Origin: an uncultured Candidatus Saccharibacteria bacterium
Lineage (GTDB): Bacteria > Patescibacteriota > Minisyncoccia > Phycocordibacterales > Zambryskibacteraceae
Assembly: GCA_964608585.1 (NCBI GenBank)
Contig: CAZSOL010000002.1
Span: 11 to 64,010, forward strand
Direction: 5' to 3'
DNA length: 64,000 nucleotides
In this document: piece after piece, positions 1-64,000 of the stretch
Position numbering within the stretch: position 1 is the stretch's first letter
Layout of the letters: each line of letters starts with the position of its first letter
The notes under the pieces: generated by a model
The model's input: only the letters and a program-made list of their open reading frames with translations
Databases searched by the model: none
Told to the model about the DNA's origin: nothing
Program-made: the position numbers and the translations under genes

Positions 1-908
<908 letters not shown>

Positions 909-1260
909 AATAAACCACTTTTCGAGTTTTCTCTACATACCGTCCAGATATGTAGAGACTGCTCTGTCCTGCTAAATGAAATCAATTATCATTTAGCTCG
1001 CCCCGCTTTTGAGCGGGGCACTTTTGCTTGTACAACCTACAATCAGTTGTACATGCTTGTCTCCACCTCCAGATCCGAAAAGACCCACTTGAAACAATGG
1101 TCAATTAATCTGTGGTGGTATTAAGTTGTCAAAGTACTTCTAGAAAGTTTCGACCCCCGCCTCTTCCGAAGCGGGGGTCGTTAGACCACTTTAGACGGGT
1201 TTTAGGCCGTCTTTACCGCTTTGATTGGTTAGGTCTGTTAAACATTTCTAGGGTCTGGCT

Positions 1261-1290
1261 ATTGTATAGGAAGCCAAAAACCTTGTCAAA
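1261..1290 (-). promoter_or_regulatory. candidate sigma70-like promoter for 23S (TTGACA-17-TACAAT on minus strand)
   Basis: Minus-strand TTGACA (plus 1285-1290) and TACAAT (plus 1261-1266) with 17-nt spacer, oriented toward the 23S gene. Confidence 0.35.
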
Positions 1291-1848
1291 TCGGGCCAAA
1301 ACCCATCTCCTGTAGACAACCCAGAGATACAAAAAGCCCCCAATTAAGGGGGCCAATCAAGGTAAGCTAGAGCCTTTGTACCATGATGTTAGTACCGAAG
1401 AGTTCAACCGCATCTATGACAATTGTCTCCCCTTCTCTGTTGATGATCTCGAAGCTTCCTCCCACAGCCTCGCCAGAGAAATCAGCCTCAACTATTGGGC
1501 CGATATTGTACTTCTCCTGAACATCGCTGGAGATGTTACTCAACCGCACCTTGGGCATCTCAACCTCTGGTTTAAAGTTCCACCTCCTACCCTACTCGAC
1601 AAGGCGTTGCCTTGTCAAAGCAACTTTTACCAAGCCCTCCCCTTGGTAAAAATCTGTGGATAACTATATCTAATAAGAAGAAACTTTTGAGATGAAAAGC
1701 AGCCCGCCGACAACAATGAGACCGAAGGCGAACAAAAATTTAAAGAAAGTTTTGTCAAAATAACGCATATGTAAAGTATATGGTCTAAATAAAGAAAAAG
1801 TTTCTATGTGTGGATAAGATGTGAACAGCTTGTGGATACAAAACAAAA

Positions 1849-1875
1849 ACACCCCGTATGAGGGTGTTTTTGTTG
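1849..1875. terminator. bidirectional rho-independent terminator-like hairpin
   Basis: acaccc-cgtatga-gggtgt hairpin flanked by A-run upstream and T-run downstream; lies downstream of minus-strand CDS ending at 1942. Confidence 0.5.
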
Positions 1876-1941
1876 TCCGAGGCTGTGAGGCCGAGGACTT
1901 TGCTACGTTAGGCGTAGCTCCCTAGCAATAATCCTTGCGGA

Positions 1942-3882
1942 TTACGGCATTGTAACCGAAGAGGTTCTCCACTCGGTAAGACCTGAGGAGAATGTAGATG
2001 CAGCAAGTCCGTTAGAACCTACCCAGTTGAACTGCTCAAGACCGACTGCGTAGATGCCGCTTGTGATAAGCGCAGCTGCAGTAGTCCTACCCTCGAAGCG
2101 GAAGGCTACAGGAATCTCAACAGAGCTACCCTCGTTAAGAGTGATAGTGTTTGAGCTTATAGTGTAACCGCTTGGAGCTGTGATGTCTGTTGTAGAAGCA
2201 CCACCAGTTGAAGCTGCTGAACCGTTAGCGTAAACGATGAACGAAGGTGCATCTGATGAATCAGTACCACCGTTGGTTACGAACGGAGTTGTAGAACCGT
2301 TCATACCAAGCAAGATGTTGCTACCCTTTGCCTCTACACGAACCCTGAAGGTTGCAGTAGCGGAAGAAGTAGAAATGTTGTTTTGCTCAGTACCAGCAGC
2401 GTAGGTAATGGTTGGAGTACCAACTAGTGAGAACGTAGCACCAACGTTCCTTACAAGAAGGTTGTTGGCTGCTGCGGAACCAGTGATGGTATCTACCGCA
2501 TCACCCTCGCTATTCTCACCAACCAAGTTTGTTGTGTTTGCAGTCCACGAAGCATCGATGGTTGTCTGAGTAGCGTTAGCTGCACGAATGTCGGCAGCAA
2601 GGGTGAAGGTTCTTGTAGCACCGGCTGGGATGACATAGCTGATGTTCTCAAAGTCAGCATCGCTGTCTGAGAGAGCGTCAGTGCCAAGGATCTGACCGCT
2701 AGTACCGTTACCTGCGTAGAGGTAAGTAGTAGAAGCAGTAGCAGCACCAGCAGAACGGCTAACTACGAAGTTGATCATGTCTGTGATCTCGATATCATCC
2801 TTCTCGGCCTTGATGTCGAAGACCATAAGCACAACCTTGTCTGCCTCATCCTCGTTAGAACCAGAAGCAGCGACTAACTCACGGTTTTGTGGGTTAGAGT
2901 TGTTGCTTGTAGAAACAATGAGCGATGCGCTCTCTGACAATGAAGCAGAGAAGCTCAAAGTCTTTGTAACTGTGGTGTCGTCAGCAGGTGAGTAAAGGTC
3001 GATACCAACACCGTCAATACCGCGAACGCCGTTGTCGGCGAGAGCGATAGTACCACCCTCGGTGATATCAGCAGACTCTATTGAGCTCTCGATATCAGCC
3101 TTGATGTAGTAAACGCGTGTGGTGTCCTTAGCTACAACTGAGCTAAAGCCAGTCATAGTAAGCTCGTACTCGTTTGAGCCGTTTCTAACAACAGTAGTGT
3201 TGTTAAGCTCAGCTGAAGCAAGAGTTCTACCAGCATCATCTACAAGGTAAACCTTTGTAAGAAGGTCTCTGTAGAGAGTGGAGTCTGTACCAAGATCAAG
3301 CTTGACGCGCTGTAGAGCGATGTCAGAAAGATCTGCCTCTGCCTTGAAGGAAAGAACTTCCTTCATCTCTTGACCCTCGTAAAGGGTTGAGACTGAAACA
3401 GGAGCGTTGGTAACAGTAAGGGTACCCTCAGCACCAGGAGTAGTTATAACTCCAGGAACTGCTGGGGTGGTAACGCCACCAGGGGTGGTAGTAACTGTAC
3501 CAGCAAACTTAGACCTAGAAATAGGTCCGAAGTAACCAGTAGCAGGAACACCGTTAGCAGCTTGCCACTTAGCAACTGCGGCCTTTGTTAGAGAGCCGAA
3601 GTAACCAGGAGCAACACCTGCAGGAATGGTCAAGTAGCCTTGAGCTACAAGAGAGTTCTGAAGTGCGACAACTTGAGCACCAGTAGAACCGACTGTTAGG
3701 TCAGAAGTGATGGTTGCAGAAGCTGAAGTGCCTGCAGTAAGAGCTTGAAGCTGTGCCATAAGCGCAGCAATTTGTGCCTGAAGCTCAGCAATAGTCTGTG
3801 CGCCGACAGGAGCGAAAACGCCCAAAGTCATTGCAGCTGCTGCTGAGAAGCCAGCAAATCGTGCGATTGTGATTCTTTTCAT
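1942..3882 (-). CDS. secreted Ser/Thr-rich surface protein with putative peptidoglycan-binding (PGBD-like) domain
   Basis: N-terminal signal peptide; coiled-coil segment; LVAQGYLT...GYFGSLTKAAVAKWQAANG motif typical of PG_binding_1; long beta-rich S/T/G region. Confidence 0.6.
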   Translation of the reverse strand: MKRITIARFAGFSAAAAMTLGVFAPVGAQTIAELQAQIAALMAQLQALTAGTSASATITSDLTVGSTGAQVVALQNSLVAQGYLTIPAGVAPGYFGSLTKAAVAKWQAANGVPATGYFGPISRSKFAGTVTTTPGGVTTPAVPGVITTPGAEGTLTVTNAPVSVSTLYEGQEMKEVLSFKAEADLSDIALQRVKLDLGTDSTLYRDLLTKVYLVDDAGRTLASAELNNTTVVRNGSNEYELTMTGFSSVVAKDTTRVYYIKADIESSIESADITEGGTIALADNGVRGIDGVGIDLYSPADDTTVTKTLSFSASLSESASLIVSTSNNSNPQNRELVAASGSNEDEADKVVLMVFDIKAEKDDIEITDMINFVVSRSAGAATASTTYLYAGNGTSGQILGTDALSDSDADFENISYVIPAGATRTFTLAADIRAANATQTTIDASWTANTTNLVGENSEGDAVDTITGSAAANNLLVRNVGATFSLVGTPTITYAAGTEQNNISTSSATATFRVRVEAKGSNILLGMNGSTTPFVTNGGTDSSDAPSFIVYANGSAASTGGASTTDITAPSGYTISSNTITLNEGSSVEIPVAFRFEGRTTAAALITSGIYAVGLEQFNWVGSNGLAASTFSSGLTEWRTSSVTMP

Positions 3883-4118
3883 TATTTGATTAATCTATTT
3901 TTAATTGCGCCTCACTTCCCCGATTATTCTAAAAGAGTTCGGTTGGCGAAACGTTTGCTAATTGCCGACAACGGATAAGCCTTTGCCGGCAAGCCCGTCG
4001 AAGTGGGCTAGTCTTTAGGACACATGCTTAATTATATAGAGCAAACGGGCAAAAACCTAAGTATTCTGTGGATAACCCATATGGGTCAATAAACTAAGGC
4101 TATTATACACGTTTTGGC

Positions 4119-4796
4119 CTAATTCGCAAGAGAGTAACGACTCCACCGCTTCTCCCCTTCTTTCTTTAAAACGCCATTCTTCACCAGAGTTAGAAGCTCT
4201 CTCTGTATAGTCTTCTCACTAACCCCTTCTATAAGAGGCGAAACGTCCTTTATCATGATCTCGTCCTGCTTCTTGAGTAGGTTCAAAATGACCGATTGGC
4301 GTCCGTTCTTCTTCAAGGCCACAGCACCGTCCTTTGGTACCTCTTTAAAGTCAGGTTTATACTTTTTGTCTCTTATGATTGAAGATACGGGAGGTAGGAT
4401 AGCTCTATCAACCGTTGGCTGGTGTTGAGGCTTATCTTCTATCTTTAATATATCTGACAAATTATCTCCAGAAGAAAGTAGGTTGGAGAACTCCCTGTGA
4501 ATTATATTGTAATTCATATCAGAAATAAGGCCTGAGTTCTTCGCCACGGTCAAAAGGCTTACTATCTCTTGAACCAAATTCTTACCCTCCTTAGCACCAA
4601 GAAGCTTGTTACCCAAATCTCTTAAGCGCCACTTCATTGGCTCAAGATCGGCAAAAAAGCTCGTTATAAGATAGAGGGCGCTGACCAACTTTTCTGTCTT
4701 TTTAATGTCTGTTTGCATGTCTTTTATACAATGTCCATTATAGCACGTAATGTCCTTTATGGCAAGTGCTCTCAGTATAGGACATTTAAAAGACAC
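4119..4796 (-). CDS. hypothetical protein with C-terminal winged-HTH-like domain; start may be at 4718 (MQTDIKK)
   Basis: C-terminal SVILNLLKKQDEIMIKDVSPLIEGVSEKTIQRELLTLVKNGVL resembles wHTH; TGcTATAAT extended -10 about 20 nt upstream of ATG 4718. Confidence 0.45.
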   Translation of the reverse strand: MSFKCPILRALAIKDITCYNGHCIKDMQTDIKKTEKLVSALYLITSFFADLEPMKWRLRDLGNKLLGAKEGKNLVQEIVSLLTVAKNSGLISDMNYNIIHREFSNLLSSGDNLSDILKIEDKPQHQPTVDRAILPPVSSIIRDKKYKPDFKEVPKDGAVALKKNGRQSVILNLLKKQDEIMIKDVSPLIEGVSEKTIQRELLTLVKNGVLKKEGEKRWSRYSLAN

Positions 4797-4859
4797 TTAA
4801 CAATAGACAAACCCTCTCTTGTATTTCGTGTTACAATTGGCAAATAAATACCTATATAA

Positions 4860-7007
4860 ATGGCCAAAAAAGAGAGGAGAGGCAGACGTGGAAACGAGGA
4901 CTCGGAGTCAATATTTAGCTCTGTATCTGAAGAGACTTGGAATGCTATTTGGGGGGTAGCTTTGGCGGTACTCACCGTCCTCTTTGTTATGGCCTCTTTT
5001 GGGCTGGGAGGCCGAGTAGGAGACCTCACGTATAGAGGGCTATCCTTCCTCTTTGGGGTTGGGTACTACTTGGTGCCACTGGTTTGTCTAATGCTTTCTG
5101 TATCCTTCTTCCGCTCACACGAAAAGAACTTCGCCCTACCACAAGTTTTGGGTTCCTTCGTCTTCTTCTTCTCCTCCTTAGGAGCTGTGGGATTATTAGC
5201 TCCGACTAAGGGAGGGGTCGTGGGTGGAGCAATAGCCAAGCCCCTGCTCTCTCTCTTTGCTATCTATCTATCGCTGATCATCCTCGTAGCCTTAATGGTA
5301 GTCTCACTACTCATCATCTTTGACACCTCAATAAAGATAAACTTCCTCTCTCTCTTCAAGAAGATATTTATGTTTAGAGATAAGCCCCAAGAAGCAGAAG
5401 GACTCCTACCGGTTGAGAATGAAGCGGTAGACAAAGCAGTAGATAAGATTGAAGAGTCAGAGGAAGAAGATGAAGAACCCGAACCTGTTATAAAAAACTT
5501 TGGTAATAAGAAGAAAGAGGAGTCAGAAGGTTTCGCCCCTCTCTTGTTGAAAAAGTCGGGCAAGACTTGGACTCCTCCCCCACTCTCTCTTCTTGAGAGG
5601 GATAAGGGTAAGCCTGGAGTTGGCGACATCAAGGCTAACGCCAATATAATCAAAAGAACTCTACAAAACTTTGGCATCATCGTAGAAATGGACGAGATCT
5701 CTATCGGTCCATCTGTTACTCGTTATGCTCTAAAACCCGCAGAAGGAGTGAAGTTGTCAAAGATAATGGGTCTGCAGACAAACTTAGAACTTGCTCTAGC
5801 GGCTCATCCTGTCCGAATAGAAGCACCGATACCCGGTAAGTCTCTTGTTGGTATAGAGGTACCAAACAGCGCCAAGACCACCATAGGACTTGGCTCTCTC
5901 TTGTCCGAAAGAGAGTATGCTGAGAGCAACAAACCTCTCTTGGTGGCTCTTGGTAAGGATGTGGCTGGTGAGTCGCACTTCGCAAACATTGCTAAGATGC
6001 CTCATGCACTCATTGCTGGAGCAACAGGAAGCGGTAAGTCTGTAACGATACATGCGATCATCACCTCCCTACTCTTCAGGAACCCACCAGAGAACCTAAA
6101 GTTCATCATGATAGACCCTAAGAGGGTTGAGCTAACTCTATACAATAAGATCCCCCACCTTCTCACCCCTGTTATAACCGATGCGAAAAAGGCGATCCTA
6201 GCTCTCAAGTGGGCAACCAAAGAAATGGAGAGGCGCTACGAAGTTCTAGAAAAGGAAGCAGTGCGCGACATCGGCTCTTACCACGAAAGCGTAAAGGAGG
6301 GAGACTCCATGCCTTATATCGTCATCATCATAGACGAGCTAGCAGACCTTATGCAGGCTTACCCTAGAGAGCTTGAGAGTGCTATCGTCCGCTTGGCCCA
6401 GATGTCTAGAGCTGTGGGGATACACCTCCTACTATCAACTCAAAGACCTTCGGTCAACATCATCACTGGACTTATCAAGGCCAACGTCCCCTCTCGTGTA
6501 GCCCTACAAGTAGCCTCACAAATAGACTCTCGCACCATCTTGGATGCTCCAGGGGCAGAAAAGCTTCTAGGAGCTGGAGACATGCTCTGGCTCTCCGGAG
6601 AAAGGGGCAAGCCTACCCGACTTCAGTCTGCCTTCATATCAGAAACTGAGGTCAAAAAGGTGGTGAAGTACTTGGTAGACAACTATGCTGATGAGCTAAA
6701 TGACGAAATAAACTTCTCCACGGAGAATACCTCCAATGCCATCTTCTCCTCTACTCTTGGAGATGATGACTCAGATGAGGAAGACGAGCTCTATGAAGAA
6801 GCTAGAGAAATCGTCATAGGAGCTGGCAAAGCCTCAACCTCGTTCCTCCAAAGGAAGTTACGCATAGGCTACGCTAGAGCAGCTAGACTTATAGACATCT
6901 TAGAAGAAAAGGGGGTTATCGGCCCCGGCTCTGGAGCTAAGCCTAGAGAAGTTATCGGTGTATCCTCAGATGGCACCGCTGAGGGGTTTGGCCAAGACGA
7001 AGAATGA
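4860..7007 (+). CDS. ftsK: DNA translocase FtsK/SpoIIIE
   Basis: N-terminal TM helices, Walker A GATGSGKS, Walker B IIIDELADL, C-terminal gamma wHTH domain. Confidence 0.95.
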   Translation: MAKKERRGRRGNEDSESIFSSVSEETWNAIWGVALAVLTVLFVMASFGLGGRVGDLTYRGLSFLFGVGYYLVPLVCLMLSVSFFRSHEKNFALPQVLGSFVFFFSSLGAVGLLAPTKGGVVGGAIAKPLLSLFAIYLSLIILVALMVVSLLIIFDTSIKINFLSLFKKIFMFRDKPQEAEGLLPVENEAVDKAVDKIEESEEEDEEPEPVIKNFGNKKKEESEGFAPLLLKKSGKTWTPPPLSLLERDKGKPGVGDIKANANIIKRTLQNFGIIVEMDEISIGPSVTRYALKPAEGVKLSKIMGLQTNLELALAAHPVRIEAPIPGKSLVGIEVPNSAKTTIGLGSLLSEREYAESNKPLLVALGKDVAGESHFANIAKMPHALIAGATGSGKSVTIHAIITSLLFRNPPENLKFIMIDPKRVELTLYNKIPHLLTPVITDAKKAILALKWATKEMERRYEVLEKEAVRDIGSYHESVKEGDSMPYIVIIIDELADLMQAYPRELESAIVRLAQMSRAVGIHLLLSTQRPSVNIITGLIKANVPSRVALQVASQIDSRTILDAPGAEKLLGAGDMLWLSGERGKPTRLQSAFISETEVKKVVKYLVDNYADELNDEINFSTENTSNAIFSSTLGDDDSDEEDELYEEAREIVIGAGKASTSFLQRKLRIGYARAARLIDILEEKGVIGPGSGAKPREVIGVSSDGTAEGFGQDEE

Positions 7008-7330
7008 TAAAAAAGGTTGCAATAACAGTCTTCTTCTTGGTTATCTTGGCCTATGCTCTCTTCCAGGGTAGGTATGTAATCCTAGGACCTAGAGTTGTGA
7101 TAAACTTCCCCAAAGAGGAGGCTCTTGTAGACATCGGAACATTACTTATAAGTGGAGTCGCGACAAACATAACCCACTTATCGCTAAACGATCGTCAGAT
7201 ATATACCGACAAAGAAGGACACTTTGAAGAAAAATTGATGGCCCAAGAAGGAATCAATATAATTAAACTTAGAGCCCTAGATCGCTTCGGCCGAGAAAAG
7301 GTAACACTCCTCCGCGTAATCGCCCAATAA
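7004..7330 (+). CDS. hypothetical small membrane protein
   Basis: ORF overlapping ftsK stop (ATGA), N-terminal TM helix. Confidence 0.45.
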
Positions 7331-7340
7331 CAAATTATTT

Positions 7341-8363
7341 ATGCCTAAAGCAAAGAAAGATACAAAGAAAGCAGAAGAAGGTAGTAAGAACAAAAACATA
7401 GACGCTGCCATAGACGCCATTAAAACCAAGTTTGGAGAGGAGGCCATCATGAAGCTTGGTGAGAAGCCAAGAGTTGGTATAGACGCTATCTCAACAGGAT
7501 CCATAGGACTTGATGCGGCTCTTGGTGTAGGAGGACTCCCACGCGGACGCATTATAGAGATCTTCGGACCAGAGTCATCTGGTAAGACCACCCTCTCTCT
7601 ACATGTCATAGCTGAGGCTCAAAAGCTTGGAGGACTTTGCGCCTTCATTGATGCAGAACATGCGATGGATCCAGAGTATGCTGCTAGACTCGGGGTAAAA
7701 AATGACGAACTCCTCATCTCTCAACCAGAGACTGGCGAGCAGGCCTTAGACATCGTAGAGAGCTTGGTACGAAGTGGCAAGATGGATGTCATAGTTGTGG
7801 ACTCTGTTGCTGCTCTCACCCCTAGAGCTGAGATTGAGGGAGACATGGAGCAAACCCATGTCGGTCGCCAAGCTCGTCTAATGAGTCAGGCCTTAAGGAA
7901 GCTGACTGCAATAGTTGCTAAGAGCAAGACTGTCGTTATCTTCATCAACCAAATCAGGATGCAGATTGGAATGATGTTTGGCAACCCAGAGACAACTCCC
8001 GGAGGAAAGGCTTTAAAGTTCTACACATCGGTAAGAATTGATATAAGAAGAATCGCCCAGATAAAGAAGGGCGAAGAAGTTATGGGTGGTCGTATAAGAG
8101 TCAAAGTGGTGAAGAACAAGGTCGCTCCCCCATTTAGACAGAGTGAGTTTGATCTTATGTACAACGAAGGAATATCTAGAGAAGGAGAGATGATTGCACT
8201 CGGTGAGAAGATGGGCCTACTCAAAAAGAGCGGTAACTCATACGAGTATGAAGATACTAAACTTGGGAGAGGATACGATGCGACTCGCCAGTTCCTCCGT
8301 GAGAACAAGCCTATAGCCAACCAAATACTCAAAGAGATTAGACAAAAGTTGAAGGAAGAGTAG
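7341..8363 (+). CDS. recA: recombinase RecA
   Basis: [10 protein letters not shown] Walker A, canonical RecA core throughout. Confidence 0.97.
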
Positions 8364-8377
8364 AATAGCGTCTCTAT

Positions 8378-8953
8378 ATGCTTGAATACAACGAAATAAC
8401 AGAACGCAAATACATCGTGTTTGAAGGCGAGCCTTACGAGGTCCTCTCCTCTCACGTCTTCCGCAAACAACAGAGGAAGCCAGTAAACGCTACTAAGATG
8501 CGCAACATGCTTACAGGGCGCATCGTAGAGCACTCCTTCCACGTATCAGACAAAGCAGAAGAGGCAGATATATCTAAAAGAGAAGTGAAGTACTTGTACA
8601 CGAACAAGGGAGAGTACTGGTTCTCTGACCCAACTAACCCATCAAAGCGCTTTGAGCTACCAGTAGAACTCATCGGTAACGCAGGTAAGTTCCTCAAAGA
8701 AAATATAGTTGTAGACGCCCTTATATATGATGACGGATCCGAAGACGGTAAGACCATAGGCCTCAAACTCCCTATCAAAATGGAGTTGAAGGTCACCGAA
8801 GCTCATCCTGCCGTAAAGGGTAATACAGCCCAAGGAGGCACCAAGGCTGTAGTGCTTGAGACAGGAGCTGAGATACAAGTACCTATGTTTATAAACGAGG
8901 GAGATGTGGTGCGGGTTAACACTGAGACAGGTCAATACACCGAACGAGTCTAA
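8378..8953 (+). CDS. efp: elongation factor P
   Basis: Three-domain EF-P pattern (KGEYWF..., GGTKAVVLETGAEIQVPMFI). Confidence 0.9.
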   Translation: MLEYNEITERKYIVFEGEPYEVLSSHVFRKQQRKPVNATKMRNMLTGRIVEHSFHVSDKAEEADISKREVKYLYTNKGEYWFSDPTNPSKRFELPVELIGNAGKFLKENIVVDALIYDDGSEDGKTIGLKLPIKMELKVTEAHPAVKGNTAQGGTKAVVLETGAEIQVPMFINEGDVVRVNTETGQYTERV

Positions 8954-8954
8954 C

Positions 8955-8983
8955 AAAAAGGCCCCTCTCGGGGCCTTTTTGTT
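8955..8983. terminator. bidirectional rho-independent terminator between efp and rpsR
   Basis: ggcccc-tctc-ggggcc hairpin with A-run before and T-run after. Confidence 0.8.
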
Positions 8984-9174
8984 TAACGACTAACGTAAGG
9001 CAAGAGTCCCATAAAGCGTGCACGCTTGATGGCCACCTCAACAGACTTCTGGAAGCTGACTGGCAAACCACTTCTCTTCCTTGATTGGATACGAGCATGA
9101 GGAGTGATGAACTTCCTTAGAGTGTCTGCGTCCTTGTAGTCTATGTTGTCGTAATTTACTTCTGGGTTCTTCAT
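8983..9174 (-). CDS. rpsR: 30S ribosomal protein S18
   Basis: S18 C-terminal motif AIKRARFMGLLPYV; conserved rpsF-ssb-rpsR order. Confidence 0.9.
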   Translation of the reverse strand: MKNPEVNYDNIDYKDADTLRKFITPHARIQSRKRSGLPVSFQKSVEVAIKRARFMGLLPYVSR

Positions 9175-9198
9175 TGATTTGATCTTAATTTATTCTTC

Positions 9199-9645
9199 TT
9201 AAAAGGGGATGTCATCCAAACTAATGCTTTCCTCTGGGTAATCTATCGTCTCCATTGGAGGAACACTGCTTTTGTCTTCTTCTGCCTTTGGAGCTGATGC
9301 AGGAGTGCTTGACCCTTGTGACCTTGGACCAAACTGGACTCTGTCTGCAACTATCTCTGTCCTGTAGTTCTTCTTGCCATCGGGACTGTCCCAACTTCTG
9401 GTTTGCATCCTACCCTCAACCAAGACAGATGAGCCCTTGCGGAGGAACTGGGCAACTGTCTCTGCTTGTCTGCCGAAAACTACAATGTTGTGGTAATCTG
9501 CCGACTCTTGTTTAACGCCGTTCTTATCCTTCCAAACTCTATTGGTAGCGACAGAAAAGCTTGTAACCTGAATACCTGAGGGCAGAGACTTCATCTCTGG
9601 ATCTCGGGTCAAGTTGCCTATAACTAGAGCTTTGTTCAAATACAT
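9199..9645 (-). CDS. ssb: single-stranded DNA-binding protein
   Basis: OB-fold SSB pattern and acidic C-terminal tail ending DDIPF. Confidence 0.93.
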   Translation of the reverse strand: MYLNKALVIGNLTRDPEMKSLPSGIQVTSFSVATNRVWKDKNGVKQESADYHNIVVFGRQAETVAQFLRKGSSVLVEGRMQTRSWDSPDGKKNYRTEIVADRVQFGPRSQGSSTPASAPKAEEDKSSVPPMETIDYPEESISLDDIPF

Positions 9646-9649
9646 AGAT

Positions 9650-10111
9650 TTATTCTACCACTTTCTCAACAGGCTCTGCTGGGCCACCCCCCTCAGCCTC
9701 AAGAGCAGCCTCTTCTAAGGCCTTCTCCCTCTCCTCACGAGCCTTAATAGCTGAAGCAAAGGTAAACTTGGTCTCTCTGGTGGTCTTGATAAGCAGGTGT
9801 CTTAGAACCTCATCTAGGCCCTTAACTGCCTCTGCTATCTCGTTTGCTGTCTGACCTACTCCCTCAAACTTGACCCAACCTATGTAAGCCTCATCTACCA
9901 CATATTTCCTAGCACCAATGTTCTTAGACATTGTATAGGCTAAGTCTGTGTGTATTGGGTCCTCGGAGTCTAGCTCCTTGGCTCCTGCCTTCTTTATGAT
10001 TCCTTTGATAGTGTCGACCACTTCAGGGAGCTTGTCCTCAGCAATGCTTGGAAGAACCAAGTAGCTAAGTTCATAAACAAGCGCCTCCTTGCGGTCTTCT
10101 GTAATGGACAT
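9650..10111 (-). CDS. rpsF: 30S ribosomal protein S6 (with extended acidic C-terminus)
   Basis: Position upstream of ssb-rpsR; S6-like N-terminal core. Confidence 0.75.
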   Translation of the reverse strand: MSITEDRKEALVYELSYLVLPSIAEDKLPEVVDTIKGIIKKAGAKELDSEDPIHTDLAYTMSKNIGARKYVVDEAYIGWVKFEGVGQTANEIAEAVKGLDEVLRHLLIKTTRETKFTFASAIKAREEREKALEEAALEAEGGGPAEPVEKVVE

Positions 10112-10172
10112 CAGTTTTGATGTTAACTTATAAACCTCAGTCCCGCCTAAACGGGATACAGAAGAGGTCCCA

Positions 10173-10943
10173 CTACCCTATCATGCGGAGGGCATTCCCC
10201 ACAAGCTCTTTGGAAACAAGCTCCAAATCCTCCCCTCTTATCTCGGCAATCTTCTTCACCACCTCACTCACGTAGCTTGGTTCATTCCTCTTTCCTCTAT
10301 AGGGAGCTGGAGCAACATATGGAGCATCGGTCTCGCTCATAAGCATCTCTATTGGAGCGTTTCTTATAACCTCATCATAATCTCTCGCAAAGGTGATAAC
10401 ACCAGTAAAGGATGTTGTGAAGCCTATGGCCCAAAATCTTTGAGCTTCTTCCAAGCTCCCAGCAAAAAAGTGGATGTTGCCACGAAGCTTATCACCATGG
10501 ACCTTCTTTAACCCCTCCAACTTTTCTAAGAGCTCTTGGTAGGCACTGCGAGAGTGGATCATTAGGGGCTTATCATGCTCTAGAGCAAAATCAATTTGTT
10601 CGTCAAAGAGCTTGTCTTGCCTCTCAAAATCTTCTTCCTTCTTTGCATGGAAGAAGTCAAAACCGCACTCACCTACTGCCACTACCTTTGGGCTCTTCAT
10701 CAATTCCTCAAACTTCTCTCTCTCAAAGACTCTGGTTGGATTGTCTACTGGGTGTACTCCTATGCACGCATATATCCCCTCATACTTTTGTGCCAGATCT
10801 ACCGCCCATCTTGAAGACTCATAGTCCGTACCAACTACTATAGTGTGAGTCTCTGCCTCTCGGAGTCTCTCTATAACAGCATCAATATCAGCTTCAAAGT
10901 CCTTGAAGTTTAGGTGTGAGTGGATGTCAAAGTACTTAGGCAT
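10173..10943 (-). CDS. tatD: TatD-family metal-dependent DNase/hydrolase
   Basis: N-terminal FDIHSHLN motif and TIM-barrel TatD pattern. Confidence 0.85.
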   Translation of the reverse strand: MPKYFDIHSHLNFKDFEADIDAVIERLREAETHTIVVGTDYESSRWAVDLAQKYEGIYACIGVHPVDNPTRVFEREKFEELMKSPKVVAVGECGFDFFHAKKEEDFERQDKLFDEQIDFALEHDKPLMIHSRSAYQELLEKLEGLKKVHGDKLRGNIHFFAGSLEEAQRFWAIGFTTSFTGVITFARDYDEVIRNAPIEMLMSETDAPYVAPAPYRGKRNEPSYVSEVVKKIAEIRGEDLELVSKELVGNALRMIG

Positions 10944-12366
10944 TAAGTCTGGGGAATAAATTCTCTGGCTTTTTATTGGCTTTGGTTGCTTCTACTATCT
11001 TTTCTGCTATCTTTGGCATAAAAGGCTCAAGCAACTTTCCAATACGATATAGATTTAGGGACAAGTTCTTGATTATCTCCTTATCTTTTGTCTCCCAAGG
11101 TTTCTTCTCTTGGATTTCCCTATCAAGTTCAGCAATCTTATCCCATATATAATCTATAACTAAATCAAATCTATACTCCTCAATCTTTTCTTTAGGATAA
11201 CCATCAAACGCATAACCATATGTACTCCAATCTGTAGATTCATCCAAATTATCTTCAGCCATCTTCATCACCCTAGCAACCAGATTACCCAACCCATTTG
11301 CTAACCCAGCGTTATACCACTCATCAAGGCGCTCCCAAGTTACATCGGTGTCCTCTGTAGAGTGGACGTGTCTAAGTAGTAGGTACCTTGTAGCATCTGT
11401 GCCGTACTTCTCTACCAAGTCAAACGGACTTATAACGTTACCAAGAGACTTGCTCATCTTCTGTCCTCCCGAAGTGATGAAGCCATGGTAGAAGACTTGG
11501 TCTGTCGGCTTAACATCAGCAGACATGAGCATGGCTTGGAACATCAGAGACTGGAAGCGAACTTGGTCCTTGCCTGCCATTTGAAGAGTGTGCCCGTTTA
11601 TCCAAAACTTCTCAAAGCTCCCCTCTTCTTTGGGCCAACCCAGAGTAGATATGTAGTTGGTTAAGGCGTCAAACCACACATACATCACCTGAGTAGCGTC
11701 GTCTGGCACTGGTATACCCCAAGAGAGGCGAGACTTCTCTCTTGAGATACTGAAGTCCTCCAAGCCATCCTTAACAAAGTTGAGAGCCTCCTCTCTCCTC
11801 CAATTTGGAACTATAGAATCCCCTCTCTCTAAATATTTCAAAAGATCTGGCGCATACTTACTAAACCTAAAGAACCAGTTCTTCTCCTTCATTAGACGTG
11901 GTTCTGTGTCATGGATAACGCACTTGCCGTCTGCCATATCTCTCTCTGTCAGGTATCTCTCGCACCCAACACAATAGAGGCCCTCAAACTCCTTCTCATA
12001 AATATCCCCCTTATCCTTGCACCTCTTCCACATCACTTCCGCTGCCTTAACATGGTCTTCATCCGTAGTGCGGATAAACTTGTCGTAAGAAAGATTTAGA
12101 GATTTCTTCAGCTCCTCAAACTTACCGGCATATAAGTCCACATACTCCTTCACATCCTTGCCTGCCTTATCAGCTGCTTCAAATATCTTTTGCCCATGTT
12201 CGTCAGACCCAGTGTTGAAGAACACGTTATCACTCCCTAACTTCTCTCTAGAATACCTAGCAAAGGCATCTGCCTGAAGTATCTCCAAGGCAAAACCGAT
12301 GTGTGGGTCGGCATTAACATACGGTAGTGTCGTGGTTATGTATTGAGCTTTTTTCTGACTCATCAA
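10936..12366 (-). CDS. metG: methionyl-tRNA synthetase (short form lacking C-terminal tRNA-binding domain)
   Basis: Class I HIGH-region (PHIGF), KMSKS, CxxC...C zinc knuckle in CP insertion. Confidence 0.85.
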   Translation of the reverse strand: MMSQKKAQYITTTLPYVNADPHIGFALEILQADAFARYSREKLGSDNVFFNTGSDEHGQKIFEAADKAGKDVKEYVDLYAGKFEELKKSLNLSYDKFIRTTDEDHVKAAEVMWKRCKDKGDIYEKEFEGLYCVGCERYLTERDMADGKCVIHDTEPRLMKEKNWFFRFSKYAPDLLKYLERGDSIVPNWRREEALNFVKDGLEDFSISREKSRLSWGIPVPDDATQVMYVWFDALTNYISTLGWPKEEGSFEKFWINGHTLQMAGKDQVRFQSLMFQAMLMSADVKPTDQVFYHGFITSGGQKMSKSLGNVISPFDLVEKYGTDATRYLLLRHVHSTEDTDVTWERLDEWYNAGLANGLGNLVARVMKMAEDNLDESTDWSTYGYAFDGYPKEKIEEYRFDLVIDYIWDKIAELDREIQEKKPWETKDKEIIKNLSLNLYRIGKLLEPFMPKIAEKIVEATKANKKPENLFPRLNA

Positions 12367-12376
12367 CTTTTGTTAT

Positions 12377-13375
12377 CTACTCGTCTATAGAAACCTTGAC
12401 CTTATCCTTCTCCAAATCAGAGATAAACTCAATGAAGATAGCTGCTAGTGGAACGGAGATGATCATTCCAAGAAAGCCGGCAAGTTTAGCTCCGATAAGT
12501 AGAGCTAGGATAGAAACCATTGGAGGCACTCCTATAACCTTCTTTACCACGAGAGGATATATAAGCTGGTTCTCAAATTGCTGAATGATAACGAAGAGAC
12601 CTGCGACAAGTAGGGCTAACGACATGCCATCGTGTCCAAAAGCGATGATGACAGCAGGGATAGCAGCAAGTATCGGACCGAACAAGGGGATAATCTCAAA
12701 GAGACCTGCCCCCACCGCCAAGAGGAGTGCATTGGGGATACCTATAAGCAAGAGTCCAAGGTAAGTTAGCACAGCGATGATAACCGACATCAACAACTGC
12801 CCTTGCATCCAAAAGCCAATCTTCTGTCTAGAACGGTTCCAAAGATCCAAGATGTACTTCTCCCTCTTAATAGGAGTAACTATACGAAGGAACTTCCCAA
12901 CTCCATCCTCCTGCACAGCTAGGTAGAAAGAAAGAATGACGATAAGTATAAAACTCGTGATGCCTCCGAAGAGAAGTGAGGCTGAAGAAACAACTCCTTG
13001 AGAGAAGGATAGGAGCATGGTATTTATCTGCTCACTAATATTGGCTATGTCAAAGGAAGAACCCAGAGAGCCTGCAGAAAGCGAGTTCGTATAACCAGAG
13101 ATATTAGATATAAATCCTGATACCTCGCCCAAAAGTGGCAAGAACAAGAAGTAGAAGAGTCCCGCAAAGAGGATAGCCGATACTATGTACACTCCTAGGA
13201 TGGTCGGTAGCCTTGGGACACCTCTCTTCTTCGCCCACGAAGCGGCTGGCTCCACGGCACTAGCTATAACAATAGAAGCAAGGATTACCAAGAAGACATC
13301 CCTTATCATATAAGCAGCGAAGGCTAGAGCCACCACCACCACGCCCCGTATCCAACTACCAGTAGAAATTGTCAT
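12377..13375 (-). CDS. AI-2E family transporter (PerM/YhhT-like permease)
   Basis: Multiple TM helices with AI-2E family pattern. Confidence 0.7.
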   Translation of the reverse strand: MTISTGSWIRGVVVVALAFAAYMIRDVFLVILASIVIASAVEPAASWAKKRGVPRLPTILGVYIVSAILFAGLFYFLFLPLLGEVSGFISNISGYTNSLSAGSLGSSFDIANISEQINTMLLSFSQGVVSSASLLFGGITSFILIVILSFYLAVQEDGVGKFLRIVTPIKREKYILDLWNRSRQKIGFWMQGQLLMSVIIAVLTYLGLLLIGIPNALLLAVGAGLFEIIPLFGPILAAIPAVIIAFGHDGMSLALLVAGLFVIIQQFENQLIYPLVVKKVIGVPPMVSILALLIGAKLAGFLGMIISVPLAAIFIEFISDLEKDKVKVSIDE

Positions 13376-13382
13376 AAGACCA

Positions 13383-14648
13383 TCATAACACCAAGAGTTT
13401 CTTCAGGCGAGACTTGTCCTTGAATGCTCCCACAATAGCCAGATTCATACTGTTCTTAGTAAGAAACTTGTTTGCAACTCTGAGCAAATCCTTGGCAGTT
13501 ATGGATCTGATGTCTCTCTCTAGATCCTTAGGGTTCTTCATCTTTCCACGGAGAACTTCTTGCTCTAAATAATACTCAGCCAAGGCGTCTGAGGTCTCAA
13601 GCCTCATATACATCCCACCAATTAGTAGATCTTTTGTCTTCTTTAGCTCCTTCTCATCGACGAGTTCTTCCTTCAGCTTCTTACACTCATGAACCAATGC
13701 CTTGACCACCTCCTCCACCCTGTTCTTGTCTACTCCGGTAGATATGGTTAAGTAGCTATGGTCGGTGTAATCACACATCTCACTTCTTACGTAGTAGCAG
13801 ACTCCCATCTCCTCTCTAAGCTTCTGGAAGAGTCTTGAGGACATGCCCTTACCAAGCACTCCAACAAGCAAGCCTAGAGCCAAGCGCTCCTTCTCCGCTC
13901 CTAGCTTCGTCTTGAAGCCAAGTATCATATGAGTCTGGTCTGTGTCCTTCTCAAAAACTTTTATCTTTGGCTCACTTTGCACGGAGGAAACTTTGTCCTT
14001 ACCAAGCTTCTTACCAGTGCGAATATCTTTAAAATACTTCTTAACACCACTCAATACCTGACTCTCTCTAATGTCTCCAGAAACTATAATGATAGTCTTG
14101 CCTGCTACATAGTGCTTAGCTCTGTAGACTTCAAAGTCCTCTTTCTTGAAGGTCTTTATATTCTTCGCAGGACCAAGTATCGTCCTACCTGCTGGAGTGT
14201 CACCATACATAAGCTCGGCAAAGACATTCCACACCTTCCTCTGTGGGAGATCCTCATACATAGAGATCTCTTGAAGTATTACTCCTCTCTCCTTTTCTAA
14301 CTCTTCTTTCGGAAGAGTGGGATTTAGATATATATCAGAAACTATCTCCAAAAGTTTAGGGAAGTGCTTCTTCTCCGCTTTAGCCCAGTAAGCAGTCATC
14401 TCGTTACTGGTAAAAGCGTTTGACTCTGCCCCCAAACCATCAAGCTCTTTAGAGATATCCATAGAAGTTGGACGCTTCAAAGTTCCTTTAAAGACCATGT
14501 GTTCCAAGAAGTGCGAGAGTCCGTTCTCCCCCTTCTCCTCATAGTTAGACCCCGTTTCAACCAAAGCCATTACTGTCACCGCAGGACTCTTGGCAGGTAT
14601 ATGAATAATCCTTAACCCGTTAGGGAGTGTAATCTTTTTGTGCTTCAT
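13383..14648 (-). CDS. M16-family zinc peptidase (pitrilysin-like)
   Basis: Inverted zinc motif HFLEH and downstream E in N-terminal domain. Confidence 0.85.
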   Translation of the reverse strand: MKHKKITLPNGLRIIHIPAKSPAVTVMALVETGSNYEEKGENGLSHFLEHMVFKGTLKRPTSMDISKELDGLGAESNAFTSNEMTAYWAKAEKKHFPKLLEIVSDIYLNPTLPKEELEKERGVILQEISMYEDLPQRKVWNVFAELMYGDTPAGRTILGPAKNIKTFKKEDFEVYRAKHYVAGKTIIIVSGDIRESQVLSGVKKYFKDIRTGKKLGKDKVSSVQSEPKIKVFEKDTDQTHMILGFKTKLGAEKERLALGLLVGVLGKGMSSRLFQKLREEMGVCYYVRSEMCDYTDHSYLTISTGVDKNRVEEVVKALVHECKKLKEELVDEKELKKTKDLLIGGMYMRLETSDALAEYYLEQEVLRGKMKNPKDLERDIRSITAKDLLRVANKFLTKNSMNLAIVGAFKDKSRLKKLLVL

Positions 14649-14665
14649 AGAGGCTTAAGAGTACC

Positions 14666-15868
14666 TTAGGCTAGAGCTTCTTTCAAATCTTCTATCTTTA
14701 TCCTCTTTTGCTCTCCGGTATCTCTGTCTCGGACTGTTACAGTGCCCTCTAGCTCCTTCGTCTCGCCCAAAGTATCAAAGTCTACGGTAATGCAGTATGG
14801 GGTACCCACCTCATCTTGTCTTCTGTATCTCTTGCCAATGTTGCCGTTGTCATCAAACTCAATGTTGCCAAACTCGCTCTTAAGCATCTTGTATACCTCT
14901 CTCGCCTTATCTACCAACTCTTTTTTGTTCTTAAGAAGTGGGAAGACGGCTGCACGGATGGGTGCGATGTCTTTTGGCAACTTCAAGTACACTCTCTCCT
15001 CTCCGCCAAGCTTATCCTCTGTATAAGCCGAGACGAGAGTGGCCAAGATGGTCCTATCTACTCCAAGTGACGGCTCTATGACGTGAGGGATGAATCTGTC
15101 TCCACTCTCCTCGTCAAAGTACTCTAGTGCTTGACCAGAAGATGTTGAGTGCTGGCGAAGGTCGTAGTCTGTCCTATAAGCTAACCCCCAAAGTTCTTTG
15201 CGACCAAATGGGTACTCAAACTCAAAGTCTATAGTCTTCTTTGAGTAATGTGCTCGGTCTTTATCCTCCACATCAAGCTCATGAACTTCGTCTATGCCAA
15301 CTTTCTTCGCAAAGTCGTGCATTGCCTGCCTCCACATCTCAAAGCTCTTCTCCCACTCACCCTCCTTCACAAAGTACTCAACCTCCATCTGCTCGAACTC
15401 GCGCTGACGAAAGATAAAATCTCTAGGTGAGATCTCGTTTCTAAACGCCTTACCCACTTGAGCGATACCAAAGGGTAGCTTGGGGTGGAAGGAGTCCACC
15501 ACGTTCTTGAAGTTTACAAATATACCCTGCGCAGTCTCTGGGCGAAGATAAGAAGTTGTCGCCTCCTCACCCGCACCCACAGAGGTCTTAAACATTACGT
15601 TGAACTGCTCACCATTCTCCATTGGGTCTGCAAAGCCTGCGACATGGCCCGAGGCTTCCCAAACTTTTGGGTTCATTATGATAGCTGCGTCCAGACCATA
15701 GACATCCTCTCTCTCATCGCGAAACATCTTAAGCCAGAGTTTCTTCACGTTCTCTTTAAGCAAAACACCTAATGGGCCATAATCCCAAGTACCAGCCAGA
15801 CCCCCATAGATCTCAGAGCCTTGGTAGATGAAGCCCCTCCTCTTCGCTAGTGATATCAGTTTGTCCAT
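14666..15868 (-). CDS. glyQS: glycyl-tRNA synthetase (dimeric GlyQS type)
   Basis: N-terminal LAKRRGFIYQGSEIYGGLAGTWDYGPLG typical of GlyRS class II. Confidence 0.85.
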   Translation of the reverse strand: MDKLISLAKRRGFIYQGSEIYGGLAGTWDYGPLGVLLKENVKKLWLKMFRDEREDVYGLDAAIIMNPKVWEASGHVAGFADPMENGEQFNVMFKTSVGAGEEATTSYLRPETAQGIFVNFKNVVDSFHPKLPFGIAQVGKAFRNEISPRDFIFRQREFEQMEVEYFVKEGEWEKSFEMWRQAMHDFAKKVGIDEVHELDVEDKDRAHYSKKTIDFEFEYPFGRKELWGLAYRTDYDLRQHSTSSGQALEYFDEESGDRFIPHVIEPSLGVDRTILATLVSAYTEDKLGGEERVYLKLPKDIAPIRAAVFPLLKNKKELVDKAREVYKMLKSEFGNIEFDDNGNIGKRYRRQDEVGTPYCITVDFDTLGETKELEGTVTVRDRDTGEQKRIKIEDLKEALA

Positions 15869-15878
15869 AATTACTCGC

Positions 15879-17810
15879 CTACTTTACAACAATTTCGTCT
15901 CCTTGGACATACTGAGGATCGGTTGAAATCATAGTGGTTACAGCTGGATGACTTACTCTAATAGGGCTGTTGGTAAAGGAGTCAACACCAGTAAGGACAA
16001 TATTGCCAAACAAAACTGGTACTCCTCCAACTTGCCCCAAAGAAGGGATGAGAGACACCCTAAAGCTCATCTCCCTGCTTGATGAGGTGAAGCCAGTGCC
16101 AGATGGCAACTTGTCTAAGTTCCACGTCATAGTACGGGTAGATTCGTTATAAGAAACTCTGGGGTTACTTGGTGGAGAGATGTCTTCGGCCCACTGCACA
16201 TTGGCACCAAGTTGACCGGTAATGACAACATCTTCTATGTCATTCCTTGTATTGGATGTGGTTAGAGTGATGGTGTAGGTGGTCTCTTCTTCGGCTTTTG
16301 GTGGGATACTTCCACGGTTTACAAACGGACCGATAGAATACAAAGACTTAGCGCTAAGAGAGACCTCTGAAGCAATCTTGACCAACCTCGTCTCACTAAC
16401 CTTAAGTGTGCCAGAGGTTCCTTGAGCTCTACCAGTTAGTGATACCGTTAGCTCTATCTCTTGGTTAGACGAGCCTAAAGGCAAGCTCTGAAGAGAGGCG
16501 AACTCAAAGGATACTGTGCTTGTGTCACCAGGAGCTAGAGCTCTTAAGTCCTGAGAGTTTGACTCATCCCAAACTATTGAGTTGGTCGTTGAGTTGTAGA
16601 AGCCGCCTGATCTTGGTCTTACAGAGAGCTTGTCTAAGGGGGCCCCAGTAATCCTTACTTCAAGAACTGGGTTGGACAAACTTTCTAACAAATTGTTCTT
16701 GATGGTGATGGTACCCTGGACTTGCTTCCCCACAGGAGCAACATACTCATCAGAAATCTCGTTGTTGAGTCTTATACTCAAGTCTATAGACGGCCTCTCA
16801 ATGGATACACTCATAACTTGTGAAGCAAGCAATGTATCTATGGACTCATTATCTCCTTCTCCAGAACCGACAAAGAAACGGAAAGTTCTCTCCTCCTCGT
16901 TCTCTCCAATAAGAGAGCCTCTAAGAGAGACAGTCTTCTTGGTCCCAGGAGCCAAGTCTCCAAGAAGCCAAAGTCTCTTATCCTTATCGCTAGATACTGG
17001 GGTGGATGTCCTAAGAGAGAAGCCGTATGGATACTCTGCACGAAGGATGACATTCTTAAGCAACTCAGATGAGTTGGCTACGATTGTTGCTGTGGTTACA
17101 AACTCCTCTCCAGAGCCAACTCTGTCTGGACGAGATAGTGTGACAGTAACAGGAGCGGAACCTATAGTGAGAGATGAGGACTTCTCTTTGGTGAAGGTAG
17201 CATTTGAGCCCTTGACTCTATAATCCACCAAGACCCTTATCTCCTTAATCTCACCCTCCTTACCTAAGAATATGGCTTGGATGTTCTTGGTTATCTTATC
17301 TCCAGGAAGCAGGTCTTCTAGGGCTTCCTCTACATCACCAAGCTCTATGGTTTGGTTGTCTACACTCCTCGTCCCACTTGGATACAAGATGTCCAAGTTG
17401 ACATTATCAAGCGTTGCATTGTTTTTGTTTGTGATAGTGATAGCAAGCTCTACGACACTCCCTGCCGAGATGCTTACAGGACCATCAATGCTTATTTCCA
17501 AATTCTTACTTGAGATGAAGTTGTCTCCGTTGAAGTATATAAGTGAGGCAGCTATAGCGGCACAAATAGCAAATAGTATAGAGACGAAAAAAATTCTCTT
17601 TATAATAGGATGATGTTCTGCGTACTGACGAGGAGAGGCTAGCATTTCGTCTATATCTCCAGACTGCCAATCCGAAGGAACTGGTTTGGACTCCACCTCG
17701 CTTATCGGCTCACGCATATCCTCTGGAGGACGGTACTTCGTCCTAGAGTATAAGCGATCATTCATCCTATCAAGCTGACTCCTAGATCTGTTGTCTCTAT
17801 TGTTGGGCAT
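15879..17810 (-). CDS. hypothetical membrane-anchored protein with large extracellular beta-rich domain
   Basis: Cytoplasmic N-terminus, single TM helix near aa 75-95, long S/T/N-rich repeat-like ectodomain. Confidence 0.5.
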   Translation of the reverse strand: MPNNRDNRSRSQLDRMNDRLYSRTKYRPPEDMREPISEVESKPVPSDWQSGDIDEMLASPRQYAEHHPIIKRIFFVSILFAICAAIAASLIYFNGDNFISSKNLEISIDGPVSISAGSVVELAITITNKNNATLDNVNLDILYPSGTRSVDNQTIELGDVEEALEDLLPGDKITKNIQAIFLGKEGEIKEIRVLVDYRVKGSNATFTKEKSSSLTIGSAPVTVTLSRPDRVGSGEEFVTTATIVANSSELLKNVILRAEYPYGFSLRTSTPVSSDKDKRLWLLGDLAPGTKKTVSLRGSLIGENEEERTFRFFVGSGEGDNESIDTLLASQVMSVSIERPSIDLSIRLNNEISDEYVAPVGKQVQGTITIKNNLLESLSNPVLEVRITGAPLDKLSVRPRSGGFYNSTTNSIVWDESNSQDLRALAPGDTSTVSFEFASLQSLPLGSSNQEIELTVSLTGRAQGTSGTLKVSETRLVKIASEVSLSAKSLYSIGPFVNRGSIPPKAEEETTYTITLTTSNTRNDIEDVVITGQLGANVQWAEDISPPSNPRVSYNESTRTMTWNLDKLPSGTGFTSSSREMSFRVSLIPSLGQVGGVPVLFGNIVLTGVDSFTNSPIRVSHPAVTTMISTDPQYVQGDEIVVK

Positions 17811-17828
17811 AATTTATACAATTATACA

Positions 17829-18392
17829 TTAGTCGAGACCACTAGCTCGTATACCATCGTTTACAAAGACCAAGAACTTCTTCCTGTCTGACCTAACCTC
17901 AAGTATCCCCTTCGGCACAGCTTCCTTAGATAAATAACCCAAGTGTGACAGCAAGCTCGCTACTGTCATAAGCTCCCAGTCTGCCAAACTAGACTCATCA
18001 AAGTCTGGCTTACTCAAAGCCTCCAAAGACTTCTTAAATTCTAGAAAGAGGTCTGTATTTTTGTCCTCGCCTCTTACTAACCGCAAAATAAGACTGGTAA
18101 TCCTGTAGATAGAGAGTAGACTCTCTCTCCTCTCTCTAAGAGTTGGTACTACTTCAATAAGCAAGGAGACAGTGGTCATGCGCCAACTCCTCTTACCTCT
18201 TACCAAAGAGACCTTAACGATGCTTAAATCTCCTAGAGCGGGAGCAGTTCTTGACCCCATCTTCCTCACTCCGCGAGCTGTGGCATAAACAAGACCCAGA
18301 TCTTCTGTAAGTATGGCCAAGGTTTTATCTGCCTCTTTGGAAGAGTGACTCCTTAGCACTATACCTATTGTGGTATAGATGTGGTGAGACAT
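17829..18392 (-). CDS. recO: DNA repair protein RecO (short form)
   Basis: ATARGVRKMGSR and ASLLSHLGY motifs align with RecO; follows ileS with overlapping stop/start. Confidence 0.65.
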   Translation of the reverse strand: MSHHIYTTIGIVLRSHSSKEADKTLAILTEDLGLVYATARGVRKMGSRTAPALGDLSIVKVSLVRGKRSWRMTTVSLLIEVVPTLRERRESLLSIYRITSLILRLVRGEDKNTDLFLEFKKSLEALSKPDFDESSLADWELMTVASLLSHLGYLSKEAVPKGILEVRSDRKKFLVFVNDGIRASGLD

Positions 18393-21300
18393 TAGTCTAT
18401 AAGTAACTTGGTATTGGTAGCCCGCTCAATAGCCTCTCTGTGCTTCTTGTACAGATCCTTGTCTTCCTCTGGAGCAAACTCCATCTGGTCTGTTGGCTTC
18501 AAGTTCTTCTCCTTCCTTGTTTCTTGGATATTGCGGATTATCTCTCGCACCTTCCCCTCTTCTATAAGCTCTGGGGTGAGAGTCGTGTCTAGATAAATCT
18601 CTTGTTCCAAATTTTCCTTTATCTCTACCTCCTTAACGTTCACCTCATCTTTTATAAGTTCCAGATAGCCAGCTTCAAGCTTCTTGCTTTTGGCTTCTAG
18701 TTTTTGGAGTGGTTGGCGAATCTTGATATTGGCTCTGGAACGAGCTTCCAAAGCAAGCGAGACGATGCCCCTCACGTTGTCCATGTCTTCTATAATATCT
18801 TTAGATTTGTTACCAAATAGAGAGAATCTCTTCTTCATCTCTGGCCAAGCTTCAAGATGCACACTCTCTACATCACTCTCAATCCTCAACTTCTGATACA
18901 ACTCCTCTGCGGCAAAAGGGGCAAATGGTGCTAGAAGTTTGGAGAGAGACTTCAATACATAATAAAGAGTCTGCTTCGCTTCCTTGTCTTCTTGCTTTAG
19001 CCTATCTCTAGAACGACGGACATACCAAGTAGAGAGATCCTCTATAAAGTCACGTACATTTCTTACCGGCTCTAAGAGCTTATAATCTTCTATATATTTA
19101 GTATTCTCCTCAATCAAATTTCTCAACTTTTCTAATATCCAGACATCAAGAATGTTCTTTGATTCTGGTTGCTTATTGTTTTCCAAACTCTTGTCTCTAT
19201 ACAAATCATAGAAGGTGTAGACGTTGTCTATAAGGTTAAAGACTCTCTTGTTTATCTCCTCCACACTCTTCTCATCAAAGTTCTTGGGCTCACCAGGTTG
19301 GTTGACCGAGTACATCCAAAGACGCAATACGTCCACACCATACTTCTCTATCGCAGAGAAGGGCTCAACAATGTTGCCTACCGACTTACTCATCTTCTTG
19401 CCCTCCTTATCCATTATGAGCCCTAGACAAATTACATTTTTGTAGGCTAGACCTTTGCCCAAAATAGCTCCAACTGCATGCATGGTGTAGAACCATCCAC
19501 GGGTTTGGTCTAGACCTTCGGAGATAAAGTCTGCTGGGTAGCTGGTGCCAGAGGCTACCGGCACAGCCCCAGAGTCGAGCCATACATCCATCACCTCCTT
19601 GGTACGCTTGTACTCCTTGCCATCCTTAACTAGCACTATGTCATCTATATATGGCTTGTGTAGATCTAGCTGATAATCCGAGTTGTGAGGCAAGGGTACA
19701 AAAGGTAGGTCTCTTACTTCAGCATTCTGAAACCTTTTAAACTCTTTGATAAATATGTGAGTCTTCGGCACATGGTACTCCTTGTGTCTTGGGTCATAGT
19801 AGCCAGACACGACAAAAGAGAGCCATGCAGGTCCGCCATGAGTTACTATCAAAATGTTTTTGCCCTTATACTTCTCCTCAATTTCGTACAAGCACTCTCC
19901 CACTCTTCTGCCCACCTCTCTTAGAGACTCACCACCACCTATAACCTCCTCATACCAATTGGGTCCAACGTTATATACGTGGTTGTGATACTCCTCCCAA
20001 TTCTTACCGTCATAACTTCCTGGATTTATCTCCCGCAATCTCTCGTCAAAAATAATGTCGGACTCATTGAAACCTATTTCTCTCGCAACTATCTGTGCAG
20101 TCTCTTTTGTACGAGCAAAGGGGGATGAAATTATTAAATCTATTTTTTTATCCTCCAGAGTTTTAGCATTCTTCTTAACTTGGGCTCTACCTTCTTCGGT
20201 TAGGTGATCATTGGCTTCGTTCTTATAACTAACAAGATCTTGCTTGTTACACTCTGAGCCACCATGACGCATCACAAAATACTTGTTGCCACTCTTCTTC
20301 GTATACTCTCTTATGGTATCAACCGAATCAATGACCAGTTTCTCCCCATCTTGAGACAGCCATACAGGCAGAGGCGTGCCCCAGTAGCGCTCACGCGATA
20401 TAGCCCAGTCCTTAACCTCTCTTAGCCACTCACCGAAGCGCCCATTCTTGATGTAACTTGGCTCCCAGTTTATCTTCTCGTTCTCCTTCATTAGCTCGCT
20501 ACGGAGCTCCGACATCCTTATATACCAAGAGTCACGTGCATAGTATATGAGACGAGTCTTACACCTCCAGCAGAAGGGATAGGAGTGAGTATAGTTCTCC
20601 TTCTTATACAAAAGTCCTCTGCTCTGGAGATCCTTCAAAACATCTACAGCCAAGCTCTCGTCTGTCACACTTCTACCTTCTAACCAATCAGTACCTTTTA
20701 TAAAAGTCCCATCTGGAGAAACCATGTGTTGCTTGGGCAAACCAATCTTACTACCCAAGTCAAAGTCCTCCTGACCATACATCACAGCAGTGTGCACAAT
20801 ACCTGTGCCATCTTCTGTCGTAACGAAGGGTGCTGTATAAACTCTGAAGGTTTTGTCTGTCGGCTTTATAAAGTTATAAAGTGGCTCATACTCCATACCC
20901 ACCATCTCACTACCTTTGTGCTCGGCGATTATTTCGTACTCTTCTGTAAGAACCGAGAGTCTCTCCTTAGCCAAGACGAGTATCTCCTCACCAACTTTAG
21001 CCTCTACATAAGTTATATCCTCTCCGACAGCCAGAGCTAGGTTGCCAGGGAGAGTCCATGGAGTTGTCGTCCACGCGACGAAGTATGCTTTGTCAAAACC
21101 AACAATCTTGAACTTCGCATAAAGCGACAAATCCTTTACATCTGTATAGCCTTGCGCCAACTCATGAGAGGAGAGCCCTGTACCACACCTTGGGCACCAA
21201 GGTACGACCTTGTAGTCCTTGTACAAGAGCTTCTTCTTATCGGCTTCGGCAACAACGTTCCAAACCGACTCTATATATGAGTTCTTGTATGTGATATATG

Positions 21301-21733
21301 GATCCTTGAGGTCTACCCAGTAACCAATGCGATCGGTGAACCTCTCCCAGATGTCCACATACTTCCACACGCTCTTCTTACACTCTTCGTTAAACTTGGC
21401 TACACCGTACTCCTCTATCTCCTTCTTGCTCTTTAGGCCCAACTGCTTCTCTACCTCAAGCTCTACAGGCAGACCGTGAGTGTCCCAACCCCCCTTCCTC
21501 GGCACCTTGTACCCACGCATCGTCTTATAACGAGGTATGGTGTCCTTGAAAGCTCTAGCCTCTAGGTGGTGTATGCCAGGCTTGCCGTTAGCTGTAGGTG
21601 GCCCCTCGTAGAAGACAAATTCGCCCTTAGGCGAAGGCTTCTCGAGTGACTTCTCGAATATCTTGTTGTCCTTCCAAAATTGTAAGACTTTCTCTTCCCT
21701 TTCCGATCTAGAAAGGCCTTTATCTTCAGCCAT
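18392..21733 (-). CDS. ileS: isoleucyl-tRNA synthetase carrying an inserted histidine-phosphatase (PGAM-like) domain
   Basis: HIGH (PGIHH), CP1 editing domain, WAISRERYWGTPLPVW, KMSKS; insertion of about 200 aa between ...REYTKKSGNKY and DLHKPYIDD containing RHGGSECN and VTHGG motifs. Confidence 0.92.
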   Translation of the reverse strand: MAEDKGLSRSEREEKVLQFWKDNKIFEKSLEKPSPKGEFVFYEGPPTANGKPGIHHLEARAFKDTIPRYKTMRGYKVPRKGGWDTHGLPVELEVEKQLGLKSKKEIEEYGVAKFNEECKKSVWKYVDIWERFTDRIGYWVDLKDPYITYKNSYIESVWNVVAEADKKKLLYKDYKVVPWCPRCGTGLSSHELAQGYTDVKDLSLYAKFKIVGFDKAYFVAWTTTPWTLPGNLALAVGEDITYVEAKVGEEILVLAKERLSVLTEEYEIIAEHKGSEMVGMEYEPLYNFIKPTDKTFRVYTAPFVTTEDGTGIVHTAVMYGQEDFDLGSKIGLPKQHMVSPDGTFIKGTDWLEGRSVTDESLAVDVLKDLQSRGLLYKKENYTHSYPFCWRCKTRLIYYARDSWYIRMSELRSELMKENEKINWEPSYIKNGRFGEWLREVKDWAISRERYWGTPLPVWLSQDGEKLVIDSVDTIREYTKKSGNKYFVMRHGGSECNKQDLVSYKNEANDHLTEEGRAQVKKNAKTLEDKKIDLIISSPFARTKETAQIVAREIGFNESDIIFDERLREINPGSYDGKNWEEYHNHVYNVGPNWYEEVIGGGESLREVGRRVGECLYEIEEKYKGKNILIVTHGGPAWLSFVVSGYYDPRHKEYHVPKTHIFIKEFKRFQNAEVRDLPFVPLPHNSDYQLDLHKPYIDDIVLVKDGKEYKRTKEVMDVWLDSGAVPVASGTSYPADFISEGLDQTRGWFYTMHAVGAILGKGLAYKNVICLGLIMDKEGKKMSKSVGNIVEPFSAIEKYGVDVLRLWMYSVNQPGEPKNFDEKSVEEINKRVFNLIDNVYTFYDLYRDKSLENNKQPESKNILDVWILEKLRNLIEENTKYIEDYKLLEPVRNVRDFIEDLSTWYVRRSRDRLKQEDKEAKQTLYYVLKSLSKLLAPFAPFAAEELYQKLRIESDVESVHLEAWPEMKKRFSLFGNKSKDIIEDMDNVRGIVSLALEARSRANIKIRQPLQKLEAKSKKLEAGYLELIKDEVNVKEVEIKENLEQEIYLDTTLTPELIEEGKVREIIRNIQETRKEKNLKPTDQMEFAPEEDKDLYKKHREAIERATNTKLLID

Positions 21734-21765
21734 TGTCAGACTACTTTATCACTTTTAAATCAAAA

Positions 21766-23349
21766 TTACATCTTCTCTGGAGCAGGAATACCTAAGATGC
21801 TTAGACCATTCCTCATCACAATCTTGAAGGCTTCTACTATAGCCAAACGATACTTGCTCTCCGGGTCATCGCTTATCACTTGCTCTGTAGCGTAGAAGTG
21901 GTTGAAGGAGGAGGAAAGCTCTGTAAGATAAGTTACCAAATGGTGTGGGGCATACTCCTCGCCCACTCTCTCCACCACTTCGGGGAAGCGGTATAAGAGT
22001 CTCTCAACTTCGTGAGTCTCTTTCCTATCTGCCTTCGTATCTCCTTTGCTCCCAGCTTTTTCTATTACAGAGTTGGCGCGAGCGTGTGCGTATTGTAAGT
22101 AGACACCCGAATCTCCATCGGTTGAGACTGACTTCTCGATATCAAAGATGATGTCGTTGCCTATAGACTGGCGGAGGATCATATACTTGATAGCTCCTAT
22201 GGCTACTCTCTCATCATCCTTCACCCTCTCACGTATCTCACTGATAAGAGTGTCGGCAGTTATAACCTCGCCAGTACGAGAGCTCATCTTGCCTGTAGGT
22301 AAGCGGAGCATACCGTGTGGCAGGTGCTTCGTAGCGGAGGCGAGCTCTGGATACATTTGCGCAAGTGCGGTGAGCATCACCTTGAAGTACTCCTTTATCT
22401 CGTTGCCTGTCACTACTACCGACTTTGTGTACTTCCACTTCTTGTACTTGTTGACCGCATTACCAAGATCCTTGGCCTCATAGGTTGGAAGCTTGTGCCT
22501 GTTTATAAAGACTCTAGTGTGGAGCTTGGGGTCAAACATCTCTCCTCTAAAGACTATGGCTCCTTCTGACTCCTCAAAAATCTTCCCCACGTTCTTCTCC
22601 ACAAGCTCCTTACCAAGCTTGCCCGCCTCAGATTCAAAGAAGTAGTAGTCAAACTTGGTCCCCAACCTCTTATATATATCTTCAAAGTACTTGAGACTTG
22701 CCTTCCTACCCTCTTCGTAGACCTTGTTTATCGCCTTGTCGCTTCTATCGAAAATCTTTTTGTTTATCTCTTCTATCTCCTTCCTTGCCTCAAGGTTATC
22801 TACATAGGCCTTTGCTCCCAAGGGGTATGCACTCTTCCAATCACCATGGAAGTAACCCCAGATAGCCATAGCGATGTGCATACCTGTATCTCCTTGGTAG
22901 TTGGCTCTCCTTACATCGGCCCCACTCCACTCTATAGCACGAGAGACAGCCTCGCCTATGGTGTTGCTCATCAGGTGCCCGATGTGGAACTCCTTGAAGG
23001 GGTTCGGGTCTGTATACTCAACCATAACCTTCTCTCCCTTTAGCTTCTTGAGTCTTCCATACTTCTTGTCTTGCTTTATAACCTCCTTAAGAGAGTCGAC
23101 AAAAAACTTTTTGGACAAATAGAAGTTGATGAAGCCGGGACCGACCATCTCTACTCTCTCCACCTCTTCAGGCTTGTTCTTGCTCAAATAATCAAAGATC
23201 TCTTGCTTCCTACTTTGGTTCTTTATACCAACGTTTGTAGAGTAGTCCCCCATCTTGAGGTCTACCGGATGCTCCACGACAAAGCTCGCATCGACGATAC
23301 CAACATCCTCTAAAGCTCGCTTGATTAGATTAAATATAGTTTCTCTCAC
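21766..23349 (-). CDS. argS: arginyl-tRNA synthetase (GTG start)
   Basis: HIGH (FHIGHLMSN), ArgRS catalytic core and DALR-type C-terminus ending ...PEKM. Confidence 0.85.
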   Translation of the reverse strand: MRETIFNLIKRALEDVGIVDASFVVEHPVDLKMGDYSTNVGIKNQSRKQEIFDYLSKNKPEEVERVEMVGPGFINFYLSKKFFVDSLKEVIKQDKKYGRLKKLKGEKVMVEYTDPNPFKEFHIGHLMSNTIGEAVSRAIEWSGADVRRANYQGDTGMHIAMAIWGYFHGDWKSAYPLGAKAYVDNLEARKEIEEINKKIFDRSDKAINKVYEEGRKASLKYFEDIYKRLGTKFDYYFFESEAGKLGKELVEKNVGKIFEESEGAIVFRGEMFDPKLHTRVFINRHKLPTYEAKDLGNAVNKYKKWKYTKSVVVTGNEIKEYFKVMLTALAQMYPELASATKHLPHGMLRLPTGKMSSRTGEVITADTLISEIRERVKDDERVAIGAIKYMILRQSIGNDIIFDIEKSVSTDGDSGVYLQYAHARANSVIEKAGSKGDTKADRKETHEVERLLYRFPEVVERVGEEYAPHHLVTYLTELSSSFNHFYATEQVISDDPESKYRLAIVEAFKIVMRNGLSILGIPAPEKM

Positions 23350-23379
23350 CCACTCATAATAGCTGAAACGAGAGGTAAA

Positions 23380-23407
23380 AGAAAAAGCCCGCTCTCCAGA
23401 GCGGGCT
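23380..23407 (-). terminator. rho-independent terminator downstream of tmk
   Basis: agcccgctct/agagcgggct 10-bp stem followed by T-run on minus strand. Confidence 0.75.
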
Positions 23408-23413
23408 TTGGAC

Positions 23414-24037
23414 TTAGTGGCTTAGAAGCGCACGTAGAGCCCCATTGTAGAAGTCGTTCCAGACTTCAACTGGGGTACGAGAGGCGTCTAGCTCTCGCAC
23501 GTTGCCGATACTTGCAAACTCACGATAGCCCTGCCGAACCCGATTATGAAAACCGAGGTCCATCTCGTCGAAAAGGTTGCGGTCCTTGGCACCATGCTTT
23601 CTCTTAAGACCGACCATAGGGTCAATGTCGAGATAGATGTAAGTAGGCACCACACGGCCTCCAAACATAGACTCTCTGACCTGACGGAAGGTGGTCTTCA
23701 GTTGATGGTGTTCCTCACCAAAGATCTGGTAGGCAAAGGTAGACATATCAAACCTGTCTGAGACTACATCAACCCCAGCTTCTAGGGCCGGTACAATCTT
23801 CTGGGCAATGTGATCAGCTCTTGCCGCCCAGAAGAGATGGAAGCGGGTCTCTGCATCGAAGCTCTCCCCTTCCTTAGAAAAAAGTAGGGAGCGAATCTTC
23901 TCCGCAAAAGGGGTACCACCCGGCTCTCGGGTCACGATGAGCTTCTTCGGATCAGACATCTCCCCCAATCGCTTAATGATGGTGGACTTGCCCGAACCTT
24001 CGCCCCCCTCAACCACAATCAATCGTCCGCGCTTCAT
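23414..24037 (-). CDS. tmk: thymidylate kinase
   Basis: P-loop VVEGGEGSGKST, TREPGGT and DRF motifs; GC-rich relative to flanks. Confidence 0.9.
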   Translation of the reverse strand: MKRGRLIVVEGGEGSGKSTIIKRLGEMSDPKKLIVTREPGGTPFAEKIRSLLFSKEGESFDAETRFHLFWAARADHIAQKIVPALEAGVDVVSDRFDMSTFAYQIFGEEHHQLKTTFRQVRESMFGGRVVPTYIYLDIDPMVGLKRKHGAKDRNLFDEMDLGFHNRVRQGYREFASIGNVRELDASRTPVEVWNDFYNGALRALLSH

Positions 24038-24144
24038 AAAGAGCTCCTGTGTACAGGTTTTTGATCTTCAGTAAGCGTAAACTCTTCCGAGTTGGAGTCA
24101 ATATTGACTCAAAGAAAAAGGCGGGGTGTTAACCCGCCAGTTGT

Positions 24145-25191
24145 CTACTCATCCGAGAGAGAGAGTACAAAATCAGTCAAAGTCTCATCGCCTCGCATTC
24201 CCTCAAGAACGGCTTCCCGAGATGTAAGCTTCGAGAAGTCATGTTCACCCTTGAGGGTCTTCCGATATTGGATCCACTTGGGTCCGAAGTTCCCTCCTTG
24301 TGGTCCTAGGAATGCCCCCGTGTGATCGTGGGTCGTTGCCGGATGCTCGAAGGGCGAAGTGTGACCACTACTCTGGAGCCGATCAGCAAGCTTTAGGTCT
24401 TCGTCAAGACTCCGCTTGCCATCGTGAGTAAGATAACTTACCCGCGCGCAACGCCCAGAAGAAATTCTGGCAAGAACCCACGGGTCACCAACCTCCGAAC
24501 GGTCTTCGTCGAAGATGTAAGGAAGGTGCCACTCCATATGGTCAAGCTCAACCGGTTTGCTTGTGCTATGAGCCTTAGCCATCGCTATTGCGAGAGCTTG
24601 GATCTCTGGCTGAGCCATTGGAGATGCCCGAAGGGCGTAGAAGTTCCGCCAGTAGGTTCCTGTAACGATCACCGTGTGCCAAGCATATGGCTCCAACACT
24701 CGGTTAGCGTGTTGCTTGTGAACACCAACAGAAAGCATCTTCATCTTCAAAGCAACATCTCGATACTCTTGGCAGAGTTGTTCAATCTGTTCACAGGCAG
24801 CAATAGCCCGTAGATCCTCCTTAGCATCTTTCACGATCTGATATGTTCCACCAGCAAGGAAAAAAGCTTGGATGATTGAGACATCTCTGCCGATGAGCCA
24901 GTTATTCCTAGCAGAATCACTATCCTTACCAGAAACCTCTTCGGCCGACTGCATTCCAGCCTTGTTCCTACCGAAGGCCATCGGTACAAATGGATGTTCC
25001 AGAAGCTCCAATAGACGCTTCCAAACAGGGATTGCTCTCGAACTCGCCGAGTTACGAGAAAGGACTCGGTGTGTGTTGAACTCCGCGAGGATAAACCTCG
25101 GGAAGGTCAGCTCGAAAGTTGTCAGACGACTTCCATCGTGGGAGCTGTCTGCTACGACTTTCGCTTGGATACCTACGCGTTCAGTTTGCAC
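24145..25191 (-). CDS. ThyX-like flavin-dependent thymidylate synthase homolog, non-canonical (THR for RHR motif; extra ThyX N-terminal-like segment at C-terminus); GTG start
   Basis: FNTHRVLSRNSASSRA aligns to ThyX motif RHRx7S; ALRASPMAQPEIQALAIA aligns to conserved ThyX C-terminal helix; C-terminal CARVSY...GHTSPFEH matches ThyX N-terminal ARVS...GHxSPFEH. Confidence 0.65.
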   Translation of the reverse strand: MQTERVGIQAKVVADSSHDGSRLTTFELTFPRFILAEFNTHRVLSRNSASSRAIPVWKRLLELLEHPFVPMAFGRNKAGMQSAEEVSGKDSDSARNNWLIGRDVSIIQAFFLAGGTYQIVKDAKEDLRAIAACEQIEQLCQEYRDVALKMKMLSVGVHKQHANRVLEPYAWHTVIVTGTYWRNFYALRASPMAQPEIQALAIAMAKAHSTSKPVELDHMEWHLPYIFDEDRSEVGDPWVLARISSGRCARVSYLTHDGKRSLDEDLKLADRLQSSGHTSPFEHPATTHDHTGAFLGPQGGNFGPKWIQYRKTLKGEHDFSKLTSREAVLEGMRGDETLTDFVLSLSDE

Positions 25192-25264
25192 AGAAACCTC
25201 TGGTTGATGTTTGAAGGTCCTAAATCCAAACGAACACTACCATAAAGTTTTCTTACAAACAACG

Positions 25265-25310
25265 AAGAAAAAGCCCCGTGATGCATCACTGCATCACGGG
25301 GTGTTTTGTT
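25265..25310. terminator. bidirectional rho-independent terminator (12-bp perfect stem)
   Basis: ccccgtgatgca-tcac-tgcatcacgggg hairpin with A-run upstream and T-run downstream. Confidence 0.8.
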
Positions 25311-25788
25311 ATCGAGGCGGAAGCTTGAAGCCATGTGACTCTGCAGTACCATGAAGACGAAAAGAAGGCTTCTTCTCAACGAAGATCTCTCGCTCAAAGG
25401 CAAGAACCAAATCCACCACCTCATCGAAGTTGGAATACTTCACCAACTTGAAGTCTGGGTGAGTGATACCTGCGATCAAGCGACTTGGGTTGTTGTCCTT
25501 GGAGGCCAAACCAAGAACTGGCTTGCCTCGAAGTTCAATCGCAGTAGACATCTCATAACCAAGACCAAGCGACGGAAAGTCGAGAAATGCAACCATGAGG
25601 TCACACCCAGCAACGTGGTTATGGATATCCAGCTTGTACACATCTTGATCGGTCCCTGGGTGAGGATACAGAAACTTGAGAACTTCAAAGTGCTTATCTA
25701 GCAGTTCTCTCGTCTCCTTCACTCTCTCTACATACCATTCAGAAGCACCTTGCAGGGCACAACCAACGTAGAGCTTACGCTTGGGCAC
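25309..25788 (-). CDS. nucleoside 2-deoxyribosyltransferase-like / DNPH1(Rcl)-like protein (GTG start, AAGGAGA SD)
   Basis: KLYVGCAL start of Rossmann-like fold and D..GLGYEMSTAIELRGKPVLGL matching the D.GT.fE.GyA...GKPV signature of the deoxyribosyltransferase-like superfamily. Confidence 0.5.
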   Translation of the reverse strand: MPKRKLYVGCALQGASEWYVERVKETRELLDKHFEVLKFLYPHPGTDQDVYKLDIHNHVAGCDLMVAFLDFPSLGLGYEMSTAIELRGKPVLGLASKDNNPSRLIAGITHPDFKLVKYSNFDEVVDLVLAFEREIFVEKKPSFRLHGTAESHGFKLPPR

Positions 25789-25860
25789 TTGAGTCTCCTT
25801 GTGTTGAGATCTTTTCTGAGAGACAGATTACTTTATATACAAAACAAAAGCAAAAGAGTC

Positions 25861-26283
25861 TTACTTCACCTCCACACCCATTGAGCGAGCAGAGCCTTCA
25901 ATAATCCTCATTGCGGCGTCTATGTCGGTAGCGTTGAGGTCGGCCATCTTCTTCTCGGCTATAGCCCTCACTTGTGCCTTAGAAATGGAACCAATTTTAG
26001 AAGTATTTGGCTTGCCACTACCCTTCTCCTTACCCAAGGTCTTGAGTATTAGGTTAGCTGCAGGCTCGGTCTTGTAGATCATCCCATAAGTACGGTCATC
26101 GTAGACCTCAACCACTGTAGGCACTATCTCACCTACTCTGTCCTTGGTCTCATCGTTAAAGCGCTTAACGAACTCACCAATGTTAAGCCCTGCACCTCCA
26201 AGTACTGGACCAAGAGCTTGTCCTGGGACAGCCTTACCGCCGGGGATCTGGAGCTTTAATACCTTTGTAACTTTCTTTGCCAT
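25861..26283 (-). CDS. rplK: 50S ribosomal protein L11
   Basis: Canonical L11 sequence (PGGKAVPGQALGP...). Confidence 0.95.
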   Translation of the reverse strand: MAKKVTKVLKLQIPGGKAVPGQALGPVLGGAGLNIGEFVKRFNDETKDRVGEIVPTVVEVYDDRTYGMIYKTEPAANLILKTLGKEKGSGKPNTSKIGSISKAQVRAIAEKKMADLNATDIDAAMRIIEGSARSMGVEVK

Positions 26284-26308
26284 AAATATATTGGGACCTT
26301 AGAGTACC

Positions 26309-26854
26309 TTACATCTTCTTAACCTGCAAGAAGTCGAGCTCAACAGGAGTCTCACGACCAAACATTGAGACAAGCACCTTGACCTTACCTCTCTCCTGAT
26401 CAATCTCGGAAACCTTGCCCTCAAGGTCTTTGAAAGGACCGTCTACGATAAGGACCGCATCCTCCTCTGACAGGTTGATAGTGTGCATCACCTTGTCTGC
26501 GTTCATCCTAGCGAAGAGAGAGTCCACCTCAGCCTTATCTATCGGCACAGGGTACACTCCAGAGCCAACGAAACCTGTAACTCTTGGAGTGTTCCTCACC
26601 ACATACCATGAGTCGTCTGTCACTATCATATCCACCAAGATGTAGCCGGGGTATATCTTCTCTTCCTCCTCTACTCGCTTACCTCCCTTGATCTTGATCT
26701 TCTTCTCGGTAGGGACAATAACATTGAAGATCTTGTCCTCCATACCTAGAGACTCTATGCGTTGCTTCAAATTCCTCTGCACGGCGTTCTCATACCCTGC
26801 ATATGTGTGAATGACGTACCAGTTGCGACCTTCTGAGATTTTTTGCTTTGACAT
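26309..26854 (-). CDS. nusG: transcription antitermination factor NusG (start at MSKQK, not the longer ORF)
   Basis: NGN domain WYVIHTYAGYEN and KOW domain; longer ORF would overlap secE. Confidence 0.9.
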   Translation of the reverse strand: MSKQKISEGRNWYVIHTYAGYENAVQRNLKQRIESLGMEDKIFNVIVPTEKKIKIKGGKRVEEEEKIYPGYILVDMIVTDDSWYVVRNTPRVTGFVGSGVYPVPIDKAEVDSLFARMNADKVMHTINLSEEDAVLIVDGPFKDLEGKVSEIDQERGKVKVLVSMFGRETPVELDFLQVKKM

Positions 26855-26859
26855 TGTGT

Positions 26860-27042
26860 TTAGATAACAAACTTTTGAATAACCAAAGACAAGATGTAGT
26901 CGAAGAAACCAAGAAGAACTGCAGTGATAATAGACACAGCTATAACAATAAGGGTAAAGCCCATAGTCTCCCTCCTTGTTGGCCACTTAACGTGCACAAG
27001 CTCTGCCTTCGTATCGCGGATGTATTGTATGAATCTCTTCAT
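26860..27042 (-). CDS. secE: preprotein translocase subunit SecE
   Basis: 60-aa single-TM protein upstream of nusG-rplK. Confidence 0.8.
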   Translation of the reverse strand: MKRFIQYIRDTKAELVHVKWPTRRETMGFTLIVIAVSIITAVLLGFFDYILSLVIQKFVI

Positions 27043-27132
27043 CTCTTTTACTAAAAAACGCCCCTCGGCGTCTTTTAGATAATACTATACTCGAACCCCT
27101 AGGTCAAACCCCCCTGCCACTGCGGGGCAAGC

Positions 27133-27921
27133 CTACCTTATCTCGTAGGTGATGGTGACGTTTGAGGTGACCTTGCTCTCACCTGTTGGGACGTCTATAG
27201 CCTTTGAGTCAGCTCCGCCCATACCCATAACTAGGCCCTCTCGGTAAACAGTAGGATAAGGTCCTGGGTTGTAGGTGTTGTCGCTAAAGTCCACCACCTT
27301 GCCAAGCCTTACTCCTAAAGACTTTGCCAAAGCCTTAGCCTTCGCACGGGCCTCGCTTACCGCCTCGTCTCTAGCCTCTGCCATAACCATATCTGGATTG
27401 TCTATGGTAAAGGAGAGTGAGGAGATGTTGGTAGCTCCATTGGCTCCAGCCAAAGAGAGGGCCTGACCAGCGTCAGCGGTGTTCCTGACCTTGATAGATA
27501 CAGTATGAGTTACTGTATAACCATCTGGGATCTGTCTTGAAGGAGGACAGTAGCTGTAAGTACAAGCAACTGGCTCATAGGTGTACTTGGGGTAGACAGA
27601 GTAGTCCACGGTGCGGATATCTCTCTCTTCTATACCCATATCCTTAAGAGCTTCCAAGATTGCATTGACCTTATCTGTCACAGCATCTTGTGCTGCGCCA
27701 ACCGTCTTAGCATCGTTAGACACCGAGAAGGAGAAGCTCGCAATGTCTGGCTGAGCAAAGGCCTCACCCTGACCAGTAACTACTATGGTGCTATAAGCTG
27801 CACTAGGAGACCTCCACTCCTTAAACCCGCCCAAAATCTGAATAACAAGAAACAAAATTACTAATAAACTACCTATTTTGAGGAAACGCTTGCCCTCAAA
27901 TGAATTAAAATATTCTTGCAT
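27133..27921 (-). CDS. SIMPL/DUF541-family periplasmic protein (YggE-like)
   Basis: N-terminal TM/signal anchor then DUF541 pattern. Confidence 0.65.
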   Translation of the reverse strand: MQEYFNSFEGKRFLKIGSLLVILFLVIQILGGFKEWRSPSAAYSTIVVTGQGEAFAQPDIASFSFSVSNDAKTVGAAQDAVTDKVNAILEALKDMGIEERDIRTVDYSVYPKYTYEPVACTYSYCPPSRQIPDGYTVTHTVSIKVRNTADAGQALSLAGANGATNISSLSFTIDNPDMVMAEARDEAVSEARAKAKALAKSLGVRLGKVVDFSDNTYNPGPYPTVYREGLVMGMGGADSKAIDVPTGESKVTSNVTITYEIR

Positions 27922-27933
27922 GCGAAGAGTATA

Positions 27934-28608
27934 TCATAAGCTCCGCACCCTCCTCTTCCACCACTCTCTCTCGGACAAAAAGACGTTAAAGATAAGTATA
28001 GACGAGCTAACCGTAAGAAGCCCTAGAGCCATACCCGCCAAGACATCTAACGCAAAGTGGGCTCCAAGATAAACCCTAGAGAAGGAGACTAGAAGAGCAC
28101 TGGCGATACAAGCGATGATGACAAAGACTCTGACAGCCCAGTTTCTTGATATAGAGAAGAAGGAGTACCCTGTGACAAAGAAGAAGGCGGTGGCTACCGT
28201 AGCATGCCCCGAGGGGAAGCTCCAACCAGAGAGATCTGTAACCAAACTGTCCAAAGGTCTTGGGATACTCAAAGAGCTCTTCATCACTACAAAAGCTACT
28301 ACGGAGACAAAAAGGGAGAATATGTAAAGTAGTGTGTCGTACAAGTCTCTATGAAGAACCAGAAGTATAGAGAGGACTATAGCTAAACTCGTAAGGACGA
28401 AAGGAGAGCCAATGTTGGTGATGAAGAGCATCAAGTTGGTCAGAGCTGGTGTACGAAGATGGGAGACAACCGTCTCTATAAGAGTGTTGAAAGGGGTAAG
28501 CTCCCCCACTCCGGAAGTTGCTCCGGCAGTAAGGATAATGAGGGTGAGGCCAGAGAAGATGGCTATGAGCAGAAAAAAAATATTTTTTATCGTTCGCGAA
28601 AGATTCAT
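27934..28608 (-). CDS. PAP2-family phosphatase (undecaprenyl-diphosphatase-like)
   Basis: KSSLSIPRP, PSGH and SRVYLGAHFALD phosphatase motifs, multiple TM helices. Confidence 0.8.
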   Translation of the reverse strand: MNLSRTIKNIFFLLIAIFSGLTLIILTAGATSGVGELTPFNTLIETVVSHLRTPALTNLMLFITNIGSPFVLTSLAIVLSILLVLHRDLYDTLLYIFSLFVSVVAFVVMKSSLSIPRPLDSLVTDLSGWSFPSGHATVATAFFFVTGYSFFSISRNWAVRVFVIIACIASALLVSFSRVYLGAHFALDVLAGMALGLLTVSSSILIFNVFLSEREWWKRRVRSL

Positions 28609-28627
28609 TTGCTTATAAATCGTAGCA

Positions 28628-28664
28628 TATAAAAGTTGAAGCCCCGGCGCAGATGCGCCGGGGC
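28628..28664 (-). terminator. GC-palindrome terminator (gccccggcgc-agat-gcgccggggc)
   Basis: Perfect 24-nt palindrome followed by T-rich run on minus strand; near-identical element at 38063-38086. Confidence 0.6.
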
Positions 28665-28691
28665 TGTTCTAAGGTGCTTGTGTTCGGTTGA

Positions 28692-29030
28692 TCAGGACAC
28701 CGACGCTTCCTTCTCCAGACGTCGTCTGGCGAGAGAAGCGTAGACGTGGTCATCACTGGCGTGGAACATCGAGGCGACCTCGTTCTCCGTCTCGTAACCG
28801 TAGTAACGAGCGAGGAAGTCATAGTCTGCCCGACGCTGGTCCTTCTCCTTGAAGGACCTCTCGGCCAAACGCCTAATACAGATGAGACCTTCCTCATCAA
28901 TCGGATGGTTTTCTGGTGCCCCCTTCACCTGCGAAGCCTCGCTCCTCGGTCGGCCCTTGCCGATCTTGGAGTTGAGCTTGGTCCCGGAACCTGCTGAGGC
29001 TTGCGGATGTGCCATTCGGAATTTCCTCAA
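28692..29030 (-). CDS. hypothetical protein in GC-rich (about 58%) segment, AT-hook-like KGRPR motif; GAGGAA SD
   Basis: ORF with strong SD and compositionally distinct from flanking low-GC genes. Confidence 0.45.
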   Translation of the reverse strand: MRKFRMAHPQASAGSGTKLNSKIGKGRPRSEASQVKGAPENHPIDEEGLICIRRLAERSFKEKDQRRADYDFLARYYGYETENEVASMFHASDDHVYASLARRRLEKEASVS

Positions 29031-29173
29031 TACTGGAAGTGGGGTGTTACTTCAGTTGTCAAAGGTGCTTGCACTAACCCTAAAGCGCTTCTCCGAGGCG
29101 CTTTGTCCAAGGTTAAGTCTGGGTGAGAGTGTCTTTTATCTATTCTACTACTTAAGCAAAATTAGTCAAGACT

Positions 29174-29419
29174 TTATAGAGCAAGTAGCTCTTGAACCTT
29201 GTCTCTTATTCCGTAAGTTCTGGTTATATCTAAAGGAGTTGCCTCCCCCTTTCTAACCATTTCTATCTTTTCTACCAACCTTTCGGCTGTATATGTCTTA
29301 GCTGTACCTCTAATGTCCCCAATTTGTCTTAAGACTTGATAGAGGTCTTCAAAGCTATTAGCAGACTTAATAAGATCTTCTCTTTCTGACAAAGTATCTA
29401 TTATTGGTTCTCCTTCCAT
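29174..29419 (-). CDS. hypothetical small protein (AT-rich), immediately downstream of tRNA-His
   Basis: 81-aa ORF starting 24 nt after tRNA-His 3' end. Confidence 0.35.
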   Translation of the reverse strand: MEGEPIIDTLSEREDLIKSANSFEDLYQVLRQIGDIRGTAKTYTAERLVEKIEMVRKGEATPLDITRTYGIRDKVQELLAL

Positions 29420-29440
29420 AAAATTATTATATATTATTTT

Positions 29441-29513
29441 GGGTGACTACAGGGAGTCGAACCCTGACAGAGAGCTCCACAAGCTCGCGTGCTACCGCTA
29501 CACCATAGCCACC
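29441..29513 (-). tRNA. tRNA-His (GTG) with encoded G-1
   Basis: Manual cloverleaf: 8-bp acceptor with G-1:C73, anticodon loop TTGTGGA, T-loop TTCGACT. Confidence 0.85.
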
Positions 29514-29573
29514 ATCAAACCCCATCTTTATACCATAAATTAAGAAAAAGACCGCCTTTTGGGCGGTCTGTAC

Positions 29574-30266
29574 TTATGCGCTAAGAGACAGGCTGGCTTG
29601 CTCGCGTCCTGTGGCACAAGCGTACCCAGAACACCCCAAAGCCCCAGAGCGACGTCGCTGGTCTCTACGAATATAGTTGGCGGCGTTCTCAGAGAGACCA
29701 TCAACACGAGCAAGGGTTATCCAAAGAGGATACTCCGTCCAAGCTACCAAGAACGGGCACGAGCACAGTCTTGAGTGAGGCAAGACATAGCCATACTCGT
29801 GTAGAACCCACTCCACCTCACGCTTAAACCGCTCTAAGGTTCTACCCTCGCTCACTCCAACAAAGCCCCGCAAGGCTAGAGCCCCTGCAAACTCTAGGGT
29901 CAGTCCAATGATGTCAGAGAGGTTAACCTCTGCCTGTCTTGGACGAGGAGGGAGCTTCTTGCTCAAGATCTTCTGGAGCAAGGACTTAGGAGTAACTCTG
30001 CTCTTGGATACTCTCAGATCAAGAGAGGTCTGCCCCCTGTGCTTCAGCGAAGAACTGGAGACGAGTTCTAGGGCTTGGATAGACTCAAAGAGTCTCTCTG
30101 CAAGCTCAACCTCTATCTCCCCCTTTGTCCTCTGCCTCCGCTTACCAATATTGATCCCCTTCTTAGAAAGAACTCCAAGAAGTAATTGGGTCGCGACCTG
30201 CACACGAGAAACACTTTCCCGTTCCATTATGTCCTCTCTGTATTGAGTGAAGGAGCTTCTTCGCAC
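29574..30266 (-). CDS. hypothetical protein between tRNA-His and tRNA-Leu (moderately GC-rich)
   Basis: 230-aa ORF; no recognisable catalytic motifs. Confidence 0.4.
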   Translation of the reverse strand: MRRSSFTQYREDIMERESVSRVQVATQLLLGVLSKKGINIGKRRQRTKGEIEVELAERLFESIQALELVSSSSLKHRGQTSLDLRVSKSRVTPKSLLQKILSKKLPPRPRQAEVNLSDIIGLTLEFAGALALRGFVGVSEGRTLERFKREVEWVLHEYGYVLPHSRLCSCPFLVAWTEYPLWITLARVDGLSENAANYIRRDQRRRSGALGCSGYACATGREQASLSLSA

Positions 30267-30462
30267 ATCATAGCTCTAAAGAAAACAAAAAACTCTGTGT
30301 ATATTGCACAGAGAAATACTTAAAACAAAATGTCTATACTACTTTAGTGCGCGGGTGAGCTTGGGTTGGGACCCAAGCGCAAGACCTTGAGCATCAAAGA
30401 TGCGAAAGGTGTACAGCCTCTGTAAGAGGAGGATGCAATCCTCTCCCGGCTCAAACTTGTTT

Positions 30463-30545
30463 GTGCGCGGGAGAGGATTTGAACCTCCATGCCTCTCGGC
30501 GCTACCACCTCAAGGTAGTGCGTCTACCAATTTCGCCACCCGCGC
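30463..30545 (-). tRNA. tRNA-Leu (GAG), long variable arm
   Basis: Acceptor GCGCGGG/CCCGCGC, anticodon loop TTGAGGT, long variable arm, T-loop TTCAAAT. Confidence 0.88.
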
Positions 30546-30577
30546 AACTTGTCCCGCTTAGGCGGGATACGCCAATC

Positions 30578-30973
30578 TTACTCGGCTTCTACTGTTTCTT
30601 CAACAACTGGAGCAGGAGTGGAGAAGCGCTCGTTCCTCATTTGTCGTCTGACCTCCTTAGCCGCCTTCTCACGAATGTGGTACAGCTTGGCACGGCGGAC
30701 CTTAGCTCGCTTCAAGATATCAATCTTGTCTATCATTGGAGAATAGAGTGGGAAGATCTTCTCAACTCCCACCCCTGATGCAACACGACGAACGGTGAAG
30801 GTGGCCCCAGCCTCACTTCCGTGCTTGCGAGCAAGCACAAGACCCTCAAAGGCCTGCAAGCGAGTCTTGCCTTTCTCTTGGATCTTCTGCCAGACACGCA
30901 CGGTGTCACCAGCTCTTAGGTCAAGCTTGGCTCTGTCTTCTATCTTTACTGGGCTCATTACTCTTGTTGGCAT
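30578..30973 (-). CDS. rplS: 50S ribosomal protein L19
   Basis: RAGDTVRV...[10 protein letters not shown]19 core. Confidence 0.9.
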
Positions 30974-30998
30974 CCCTTTTGTTTCCTTTATTGAGTCA

Positions 30999-31694
30999 TC
31001 AATCTAACACAGCTTTGCCTACCCTGTCGAGAGCCTGCCTAAAGTCGTCAGGATACGGTGCTAACACAACCTTTCTCTCCCCTTTTGTATCTTTAAAGGA
31101 GATTTGCTTAGCGTGCAGAGCCAATCTTTCGAATCCAAGTAAAGCCGGCTTGCCAGAAGCGTAGAGTTTGTCGGCAATAACTGGGTGGTGCAGAGCCTTG
31201 AAGTGAACGCGGATCTGATGCGTCCTGCCGGTCTTCGGCTTTGCCTCTACCAAGGTCACTCCCTCGCCTCTGCCAAGTACTCTAAAGTACGTTATCGCCT
31301 CTCTACCCTCGTGCCCAGCTATGCGCTTGCGAAAGTCAGACTTACTTCTAGATATTTTTGTGTTTATAGTGCCGTGGTCCTCCTTGAGGTTGCCGTACAG
31401 GAAGGCTTCGTACACCTTGTCTACCTCGTGATTTTGAAACTGACGCTTCAAACACTCAAAGCCTTCCTTGGTCTTGGCCAATAGCAGGACCCCAGAGGTC
31501 TCTCGGTCTATCCTATGCACAATGCCCGGCCTCTCTATCTCACCCATCTTCTCCCCCACATCCTTGGCCTCTGGGTACTTGCTCACAAACCAGTTGGATA
31601 CACTCGGCTCCTCTGTCCGACCATCAGAGTGTACGACAAGACCAGCGGGTTTGTTTATCGCAATGATATCTTCGTCTTCAAAGAGGACTTCCAT
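30999..31694 (-). CDS. RluA-family pseudouridine synthase
   Basis: Catalytic HRIDRETSG motif. Confidence 0.85.
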
Positions 31695-31697
31695 TTG

Positions 31698-31770
31698 TGG
31701 GCGATACAGGACTCGAACCTGTGACCTTCTCTGTGTAAAAGAGTTGCTCTACCAACTGAGCTAATCGCCC
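31698..31770 (-). tRNA. tRNA-Val (TAC)
   Basis: Acceptor GGGCGAT/ATCGCCC, anticodon loop TTTACAC, T-loop TTCGAGT. Confidence 0.88.
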
Positions 31771-31853
31771 TACTTATCCGTCAAAGCACGGATGAAACGA
31801 TACTAACATACAATATATACCTTACGCACGACTTTATGATAATGTGGGTGGAC

Positions 31854-31925
31854 GCCTCCATAGCTCAATGGATAGAGCAGCTCTCTTCTAAGGAGTTGAT
31901 GTGGGTTCGATTCCTGCTGGAGGCA
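31854..31925 (+). tRNA. tRNA-Arg (TCT)
   Basis: Acceptor GCCTCCA/TGGAGGC, D-stem GCTC/GAGC, anticodon loop CTTCTAA. Confidence 0.8.
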
Positions 31926-31929
31926 CAGA

Positions 31930-32241
31930 TTAGATAGAAGGTTCTGGAGTTTCCTCTGGGGTGCTTAGTATTGAGTCAAAGACCGTCTGCTTTTCCTTAT
32001 AGTAGTCAGTGTTCCTCTTCAAAAGATTTTTGTTTATGGGCGAGTCAGTTGTCTCCACTATCTCTGCACTAAAGACCCCTTGCCAAACTTGGTAGAAAGC
32101 AAGACCAGAGTAAACAGCCACCAAAAAAATAAGGGTTAAGAAAATAGTGAACATAACTCTCCAGTCAGCGTCAGGCCCACTCCCCCAACCAAGGATCCTG
32201 CCACGAGTTTTATAATCGTCTCTATTTAAAATCAGTTTCAT
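31930..32241 (-). CDS. small membrane protein, last gene of pilMNO-like operon
   Basis: Single TM helix; stop/start overlap with upstream pilO-like gene. Confidence 0.4.
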   Translation of the reverse strand: MKLILNRDDYKTRGRILGWGSGPDADWRVMFTIFLTLIFLVAVYSGLAFYQVWQGVFSAEIVETTDSPINKNLLKRNTDYYKEKQTVFDSILSTPEETPEPSI

Positions 32242-32756
32242 TTTTCTGGATAAGTTACTACTTTAAGCGAGATGATTGTCCTCCATCCTTCACCATCTGT
32301 ACCAAGATCAACTCGGTCAATACTAAACTTGTGAGGCAAGTTCTCAACTAACTTTATATAAGACAAGCTTGGCCCCCAAGCACCCCGAGACTCTATAGAT
32401 ATGCGCACTGTCTCTGGGTTAGCTGAAGAGGAGGTCTTGGAATCGTTGGTGATAGACGAGATAGACACGTTAAGCCCCAGGTCTCGGCCTGTGTTCTCAA
32501 GCTTCTCCAACAAGGCAACCAAGTCTGCTCTGGTCAAAATAATTTCTTCTATCAGAGCGAGCTCTTCCTTAGAGCTCTCTTGTAGGAGAGCAATGTTCTT
32601 GGCCCGACTGTCTCCTCCTATATAAGAGTCAGCTGACTCATTAGCACTCGCCACCTCCTTCTGAATACGAGACACAAGATGCAACTCATAACCAAGTCCT
32701 AGAGCGAAGAGTAGAGTAATGAGCCCTATGATAATGATTCTTGTTGTGGATGTCAT
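32238..32756 (-). CDS. pilO: type IV pilus assembly PilO-like protein
   Basis: N-terminal TM, coiled-coil, position after pilM-pilN. Confidence 0.5.
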   Translation of the reverse strand: MTSTTRIIIIGLITLLFALGLGYELHLVSRIQKEVASANESADSYIGGDSRAKNIALLQESSKEELALIEEIILTRADLVALLEKLENTGRDLGLNVSISSITNDSKTSSSANPETVRISIESRGAWGPSLSYIKLVENLPHKFSIDRVDLGTDGEGWRTIISLKVVTYPEK

Positions 32757-33319
32757 TTGTCTTTTGGCGGTACCAGATTTATATCAAAGGGTATGTCAGA
32801 CTCTCTAGCTATAGCACTAACTGGGAAGTCTACCTGACCCCACTCTCCCGAATCATTCAGGTCAGCTTGGAAGGCAATGAGAGCTTGTCGAGTCTTAGCC
32901 ATTCCGCTAGCTCTAAAGCTTTTGCTACCATTTGGCGCCTTAGAAAAAGAGAGATTCGTAATGGATATAGCAGAAGACCTCTTGGCCAAAATCTTTTTGA
33001 AGTAATCATATGGCTCATCTCTGTCTTCATCGGGAGTTATTGTCTTCAGGTCGGCTAAGGTGTTGTCCAACCAACTCTCCAAAGCAACATTGTCCAAACC
33101 TTGAGTCGGCTTATCTACAACTCCAAGGGTGAAGAGGACTGCCTCCCTCTTCTGAAGTAGAAAGATGGTGGTCGGAGAAAGTGTGACAATAGCAAAGAGT
33201 ACTAGAGTAGACACTAGACCAAGAGCTACAGAAACTCTTCTAAGAGAGTACTCCTTCTTGGCCTTCTCTGATGCTTTTGGTGGTAAAAGTTTATACATAT
33301 TCTCTAGAGCCTTCCTCAA
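32753..33319 (-). CDS. pilN: type IV pilus assembly PilN-like protein
   Basis: Short cytoplasmic N-terminus, TM, periplasmic domain; downstream of pilM. Confidence 0.5.
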   Translation of the reverse strand: MRKALENMYKLLPPKASEKAKKEYSLRRVSVALGLVSTLVLFAIVTLSPTTIFLLQKREAVLFTLGVVDKPTQGLDNVALESWLDNTLADLKTITPDEDRDEPYDYFKKILAKRSSAISITNLSFSKAPNGSKSFRASGMAKTRQALIAFQADLNDSGEWGQVDFPVSAIARESDIPFDINLVPPKDK

Positions 33320-34265
33320 GAGCAGCTCCTATAGCAGCTGCATAAGCCAGTGATGTCTCAAAGGGCATATCGGGCAAGCGCTTCTCTACATCACAGACAT
33401 TGACCCAAACATTACCAAGAGAGTATGGCGTCTCAACATCACTCATAATACTGCTAACCAACTTCTCATCCTTAGCATAAGGTCCACCAACAATAATCCT
33501 CTCCACCTTCTGGTTTGGAAGATTATTAGACTCATACTTACTACTCCAAAAAGAGAAGAACTTCCTGATCTCAGACTTCAAAGATTTGATAAGTTCTGGA
33601 TCTTCCGAATCAGCCACATCAAGAGAGAGTGTGGAGCTAAACTGGACTGTCTCATCATGGACAAGATAAAAGCCTACTCTTCTGTGTCCTAAATAGATTA
33701 TGAGATGCGATCTTTCGTCCCCCTTCTTAACGAGTGACCGAGCTATCGCTTGAGACTCAATGTCAAAGGATACTGGAGTGAGTCCAGCAGACTCAAAGGT
33801 GTCTATATAACTCTCTGCAACGTCGGTAGGAAGTACAGACACTGCTACCTTAAAGTCATTCGGCTTGTCTATAACTTCAAAGGAGAAGATGGACTTGGAC
33901 AAAGATACTGGGGCGTTCTCCTCAATGATAAAGGCAACTGCGTCATGTAGATCTTTGTAAGGGACCTTCTCAACGTTCGCGGTAAAGAGATAGGCTCTCT
34001 CCTCAGGCACTGTAGCCCTAACAAACTTTATCCCCTTCTCTTTGGAAAGCTTGGAGAGGATCTCTACTAGCCTTTGCTTATCCTTAACCTCACCTTGGGA
34101 GACGACTCCCTCGGGTAGCGGTATCTCTCCCGAGTGCTCAATATGAAGCTCCTTACTACTCCCCGGCCTAAAGGAAATGTAGCGCACAGTCCTCTCTGAG
34201 ATAGAGACCCCAGCGTCTGTAAGCGTTAGAAAATCTGGTGTAGGAAAAAGATCAAACAACTTCAT
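33291..34265 (-). CDS. pilM: type IV pilus assembly protein PilM (actin-like ATPase fold)
   Basis: Actin/HSP70-like fold pattern typical of PilM. Confidence 0.7.
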   Translation of the reverse strand: MKLFDLFPTPDFLTLTDAGVSISERTVRYISFRPGSSKELHIEHSGEIPLPEGVVSQGEVKDKQRLVEILSKLSKEKGIKFVRATVPEERAYLFTANVEKVPYKDLHDAVAFIIEENAPVSLSKSIFSFEVIDKPNDFKVAVSVLPTDVAESYIDTFESAGLTPVSFDIESQAIARSLVKKGDERSHLIIYLGHRRVGFYLVHDETVQFSSTLSLDVADSEDPELIKSLKSEIRKFFSFWSSKYESNNLPNQKVERIIVGGPYAKDEKLVSSIMSDVETPYSLGNVWVNVCDVEKRLPDMPFETSLAYAAAIGAALEEGSREYV

Positions 34266-34277
34266 TCCAACATTATA

Positions 34278-34604
34278 TCACTTCACCTTTGTACCAACTG
34301 GTATCTCTTCCCCAACTTTTAGAAGTGAGAAGGCTGTATCGGTAGATACTGCCAAGATCATTGCCTCGGAGGTCATGCCCATGAGAGGTCTTGGCTCAAG
34401 ATTTGTAACGAAGGGGCACCTTACACCAACTAAACTTTGTGGGTCGGAGAAATACTTCTTGATGCCCGAGAGGACTGTGCGAGATCGCTCCTCACCAAAG
34501 TCCACAGTGAGCTTTAGTAACTTATCGCTCCCCTCTACGTCTTCTACAACCTTTATCTCCCCTACGGTTATCTCTGTCTTCTTGAAGTCGTCAATATTTA
34601 TCAT
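34278..34604 (-). CDS. free-standing tRNA-binding domain protein (CsaA/Trbp111-like)
   Basis: OB-fold tRNA-binding domain pattern like MetRS C-terminal domain. Confidence 0.7.
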   Translation of the reverse strand: MINIDDFKKTEITVGEIKVVEDVEGSDKLLKLTVDFGEERSRTVLSGIKKYFSDPQSLVGVRCPFVTNLEPRPLMGMTSEAMILAVSTDTAFSLLKVGEEIPVGTKVK

Positions 34605-34612
34605 CTGTTTAA

Positions 34613-34996
34613 TTATACGGCTTTCCTACTATCTATATAGCTCTTAAGTATAAGCGAGGCAGCGGAGGCATCTAGCATGTCGTTCTCCCCTTGGAGTCTT
34701 GTGGCTTCAAGCGAGGTAAGGAGCTCGGGGTGGAACTCAACCGACTTGCCGAGAGACTCTAGAGAGCGAGCAAAGTTCTTAGCCTCTTCGTCTATGGCAT
34801 TGGCCTCTCCTTTAAAATTCTTTGACTCTCCAACGACTATCCTCTCTATTTGCCAGTCGTCAGCCAGACGAGTTACCTCGTTTATAAGGTTCTCATCGTT
34901 AGGGAGGACTACTCTAGGTATAGCAAAGTCGCCTGTCTCATCGGTAGAGGCAATACCCACCCTCTTCTCTCCAAAGTCTATAGCCATTAACCTCAT
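34613..34996 (-). CDS. ruvX: Holliday junction resolvase-like RuvX/YqgF (start at MRLMAIDFG)
   Basis: N-terminal AIDFGEKRVGIA motif of YqgF RNase H-like fold. Confidence 0.85.
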   Translation of the reverse strand: MRLMAIDFGEKRVGIASTDETGDFAIPRVVLPNDENLINEVTRLADDWQIERIVVGESKNFKGEANAIDEEAKNFARSLESLGKSVEFHPELLTSLEATRLQGENDMLDASAASLILKSYIDSRKAV

Positions 34997-35021
34997 AGGC
35001 GCATTATAGTACACTTATAGT

Positions 35022-35240
35022 ATGGAAGCTTGGATTCAAGAAAATGCATTACTCTTTATACTTCTACTCGTCTGGACCTTGTTTTGGAAGGGTAAGGCCT
35101 TGTGGAAGTCAGCTCAACTCAACCAGAAGTACTGGTTTGTCATCCTTCTTATCGTGAATACCTTTGGTCTTTTGGAAATCTTCTATCTTTTCGTCATAAA
35201 CCGAAAGAGTGGAGAAGCTCCCAAAAAATTGCTAGAGTAA
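35022..35240 (+). CDS. hypothetical small membrane protein
   Basis: 72-aa ORF with two predicted TM helices. Confidence 0.35.
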   Translation: MEAWIQENALLFILLLVWTLFWKGKALWKSAQLNQKYWFVILLIVNTFGLLEIFYLFVINRKSGEAPKKLLE

Positions 35241-35247
35241 GCCCGTT

Positions 35248-35331
35248 GGAGGAGTGGCAGAGTGGTCTATCGCACTTGTCTTGAAAACAAGAGTCTCGCA
35301 AGGGACCGTGAGTTCGAATCTCACCTCCTCC
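35248..35331 (+). tRNA. tRNA-Ser (TGA)
   Basis: Acceptor GGAGGAG/CTCCTCC, anticodon loop CTTGAAA, long variable arm, T-loop TTCGAAT. Confidence 0.88.
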
Positions 35332-35359
35332 GCTAATTTTTGTGTGATAAAATTATTTC

Positions 35360-35833
35360 GTGGCAAAGAATAGTACATTCTCTCTTGAGTGGCACGCGCC
35401 AGAGCACGAGCACAAGCAAAGGAGCTCAGACTGGTTCTGGGCGGCGGGTATCATCACTGTTGCTATCTTCTTAGTGGCAATACTACTCGGCAACATAATC
35501 TTTGGTATATTGGTAATCGTCAGTGCCTTTGCTCTAGCCCTCTTCATAAACAAACAACCTGAGGACATCCACCTCTCTATAAACGATGTTGGTATATATA
35601 AAGAAAGAGTTCTCTACCCCTTTGATACCCTAGACAGCTTCTGGATAGACACCGAGCACCCACACAAGAAGATCATCCTCCACTCCAAGAAGGTCCTGAT
35701 GCCTCTCATCATCATCCCCCTAGCCGATGATGTGAACGTGGAAGCTCTGCACGAACAACTCTCAAAGTATTTGAAGGAGGAGTATAAGTCTCTACCCTTG
35801 GTAGAAAAAATATTGGAATACTTAGGGTTTTAG
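35360..35833 (+). CDS. hypothetical membrane protein
   Basis: 157-aa ORF with two N-terminal TM helices. Confidence 0.45.
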   Translation: MAKNSTFSLEWHAPEHEHKQRSSDWFWAAGIITVAIFLVAILLGNIIFGILVIVSAFALALFINKQPEDIHLSINDVGIYKERVLYPFDTLDSFWIDTEHPHKKIILHSKKVLMPLIIIPLADDVNVEALHEQLSKYLKEEYKSLPLVEKILEYLGF

Positions 35834-35850
35834 GGTAGTATCTTTCCCAA

Positions 35851-35925
35851 GCTCCCATCGTTCAATGGATAGGACATGACTTTGCGGAAGTTAAAATGTA
35901 GGTTCGATTCCTACTGGGAGCACCA
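35851..35925 (+). tRNA. tRNA-Arg with genomically encoded GCG anticodon; CCA encoded
   Basis: Acceptor GCTCCCA/TGGGAGC, D-stem GTTC/GGAC, anticodon stem TGACT/AGTTA with loop TTGCGGA, T-loop TTCGATT, 3' ACCA. Confidence 0.8.
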
Positions 35926-35926
35926 A

Positions 35927-36190
35927 CTAGCCGAGTTTCTTAATAGATTGTGAGAGGCGGGACTTCTTGCGAGAAGCGGTGTTCTTGTCGATGGTCTTAC
36001 CCTTAACTGCTTTGTCTAGAGCTTTTTGCACAAGACTAAACTGGGCTAGAGCCTCCTTCTTCTTACCCTCGGAGATGAGCTTCTTCAACTGCTTCATTTG
36101 AGTAGCGACCTTGTCCTTCCTTGCACGGTTAAAGTTGCGCTTCCTGTCGGAGCTTCGGAGGGCCTTCTTGGCGCTTCGTGTTATAGGCAT
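35927..36190 (-). CDS. rpsT: 30S ribosomal protein S20 (start at MPITRSAKK)
   Basis: S20-like N-terminus SAKKALRSSDRKR and helical body; longer ORF would overlap ruvA start. Confidence 0.85.
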   Translation of the reverse strand: MPITRSAKKALRSSDRKRNFNRARKDKVATQMKQLKKLISEGKKKEALAQFSLVQKALDKAVKGKTIDKNTASRKKSRLSQSIKKLG

Positions 36191-36213
36191 AGCGGAGATG
36201 CTATCATACCAAT

Positions 36214-36789
36214 ATGATTGGCACAATATCTGGTATCGTCAAACACAAGGATCTACACGGCCTTATTGTGGATGTCGGAGGGGTTGGCTACAAGGTGGCG
36301 GTAAACACAGATACAGCAATTGAGGTTGAGAGTGGCTCCCCCATCTTCCTTTGGACCCATCTGGTCGTGAGGGAGACCGCCTTAGATCTATACGGGTTTA
36401 TAGACCAAGACACCTTGAGAGTCTTTGAACTACTTATAAGCATATCGGGCATTGGACCAAAGACCGCTCTAGGGATACTAAATGTTGCTAACCCATCCAT
36501 ACTACGAAAGGCTGTGGCCAACGATGATACAAGCTACCTTACTAAGGTCTCCGGCATCGGCAAGAAGAATGCTGAGAAGATAGTGCTTGAGCTCCGCGAC
36601 AAACTCACCACAACAACCGAAGACAAGAGTGAGAGTCTGCGTGCCGAAGGAGATGTGATGGAGGCCTTGGTCTCTCTTGGCTACAACGAGCGTGATATCC
36701 GCGATGTACTTAAGAAGCTCCCAAAGGAATTGAAAACTGCTTCAGAACAGGTAAAGTATGCTTTGAAGCAATTGTCTGATGTTAGATAG
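36214..36789 (+). CDS. ruvA: Holliday junction branch migration protein RuvA
   Basis: MIGTISGIV...VGGVGYKV OB domain, HhH motifs (ISGIGPKTA, VSGIGKKNAEKI). Confidence 0.9.
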   Translation: MIGTISGIVKHKDLHGLIVDVGGVGYKVAVNTDTAIEVESGSPIFLWTHLVVRETALDLYGFIDQDTLRVFELLISISGIGPKTALGILNVANPSILRKAVANDDTSYLTKVSGIGKKNAEKIVLELRDKLTTTTEDKSESLRAEGDVMEALVSLGYNERDIRDVLKKLPKELKTASEQVKYALKQLSDVR

Positions 36790-38053
36790 TCTTTTAACCA
36801 CAATTAAGAAATTCATACCCAAGAGCCTCTTTGAGGCTCTTGCCCCCTTGTATCACTACTCGCTGGCTCTAGTTGGGGCTCTTATCTTCGGCTTCCCATC
36901 AAAGAAGCTTGTGGTTATCGCAGTAACTGGCACCAAAGGCAAGAGCTCTACCACCGAGATGATCAACTCCATCTTTGAGGAAGCTGGGCACAAAACCCTA
37001 CTTCTAAACACGATCCGCTTTAAGATTGGTGGAGAGTCTATGCCAAACAGAAGGAAGATGACTGTCCCAGGGCGCTTCTTCCTCCAAAAGATGTTGCGTA
37101 AGGCCGAGATGGCAGGGTGCAACGTAGCAATAATTGAGCTCTCAAGCGAGGCAGCTAAGCAGTATAGGCATAAGTTCGTCTATCTTGATGCTTTGGTCTT
37201 CACCAACCTTCATCCTGAGCACATAGAGAGTCATGGCTCGTTTGAGAATTATAAGAAGTCCAAACTCTCTCTAACCGAAAGCCTGAGAATGAGTAATGGT
37301 AAGAGGAGTATCGTTGTGGCAAACATAGATGACTTGGCTGGGACAGACTTCCTAAACTGCGGTGCTCGTAGAGCTCTACCCTACTCCCTCAAAGATGCTG
37401 GGATTTATAAACTTGAGGAGAGTGGAGTAACCTTCAACTTTAAGGGTCTAGAGATAAGGTCCAAACTCCTTGGACGCTTCAATCTTGAGAACATGCTGGC
37501 TGCCGCCACTCTAGCCAACGCCTTTGATATACCTACCGAGACAATCAAGAAGGGCTTGGAGAGTCTGTCTGTCATTAAGGGTCGGGTGGAGTTTGTAAGG
37601 ATAAGCGAGAAGCAGGAGTTTGATGTCGTGGTGGACTATGCACACACAGCGGAGTCTCTACAAGAGTTGTACAAAGCATTTGATGGCAAGAGGAAAATCT
37701 GCGTGCTAGGCAATACTGGTGGAGGGAGAGACAAGTGGAAGAGGCCTGAGATGGCTAAGATCGCTGACCAGTTTTGTGACGAAGTGATACTAACAAACGA
37801 AGACCCCTATGATGAGAACCCAGAGCAAATAATCTCCGACATGCTCCCAGGGTTTAAAAAGATTATGCCCAAAGTGATTATGGATAGACGTGAGGCCATA
37901 CACAGTGCACTGAAGTTTGCTAAAAAGGGTGATGCTGTGCTCATCACCGGCAAAGGCACAGACCCATACATAATGCTCGCCAACAACAAGAAGCTAGTGT
38001 GGTCAGACTTTGAAGTAGCTAAAGAGGGACTCCAGAAAATTTTGAAAAAATAA
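36779..38053 (+). CDS. murE: Mur ligase family, MurE-like (UDP-MurNAc-tripeptide synthetase)
   Basis: P-loop VTGTKGKSST, Mur ligase middle and C-terminal domains, NEDPYDENP (DNPR-like) motif. Confidence 0.7.
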   Translation: MLDSLLTTIKKFIPKSLFEALAPLYHYSLALVGALIFGFPSKKLVVIAVTGTKGKSSTTEMINSIFEEAGHKTLLLNTIRFKIGGESMPNRRKMTVPGRFFLQKMLRKAEMAGCNVAIIELSSEAAKQYRHKFVYLDALVFTNLHPEHIESHGSFENYKKSKLSLTESLRMSNGKRSIVVANIDDLAGTDFLNCGARRALPYSLKDAGIYKLEESGVTFNFKGLEIRSKLLGRFNLENMLAAATLANAFDIPTETIKKGLESLSVIKGRVEFVRISEKQEFDVVVDYAHTAESLQELYKAFDGKRKICVLGNTGGGRDKWKRPEMAKIADQFCDEVILTNEDPYDENPEQIISDMLPGFKKIMPKVIMDRREAIHSALKFAKKGDAVLITGKGTDPYIMLANNKKLVWSDFEVAKEGLQKILKK

Positions 38054-38086
38054 AATAAAACAGCCCCGAGCGCATGCGCTCGGGGC
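38047..38086 (-). terminator. GC-palindrome terminator (gccccgagcgc-atgc-gcgctcggggc)
   Basis: Perfect 24-nt palindrome; minus-strand T-rich run (plus aaaataaaataaaaca) follows; sequence family shared with 28641-28664. Confidence 0.65.
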
Positions 38087-38100
38087 TTGGACCTTCTTCA

Positions 38101-38565
38101 TCACATCCAGTTGTGAGTGTTGCCGAAAGGATCAGGTGGGTTCTTCTGGACCTCCACACCGAGCTCATCGAGGAACTCCATGAAGTTGTTCCACAGAGTC
38201 TTGAGGGCTCTACCGAGAGTCCATTTCATCTTCGGGGGCTCCTCCTTGGTGAAGAGGCTCTCCTTGAAGATGTGGATCATCTGCCCAACCATGGCCGACT
38301 CGATTGAGATGGGGCCCGTCTCCGAGCTGTCGTACGTATCAACGGAGTCCATCCTGACATCAATCCTCTCATCCGGATGAGCTGTGCCAAGACCGAGATT
38401 GATGTTCTCGGTATGGGCGAGAGCTTGGTAGATTTGGTCATAGATCTCCTTCGCTCTCACAGCGTGACCCAAGTGACCCTTGTCCAAGGGACCGACGATG
38501 AAGTACTTCTTGAGCTCTCCTTGAAAGTAGAGCTCAATCCGCTTGTAGGGCTTGAAGTTGCCCAT
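38101..38565 (-). CDS. hypothetical protein, GC-rich (about 54%), strong SD (GGGAGGT)
   Basis: 154-aa ORF with SD 5 nt upstream of ATG, unlike native genes; no recognisable domain. Confidence 0.5.
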   Translation of the reverse strand: MGNFKPYKRIELYFQGELKKYFIVGPLDKGHLGHAVRAKEIYDQIYQALAHTENINLGLGTAHPDERIDVRMDSVDTYDSSETGPISIESAMVGQMIHIFKESLFTKEEPPKMKWTLGRALKTLWNNFMEFLDELGVEVQKNPPDPFGNTHNWM

Positions 38566-38732
38566 AAATACCTCCCGGATAGGTTGTAGAGTGCGTTGTC
38601 TACCCTTAATAATACCACATTAGATTCCAAAAAGTCAAGTTTGGACAACCATTGACTACTGAAGCTTATTTATGTCAATATAAAAAAAGACATAAGCCGT
38701 GCATTAAGTTGCACACAAAGGAGGTGAGTAAG

Positions 38733-38933
38733 ATGAGCAAGCCGCACACGGACTTCAATCTTCAACCGTCTCAGGTGCCCTTCATGGACGAAGTCGCTAG
38801 GACTATTGTCCAGCAGCCTGATTACACGGGTATCGGTGGCCACGGCCTCGAGACACACGGTCCCCACGGACCACACACCCAGACCAACATCGGTCTCGAC
38901 GGAACAACAATCAACATCCGCAAGCCTGGCTGA
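38733..38933 (+). CDS. small His/Gly-rich protein (66 aa) with consensus SD AAGGAGGTG
   Basis: In-frame ATG 6 nt after AAGGAGGTG (38718-38726); followed directly by strong terminator. Confidence 0.5.
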   Translation: MSKPHTDFNLQPSQVPFMDEVARTIVQQPDYTGIGGHGLETHGPHGPHTQTNIGLDGTTINIRKPG

Positions 38934-38941
38934 TCAACCCA

Positions 38942-38978
38942 CACCACACGCAACACATCGCGTGTGGTGGTTTTTTAT
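38942..38978 (+). terminator. rho-independent terminator (caccacacgc stem + T6)
   Basis: 10-bp stem caccacacgc/gcgtgtggtg, 8-nt loop, TTTTTT; a second acacacac/gtgtgtgt hairpin at 38984-39008 serves the convergent minus-strand gene. Confidence 0.8.
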
Positions 38979-39015
38979 AAAAAACACACACTTTTTGGGT
39001 GTGTGTTTTAATTCC

Positions 39016-39258
39016 TTAGGGGGGAATCTCCCCAGAAACATACTTCCTTAGGTATTCATCCCGATCCTTCCCCCACTGTTCGGCTCTTGCATCTGCTTCA
39101 GCATCACGAATGCGGTCTGCCTCGCGAAGCTTTTCGATTTCCTCATCAGAAGGACCGTTGAGGTAGTCGACATTTGGATCAATAAATGGTTGGGACAGGC
39201 CGATGCCTATGTAACCATTATTATGATCCGGTCTTCCTGAAGACTCGTTTTCGACCAT
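39016..39258 (-). CDS. hypothetical small acidic protein (80 aa), GC-rich, SD GGAGGA
   Basis: ORF with GGAGGATAAAATG context; convergent terminator hairpin downstream. Confidence 0.45.
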   Translation of the reverse strand: MVENESSGRPDHNNGYIGIGLSQPFIDPNVDYLNGPSDEEIEKLREADRIRDAEADARAEQWGKDRDEYLRKYVSGEIPP

Positions 39259-39269
39259 TTTATCCTCCG

Positions 39270-39443
39270 CTATCCACGGCGTTTGAGTTTATCGATGAAA
39301 TCGTCTCGATCTCTGCTCGAAGGACTGCTTGGTGGCAACCCCCTCCTTGGATCAGGAGGATCAGCGAACGTGGTGCGAGGCGGAGTCAAGGGGGGCTCTT
39401 TGCCCCCGCCTCCTGTATCCGTTTGTGGCTTTGAAGCGGTCAT
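39270..39443 (-). CDS. hypothetical Pro-rich small protein (57 aa; below ORF-track cutoff), SD AGGAGGA
   Basis: Manual translation MTASKPQTDTGGGGKEPPLTPPRTTFADPPDPRRGLPPSSPSSRDRDDFIDKLKRRG preceded by AAGAGGAGGAAAG. Confidence 0.35.
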   Translation of the reverse strand: MTASKPQTDTGGGGKEPPLTPPRTTFADPPDPRRGLPPSSPSSRDRDDFIDKLKRRG

Positions 39444-39536
39444 CTTTCCTCCTCTTGTGTAAAAAGAGCGAATCGTATTCCAAATTCAAACTATCTTTAA
39501 ATAGCACTAATGTCAATTAAACTATAGTATATCGAC

Positions 39537-40394
39537 ATGCCAGAACTCCCTGAGGTACAAACAACGGTTAATGGGCTAAATGCCAAAGCACGCGGAAGAA
39601 AGATCGTAAGCGTTTGGACCGACTACAAGAGCAAGCTCCCTATGCACAAAGACTCTATCAAGGAAGAGAGGTTCTTTAGAGAATTTAAGAAAAAGGTTGT
39701 TGGAAAGAAAATTTTGAAAGCCGAAAGACGGGCCAAAAATATTTTGATCCACCTCACAGGTGGGCACACCATACTCGTGCATATGAAGATGACTGGGCAC
39801 TTCGTCTACGATAGATCGGAGTACCCGCACATCCGCTTCTCCCTCACTTTGGACAATGGCAAAGTCTTAGCACTCTCCGATATGAGGCGCTTCGCTAAAG
39901 TAACACTTATAGAGACAGATAAACTCCATGAGTCTAAACACTTGGAAGACATTGGCCCAGAACCGCTTGAGCCCAGCTTCAAGCTTCAAGCCTTTAGCTT
40001 CCAGCTTATTAAAAAGCCAAATGGGAAGATCAAAACCGTTCTTATGGATCCGTCTGTAGTCGCAGGTATTGGTAACATCTACTCAGACGAAATACTCTGG
40101 CGAGCTGATGTGCACCCAGAGTCTAGAGTCTCCAAAATCCCCCAAGCAAATATCTCCAAAATGTTTAAGGCAATGAAGGAGGTCTTGAGGAAGGGTATAG
40201 ACTTCGGTGGAGACTCAATGAGCGATTACAGGAACATAGATGGCGAGCGGGGCGACTTCCAAAACCATCACAAAGCTTATAGAAAAACAGGAGGAAAGTG
40301 TGAGAAAAGCGGGTGTAAAGGCTCTATAGAGCGCCTTATAGTCGGTGGTCGCTCTGCCCATTTTTGTAACAAACACCAGGTAAGATATAATTGA
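39537..40394 (+). CDS. mutM: formamidopyrimidine-DNA glycosylase (Fpg/MutM)
   Basis: N-terminal MPELPEV catalytic Pro2/Glu3, H2TH, C-terminal zinc finger C..C..C..C. Confidence 0.9.
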   Translation: MPELPEVQTTVNGLNAKARGRKIVSVWTDYKSKLPMHKDSIKEERFFREFKKKVVGKKILKAERRAKNILIHLTGGHTILVHMKMTGHFVYDRSEYPHIRFSLTLDNGKVLALSDMRRFAKVTLIETDKLHESKHLEDIGPEPLEPSFKLQAFSFQLIKKPNGKIKTVLMDPSVVAGIGNIYSDEILWRADVHPESRVSKIPQANISKMFKAMKEVLRKGIDFGGDSMSDYRNIDGERGDFQNHHKAYRKTGGKCEKSGCKGSIERLIVGGRSAHFCNKHQVRYN

Positions 40395-40411
40395 GAGGTA
40401 ACAACAAATAT

Positions 40412-40717
40412 ATGAAATCAATACTTATCGCCACATTATTCCTCATCCCTGTAGCCGGCTTTGCTGTCGGTACCGATACAACCGTCTACCCTACCAAGGA
40501 CAAGACCACCACTACCACGTACGACAAGACAAAGACCACCACAACCTACGATAAGGCTAAGACCACTACTACTTATGACAAGACTAAGTACACAGGAGAG
40601 GTGATGACCGAGGCAGTGCGTCAGCAAGAGATGATCAAACTTCAAAATCTTATTGCTCAACTTCTTCAACAACTTATTGCCCTCTTACAAGCTCAGCAAA
40701 AGACTCTAACTCAATAG
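40412..40717 (+). CDS. small secreted protein with Thr-rich tandem repeats (TTTTYDK[TA]K x3) and C-terminal Leu/Gln coiled coil (start at MKSIL)
   Basis: Signal peptide MKSILIATLFLIPVAGFA, 3 tandem 27-33 nt repeats, amphipathic LQ-rich tail. Confidence 0.55.
   Translation: MKSILIATLFLIPVAGFAVGTDTTVYPTKDKTTTTTYDKTKTTTTYDKAKTTTTYDKTKYTGEVMTEAVRQQEMIKLQNLIAQLLQQLIALLQAQQKTLTQ
40502..40588 (+). repeat. three imperfect tandem 27-33-nt coding repeats
   Basis: aagaccaccactaccacgtacgacaagacaaag / accaccacaacctacgataaggctaag / accactactacttatgacaagactaag. Confidence 0.8.
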
Positions 40718-41170
40718 AGTATAGAGAGCTATACCAGTAGAGACAGAGACGTTGAGAGACTCCTTCTTCCCCTTCATCTCTATCTCTAAGACTTCGTCAG
40801 AGACTTCTAAGGCATCCTTGGAGACTCCTTCTACTTCGTTGCCAACTATTAGACACAGCTTATTAGCTTCTAAGCTACTTAGCTTTTTAGCTTTAGGATC
40901 CTGCTCAAGAGATATTATTAAAAATCCTTGAGACTTAAGCTCTTTGAGCAATTCCACGACATCCTCTCTATGCTCCCACTCCATCATCTCCTCTGCACCA
41001 AGAGAGACCTTGGCGAAGTCCGTGCGCTTACGACCGAAGCGGTCTAAGGGTGTGGGGGTCGTACCTATAAGGTAAATTTTACTCACCCCAAGCCCCTCCG
41101 CTGTGCGGAAGATGGAACCCACGTTCTCCACACTTCGTATGTTGTCTAAGACTAAAAAGCATTTGTTCAT
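40706..41170 (-). CDS. SpoU/TrmH-family RNA 2'-O-methyltransferase
   Basis: SPOUT motifs NIRSVENVGSIFRTAEGLGV, LIVGNEVEGVS, SLNVSVSTGIALY. Confidence 0.8.
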   Translation of the reverse strand: MNKCFLVLDNIRSVENVGSIFRTAEGLGVSKIYLIGTTPTPLDRFGRKRTDFAKVSLGAEEMMEWEHREDVVELLKELKSQGFLIISLEQDPKAKKLSSLEANKLCLIVGNEVEGVSKDALEVSDEVLEIEMKGKKESLNVSVSTGIALYTLLS

Positions 41171-41171
41171 A

Positions 41172-42029
41172 TCAAAAAACTAAAAGAGTTAAGCCGAAAA
41201 TCATTATCGCTGTGGCGAAAAGCTTTTTAGACAAATCCCTTTCTTTAAAAAACTCTCCAGCCAAAACAATAGTCCCCAAAACCGAAGTCCTCTTCACCGC
41301 CTCAACCAAACCGACTTCAGCCAGAGACACTGCCTCAATCTGGAACCACCTATAAGCTAAGGTCAGTACAGATATACCTACAATAAACTTCCCAAACTTT
41401 TTGAATCCAAGTTGGAATCCATCACCTTCTGACTTGGTAAAAACAACTAAAAGAAAAAAGTTTATAGCTATAAAGATCTGAACAAGGACTAGATAAGTCA
41501 GAGGAGGTACATTATTAATCCCAACCATATACCTATCTATCGTGGCGCTGAAACCGTATAAGGCTAAAGCCAATAACACTAGAAAGAAGTACTTACGTGG
41601 CAACCCGTCCCTATCACCATCTTTGCTTCTTACAACAATAAAGACACCTATCATTATTAAAATAATTCCGAAAATACCTTGAGCAGATATTTTCTCTCCC
41701 AAAAAGATGAAGGCCACTAAGGTGGTTATGCCTGGACCTAATATAGTTATAGGCACAATAGAGCTTAAGTCGTTGTGCCGTATAGCTCTTACTATGCAAA
41801 AAAAGGCTGTCGCCGATAAAACCGAGCCTAAGTAAATATAAATAAGGGTTAACCCTCCAATCTCTCCAAAATCCACAAAAGGTATAAGAAGCAAAGAAAA
41901 GAGGGCGTTGACCAAAGACAGAGAGAAGGCGAACTCAAGTGAGCGCTCGCTGTTTAAAGTCTTCTTCTCTACCACCCCAGCAAAAGAGGCAAACAAAGCA
42001 GAGAGTAGGGCGTAGGTGAACCAGGGCAT
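41172..42029 (-). CDS. EamA/DMT-family transporter
   Basis: 10-TM pattern with duplicated EamA halves. Confidence 0.7.
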   Translation of the reverse strand: MPWFTYALLSALFASFAGVVEKKTLNSERSLEFAFSLSLVNALFSLLLIPFVDFGEIGGLTLIYIYLGSVLSATAFFCIVRAIRHNDLSSIVPITILGPGITTLVAFIFLGEKISAQGIFGIILIMIGVFIVVRSKDGDRDGLPRKYFFLVLLALALYGFSATIDRYMVGINNVPPLTYLVLVQIFIAINFFLLVVFTKSEGDGFQLGFKKFGKFIVGISVLTLAYRWFQIEAVSLAEVGLVEAVKRTSVLGTIVLAGEFFKERDLSKKLFATAIMIFGLTLLVF

Positions 42030-42417
42030 GATATTATTTAACCATACACTATTAAACAGATTTATGTTAAACCCATTTCCAGACTTACTTATATACTCAA
42101 CCTTTGCCCCCTTCGTCCTAAGAGTAGTACTTGGCTTCGTCTACCTTGATCTTGGTATCTTAAACCTCAAGAAGGAGGGTAACCAGAAGCTCCTAGGTCT
42201 TGTAGAGGTGGTGGGCGCTGTGATGCTCTTCTTCGGCTTCTACACCCAGATAGCGGCTATACTCTTCATCATCATCGGAGCAGTGAGCTTCTACATTGAG
42301 TACAAGGATGCCTCAATACTCAAGCGAGACATCGTCTTCTACCTACTAATACTTGCTATCTCTATCTCTCTCCTCCTTACCGGCGCAGGTGCTTACGCCA
42401 AAGACATACCACTCTAA
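42016..42417 (+). CDS. hypothetical membrane protein (DoxX-like)
   Basis: Four predicted TM helices. Confidence 0.4.
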   Translation: MNQGMILFNHTLLNRFMLNPFPDLLIYSTFAPFVLRVVLGFVYLDLGILNLKKEGNQKLLGLVEVVGAVMLFFGFYTQIAAILFIIIGAVSFYIEYKDASILKRDIVFYLLILAISISLLLTGAGAYAKDIPL

Positions 42418-42421
42418 TTAG

Positions 42422-42492
42422 TGCTCCCACATGGAATCGAACCATGATCAATTGCTTAAAAGGCAACTGCTCTACCACTGAGCTATGGGAGC
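42422..42492 (-). tRNA. tRNA-Lys (TTT)
   Basis: Acceptor GCTCCCA/TGGGAGC, anticodon loop CTTTTAA, T-loop TTCGATT. Confidence 0.85.
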
Positions 42493-42505
42493 CTAGTACT
42501 CTACT

Positions 42506-42979
42506 CTACAGATTTAGTAGGATTTTCTCAATCATTGTCTCCATCTCGCCCTTGCCACGACGAGCATCGTGGTAGCCCACAACCAACGACTCTGAGAGCC
42601 TCTCCAACTCCTCTACCTTCCAGTTCTTGAGACAGCTCTTAAACTTTTTGTATACAAAAGGGTTGAGCCCAGACTCATCGGCACTAGCGGTCTTCGCCGA
42701 CAAGAGAAGGGCTTTAACCCCCCACATCACTCGCCAAAATATTTCGTCAGCAACCATACCACTTGCTAGAGCCTGCTCATACACCACCCACGCCTTCCTC
42801 TTATCTTTCTCACCTATTGCATCTGTAAGGGGAAACACATTAAACCCGCCCGACTGATACCCTTCAGTCGTTCGGGCAGGCTCCTTGTCGACCTCGGAGA
42901 CAAGTCCGACATCTACCCTCTCGCCAAACAAATTTACTCCATAAAATTCGTCACTCATATCTTTTTTAATTCGCCCCAA
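42506..42979 (-). CDS. hypothetical protein, weakly DNA polymerase III delta (HolA) C-terminal-domain-like
   Basis: Helical pattern resembling HolA domain III; overlaps polA stop by 25 nt. Confidence 0.3.
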   Translation of the reverse strand: MGRIKKDMSDEFYGVNLFGERVDVGLVSEVDKEPARTTEGYQSGGFNVFPLTDAIGEKDKRKAWVVYEQALASGMVADEIFWRVMWGVKALLLSAKTASADESGLNPFVYKKFKSCLKNWKVEELERLSESLVVGYHDARRGKGEMETMIEKILLNL

Positions 42980-45348
42980 TTCTTACCGACACTTGCATCA
43001 GCAACTATTGGTACCCCGTGAGTCTCCTTGCCCTCCATAACTCTCTCCATTATATCCTTGAGCTTTGGCGCCACATCCTCTATCAGACCATCCTCAAGCT
43101 CATACACAATTTCGTCATGCACTTGGAGTACGAGCTCCACCTTATCATCCAACTTCTCCTGCTTAAGAAGGTCGTCTATCTGCCTCATAGCGATCTTCAC
43201 TATATCGGCCTCGGTACCTTGGATAGGTGCATTGATAGCCATCCTCTCTGCTCCCGCTCTTATATAAGGAAGTGGCGAACGAAGGCCTGAGAAGTACCTT
43301 CGTCTACCAAACATGGTCTCAGTGTAACCAAGTCGCTCGGCCGAAGCCTTCGTCTCATCCAAATACTTTGAGAGTCCAGAAAAAGTTTCAAAGTAGTTGT
43401 TGTAGAACTCCTGCGCCTCCTTTCTTGTAGATTTTAAATTAGTAGTTAGAGCACTCACTCCCATACCGAAGAGTACACCGAAGTTGATAGTCTTAGCCTT
43501 CGTCCTCATGCTCTTGTCTACCTCCTCTGCCTTAACTCCGAAGACCCTCATCGCTACTCCAGTGTGCACATCCTCCCCGTTTTTGAATATCTCTATAAGC
43601 TTCTCATCTTTAGATAGGATGGCAGCAATGCGAAGCTCTATCTGTGAGTAGTCTAGCGAGAGCAAACTCTTACCCTTCTCTGCTACGAAGGCCTTGCGTA
43701 TCACTCTGCCAAGCTCGGTGCGTATAGGGATGTTTTGTAGCCCGGGGTTCTGCGAAGCCATGCGACCTGTAGCTGCCCCAGAGAGGATGAAGGTGGAGTG
43801 CAGACGAGAGTCTTTGTCTAAGAGCTCTGGGATAGCGTCTATGTAGGTAGAGAGAAGCTTCTGGAGTTCTCGGTAACTAAGGATGAGGTCTATGATTGGG
43901 TGCTTATCCAAGAGCTTCACCAACTCTGACTCCTTGGTTGAGAGAGAGCCCCCTGCTGTCTTCTTCTGTCTTGTGCCAGCAAGACCTAGTTTGACAAAAA
44001 GTATCTCACCGAGTTGCTTAGGAGAGTTGATGTTGAACTCCTCTCCAGCATGCTCCCAGATCTGACTCTCAAGTTTGGACAACCCCTTGTGATACTCCTT
44101 GGACAAATCCTTGAGCAATTTCTTGTCTACTTTGATCCCCACTCTGTTCATCTCCTTGACCACGGGTATGAGGGGCTTCTCTATCTCCTCATATACCTCT
44201 CTACTCTTCCTCTTATCCAACTCGTCATTTACCACCTTCCACGCTCCCTCTATATCCCTAGCTTTGGTAAAGGTCGTTACATCCTCCATAGAAGGGTTGG
44301 TGAGATTAGAGTCTACTACCCAGAGAGCAAGCTTTAACTCCTCGTCTTCGGCGAGACCTCTAGAAGATTCGAGGTCGTCGGAGCCCGTCGGATTTTGACG
44401 GGTTAAGACCGCAGAATCTTTTGAGGTTGAGCCGTTAATCAATCTCTTCACTCTCTCTGGCATCGTGCGAAACTCCAACTTCTGGAAGAGTTCGTTTAGT
44501 TTGTTTGTATCCAACTCCTCTCGCCAAGTCTTTGGCAACTTCCACTCTATAGGCGCATCACGTCTGATGGTGGCCAAGGTCTTAGAGAAGAGGGCTTCCT
44601 CTTCGTTCTCAAGCAACAAGTTTTTTACCCGCTCGGTAATACCTGCTTTTTTATATTCATCTTTCTTCTTAAGAGCTTTGTAGATCTTCTCAATAGAGCC
44701 AAAGGTTTGAATAAGTGAGGTGGCTGTCTTCTCTCCGATACCCTTCACTCCGATGATGTTGTCGGATGGATCTCCACGAAGACCTTTGTAGTCGGGTAAG
44801 AGATCTGGTCCAAAGCCGAAGCGCTCCTCCACCTTCTTCTTGTCATAGAGCACTACATCGGTAAGCCCCTTCCTCAAGGTGTACACTCTTACGCGTGTAC
44901 CATCTATCAAACTCATTGTATCCATATCTCCAGAGGCAATGATGACTTCAAGATTTTTGTCCTTCTTGGTTAGATTAACTATAGTGCCCAAGATGTCGTC
45001 GGCCTCAAACCCAGGCTTTGAGTAGACGGGTATACCCCACGCGGAGAAAACTTCCAAAGACTTATCAATCTGAGTAATGAGGTTCTTGTCCAAATCTTTT
45101 CTGGTCCCCTTGTAGTTCTCGTAGGCCTCGTGTCGGTGCGTCTTCTCTGGGAGGTCAAAGGTGGCCACTATGTAGTTGGGCTTCAAGTCCTCAATGATCT
45201 TTATAAGCATGGAGGCTAGACCGTAGAGAGCTCCTGTCGGCTCGCCACTCGCTGTAGAGAAGTCCGGCAATGCGTGGTAAGCACGATGGATTATCGCGTG
45301 AGCATCAAGGAGTACTAATCTGGATCTCTCTTGTGTTTTCGTCGACAT
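42955..45348 (-). CDS. polA: DNA polymerase I (5'-3' exonuclease + polymerase domains)
   Basis: N-terminal 5'-nuclease (LLDAHAIIHRAYHA), C-terminal family A polymerase motifs. Confidence 0.93.
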   Translation of the reverse strand: MSTKTQERSRLVLLDAHAIIHRAYHALPDFSTASGEPTGALYGLASMLIKIIEDLKPNYIVATFDLPEKTHRHEAYENYKGTRKDLDKNLITQIDKSLEVFSAWGIPVYSKPGFEADDILGTIVNLTKKDKNLEVIIASGDMDTMSLIDGTRVRVYTLRKGLTDVVLYDKKKVEERFGFGPDLLPDYKGLRGDPSDNIIGVKGIGEKTATSLIQTFGSIEKIYKALKKKDEYKKAGITERVKNLLLENEEEALFSKTLATIRRDAPIEWKLPKTWREELDTNKLNELFQKLEFRTMPERVKRLINGSTSKDSAVLTRQNPTGSDDLESSRGLAEDEELKLALWVVDSNLTNPSMEDVTTFTKARDIEGAWKVVNDELDKRKSREVYEEIEKPLIPVVKEMNRVGIKVDKKLLKDLSKEYHKGLSKLESQIWEHAGEEFNINSPKQLGEILFVKLGLAGTRQKKTAGGSLSTKESELVKLLDKHPIIDLILSYRELQKLLSTYIDAIPELLDKDSRLHSTFILSGAATGRMASQNPGLQNIPIRTELGRVIRKAFVAEKGKSLLSLDYSQIELRIAAILSKDEKLIEIFKNGEDVHTGVAMRVFGVKAEEVDKSMRTKAKTINFGVLFGMGVSALTTNLKSTRKEAQEFYNNYFETFSGLSKYLDETKASAERLGYTETMFGRRRYFSGLRSPLPYIRAGAERMAINAPIQGTEADIVKIAMRQIDDLLKQEKLDDKVELVLQVHDEIVYELEDGLIEDVAPKLKDIMERVMEGKETHGVPIVADASVGKNWGELKKI

Positions 45349-45742
45349 GGTTTATGTCTATATGTATAGCACTATTGGGCAAAATATTCTTGACCCGTTC
45401 TGCCCACTCTATAAGTATCAAGTTCTCTCCATTTTCTAGCATCTCTTTGAAGCCCAAAGAGAGCAACTCCTCCTCCATCTCAAGTCTATAAGCGTCTATA
45501 TGTATAAAGTGAGTCCAAGGCTTGTCCTTAAGTTCATACACCCTCTCTATCACAAAAGTGGGACTAGGAATATTTTCCTCCACTCCTAACAACTGACCCA
45601 CAAATTGAGAGAAGGTGGTCTTCCCAGCACCTAGGTCGCCGTTTAGTGCCACAACTGTCGCTGTGTCGTTCGGGCTAAGACTCTTAATAAAGTCTTGAGC
45701 AATCTTCTTGGTGTCCTCACTACTCTTGGAAACATATTTCAT
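45305..45742 (-). CDS. tsaE: tRNA t6A37 biosynthesis ATPase TsaE (YjeE)
   Basis: P-loop LNGDLGAGKTTF and TsaE pattern. Confidence 0.85.
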   Translation of the reverse strand: MKYVSKSSEDTKKIAQDFIKSLSPNDTATVVALNGDLGAGKTTFSQFVGQLLGVEENIPSPTFVIERVYELKDKPWTHFIHIDAYRLEMEEELLSLGFKEMLENGENLILIEWAERVKNILPNSAIHIDINHVDENTREIQISTP

Positions 45743-45754
45743 CTCTCTAATATA

Positions 45755-45786
45755 AAGGAAAAGGCCAGAGATTGCTCTCTGGCCCC
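45755..45786 (-). terminator. rho-independent terminator downstream of GC-rich lipoprotein gene
   Basis: ggccagag-attgct-ctctggcc hairpin followed by T-rich run on minus strand. Confidence 0.7.
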
Positions 45787-45801
45787 TTCTTCCTCAAACG
45801 A

Positions 45802-46170
45802 TCACCGGTCAGGACAACCCCCCGGAAGCCATTGGACAGGCCACGAGTAGTTGTTCTGCGGAGCGGTCGGACCGTTGCCCGACGAAACACTCACGTTATA
45901 CTCGAGCGAACCCAGGGGCTCGTCGTTGTCGAGCCGGAAGCCGGTCGCCACGATAACGAAGCGGTTGTAGCTTGCGCTCGTACCAGTGAGAGAGACATTG
46001 ACCTGCTCACCAGGCATGAGACGTTCGCTGACCACATCATAGTTGCCAGTACCTGCGAGACGACTGATGCGAAGGTAGGCACCTGGGCAGTCGTTCGTCA
46101 CGAGGACGTGGGCCTGCGGATAGCAGGCGGTCATGAGAAGAAGTGAGAAGAGCAAGACCACGAAGCGCAT
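45802..46170 (-). CDS. small lipoprotein (lipobox LLMTAC), GC-rich (about 58%) orphan
   Basis: Signal peptide with L-M-T-A-C lipobox; compositionally foreign; own terminator. Confidence 0.55.
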   Translation of the reverse strand: MRFVVLLFSLLLMTACYPQAHVLVTNDCPGAYLRISRLAGTGNYDVVSERLMPGEQVNVSLTGTSASYNRFVIVATGFRLDNDEPLGSLEYNVSVSSGNGPTAPQNNYSWPVQWLPGGCPDR

Positions 46171-46282
46171 ATGGGTATCCTCAGTAAGTGGTTAATCTTT
46201 ATCTATTATACCACAAGTAGTAGCAGAAAGTCAAGAGCAGATTTAGGCCTAAAATTAAGCTCATTTGAGGTAGAATGTAGCC

Positions 46283-47965
46283 ATGATCCAATTTGATGAG
46301 GACCGACAAAACGAACGTATAAACTATCTCAGGAAGAAGGAGGAAGAAGACTTAGCCTCTACCCTCTCACAAAAGTATGGTGTCCCATATATAGATCTCA
46401 CTGTACACTCCATAAACATTGACGCGCTTAGGATCTTAAAGGAGGAGGAGAGCAGGAAGGCCGAGATAGCCATCTTCAACGTTGTAAACAAAAATATTGA
46501 CGTAGCTGTTCTATCTCCAGAAAGTGAGCGAACAAAAGAAGCTATAGAGAGCTTGAGAAGCAGGGGTTACACCCCAGAGGTATACATGGTCTCACACGCA
46601 TCGCTTGAGAAGGTCTGGGAGAGGTACAAGGACCTCTCATACTCCTTTGAGACAAAGTCTGGAGCCTTAGACATCTCAAACGAAGATATCCTCTCCGTAA
46701 TGAGCCGAGTTAAGAACCTCAGTGACATCAAGCTTGAGATTCAAAACATCTTAGGACAGAAGAAGGCTTATAGAGTCTCAAAAATCTTAGAAATCATCCT
46801 CGCCGGAGGAGTTGCTCTAAATGTCTCCGATATCCACCTAGAGCCTGCCGAGAAGGATGTGCGTCTCAGATACAGAATGGATGGAGTACTTACAGATATC
46901 CTAAACTTTGACCGGGAGACCTTTGACCTACTACTATCAAGAATAAAGCTTGTTTCAAACCTAAAGCTAAACATAAAGGAGAGGGCTCAGGATGGGCGCT
47001 TCTCTATCAAGCTTGAGGATAGTGCTGTGGAAGTGAGAGTCTCACTCCTCCCAGGGGAGAACGGTGAAGCTATAGTGCTCCGCGTCCTCTCTCCAGAGAG
47101 TAACAACGTCACCTTAGACGACCACGACATACACCCAAAGCTCCTTGCGATCATAAAGAAGGAGATAAGAAAGCCAAACGGTATGATCCTAACCACCGGC
47201 CCAACCGGAAGCGGTAAGACTACTACTCTCTATGCCATTCTTAAAGAAATATACTCCCCTGATATAAAAATCATCACCATAGAGAACCCGATTGAGTATC
47301 ACCTCAAGGGTATTGTCCAAACTCAGATAGATGAGGATGGTAGTTACAGCTTCGCCGAAGGACTCAAGAGCTCCCTAAGACAAGATCCAGACGTCATCAT
47401 GGTTGGAGAGATTCGTGATGCAGAGACAGCAACCACAGCAGTGAACGCCGCTCTCACAGGTCACCTTGTGCTCTCAACTCTACACACCAACAACGCAGCA
47501 GGCACCTTCCCCCGCTTGCTTGACCTGGGGATCAACTCCAAGGTGGTCTCCTCTGCGGTAAACATCGCTATTGCCCAAAGACTAGTTAGACGTCTGTGTG
47601 AGAAGTGTAAGAAGGAGGTGCCTCTAGAAGGCGCCACTAAACAACTTTTCGACAAGGTCCTAGACAATATCGTCGACAAAAGCTATCTTGATCAAGTTCA
47701 AAGAGAGAAGATCTGGGAGTCAGTAGGCTGTCCAGATTGCAATGGTACAGGCTTCCAAAGCCGACTAAACATCTTTGAAGCGATCCTTGTAGACGATAAG
47801 ATAGAGGAGGCTGTCATCGATAACCCCTCGGAGAGAGATATCGAGGTTGCCTCAAGAGAGCAAGGTCTTCTTAATCTTGTGGAAGACGGCTTTCTTAAAA
47901 TCCTTGCTGGGCACACATCGTTGGATGAGCTTCGCAGAGTTGTGGATCTTTCTGGTGTAGAATAG
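46283..47965 (+). CDS. pilB: type IV pilus assembly ATPase PilB (GspE family)
   Basis: Walker A GPTGSGKTTT, Asp box, His box, Walker B, C-terminal tetracysteine. Confidence 0.9.
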   Translation: MIQFDEDRQNERINYLRKKEEEDLASTLSQKYGVPYIDLTVHSINIDALRILKEEESRKAEIAIFNVVNKNIDVAVLSPESERTKEAIESLRSRGYTPEVYMVSHASLEKVWERYKDLSYSFETKSGALDISNEDILSVMSRVKNLSDIKLEIQNILGQKKAYRVSKILEIILAGGVALNVSDIHLEPAEKDVRLRYRMDGVLTDILNFDRETFDLLLSRIKLVSNLKLNIKERAQDGRFSIKLEDSAVEVRVSLLPGENGEAIVLRVLSPESNNVTLDDHDIHPKLLAIIKKEIRKPNGMILTTGPTGSGKTTTLYAILKEIYSPDIKIITIENPIEYHLKGIVQTQIDEDGSYSFAEGLKSSLRQDPDVIMVGEIRDAETATTAVNAALTGHLVLSTLHTNNAAGTFPRLLDLGINSKVVSSAVNIAIAQRLVRRLCEKCKKEVPLEGATKQLFDKVLDNIVDKSYLDQVQREKIWESVGCPDCNGTGFQSRLNIFEAILVDDKIEEAVIDNPSERDIEVASREQGLLNLVEDGFLKILAGHTSLDELRRVVDLSGVE

Positions 47966-47976
47966 ATAATATAAAT

Positions 47977-48363
47977 ATGAAAAAAATAATAATCCTTATC
48001 ATCATAATCCTTATCGCGGGCGGAGTTTGGTATTCGCAAAAGCCTAAAGAGGCCACTCTTGAGACCTTGGTCTCAAACTTGATGATGGAGAAGGACTTTC
48101 CTTCCATAAGTGGTTACAAAATTTTTGAAACTTTAGACAACCCAACAGGCCAGTACACAGCGGTGCTGTTTGGTGCTGGTGATAGCGCAAACGCCTTTGC
48201 CTTTGCTGTCTTTGAGGGTGAGATAATACAAAAATCTTTCGTTCTTCAAGAGGAGGGGGTTGGCAATAAGCTTGATAATCTAGTATGGAAGAGTGAGAAG
48301 GAGATCTCTTTTGATCAAACTGTTTCTGGTACAACTCTAACCAAAACTCTTAGTGTTAAGTAA
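47977..48363 (+). CDS. hypothetical membrane-anchored protein
   Basis: N-terminal TM (KKIIILIIIILIAGGVWY) then soluble domain. Confidence 0.5.
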   Translation: MKKIIILIIIILIAGGVWYSQKPKEATLETLVSNLMMEKDFPSISGYKIFETLDNPTGQYTAVLFGAGDSANAFAFAVFEGEIIQKSFVLQEEGVGNKLDNLVWKSEKEISFDQTVSGTTLTKTLSVK

Positions 48364-48600
48364 GACACGTAATTAAGCTCTTGGGTAGGTTGCGAAGAGG
48401 AGAAGCTTGTGAGTAAATGTCTATTGGACCCTGTGAGCGAAGAGCAGGTTCCAGATCGTACATCTCCAAGCAATAAGCATAAAACTTGAGGATAGTGGCA
48501 GCTCGCAAGCGAACCACCAACGTCCTTAGTAGGACGCTCAAAGCCCGCGAAGGCAATTGCTTAGAGATGTATGGGCTGGAAACTTGTGAAGAAACCCTTC

Positions 48601-48629
48601 TTGAGTCGAACCTAACCCTAGCATATAAT
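48601..48629 (+). promoter_or_regulatory. near-consensus sigma70 promoter TTGAGT-17-TATAAT giving leaderless ruvB mRNA
   Basis: -10 TATAAT ends 7 nt before ruvB ATG (48637); no SD. Confidence 0.55.
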
Positions 48630-48636
48630 AATTTCT

Positions 48637-49653
48637 ATGTCAAGAGAGAAAAGTAAAGAAGCTCCTTCCGATATAAGCTCTCTAGATACCGAACTTAGGC
48701 CAAACCGCTGGGAGGAGTACATCGGTCAGAAGGTTATAAAGGATAACCTCCGAATACTCCTCACAGCAGCAAGCGAGCGTGGTACAACACCAGAACATGT
48801 ACTCTTCTACGGTCCACCAGGTTTGGGTAAGACCACTCTTGCTCACCTCATCGCCAAAGAGACGGGTAGGCAGATCAAGGTCACCTCAGGCCCTGCAATA
48901 GAGAAGGTTGGTGACCTAGCATCCATACTCACCAACTTAGGTGCTGGAGATATCATATTTATTGATGAGATACACAGACTAAACAAAACCATAGAGGAAG
49001 TCCTCTATCCTGCTATGGAGTCGGGCACCTTAGACATCATCATTGGTAAGGGGCCCAGTGCTCGCACAATACAACTAGAGCTCCCCCCCTTTACTCTCCT
49101 TGCTGCAACAACCAGAGTGGCTATGGTCTCCTCTCCCCTTCGCTCTCGCTTCTCTGGAGGGGTACATAGATTAGAATTTTATACAGAGGAGGAGATAGAG
49201 GAGATCATCAAACGATCTGCAAAAATATTAGGCGTAGAGATGGGTAAGAACGCCGAGAAGGCTATTGCCAAAAGAGCTCGGCAAACTCCCCGCACAGCCA
49301 ACTACTTCTTAAAGCGTGCTCGCGACTTCGCTCAAGTACATAAGAAGAGTTTGGACGATGGTGTGGTTGATGAGGCTTTGAAGCTGTTAGGAGTAGACGA
49401 GGTGGGACTGACCCCTTCGGACAGAAAACTTCTAGAAACCTTAGCAGACAAATTCGGCGGTGGACCGGTGGGTCTTGGTACCTTAGCCGCTGCTCTCTCA
49501 GAAGAAGAAGCAACTATAGAGGAGTTCAACGAACCTTACCTCATACAACTGGGCCTTATTGAGCGCACCACTCGTGGCAGAGTGCTTACAGAAAACGGCT
49601 ACAAGCACTTAGGCAAGCCTCTGCCAAAAAATTTACAAAAGAAACTCTTATAA
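48637..49653 (+). CDS. ruvB: Holliday junction helicase RuvB
   Basis: AAA+ Walker A GPPGLGKTTLA, RuvB sensor and wHTH. Confidence 0.95.
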   Translation: MSREKSKEAPSDISSLDTELRPNRWEEYIGQKVIKDNLRILLTAASERGTTPEHVLFYGPPGLGKTTLAHLIAKETGRQIKVTSGPAIEKVGDLASILTNLGAGDIIFIDEIHRLNKTIEEVLYPAMESGTLDIIIGKGPSARTIQLELPPFTLLAATTRVAMVSSPLRSRFSGGVHRLEFYTEEEIEEIIKRSAKILGVEMGKNAEKAIAKRARQTPRTANYFLKRARDFAQVHKKSLDDGVVDEALKLLGVDEVGLTPSDRKLLETLADKFGGGPVGLGTLAAALSEEEATIEEFNEPYLIQLGLIERTTRGRVLTENGYKHLGKPLPKNLQKKLL

Positions 49654-49654
49654 A

Positions 49655-50185
49655 ATGGCAGGACATAACAAGTGGAGTAAAATCAAAAGACAAAAGGAAA
49701 AGACAGATGCGCAAAAGTCTAAGATCTTTTCCAAATTTGCCAAAGCCATCTCCACCGCCTCTCGCGAGGCTAAGGGAGACACAAACTCCCCCACTCTCCG
49801 TGCAGCCATAGAGAAGGCGCAGGAGTTCAATATGCCAAGAGAAAACATAGAACGTGCAGTGAAGAAAGGTGTTGGTGGCGAAGGTGAGCAATTAGAGACT
49901 ATTACATACGAGGCTTACGGCCCAGGAGGAAGTGCTTTGATAATAGATGCATTAACTAGCAACAGAAACAAGGCAGCTCAAGAGATAAAGTTCATTTTGT
50001 CGCAGTTTGGAATAGAGTTAGCTCAACCGGGTTCTGCTTCTTGGGCTTTCAAAAGAGAGGGTGGTGAGTGGGTACCCAACGTCCAAGTACCAATAAGTGA
50101 AGAGGGTGTGCAAACTCTTGAAAGCTTGATAGAAAAGCTTGAAGAAAATGATGAAGTCCAAGACGTATACACCAATGCCGAGTAG
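49655..50185 (+). CDS. yebC: YebC/PmpR-family transcriptional regulator (short)
   Basis: MAGHNKWSKIKRQK N-terminus characteristic of YebC family. Confidence 0.85.
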   Translation: MAGHNKWSKIKRQKEKTDAQKSKIFSKFAKAISTASREAKGDTNSPTLRAAIEKAQEFNMPRENIERAVKKGVGGEGEQLETITYEAYGPGGSALIIDALTSNRNKAAQEIKFILSQFGIELAQPGSASWAFKREGGEWVPNVQVPISEEGVQTLESLIEKLEENDEVQDVYTNAE

Positions 50186-50657
50186 AGTAATAGGTATAGA
50201 CCCTGGGTTTGATAGATGTGGTGTCGCAATCCTTGAGAAGTTGGCAAACAAAGAGACTCTCCTCTATTCAACCTGTATAAACACTAGTAGGCAGGACTCT
50301 CACGAGATTAGGCTGAACATGATAGGCACAAGCCTGAGAAAGGTTCTTGAAGAGTGGCAACCAGAATCAATGGCAATAGAGAAACTCTTCTTCAACATAA
50401 ACCAAAAGACGGCTATTAAGGTGGCTGAGGCTAGAGGAGTTATTATGCACGAAGCCTCGCTAAAAGGCCTTCCCGTGACAGAGTACAGCCCCCAAGCGAT
50501 AAAGATCGCGGTAACAGGCTATGGCAAGGCCACCAAGCCTCAGGTTGAAGCTATGGTGACAAGAATATTAGGTTTAGATAAGAGGAAGATGTTGGACGAC
50601 GAGATGGATGCTATAGCTGTGTGCATAACCCACCTTGCCTCGACAAGAGCCAGATGA
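50139..50657 (+). CDS. ruvC: Holliday junction resolvase RuvC (true start possibly 50175)
   Basis: RVIGIDPGFDRCGVAIL catalytic Asp motif; RNase H-like fold. Confidence 0.85.
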   Translation: MKKMMKSKTYTPMPSRVIGIDPGFDRCGVAILEKLANKETLLYSTCINTSRQDSHEIRLNMIGTSLRKVLEEWQPESMAIEKLFFNINQKTAIKVAEARGVIMHEASLKGLPVTEYSPQAIKIAVTGYGKATKPQVEAMVTRILGLDKRKMLDDEMDAIAVCITHLASTRAR

Positions 50658-50709
50658 TACAAATAACGCTGTCCCAGTATATTGGGCAAGTTAAAAACTT
50701 TAAATAACC

Positions 50710-50901
50710 ATGGACGACAACTCAACAGACGATTTAAACCCTATAGATCCTGACGATCTTGAAGAGATTGATGAGGATGAGGTGGGCGTGCCCAATCCAT
50801 CCCCTCTAAGCGAAGAGGATGATCACGAAAGTCTAGATGCTCTAGCAGACGAAGAGGAGGAAGAGATGGATTACGACGACGATGAGATGGACCAGATGTA
50901 A
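50710..50901 (+). CDS. hypothetical highly acidic small protein (63 aa, about 50% D/E)
   Basis: ORF with purine-rich codons; terminator-like hairpin 50929-50969 downstream. Confidence 0.4.
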   Translation: MDDNSTDDLNPIDPDDLEEIDEDEVGVPNPSPLSEEDDHESLDALADEEEEEMDYDDDEMDQM

Positions 50902-50903
50902 GT

Positions 50904-52028
50904 CTAGTCACGAACAATTTTAAGGAAGCGGTGTTTGCCAATACGGTAGACACCGTTTTCTTTTTCCTCTATTGCTCCTGCTTTTTCCAAACGATTGAAC
51001 TCGGTCTTAGAAGACACTAGGTTGTGCTTTAGTAGAATATCTACCAACTTATCATCTTTACTTGCAGACACTGTTGGTATATCACTTGGAACCTCATTTT
51101 TAGAAAACTTCTTCTCAAAGTCTTCTTGTGCTGTCTTGGCCCCCTTCTCCCCGTGATACATTGAGACGATCTCGTAAGCTAGTCTCATTTTGGCCTCCTT
51201 AGGATGACCTTGCATTATCGTCTCTATCTCATCTAGTGGTACTCTTGTAGTAAGCTCAAAATACTTTGGGACAAACTCATCTTTTAGAGACATTATTTTG
51301 CCATACATATCGTCGGCTTTGTCTAAAATGTTTACAACGTTACCCCAAGAAGAACTCATCTTCCTGCCATCAAGTCCTTCAATTATCTCTGTCATCAAAA
51401 TGTCTTGTGGTTCTTGCTTATAAAGCGGTTGGATCCTGCGTCCAGTAAGAAGATTGAACCTTTGATCTGTGCCTCCAAGCTCAACATCTGCTCTAACTGC
51501 TACCGAGTCATAACCTTGCATTAGTGGATACAGAAGTTCGTGGAATGAGACCCTCTGCCCAGCTTCTAACCTCTTTGCAATATTTTCTCTAGAAGAGAAC
51601 TCGTTGAGACCAAACAGATTTGCCATCTGAGCTAAGTCCTTAAAACCTATTTTGTATAACCACTCTGAGTTGTGATGTGTCTCTGTCTTATCCTTATCAA
51701 GAATTTTGAAAACTTGATCAAAATAGGTCTTCATATTGCTTTCTACTTGTTCCTCCGTGAGCATTGGTCTTTCAGATTCCTTGTCCGACGTATCTCCAAC
51801 AACTCCAGTAGCATCCCCAATTATAAAAACTGCTGTATGGCCTAAATTTTGAAAATCTCTCAACTTCCAAAGCAAAACCGCTCTGCCTATATGAATATTG
51901 GGGCTTGTTGGATCAATTCCCAGCTTTACCCTCAGCTTTTTTCCAGATTTTAGTTTTTCCTCCAGATGCTTCTTATCTATAACCTCTGAAACCCCTCGGG
52001 TTAAAAGCTCTTCTATCTCTTTATCCAT
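50904..52028 (-). CDS. tyrS: tyrosyl-tRNA synthetase
   Basis: G.DPTSPNIHIGRAV (HIGH-like), AVFIIGDATGVVGD, KMSSS (KMSKS variant). Confidence 0.85.
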   Translation of the reverse strand: MDKEIEELLTRGVSEVIDKKHLEEKLKSGKKLRVKLGIDPTSPNIHIGRAVLLWKLRDFQNLGHTAVFIIGDATGVVGDTSDKESERPMLTEEQVESNMKTYFDQVFKILDKDKTETHHNSEWLYKIGFKDLAQMANLFGLNEFSSRENIAKRLEAGQRVSFHELLYPLMQGYDSVAVRADVELGGTDQRFNLLTGRRIQPLYKQEPQDILMTEIIEGLDGRKMSSSWGNVVNILDKADDMYGKIMSLKDEFVPKYFELTTRVPLDEIETIMQGHPKEAKMRLAYEIVSMYHGEKGAKTAQEDFEKKFSKNEVPSDIPTVSASKDDKLVDILLKHNLVSSKTEFNRLEKAGAIEEKENGVYRIGKHRFLKIVRD

Positions 52029-52058
52029 ATGAGTAATCTAACATGTTAAGATGTTTTT

Positions 52059-54155
52059 ATGAATCCCGCTAAAAGGGCTTGGATTAAGACTCACAGGAAG
52101 AATATCCTGTCTTTGATCGTATCGGCCGTCTTGTTGATTATTGGTATTGGACTCTTGTGGGTAGCCAGCCTCAAAATACCAGATCTGTCAGATCTTGAAA
52201 CCAGAAGAGTGGTGGAATCAACCAAAATATATGACCGCACCGGAGAAGTGCTCCTCTACGATATGGGTCAGAACTTGAGACGAACCATTATCCCCTTCAA
52301 GGAAATCTCTGATTATGTGAAGAAGGCTGTGGTTGCTGTGGAAGACAAAGGGTTCTACTCTCATGGAGGCTTTGATATGGAGGCCATAATGAGGGCTATC
52401 TGGGTAGACATAAAGACTCTGTCTCTCTCTCAAGGAGGCTCTACAATAACCCAACAAGTGGTCAAAAACTCTATCCTAACGACAGACAAGACCCCGACCA
52501 GAAAGTTGAAGGAGATCATCCTTGCAATAAAGCTTGATGGAGCTCTAACCAAAGAGCAGATACTGAACATTTATCTAAACGAGATACCCTTCGGGGGTAA
52601 TCTATATGGGGTTGAGGAAGCTTCTCAAAACTTCTTTAGGAAAAAAGCTAAAGACCTAACCTTGGCAGAGTCAGCTTATCTGGCCGCGATTATAAACCGA
52701 CCAACACGATACTCCCCTTATGGCACACATAGAGATGAGTTAGAGAATAGGAAAAACTTTGTCCTAAGTGAGATGCTAAAACAATCTCTTATAAACACCG
52801 AGGAGTACGAAACGGCTTTGAAGGAGGTTGTCGCCTTCAGCCCCAGAGAGAACATCGGTGGGATAAGAGCTCCTCACTTTGTTTTCTATGTCATAGACAT
52901 ACTTAGAGACACTTATGGTGAAGATACCATTCAAAGTGGTGGTCTTAGGGTTATAACCACTCTTGACTATGATATACAAAAAGAAGCAGAAGTTGTTGCA
53001 AAAAAGTACGGTGAGATAAACCAGGAGCAATTCAACGCTGACAACAACGCCACTGTTGTTATAAACCCAAAAACTGGAGACATCTTAGCTATGACTGGAT
53101 CCAGAGACTACTTTGACGAAGATATAGGTGGTAACTTTAACGCAGCGATAGCTCGTAGACAGCCGGGCTCAACCTTTAAACCTCTTGTCTACTCTGTCTT
53201 GTTCAACAAGGGTTATACGCCAGATACAATCCTTTGGGATGTACCAACCCAATTTTCTCCAAACTGTGACTGGGATAAGCTTGAGAGTGACGACATTTGC
53301 TACTCTCCAGTCAACTACGACGACCTCTTCCGAGGCCCTATGAAGATAAGAGACGCTTTGGCCCAATCAATAAACGTCCCCGCAGTTAAGGCTCTATATC
53401 TTGCTGGAATAAGAAACTCTCTTGATCTGGCCGAATCATTTGGCATCACAAGTCTTAAGGATGAAAGTCGCTTTGGTCTATCTCTTGTCCTTGGAGGTGG
53501 TGAAGTATCTCTTCTGGAACTTGTATCTGCATACAGCGTGTTTGCCAATGATGGAACACGAAACCCTCACAACGCATTGATTAGGGTTTACGACTCTAGA
53601 GACAAAATTTTGGAAGAGCACACCCCATCACCAAGAAGAGTTTTGCCAGAAGATACATCAAGGAAAATATCCAGCATCCTTTCTGATAACGTAGCAAGAA
53701 CCCCAGCTTATGGACCAAACTCTATCTTGTATTTTGCAGATAGGCCTGTAGCAGTAAAGACAGGTACAACCAACGACTTCAAAGATGCTTGGATTGTTGG
53801 CTTTACCCCCAACGTCGTTGTAGGGGCTTGGGTTGGCAACAACGAAAACATTCCAATGGAAAAGAGAGTGGCTGGCTTCATCGTTGCTCCAATGTGGAGA
53901 GAGCTTATGAATGCGGTTCTCCCAGACCTACCTGTTGAAAACTTCGGAGAGCCATCAATCACAGATCCAGACTTAAAACCTGTTCTACGAGGAGAGTGGC
54001 AAAGCGGAGAAGCCCATTCCATCCTTCATTTTGTGGACAAAGACAATCCCTTAGGCCCATCACCAATTAACCCAAACCTTGACCCACAATACCAAAACTG
54101 GGAGAAAGCTATTGAAGCCTTCTTATCTTCTAGTAGACCAGTTTCGTCAAATTAA
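52059..54155 (+). CDS. class A penicillin-binding protein (glycosyltransferase + transpeptidase), PBP1A-like
   Basis: N-terminal TM, GT51 motifs (EDKGFYSHGG), transpeptidase STFKP, SxN, KTGT. Confidence 0.9.
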   Translation: MNPAKRAWIKTHRKNILSLIVSAVLLIIGIGLLWVASLKIPDLSDLETRRVVESTKIYDRTGEVLLYDMGQNLRRTIIPFKEISDYVKKAVVAVEDKGFYSHGGFDMEAIMRAIWVDIKTLSLSQGGSTITQQVVKNSILTTDKTPTRKLKEIILAIKLDGALTKEQILNIYLNEIPFGGNLYGVEEASQNFFRKKAKDLTLAESAYLAAIINRPTRYSPYGTHRDELENRKNFVLSEMLKQSLINTEEYETALKEVVAFSPRENIGGIRAPHFVFYVIDILRDTYGEDTIQSGGLRVITTLDYDIQKEAEVVAKKYGEINQEQFNADNNATVVINPKTGDILAMTGSRDYFDEDIGGNFNAAIARRQPGSTFKPLVYSVLFNKGYTPDTILWDVPTQFSPNCDWDKLESDDICYSPVNYDDLFRGPMKIRDALAQSINVPAVKALYLAGIRNSLDLAESFGITSLKDESRFGLSLVLGGGEVSLLELVSAYSVFANDGTRNPHNALIRVYDSRDKILEEHTPSPRRVLPEDTSRKISSILSDNVARTPAYGPNSILYFADRPVAVKTGTTNDFKDAWIVGFTPNVVVGAWVGNNENIPMEKRVAGFIVAPMWRELMNAVLPDLPVENFGEPSITDPDLKPVLRGEWQSGEAHSILHFVDKDNPLGPSPINPNLDPQYQNWEKAIEAFLSSSRPVSSN

Positions 54156-54387
54156 GCTTTGTTCTAGATCTAACCAACTCCAAAATCTGATCTTCTTTGA
54201 GTTTTAGCTCGTTTCTTTTTGCTGGAGAGGTCTTTATCTTCAGACTATTGCCTTGTATTGATACATCCTCAGCAAAAACATCAAAACCAGCAACCTCCTT
54301 AACGCTATTACAAACACTTTCTCTGATAGCCCGGTCCCCACCCAAAGACCTCCTTAACCTCTCTAGAAGCCCGTTTAAAGCATCCAT
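54130..54387 (-). CDS. small protein downstream of dnaN (DUF721-like)
   Basis: 85-aa ORF directly following dnaN. Confidence 0.3.
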   Translation of the reverse strand: MDALNGLLERLRRSLGGDRAIRESVCNSVKEVAGFDVFAEDVSIQGNSLKIKTSPAKRNELKLKEDQILELVRSRTKLNLTKLVY

Positions 54388-55487
54388 TACCGGTTCATGG
54401 GCATTAGTAGATATCTAAAACTTTTGTCCCCTACACCCTCTACCATTATCGGCTTGCCCTCCCCAGCAAAATGAAGTTGTAAGCTATCCACCGAAATGGA
54501 AGCAAAACCGTCTGTAAGGTAACGATGATTAACACTTATTGATATATCCTTACCTTCAAGAGAAGCTTCTATATTGTCTTTGTTCTCACCAACATCTTGA
54601 TTTTTAGACTCTATCTCAAATTTTTTATTTTTTGGAGAAAGAGTCAGTCTAAGTTGGTTAAAATTGTCTGAGAATATGAGTGAGGTCTTCAAAGAAGAGA
54701 GGAGATCTTGTTTCAACACAATAGCACTGGAAGCGATGTCTTTAGGAATAATTTGTTTGTAGTCTGGAAACACACCATCTATTGTGCGAGAGGTTAAGTA
54801 TATAGACCCGCCTCTCATAGCCATTTGATTATCTTCAATGGTTATAGACACATCTTCTTCTATACCATCAAAGATTCTTATTATTTCCAGAACATTCTTT
54901 TGTGGTAAGAGTATTTGGGTAAAGTTTGGTATCTTTTTTACCTTTATTTTTTTCTCAGCGAGCCTGAAGGAGTCTGTAGCAACAAAAACAAGACTTTCCC
55001 CTTCATGGATTAAACAAACAGATGAGAGTTCTGGTTTAATACTCCCAACCGCAGCTGCATAAAACACGGATTTGAGACCTAAAACAAGATCCTTAGACGG
55101 TATAGAGAAGTTACTCCCACCACCCATCTCAGGGATAACAGGAAACTCCTCTGGAGGTAGGGTTTTTAGGGTTGAGTGTGTTGTTGGGGTTTCTATAACA
55201 AGAGTTTGGTTGTCTTGGGTTAGGGTTACATTATTTCCTTTTGATAAAGAGTTTATGAGAGAAGAGAAGATGTGTGCCGGAACAACAACATGACCTTCTT
55301 TTAGAACTTTAACGGGTAGATGGATTGATATTCCTAAATCTAAGTTTGTTGCCCTAATAGTTAAGATTCCTCCAAGAGCCTCTAAAGAGATCCCTGCTAA
55401 AACTGGTAGGGTTACATTTTTACCAGAGACCTTCTCGGCTCTACTCACAGCCTCCACAAGTTTTTCTCTAGTTGATTCTATTTTCAT
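54387..55487 (-). CDS. dnaN: DNA polymerase III beta sliding clamp
   Basis: Three-domain clamp pattern; downstream of dnaA. Confidence 0.9.
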   Translation of the reverse strand: MKIESTREKLVEAVSRAEKVSGKNVTLPVLAGISLEALGGILTIRATNLDLGISIHLPVKVLKEGHVVVPAHIFSSLINSLSKGNNVTLTQDNQTLVIETPTTHSTLKTLPPEEFPVIPEMGGGSNFSIPSKDLVLGLKSVFYAAAVGSIKPELSSVCLIHEGESLVFVATDSFRLAEKKIKVKKIPNFTQILLPQKNVLEIIRIFDGIEEDVSITIEDNQMAMRGGSIYLTSRTIDGVFPDYKQIIPKDIASSAIVLKQDLLSSLKTSLIFSDNFNQLRLTLSPKNKKFEIESKNQDVGENKDNIEASLEGKDISISVNHRYLTDGFASISVDSLQLHFAGEGKPIMVEGVGDKSFRYLLMPMNR

Positions 55488-55691
55488 ATTTAAATACTTG
55501 TTAATACTATTAGTCTTGTGGATATGTGGAAAAACTTTTTAAGATAGATAGAGATTAGTGTTTTTATTTTTTTAAAAAAGTGGAGTGGTGGATAACTTCT
55601 AAAAACCGATATTAACTTTTTAACCCCCCTACTTGTTTCTTGGTTTTTTAAAGACATTTTTGTTTGGTTTTGAACATTTTGTACACAACTA
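55488..55691. promoter_or_regulatory. candidate oriC segment (DnaA boxes + AT-rich unwinding element) in dnaN-dnaA spacer
   Basis: TGTGGATAT (55516-55524), TGTGGAAAA (55525-55533), GGTGGATAA (55587-55595) matching TGTGNATAA; tttttatttttttaaaaaag AT tract. Confidence 0.6.
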
Positions 55692-57035
55692 TTAAACAGA
55701 TAATAAGTTTCTTATTTGAGAAAGTTCTTGTTCTAGTGTTTGGTCGTTCTTTAGATCTGTCTTTATTTTCTCACAAGAGTGGATGACTGTGGTATGGTCT
55801 CTACCTCCAAGTTTATCCCCTATTGAAGGGTATGAGATGTTGAAATCCTCTCTCAAAATGTACATTATCATTTGGCGAGGTTTTATTATCTCCTTCCGGC
55901 GAGTCTTCTCGTATATACTCTCCTCCTCTATAGAATAAAAGTCTGAGATTATCTTAACAATGTCCTTTACCGCCACAGCTTTCTTGGGTTTCTGACTGTT
56001 CTTTATCAGGCTCTTTACATCAGCCACCGTCACCTCCCTACCTTTGAGTTGGGAATGAATTATTAGGGTGTTTAGGGCTCCCTCAAGATCCCTAATGTTG
56101 CCTGCCACAGCCTTTGATAAGTAATCTATTACCTCTGGGGTTAGAGACATGCCTTGTAGTCGTGCCTTAGCGCTCAATATAGCTATCCTAGACTCGTGGT
56201 CCGGCTGGGGTATGTCTATTATCATTCCTGCAGACATCCTGCTTTTTAGGCGGTCTTCAAGCCCCTGTATGAAGTGTGGATGTTTGTCGGAGGAGAAGAT
56301 AACCTGTTTGTTGTTGTCATAAAGGGTGTTAAAGAGATGGAAGAGCTCTTCTTGGAATTTCTGCTTCTCGGAGAAAAACTGGATATCGTCCATGATAAGT
56401 ACATCGTATTTTCTGTATTTCTCCTTAAATACAGCCATTTTTTGGGTTTGGAGGGCATTCATACAGTCTTGGCCAAACTTTTCAGATGTCATATAGAAGA
56501 CCCTCTTACCTGGAGAAACCGTCTTTATATGGTTGCCTATAGCCTGTATAAGGTGGGTTTTGCCGTGGCCGGTTGAGCCGTAGATAAAGAGAGGGTTATA
56601 CATAAGCCCTGGGGATTTGATAACCGCCTGAGCGGCTGCATGGGCCAACTCATTAAAAGGGCCAATAATAAAGGTTTCAAAGGTGTAGCGAGGGTTTAGG
56701 TTGTCTTCTTTATTGACCAAGGACTCTGGCAAAGGCAGGCTGGCCGTACCACCCATGGTTATAGGCTTATCCTCCCTTCTTTTAGGCTCATCACGGTTTA
56801 TAACGTATTCTACAGCGTGTATGGTGTGGTCTCGGTCCCTAAGGAGTTTTAGGACGGTAGCATGGTATCTGGATTGGAACATATCTCTAGCGAAGGCATT
56901 TGGCACAGACAGAATAATGGTGTTTTCGTCTCTTTTGACGATATGAGTGTCTTTAAACCAAGTGCTAAAGGCAGGCTTAGAAATGGTCAATTCTATCTCA
57001 GCTAGTATTGATTCCCAGAGTTGTTTTGGATCCAT
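55692..57035 (-). CDS. dnaA: chromosomal replication initiator DnaA (start at MDPKQLW; ORF track extends to TTG at 57077)
   Basis: AAA+ GSTGHGKTHL, Walker B, C-terminal DnaA-box binding domain. Confidence 0.93.
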   Translation of the reverse strand: MDPKQLWESILAEIELTISKPAFSTWFKDTHIVKRDENTIILSVPNAFARDMFQSRYHATVLKLLRDRDHTIHAVEYVINRDEPKRREDKPITMGGTASLPLPESLVNKEDNLNPRYTFETFIIGPFNELAHAAAQAVIKSPGLMYNPLFIYGSTGHGKTHLIQAIGNHIKTVSPGKRVFYMTSEKFGQDCMNALQTQKMAVFKEKYRKYDVLIMDDIQFFSEKQKFQEELFHLFNTLYDNNKQVIFSSDKHPHFIQGLEDRLKSRMSAGMIIDIPQPDHESRIAILSAKARLQGMSLTPEVIDYLSKAVAGNIRDLEGALNTLIIHSQLKGREVTVADVKSLIKNSQKPKKAVAVKDIVKIISDFYSIEEESIYEKTRRKEIIKPRQMIMYILREDFNISYPSIGDKLGGRDHTTVIHSCEKIKTDLKNDQTLEQELSQIRNLLSV

Positions 57036-57087
57036 AAAGAGTGTCCGAACGATATGTAGTATATATGTTCGGACCAAGACTCCAAAC

Positions 57088-57116
57088 TTGTAATATGGCC
57101 AAAAAATGTTTATAAT
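57088..57116 (+). promoter_or_regulatory. rpmH promoter TTGTAA-17-TATAAT
   Basis: Hexamers at 57088-57093 and 57111-57116, 24 nt upstream of rpmH ATG. Confidence 0.5.
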
Positions 57117-57140
57117 GTGTTTATAAGTTGTTAACTAGAA

Positions 57141-57275
57141 ATGTCTACAACATACCAACCCAAGAAGCGCAAGAGAGCTAGAGCCCACGGCTTTAGGAAG
57201 AGAGCCAAAACCACTGGTGGTCGTCGCACCGTGAAGAGCCGTCGTCGCAAGGGTCGCAAACGACTGACTGTATAA
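57141..57275 (+). CDS. rpmH: 50S ribosomal protein L34 (44 aa; below ORF-track cutoff)
   Basis: Manual translation [44 protein letters not shown]; canonical position upstream of rnpA. Confidence 0.9.
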
Positions 57276-57589
57276 TGCTTTCTAGTCAGAACCGAATACC
57301 TAGGAAAGATTTTGGGGACATACTGTCTTCTCGTCAGACCTCAAGTACTAAAAACTTTTTACTAAGATTTGCTCAAAACAAAGATAAGAGGTTTGCTGTA
57401 TCTGTATCCAAAAAAGTCTCAAAGAGTGCTGTTGCAAGAAACACATTAAGAAGAAGAACCTACGCTGTCCTGAGAGATCTTCTGCCAAAATTAGGAAATG
57501 GTTTATATTTAATAAGTGCTAAGCCGAGTGCTAAGGACCTTCGTGGCGATAGATTAAAAAATGAAATAACTGAGTTATTATTATCCTGA
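57275..57589 (+). CDS. rnpA: ribonuclease P protein component
   Basis: Basic protein overlapping rpmH stop (TAATG); RnpA pattern. Confidence 0.8.
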   Translation: MLSSQNRIPRKDFGDILSSRQTSSTKNFLLRFAQNKDKRFAVSVSKKVSKSAVARNTLRRRTYAVLRDLLPKLGNGLYLISAKPSAKDLRGDRLKNEITELLLS

Positions 57590-58311
57590 TGTCTACCTTA
57601 TACAACAAACTGCTTGTCGAGCCGATATACAACACCCTCGTCACCTTGTTTGATCTGTTCCCTCTTGCCGGTGCAGGCCTCTCCATAATCCTCATTACAA
57701 TTATTGTTAGACTGGCTCTATACCCACTCTCTAAGAAGGCAGTTAAGGCGCAGATAGAGATGCAGAGCTTAACTCCAGCGCTACAAGAGATAAAGACGAA
57801 GTATAAAGACAACAAAGAGGAGCAGGCTCGTCGCACTCTAGCCCTCTACAAAGATCGAGGTATTAACCCCTTTTCTGGTATCTTGGTTTTGCTTATACAG
57901 CTTCCTGTTATTTTTGCTCTATATCACATTTTCGTCTCCACCGGCTTCCCCGAGATAAACACCGAGCTCCTCTACTCCTTTGTGGTTCCTCCAGTTGAGG
58001 TTAACCCAATGTTTTTTGGAGCTGATCTGACTCAGAAGAGCGCTATCCTCGCTCTTCTTGCTGCTATTACCACTTACTACCAGATCAAACTAGCTTCCCC
58101 CATAAACAAGAAGTCAGCAGGAGCTCCATCTTTCGGAGATGATCTGGCTCAAAGTATGCAAACACAGATGAAGTACTTCTTCCCTGTGATGGTCTTCTTC
58201 ATCGCTTATACAATCTCAGGTGTCATTGCTCTCTATTGGCTCACCACAAACCTCTTTACGATTGGTCAGGAGATCTTTGTACGAAGAAAGTTGTTAGCTA
58301 ATCAAGCTTAA
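57589..58311 (+). CDS. yidC: membrane protein insertase YidC (short form)
   Basis: YidC/Oxa1 5-TM core. Confidence 0.85.
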   Translation: MSTLYNKLLVEPIYNTLVTLFDLFPLAGAGLSIILITIIVRLALYPLSKKAVKAQIEMQSLTPALQEIKTKYKDNKEEQARRTLALYKDRGINPFSGILVLLIQLPVIFALYHIFVSTGFPEINTELLYSFVVPPVEVNPMFFGADLTQKSAILALLAAITTYYQIKLASPINKKSAGAPSFGDDLAQSMQTQMKYFFPVMVFFIAYTISGVIALYWLTTNLFTIGQEIFVRRKLLANQA

Positions 58312-59530
58312 GTGCCCAAAGAGTCAGGTCCTTCTTGTTGGTGAAGATCAAGTACTCTTCCTCCGAGTCTAGCTTTAGGTTTGTTGCATCAACCTCTTGC
58401 CCAAACTCAGTCTTTGGGTCAAGGATATTCTCAACAGTGTTGGTGTCGACGTTGAACCTTCTGATACTATCTGTGTAATCTGTCACACCTTGGTACCAAA
58501 GATCTGGTACATCAAGACCCAAGCCTCCACTCGGCACTCCACAAATGACAATGCTTGATGATTTCTCACTCCAAACACACTTCTCTGGTAGAGTGGCTGG
58601 TAGGATGTTGGTAACAGCCTCTGTAGTTAAGTTTTTAGCGGTTAACACAACTTGTCCGCCTAGTGTATTGCTATAGAGTAGTCTTCTACCGTCAGGGTTT
58701 GATAAGGCCGTCAGTCCCATCAAAGGACCAAGAATCTTGGTTAAATTACCATTATTTAGGTTTAAGTTATAAACATACCCTTCGGCTTTGGAGCTGGGCT
58801 TAGTCCTTAGGATGACGGAAGTGTTTGTGAGGGGTTGTATAAGCCAGCTTCTGAAGCTAGAAGCAAGAACGTTTCTCGCACCACCTCCATTAAAGTTTGA
58901 GGTGTATACCCCTCCAACATCCTCTAGTGTATAAACAAGGTTCCCGTTTGGTAGAAGAGCTACCTCCCCCACTTCGCCTTCAAGCAAGGTGCTACTCATG
59001 GTGTACAAAGCCTCGGTAGAGGTGCCTTTAGGAGCAGTGAGGGATATTGAGGTGTTTGTTGTTAGGTCGCTGTTGTTTATAACCGTTCTCTCAAGGAAAC
59101 CCGCACCATCCTCTCTCCACAAAGCTGTGTAGATCTGGGGCCTGGTGGTGTTTATGATCCTCACCTTCTCTCCGGTTGCCAAATTGCTTTCAAACACGTG
59201 GCCAGTAGCTCTCTCCACAAAGCGCACCATAGGAGTGTCATCTCTCTCTATAATAATCGACCCAGATACAGGAGTATCAGAAAGCCTAAAGAAGTTTGAT
59301 ACAGGTACACCAGTACTCCCTGTAGGTTCGTCACCACCAGTTGTTGAACCATCTCCGGTGTCTGTACCCGTATCACCACCTGTGGAGACATCCTCTGGTG
59401 CGCTACCAAAAGGAAGTCCGGGGATTACGGGTAGGCCGTTTGGCGTCTTACCACCCAAAAGAAGATAGAGTATTCCGCTTCCAAGAGCGATGGTGAGGAT
59501 GAGTATTAAGATGGCAGTACGTTTCTTCAT
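58298..59530 (-). CDS. hypothetical secreted/anchored protein with Gly/Thr/Asp-rich linker and beta-propeller-like domain
   Basis: N-terminal TM, low-complexity GDTGTDTGDGSTTGGDEPTG linker, repeated beta-rich segments. Confidence 0.5.
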   Translation of the reverse strand: MKKRTAILILILTIALGSGILYLLLGGKTPNGLPVIPGLPFGSAPEDVSTGGDTGTDTGDGSTTGGDEPTGSTGVPVSNFFRLSDTPVSGSIIIERDDTPMVRFVERATGHVFESNLATGEKVRIINTTRPQIYTALWREDGAGFLERTVINNSDLTTNTSISLTAPKGTSTEALYTMSSTLLEGEVGEVALLPNGNLVYTLEDVGGVYTSNFNGGGARNVLASSFRSWLIQPLTNTSVILRTKPSSKAEGYVYNLNLNNGNLTKILGPLMGLTALSNPDGRRLLYSNTLGGQVVLTAKNLTTEAVTNILPATLPEKCVWSEKSSSIVICGVPSGGLGLDVPDLWYQGVTDYTDSIRRFNVDTNTVENILDPKTEFGQEVDATNLKLDSEEEYLIFTNKKDLTLWALKLD

Positions 59531-59533
59531 GTG

Positions 59534-60397
59534 TTAACGATTTATGAAAGCACTTTCTCTTAATGTGGGGAAGCACACTATTTTCCCTTGAAGTTCTGGA
59601 CTTCCTCCAACTAGTTGTTTTATAGCGTCTCTTCTACTATTTGGACACGCGTTGTATTGTTGGAAGTCTGGTCCAAATGCCACATGAACGTTTCTAATAA
59701 AAGTGCTAACAATAATATTGCTTGTATTGGCAACAGATACTTCTAAACAATTTCCAGAATATTCCCCCGGTTTGTAACAGGCGAGATCTCCAGCTTGCTC
59801 GGCTGTTTGAGGGTAAGCTTTTATTACTTGCCACACAAGAAGACGTTCTCTTGTCCTCTCCTCTCCTCTTTCTGTATACGTTTCTTGATATCTTAACCCC
59901 TTCAAATCTTCTAATCCTGAGAGAAGGTTACTGTTTATATAACAAGGATTATTAATACATGCACCCGGGGTTACTGTTATTTCTGCCGAATTCAAAACAA
60001 CACAGTTGTTGGTACAGCCAGTTTCTTCAGCACCTTCATTCCCGAAACCTCCATTATTAAGGTCATCTGGGTTCAGTGCTTCTCCACCTGCATTTTGTGG
60101 AGTAGGAGCTAGGGTTATTCTTACCAAGTTAGGGCTTATCGTAAAGAGAATTGCATAAGAGCCTATCGCCAGAAGGAGTCCAAACAAAGCATTTCTTATT
60201 ATTTTCTTTGCGTCCTCTTTGCCCCCCCAAGCATCTGTTGTGAGATAGATTATTCCTCCATACATTACCCTTAGAACAGCTAGAGCGCCAGCTACAGCAA
60301 TAATTAGTGGCACAAGGTTGCCGAAGAACGTTGCTGGGTCTGTGCCAGAGTTTCCCCCCACGAGTATTGGTAATGGAGCTAAAGGGCTATAATCCAT
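59534..60397 (-). CDS. T4SS-associated membrane protein with VirB2/TrbC pilin-like N-terminus and Cys-rich C-terminal ectodomain
   Basis: Two hydrophobic helices in first 95 aa in TrbC-like arrangement; C-terminal domain with 10 Cys. Confidence 0.35.
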   Translation of the reverse strand: MDYSPLAPLPILVGGNSGTDPATFFGNLVPLIIAVAGALAVLRVMYGGIIYLTTDAWGGKEDAKKIIRNALFGLLLAIGSYAILFTISPNLVRITLAPTPQNAGGEALNPDDLNNGGFGNEGAEETGCTNNCVVLNSAEITVTPGACINNPCYINSNLLSGLEDLKGLRYQETYTERGEERTRERLLVWQVIKAYPQTAEQAGDLACYKPGEYSGNCLEVSVANTSNIIVSTFIRNVHVAFGPDFQQYNACPNSRRDAIKQLVGGSPELQGKIVCFPTLRESAFINR

Positions 60398-61139
60398 TGT
60401 TTTGATTAAACATTATATTAAAGTTTTTAGGTTGAGGTTGTACCAAGACTCCTTTATTAGTAATAGAAAGTTGTATCTTCGCTTGACCAGAGGAGTCGTC
60501 TGAAATTCTATAGGTAACTCTATTTCCAGTTCTTGCGTCTCCTGTGTTGGTTGACCAAAGATAACTTATTGCTGGTGCGTTTTTCGTAGTGGTTCTATGA
60601 AATAGTGGTATCGCCGAGAAGCTCACTTCACTATTAATTAGTGAAAAGTTATTTAAAACAGCCTTATTTAACATCAAGCCATATAGTGGACTGTCTTCTA
60701 CAACTAAGATTTCAGGATCTGATGGAGATAGGGTAACTCTCTCTGTAGCCAAAATATCTCCTTCTTCCCCATCTCTGACATCCACCCTTACTTCTATAGG
60801 TAAAGATAGTATGGTGTCACTAAAAGTTATACTGTTCTTACCAACCCCAGAGAGGCTACCCAATACAGTTCCATCCTTACTCCACCTGTAATACAAAGAT
60901 GCAGAACTTTTACCTGGGATAATAGCTATGGCAGACACAGCCACTTGTCCTTCGTTTGGCCAAAGAGCCAGACCTTGATAAAAAGGAGGCGTATAAGACT
61001 GACCTTCCCACAATATGTCCACTGTTTGGGCTTCTGCATTAGGAGGCATTAGTACAAAACAAGTGCTGAATAGTAAAGAAAGAAGAGTTATACGCATAAC
61101 AATATTATAACCCAACTGTTTCTTTGATTTTTGTATCAA
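60387..61139 (-). CDS. hypothetical secreted protein in T4SS-like cluster (start probably MRITLL)
   Basis: Signal peptide ...FVLMPPNAEAQ; beta-rich. Confidence 0.5.
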   Translation of the reverse strand: MIQKSKKQLGYNIVMRITLLSLLFSTCFVLMPPNAEAQTVDILWEGQSYTPPFYQGLALWPNEGQVAVSAIAIIPGKSSASLYYRWSKDGTVLGSLSGVGKNSITFSDTILSLPIEVRVDVRDGEEGDILATERVTLSPSDPEILVVEDSPLYGLMLNKAVLNNFSLINSEVSFSAIPLFHRTTTKNAPAISYLWSTNTGDARTGNRVTYRISDDSSGQAKIQLSITNKGVLVQPQPKNFNIMFNQNNGL

Positions 61140-61422
61140 GGATCATAAATACAACTATTCCAGTCCACGCAGGTAGACTAGATAAAACTGGTATCATCTC
61201 AGCCACAAATCCAGTTGACCCAACCACGAGTCTTTTTGGGCTGACAAAGCTGATCCCCTTGAGTTTGAACCAAAACCAGAAGTGGAAGCCAGCAAAGAAG
61301 GCTACAATAAAGTTTAGTCCAGGGACTAGAGATAACACGTCATAAAACAAGGCAACCGCGATCATAAGATACTTTGTTGGGCCAGATAGTTTTGATTCAG
61401 GCTTTGATACAGGGGTATCCAT
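61105..61422 (-). CDS. small 2-TM membrane protein (VirB3-like candidate)
   Basis: 105 aa, two TM helices, adjacent to VirB4. Confidence 0.35.
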   Translation of the reverse strand: MDTPVSKPESKLSGPTKYLMIAVALFYDVLSLVPGLNFIVAFFAGFHFWFWFKLKGISFVSPKRLVVGSTGFVAEMIPVLSSLPAWTGIVVFMILDTKIKETVGL

Positions 61423-61424
61423 TT

Positions 61425-63257
61425 TTATCTTGTGACCTCTCGGGTTTCTTCTAACTCTCTTTTTGCCTTCTTTTGAGCCAAGACTTGTGATGGGTCTGAG
61501 GTGATGATCTGGTCCTCGGTGTAAGAGGCAATGATCTTGATAGCTACGTGCTTAAGCCCAGCGAAGAAGATCCCCTCCCCCACATCCGACTCAAGGAGCA
61601 AGAACTTCTCTTCATCTGTCAGGTTGAAGGTTTTCTGCAGGTTATCTATGTTTGTTGGAGACTGCTTAAGTAAGACTTGGATAGAAGAGTTAGTGATGAT
61701 CGGTAGACCGTATGGAGACTTGAGGAAGTCGCCCACGTCTTGAGTGATGGTAGCCACACCCAAGTAATACTTCCTCCCTCTCTTAACCAACCCTGTTAGG
61801 AAGGAAGCCGTGTCGTCTGACTTCATCATCCACCACGCCTCGTCTATGACGAGTAACCTCTTCTTCAGCTCTCTCCTTACCGCGTTCCAGATAAAGTGAG
61901 TGACGATGTACATCGCCACAGGCTTGAGCTCATCCTCCATGTCACGGAGAGAGAAGACCACCAACTTCTTGTTGATGTCTACATTTGTTGGTCTGTTGAT
62001 GAAGCCTGCCCAAGTACCCTTGGTGTACTTAGTAAGCCTTTGAGCCAAGGACTCGCCTCCCTCAAGACCTGAGAGCACTAGCTCAAAGTCGGACATTAGA
62101 GGAGGCTCAACGTTTCTAAAGTCGGAGTCAGCTGTGATGTCTTTAAGTGCATATGTCTCGGTGATAGCTCGGTCTATAAGCGCGTCCTCTTCTGCGGTGA
62201 GTCCTCCCATCATAATACGGAAGAGCCCTACAAGGTTGATGATGTTACTCCTCAAGATATTGGCAGCTGACTCATCAGGACCTGGGACCGGTAGGTCAAA
62301 GGGGTTTATATGGTGCTCGGAGTTGAGAGAGACGTTGAAGTATCTACCCCCTACTGCCTCAGCCATGTACTCGTACTCTCGCTCTGGGTCTATGATGATG
62401 ACCTCAGTATCAAACATTAGGGTTCTTAGGATTTCAAGCTTGGTGCAGTAAGACTTACCAGCACCTGACTTGGCGAAGATGACGGAGTTGTAGTTCTCAA
62501 GTGAGAAGCGGTCAAAGAGTACAAGGGATGAGTTGTGTCTGTTGATGCCGTAGAGTATCCCTTTGTCGGAGGTGAGGTCAAATGAGGTGAATGGGAAGAG
62601 GGATGAGAGTGGTGAGGAGTTAAGCTTGGAGTGTACACCCAAGAGATCGTCGCCCAAGGGTAGAGTAGACTTGTAACCCTGCTCTTGCTGGAAGAGTGCT
62701 GGCTTAACATACACGAGCTTAGCCTCAAGGATGGACTTGATCTCATTTTCTATCTTGTCCAGCTCAAGGTTAGAGTCGGCGTAGATAGTGATGTAGAGGC
62801 CAACATCAAAGAGCTTCTCTTGAGCTTGTTGTAGCTGGTCGCGGAGGTTCTCAAGATCTTGATAAGCCACATCAAGCACTGGGTCTCTGACTAAACCCTT
62901 CTCCTCTCTGGTGTGTATCTGGCTCTCCACCTCAGCCACCTTCTTTTGGAATTGCCTTAGTATTTTGGATGTCTCTATCGGATGAACAAAGATAGACACA
63001 TCAAAAACTTTATCCATATTAAGTATCGGAGAGAACCACTCTTCCGAAAGGAAGCGCGGATAAGAAATGATGAAGAAGCTACGCAAGATTTTTTCTCCGA
63101 GGTCCAACTCTCTGGGGGTAATCTTTAGCGCCGAAGGAGCTATAAGGTCCTTGAGCTCCAGCACTCCTGCTTCAAAGACTTCTTGAGGCAGGATAGACTG
63201 TATCCTTTGCTCAACCTTCTCCTCTTTTTTACCGATGATTTTGTCGAAGAAGCTCAT
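61425..63257 (-). CDS. virB4: VirB4/TrbE-family T4SS ATPase (ATPase portion)
   Basis: Walker A FAKSGAGKSY, Walker B LLVIDEAWWMM, DUF87/AAA-like domain. Confidence 0.8.
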   Translation of the reverse strand: MSFFDKIIGKKEEKVEQRIQSILPQEVFEAGVLELKDLIAPSALKITPRELDLGEKILRSFFIISYPRFLSEEWFSPILNMDKVFDVSIFVHPIETSKILRQFQKKVAEVESQIHTREEKGLVRDPVLDVAYQDLENLRDQLQQAQEKLFDVGLYITIYADSNLELDKIENEIKSILEAKLVYVKPALFQQEQGYKSTLPLGDDLLGVHSKLNSSPLSSLFPFTSFDLTSDKGILYGINRHNSSLVLFDRFSLENYNSVIFAKSGAGKSYCTKLEILRTLMFDTEVIIIDPEREYEYMAEAVGGRYFNVSLNSEHHINPFDLPVPGPDESAANILRSNIINLVGLFRIMMGGLTAEEDALIDRAITETYALKDITADSDFRNVEPPLMSDFELVLSGLEGGESLAQRLTKYTKGTWAGFINRPTNVDINKKLVVFSLRDMEDELKPVAMYIVTHFIWNAVRRELKKRLLVIDEAWWMMKSDDTASFLTGLVKRGRKYYLGVATITQDVGDFLKSPYGLPIITNSSIQVLLKQSPTNIDNLQKTFNLTDEEKFLLLESDVGEGIFFAGLKHVAIKIIASYTEDQIITSDPSQVLAQKKAKRELEETREVTR

Positions 63258-63259
63258 AG

Positions 63260-63898
63260 TTATCTTTTTATAATAGCTTTTTCTGTCTCCCCAGGGTTGA
63301 AGGCCTTATAGAAGAGCTCTGTCACCTCGTCTGTTCCGAGCCTAGCTATACGTATACCAGTCCTTATAAGTCCTTGCTCTACCACAGCCAAGCGTTCCTC
63401 CAGTTGTGTTCTAGCCTCATCGAAGTCAGCTTCCTTAGCACCGGCTCTGTCTTTGGGTTTTCTGCTAACAAGAGAGGAGAGCCCACTAGACTTGTTGGTG
63501 CTTATGATAGAGGGGTTGTATGGTACGACAACGAAGAAGCTCTTTGTCATGATGTTGGTAGACTCGGTGAAGGACCTGACGAACTCTATATATTCGTGAG
63601 TCTGGAGCTTCATTAGGCTGTTGGTTTGGAGTTTGGCCTGCTCTTCAAGTAAGGCAAGGTAAGGTCTGATGTCCAACTTTCTTGATTGCACTACTATCTG
63701 AACAGAGAAGTCTAAAGAGTTTAAGAAGTCTTGAAATTGCAGAAGGATGGCATTCTTCTCATCTACGGACTTAAGGGAGAAGTTGAGTGAGGAGGCAAGG
63801 AGTATGCCACGCATGCCACCATCCTTCTCGATGATGATGCCGTCTCGCACTTCTTTGATAGGGACAAACGCTTGAGTAGGTAAAGAACCACTAGCCAT
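63260..63898 (-). CDS. VirB4 N-terminal domain encoded as separate ORF
   Basis: PIKEVRDGIIIEKDGGMRGIL... resembles the N-terminal region of Gram-positive-type VirB4 proteins; ends 2 nt before ATPase ORF in another frame. Confidence 0.55.
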   Translation of the reverse strand: MASGSLPTQAFVPIKEVRDGIIIEKDGGMRGILLASSLNFSLKSVDEKNAILLQFQDFLNSLDFSVQIVVQSRKLDIRPYLALLEEQAKLQTNSLMKLQTHEYIEFVRSFTESTNIMTKSFFVVVPYNPSIISTNKSSGLSSLVSRKPKDRAGAKEADFDEARTQLEERLAVVEQGLIRTGIRIARLGTDEVTELFYKAFNPGETEKAIIKR

Positions 63899-64000
63899 AA
63901 GAGTATTATAGCGTATCTTTTGTAACAGGGTTTGATTGTTGCTTCACATCTAGCTCGAAGGTGAGGTCTTTGAGCTTACTACCTGAGAGCTTTGGCACAG

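What the first reader, a model, noticed from the sequence alone, without database searches (positions are those of the whole stretch)
38047..39445. GC-rich cassette of four tiny SD-driven ORFs with convergent strong terminators inserted between murE and fpg
Between murE (ends 38053) and fpg (starts 39537) lies a 1.4-kb block of about 54-58% GC encoding four small proteins of unknown function: 154 aa minus-strand, 66 aa plus-strand, and 80 aa and 57 aa minus-strand. Each is preceded by a strong Shine-Dalgarno (GGGAGGT, AAGGAGGTG, GGAGGA, AGGAGGA), whereas native genes in the window essentially lack SDs. The block is bounded or punctuated by perfect GC hairpin terminators (38063-38086; 38942-38978; 38984-39008). 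The 66-aa product is His/Gly-rich (GGHGLETHGPHGPH) and the 57-aa product is Pro-rich. The block looks like an acquired accessory module from a higher-GC donor; the function is unknown.
Basis: seen in the sequence. Interest (0 to 1): 0.6.

Follow-up and report, generated by a model that had tools for sequence, protein, structure and literature searches.

The report
Shuffled small-protein islet in Paceibacteria
Between two housekeeping genes of an uncultured ultra-small (Paceibacteria/CPR) bacterium sits a 1.5-kb islet of four small genes of unknown function, each wired for strong expression in a way the rest of the genome is not, and related strains swap different versions of these genes in and out of the same slots.

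Summary
The four ORFs, their Shine-Dalgarno (SD) sites and three hairpin terminators are present as described. All four SDs are stronger than those of the 64 other ORFs of at least 100 aa in the window. The GC claim is only partly right: the block is 49.6% GC, and only orf154 and orf66 have unusual third-position GC.

The block is an insertion: many sister Paceibacteria have murE and fpg 2-40 bp apart. It is not a recent acquisition by this genome. A monophyletic clade carries the same four-slot islet at this junction:
- A: 137-162 aa
- B: 60-75 aa, with a near-invariant leader
- D: Pro-rich, 48-57 aa
- C: 80 or 145 aa, coupled to D

A, B and D are under purifying selection (dN/dS 0.02-0.25). 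orf80 has no homolog among 5.8 billion proteins.

Same-species strains (MurE 98-99% identical) carry unrelated alleles in slots A, B and C, joined by conserved linkers. No family, fold, phage or plasmid match was found.

Best reading: a clade-specific islet of three self-contained, phage-moron-like expression units whose alleles are exchanged by recombination. I infer a role in phage or host interaction; this was not shown.

The parts
38062..38087 (-). Terminator T1: perfect 11-bp GC hairpin followed by UUUUAUUUU on the minus strand. It ends the orf154 transcript and probably also insulates murE.
   Evidence: -23.7 kcal/mol, z -5.0. Hairpins of different sequence occupy the same position in L003, L004, L008 and L010.
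38101..38565 (-). Slot A gene (orf154, 154 aa): soluble protein with a ferredoxin-like beta-beta-alpha-beta-alpha N-terminal domain and a C-terminal helix and tail (...NTHNWM). Founder of a very small new family.
38570..38576 (-). SD of orf154 (GGGAGGT), 4 nt before the ATG.
   Evidence: -11.7 kcal/mol. The L003 homolog has AGGAGGAG before a GTG start.
38609..38638 (-). orf154 promoter: TTGACT, 18-nt spacer with TG, TATTAT (10 of 12 matches, extended -10).
   Evidence: Only promoter-like hit in 37900-39700. Both hexamers are invariant in the six-genome alignment and present in L003.
38697..38732 (+). Near-invariant leader of slot B: CCGTGCATTAAGTTGCACACAAAGGAGGTGAGTAAG. It holds the palindrome GTGCA-N6-TGCAC (38699-38714) and the SD AAGGAGGTGA (38718-38727).
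   Evidence: invariant columns across six genomes; only exact copy of the palindrome in the window; -16.1 kcal/mol. The hairpin itself is not unusually stable (z -0.7), so an operator is as likely as an RNA stem-loop.
38733..38933 (+). Slot B gene (orf66, allele B66): Gly/Pro/Thr/His-rich 66-aa hydrophilic protein.
   Evidence: 86-91% identical in L008, L089 and L093, where MurE is only about 70-72% identical. dN/dS 0.05-0.08. GC3 0.67. Unrelated alleles B75 and B60 occupy the slot elsewhere.
38942..38976 (+). Terminator T2 for orf66: 10-bp stem followed by U6.
   Evidence: -20 kcal/mol, z -4.9. Equivalent hairpins with different sequence in L004, L008 and L010.
38981..39009 (-). Terminator T3 for the orf57-orf80 operon: 11-bp stem with A/U runs on both sides.
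   Evidence: -12.8 kcal/mol, z -3.75; inverted repeat I11.
39016..39258 (-). Slot C gene (orf80): acidic (pI 4.4), very hydrophilic 80-aa protein with no homolog anywhere. Its SD GGAGGA (39263-39268) lies 1 nt after the orf57 stop codon.
   Evidence: No homolog among 5.8 billion proteins. No significant similarity to the other slot-C alleles. Coding status rests only on position, SD, coupling to orf57 and the terminator.
39270..39443 (-). Slot D gene (orf57): basic (pI 10), Pro-rich 57-aa protein with motif F-x-DPPDPRR. First gene of the D-C operon. SD AGAGGAGGAA at 39447-39456.
   Evidence: The 48-aa homologs in six or more relatives have dN/dS 0.02-0.11 with dS 0.3-0.65. Gene callers behind the public collections did not call it.
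39488..39516 (-). Putative promoter of the D-C operon: TTGACA, 17 nt, TAGTTT. Read by eye; it fails the scan tool's -10 criterion.
   Evidence: Sequence. A TAGTTTG element is also present at the equivalent place in L008. Inference only.
39523..39536 (+). TATAGT 8 nt upstream of the fpg ATG: a leaderless-type start that the islet's right edge gives to fpg, which is otherwise uncoupled from murE.
   Evidence: About 56% of native genes in relatives have TANNNT within 18 nt of the start. Inference.

Best explanation
The block is one version of a clade-specific accessory islet that entered the formerly tight murE|fpg junction in an ancestor of this Paceibacteria lineage.

It consists of three self-contained expression units:
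- A alone.
- B alone.
- The D-C bicistron.

Each unit has its own promoter and a strong SD. This stands out in a genome whose own genes are mostly SD-less or leaderless. Each unit also ends in an intrinsic terminator, which insulates it from murE, from fpg and from the other units.

Slots A, B and C hold alternative, mutually unrelated alleles. These are exchanged within and between species by homologous recombination. The recombination anchors are the flanking genes and the conserved linkers: the A-B promoter region with the B leader, and D with its promoter.

The products are small, soluble, mostly hydrophilic proteins made at high level. They appear to act independently of one another.

From the allele turnover, I infer that they work in an antagonistic or partner-specific interaction, with phage or with the host cell of this likely episymbiont, rather than in housekeeping.

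Shown: anatomy, insertion, clade distribution, purifying selection and allele swapping. Inferred: high expression, independence of the units and the interaction role.
For: Insertion and age:
- murE and fpg are 2-40 bp apart in many sister genomes.
- Islet carriers form one clade in a MurE neighbour-joining tree.

Shared design:
- The same four-slot layout, SDs of -8 kcal/mol or stronger and raised GC (0.51-0.53 against 0.43-0.47 for the locus) are seen in L004, L008, L010 and L093. The layout recurs in L084 and L089, and partially in L095.
- The A promoter hexamers and the 32-nt B leader are near-invariant.
- Terminators are kept in position with different sequences.

Real genes: dN/dS is 0.05-0.08 for B66, 0.04-0.07 for C145, 0.02-0.11 for D, 0.18-0.25 for A and 0.15 for C80'.

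Allele swapping within a species:
- L008 and L084 have MurE 98% identical (dS 0.06), yet A is 49% identical, B is B66 versus B75, and C is C145 versus C80'.
- L010 and L089 have MurE 99% and A 98.7% identical, yet B is B60 versus B66 and C is C80' versus C145.
- A sliding-window comparison shows sharp identity drops in the slots and 96-97% identity in the linkers.

No fixed allele partnerships: B66 occurs with four A types and two C types.

Synonymous divergence of shared alleles is 0.3-0.9, lower than in the flanks (above 1.3 or saturated).
Against: - No function is demonstrated. There are no hits in Pfam, PHROGs, NCBIfam or PADLOC, and no fold match for A.
- There are no expression data, and the lineage's anti-SD sequence is unverified.
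- The lower dS of the modules could reflect codon-usage selection rather than recent transfer.
- The MurE tree is a simple neighbour-joining tree of one gene.
- L007, outside the clade, has a distant A homolog. The history is therefore not a clean single gain.
- orf80 has no comparative support at all.
- The family is tiny and most contigs are short, so the allele census is small (about 10 distinct islets).
Confidence: 0.55

Rival explanations
1. One reading: a module recently acquired by this genome from a higher-GC donor, whose foreign GC and SD signals have not yet been ameliorated.
For: - orf154 and orf66 have GC3 of 0.74 and 0.67 against a host value of 0.49.
- The strong SDs are unlike those of host genes.
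- The junction is tight in sister lineages.
- Some related Paceibacteria have 51-56% GC and could be donors.
Against: - The islet is present at the same site across a clade whose MurE synonymous sites are saturated.
- The L003 homolog is only 53% identical, although the flanks are 83% identical at the nucleotide level.
- The unusual signals are kept in every allele, so they are maintained rather than decaying.
- orf80 and orf57 have host-like GC3.
- No donor sequence was found.
Confidence: 0.1
2. Native, vertically inherited, very highly expressed genes. High GC3 and SD reflect selection for expression, and the diversity between relatives is rapid divergence in place without horizontal exchange.
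For: - Islet carriers are monophyletic.
- The codon bias of A and B (C- and G-ending codons enriched, A-ending depleted) runs in the same direction as in L11, L19 and nusG, only stronger.
- All alleles are under purifying selection.
Against: - Strains with 98-99% identical MurE carry unalignable alleles, with sharp identity breakpoints at conserved linkers.
- L087 has a window-like fpg (83.5% identical) but an A allele of the other subfamily.
- B66 is 91% identical between genomes whose MurE is 72% identical.
- Ribosomal-protein genes here do not use strong SDs.
Confidence: 0.1
3. Functional rival: the products are abundant stress protectants (hydrophilin or LEA-like disordered proteins, perhaps metal-binding His-rich peptides) for desiccation, osmotic stress or dormancy, not conflict factors.
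For: - orf80 and orf57 are extremely hydrophilic (GRAVY -1.1 to -1.6) with Gly above 8%.
- B alleles are Gly/Pro/Thr/His-rich with GH...PH motifs.
- The expression signals are strong.
Against: - Unrelated alleles replacing each other within a species is not expected for general stress protectants.
- A has a folded domain, and C145 is a TPR/PPR-like solenoid.
- There is no match to known stress-protein families.
Confidence: 0.15
4. Remnant of a prophage or other mobile element: morons left behind after the rest of the element was deleted.
For: - The promoter-gene-terminator units with deviant composition, inserted between genes that are adjacent in relatives, fit the moron description (PMC4378225).
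- The junction also holds unrelated inserts in L013, L016, L003 and L087.
Against: - No phage-family hits.
- No match in 50,697 phage records, 72,556 plasmids or IMG/VR.
- No integrase, att sites or flanking direct repeats.
- The flanks are housekeeping genes in conserved synteny.
Confidence: 0.07
5. A toxin-antitoxin or toxin-immunity pair, or pairs (A/B or D/C).
For: - Small genes at a variable locus, and D-C is a tightly coupled bicistron.
Against: - Alleles of A, B and C assort independently, so there are no cognate pairs.
- A and B are divergent separate transcripts.
- D stays constant while C is swapped.
- No hits in PADLOC, Pfam or NCBIfam.
Confidence: 0.03

Closest known systems
Phage morons (Hendrix/Juhala concept; as described in PMC4378225)
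   Same: Single coding regions with their own promoter and terminator. They are inserted between two genes that are adjacent in related genomes, and their nucleotide composition differs from the neighbours. No recombinase target is recognisable.
   Different: - The islet sits in a bacterial chromosome between housekeeping genes, not in a phage or prophage.
- Three such units are packed together.
- The units are kept for a long time across a clade, and their slots are refilled with alternative alleles.
Replacement islands: hypervariable loci flanked by conserved genes, such as capsule or O-antigen loci (comparison from general knowledge, not tested here)
   Same: Fixed chromosomal site, conserved flanks used for homologous recombination, unrelated alleles in the same species, and alleles shared across species.
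   Different: - Only 1.5 kb, encoding four tiny cytoplasmic-looking proteins rather than surface-polysaccharide enzymes.
- Recombination also happens at internal conserved linkers, so single slots are swapped.
Integron gene cassettes
   Same: Small, often orphan genes in an array at one site, with cassette-wise turnover.
   Different: - No integrase and no attC or attI sites.
- Each unit has its own promoter and terminator, and the units lie in mixed orientations.
Polyproline, EF-P-dependent or proline-sensing leader ORFs, such as the proline-rich mgtP leader of Salmonella mgtCBR (from memory; a lead only)
   Same: orf57/D is 19-35% proline with PPP, PPG and DPP runs. It lies directly upstream of the variable gene C, and its stop codon is 1 nt from (window) or inside (relatives) C's SD. 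EF-P is encoded in the window.
   Different: At 48-57 aa, D is much longer than known leader peptides. It is conserved along its whole length at the amino-acid level (dN/dS 0.02-0.11), which suggests a functional protein. No attenuator structure was found.
SD-led exceptions in SD-poor genomes, such as rpsU in Bacteroidia (from memory; a lead only)
   Same: A handful of genes keep strong SDs in a genome that otherwise does not use them, which implies special translational treatment.
   Different: Here the exceptions are accessory orphan genes in one islet, not a ribosomal-protein autoregulatory circuit. The state of the ribosome's anti-SD in Paceibacteria is unknown.

Membership tests
Phage moron | Coding region flanked by its own promoter and factor-independent terminator | tested here: met
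   A has TTGACT-18-TATTAT plus terminator T1. B has a conserved leader plus T2. D-C has a putative promoter plus T3. Only the promoter of A passes the scan; the others are inferred.
Phage moron | Inserted between two genes that are adjacent in related genomes | tested here: met
   The murE-fpg gap is 2-40 bp in L005, L006, L009, L011, L014, L015, L030, L035, L040 and others.
Phage moron | Nucleotide composition differs from adjacent genes | tested here: inconclusive
   Met for A and B (GC3 0.67-0.85). Not met for C and D, whose GC3 of 0.44-0.59 is host-like.
Phage moron | Resides in a phage or prophage genome | tested here: not met
   Flanks are ruvA, murE, fpg and spoU in conserved synteny. 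No PHROG hits and no phage or IMG/VR matches.
Integron cassette array | attC recombination sites at cassette ends and an adjacent intI integrase | tested here: not met
   The only strong inverted repeats are the three terminators. No repeated element is shared between units. The neighbours are housekeeping genes. No dedicated attC model was run.
Type II toxin-antitoxin or toxin-immunity pair | Co-transcribed cognate pair whose alleles co-vary; recognisable toxin or antitoxin domains | tested here: not met
   Alleles in slots A, B and C assort independently, and D is constant with different C alleles. No domain hits in Pfam, NCBIfam or PADLOC.
Intrinsic (Rho-independent) terminators | GC-rich hairpin followed by a U-tract, more stable than shuffled sequence | tested here: met
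   T1 z -5.0 (plus strand; -4.1 on its minus, functional strand), T2 z -4.9, T3 z -3.75, each with a U-run on the functional strand. Termination itself was not measured.
Shine-Dalgarno-led initiation | A purine-rich motif 4-10 nt upstream of the start, complementary to the 16S 3' tail of the same organism | tested here: inconclusive
   Motif and spacing are met, and conserved across relatives. The organism's own anti-SD could not be read, because no 16S is available.
Hydrophilins (criteria recalled from Garay-Arroyo et al. 2000: Gly above 6% and high hydrophilicity) | Gly above 6% and strongly negative hydropathy | tested here: met
   orf80 has GRAVY -1.14 and Gly 8.8%. orf57 has GRAVY -1.40 and Gly 10.5%. 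This is a compositional class only and says nothing about function.
TPR/PPR-like alpha-solenoid (slot-C allele C145, not present in the window) | Stacked helix-turn-helix repeats | tested here: inconclusive

The most novel reading that the evidence does not exclude
The islet is a natural plug-and-play expression platform. Conserved linkers carry the promoters, a perfect SD, an operator-like palindrome and an EF-P-dependent polyproline leader gene. They hold open three payload slots that the population refills with unrelated small proteins. Because these are virtually the only SD-led mRNAs in a leaderless or SD-less CPR genome, they form a separate translational class that the cell can switch on or off as a block, for example on host attachment, phage attack or dormancy.
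Probability: 0.15. Interest if true: 0.75.

Novelty: new variant of a known kind. Interest (0 to 1): 0.5.

Why it matters
CPR/Patescibacteria genomes are small, streamlined and full of genes without known function. Little is known about how they vary between strains or how they interact with hosts and phages.

This locus is a compact and clearly delimited example of strain-level gene turnover in Paceibacteria. Its breakpoints can be mapped, and it involves four new small-protein families.

It also shows two translation-initiation styles side by side in one genome: leaderless or SD-less for native genes, and very strong SD for the islet. That makes it a handle for asking whether CPR ribosomes use the anti-SD selectively.

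If the products mediate phage or host interactions, they would be new small effectors. The fixed murE|fpg site makes the locus easy to track in metagenomic time series.

Tried and rejected
Searches that found nothing:
- Pfam, PHROGs, NCBIfam and PADLOC on all four proteins and on alleles from relatives.
- Rfam on the block, permissive (two sub-threshold hits at the murE-proximal hairpin, E 0.5-0.7, dismissed as chance), and on the whole window at gathering score, which found nothing in the block.
- PDB sequence search with the A profile and with C145: E 0.1 or worse.
- Phage and plasmid BLAST of the block and of A.
- IMG/VR scans with A, B66, C145 and the B-leader pattern.
- The D scan of IMG/VR gave one low-complexity tail match, which I regard as chance.
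- JGI metagenome scans found no B leader and only one extra A locus.

Ideas considered and dropped:
- att sites or a target-site duplication. There are no flanking repeats. The 14-nt repeat AGAAAATTTTGAAA lies inside murE and inside fpg, not at the borders.
- A stable 5' hairpin in the B leader. The fold is not better than shuffled sequence (z -0.7).
- Homology between alternative alleles in slots B and C. Not significant in shuffling tests (p 0.03-0.79).
- P0012, a 2120-aa protein that hit the A profile. It is a coiled-coil/CBM protein and the hit is spurious.
- Paralogs of the modules elsewhere in the window. None found.


Full report
**1. What is in the sequence**

- orf154: 38101-38565, minus strand.
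- orf66: 38733-38933, plus strand.
- orf80: 39016-39258, minus strand.
- orf57: 39270-39443, minus strand.

The neighbours are confirmed. MurE matches TIGR01085 at 328 bits (cut-off 257). Fpg matches TIGR00577 at 242 bits (cut-off 203).

Each ORF has a purine-rich motif at SD distance. I scored the 17 nt upstream of each start against CACCUCCUUU. The four ORFs give -11.7, -16.1, -9.5 and -11.9 kcal/mol. The other 64 non-overlapping ORFs of at least 100 aa in the window average about -2.2, and the strongest is -8.3. All four islet genes therefore rank below every other gene; my own arithmetic gives an exact rank probability of 1/C(68,4) = 1.2e-6.

Many native genes instead carry a TATAAT-like hexamer a few bases before the start codon, which is typical of leaderless mRNAs. 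Independent gene calls in two relatives show the same picture:
- Native genes have mean -2.1 to -2.2 kcal/mol, and about 56% have TANNNT within 18 nt of the start.
- Islet genes score -8.6 to -15.5.

SD-like motifs before internal start codons are common by chance in this window. The argument therefore rests on the annotated starts and on conservation across genomes, not on the motif alone.

The three hairpins are real and far more stable than shuffled sequence (z -3.75 to -5.0). Each has a U-run on the strand of the gene it follows.

The GC statement is only partly right:
- The block is 49.6% GC against 45.7% for the window.
- Only orf154 (GC3 0.74) and orf66 (GC3 0.67) have unusual third positions.
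- orf80 and orf57 are host-like at third positions.
- orf57 is GC-rich because it is rich in Pro and Gly.

**2. The organism and the junction**

The window carries typical CPR gene content, and its closest public relatives are labelled Parcubacteria or Paceibacteria MAGs. One carrier contig comes from a wastewater metagenome.

The order ruvA-murE-fpg-spoU is widely conserved. In many related species murE and fpg are 2-40 bp apart (L005, L006, L009, L011, L014, L015, L030, L035, L040, L057, L075 and others). The block is therefore an insertion relative to that state.

Other lineages have different inserts at the same junction:
- L013 and L016 carry unrelated ORFs.
- L031, L036, L047, L054, L056 and L071 carry a 263-356-aa gene.

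**3. The islet is shared by a clade, not private to this genome**

A contig with about 83% nucleotide identity in the flanks (L003, GCA_013565675.1) has a 53%-identical homolog of orf154 at the same place and in the same orientation. It has the same TTGACT-18-TATTAT promoter, an AGGAGGAG SD before a GTG start, GC3 of 0.78 and a hairpin terminator. It lacks the other three genes and has an extra 215-aa ORF.

Six further loci carry a four-slot islet of the same design, and L095 a partial one (L004, L008, L010/L091, L084-86, L089, L093):
- Slot A: convergent with murE, 137-162 aa.
- Slot B: divergent from A, 60-75 aa.
- Slot C: convergent with B, 80 or 145 aa.
- Slot D: directly upstream of C, Pro-rich, 48-57 aa.

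In every carrier measured the islet is richer in GC than its locus (0.51-0.53 against 0.43-0.47), and every gene has an SD of -8 kcal/mol or stronger.

In a neighbour-joining tree of MurE the carriers form one clade. The genomes with an adjacent murE|fpg lie outside it. L007, outside the clade, has a distant A homolog (P0013), so the history is not a perfectly clean single gain.

**4. Are they genes?**

Nei-Gojobori estimates on pairs of relatives are as follows:

| Slot and allele | dN/dS |
|---|---|
| B66 | 0.05-0.08 |
| C145 | 0.04-0.07 |
| D (48 aa) | 0.02-0.11, with dS 0.3-0.65 |
| C80' | 0.15 |
| B75 | 0.27 |
| A (moderately diverged pairs) | 0.18-0.25 |

A, B and D are therefore protein-coding and constrained. 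D was not called as a gene in the public collections.

orf80 is different. A search of 5.8 billion proteins returns only itself. It shows no significant similarity to the other slot-C alleles. Its coding status rests on its slot position, its SD placed 1 nt after the stop of orf57, and the terminator.

**5. Allele swapping**

This is the most informative result. Two same-species pairs differ sharply inside the islet:

| Pair | MurE identity (murE dS) | Slot A | Slot B | Slot C |
|---|---|---|---|---|
| L008 / L084 | 98% (0.06) | 49% identical | B66 vs B75 | C145 vs C80' |
| L010 / L089 | 99% (0.01) | 98.7% identical | B60 vs B66 | C80' vs C145 |

A sliding-window comparison of L008 and L084 runs as follows:
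- 100% identity through murE.
- 26-67% in A.
- Back to 96-97% in the A-B promoter region.
- 33-42% in B and 13-50% in C.
- 77-97% in D.
- 77-91% in the first part of fpg, then 96-100%.

Across genomes, alleles combine freely. B66 occurs with four A types and with both C80 (the window) and C145. B75 occurs with C145 and with C80'. L087 has a window-like fpg (83.5% identical) but an A allele of the other subfamily, plus different companion ORFs.

Shared alleles have lower synonymous divergence than the flanks in the same genome pairs. For example, between the window and L008 the pS of B66 is 0.51, against 0.76 for murE. This fits exchange between species. Selection on codon usage could also contribute.

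The conserved pieces are the A promoter, a 32-nt B leader that is almost invariant across genomes whose murE synonymous sites are saturated, D, and the D/fpg promoter region. They are the obvious recombination anchors.

No att sites, direct repeats, integrase or transposase are present.

**6. What the proteins look like**

- **B.** The alleles are Gly/Pro/Thr/His-rich and hydrophilic. B66 and B75 share only a faint GH...PH motif (p about 0.05).
- **D.** It is basic (pI 10) and 19-35% proline, with PPP, PPG and DPP runs and a conserved DPPDPRR motif. An EF-P gene lies in the window at 8378-8953.

None of the proteins has a signal peptide or hydrophobic segment that I could see. The exception is the C-terminus of the L007 A homolog.

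There are no hits in Pfam, PHROGs, NCBIfam, PADLOC or Rfam. There are also no matches in phage, plasmid or IMG/VR collections.

**7. How it most likely works**

Shown:
- Three transcription units separated by intrinsic terminators.
- A near-consensus extended -10 promoter for A.
- Very strong SDs.
- Strong avoidance of A-ending codons in A and B. This is the same direction as in the L11, L19 and nusG genes, but stronger.
- Purifying selection within alleles.
- Slot-wise allele replacement.

Inferred:
- The units are built for high, autonomous expression.
- The palindrome GTGCA-N6-TGCAC between the B promoter and its SD is an operator or a 5' stem. Its fold is not unusually stable.
- D and C are translationally coupled, and translation of D may depend on EF-P.
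- The products act independently, because there are no cognate allele pairs.
- The turnover reflects selection in an interaction with phage or with the host cell.

The functional part is a weak inference. A stress-protectant role is the main alternative.

**8. Comparison with known systems**

The units work like phage morons: a promoter, a gene and a terminator, inserted between genes that are adjacent in relatives, often with deviant composition (definition in PMC4378225). They are not in a phage, so they are not members of that class in the strict sense.

The locus as a whole behaves like a miniature replacement island. It is not an integron array and not a toxin-antitoxin pair.

Searches of the held literature found no description of this locus or of SD usage in Patescibacteria. 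These searches are not exhaustive.

**9. Verdict**

It is a new variant of a known kind of genome feature and encodes four new small-protein families. The contrast in translation signals with the rest of the genome is unusual. Interest is moderate (0.5).

Noticed in passing
window, whole (e.g. starts at 34604, 39537, 49653 region, 63898): Most native genes lack an SD and have a TATAAT-like hexamer 6-12 nt before the start codon, which suggests mainly leaderless mRNAs. In relatives L003 and L093, about 56% of called genes have TANNNT within 18 nt upstream.
   Followed up: partly
window 1-901 (-): The 5' 859 positions of a 23S rRNA gene run off the window start. No 16S gene lies upstream of it within the window, so the rRNA genes appear unlinked. 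The anti-SD sequence could not be read.
   Followed up: no
L089 about 2690-3115 (reverse orientation; columns 140-512 of alignment A4): One carrier has an extra AT-rich insert of about 370 bp, between the A promoter and the B leader of the islet. The other five genomes lack it.
   Followed up: no
L003 10477-11124 (-): The closest relative has a 215-aa AT-rich ORF, with no family match, between murE and the orf154 homolog. It lacks slots B, C and D entirely.
   Followed up: partly
L087 850-2260: A contig with a window-like fpg (83.5% identical) carries an 86-aa SD-led ORF and a 366-aa ORF in place of slots B, C and D, next to an A allele of the other subfamily. The 366-aa ORF has a 44%-identical homolog between fpg and spoU in L014.
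   Followed up: partly
window 38034-38047 and 39706-39719: Exact 14-nt direct repeat AGAAAATTTTGAAA, in the last codons of murE and about 170 nt into fpg. It is not at the insertion borders. It is probably chance or reflects similar KILK peptide coding.
   Followed up: partly
window 40391-40717 (+): A 108-aa ORF overlaps the fpg stop. It has a signal-peptide-like N-terminus and Thr-rich repeats (TTTYDK, three copies). It is 72% identical in L003 and has a weak sub-threshold hit to the Pfam 'New_glue' family.
   Followed up: no
window 45802-46170 (-): A 122-aa ORF of high GC (0.59) with a lipoprotein-like N-terminus (LLLMTAC) and a TGGTATAAT promoter upstream. It has no family match and is conserved in L003.
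   Followed up: no
window 61425-63257 (-): A TraG/VirB4-like P-loop ATPase (PF19044), which suggests type IV secretion or conjugation-like machinery near the window end.
   Followed up: no
L096 5001-5066 (IMG/VR contig IMGVR_UViG_3300046000_009272): The N-terminal 22 residues of the 48-aa D protein match (73%) the Pro-rich C-terminal tail of a 157-aa phage protein with an N-terminal transmembrane segment, in a high-GC phage contig. The match is low-complexity and probably chance.
   Followed up: partly
L031, L036, L047, L054, L056, L071 (murE-fpg gaps): More distant Paceibacteria have a single 263-356-aa gene between murE and fpg. By eye, several of these share motifs such as HxNDYPG, but they were not compared with each other or with any family. 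They are unrelated to the islet.
   Followed up: no
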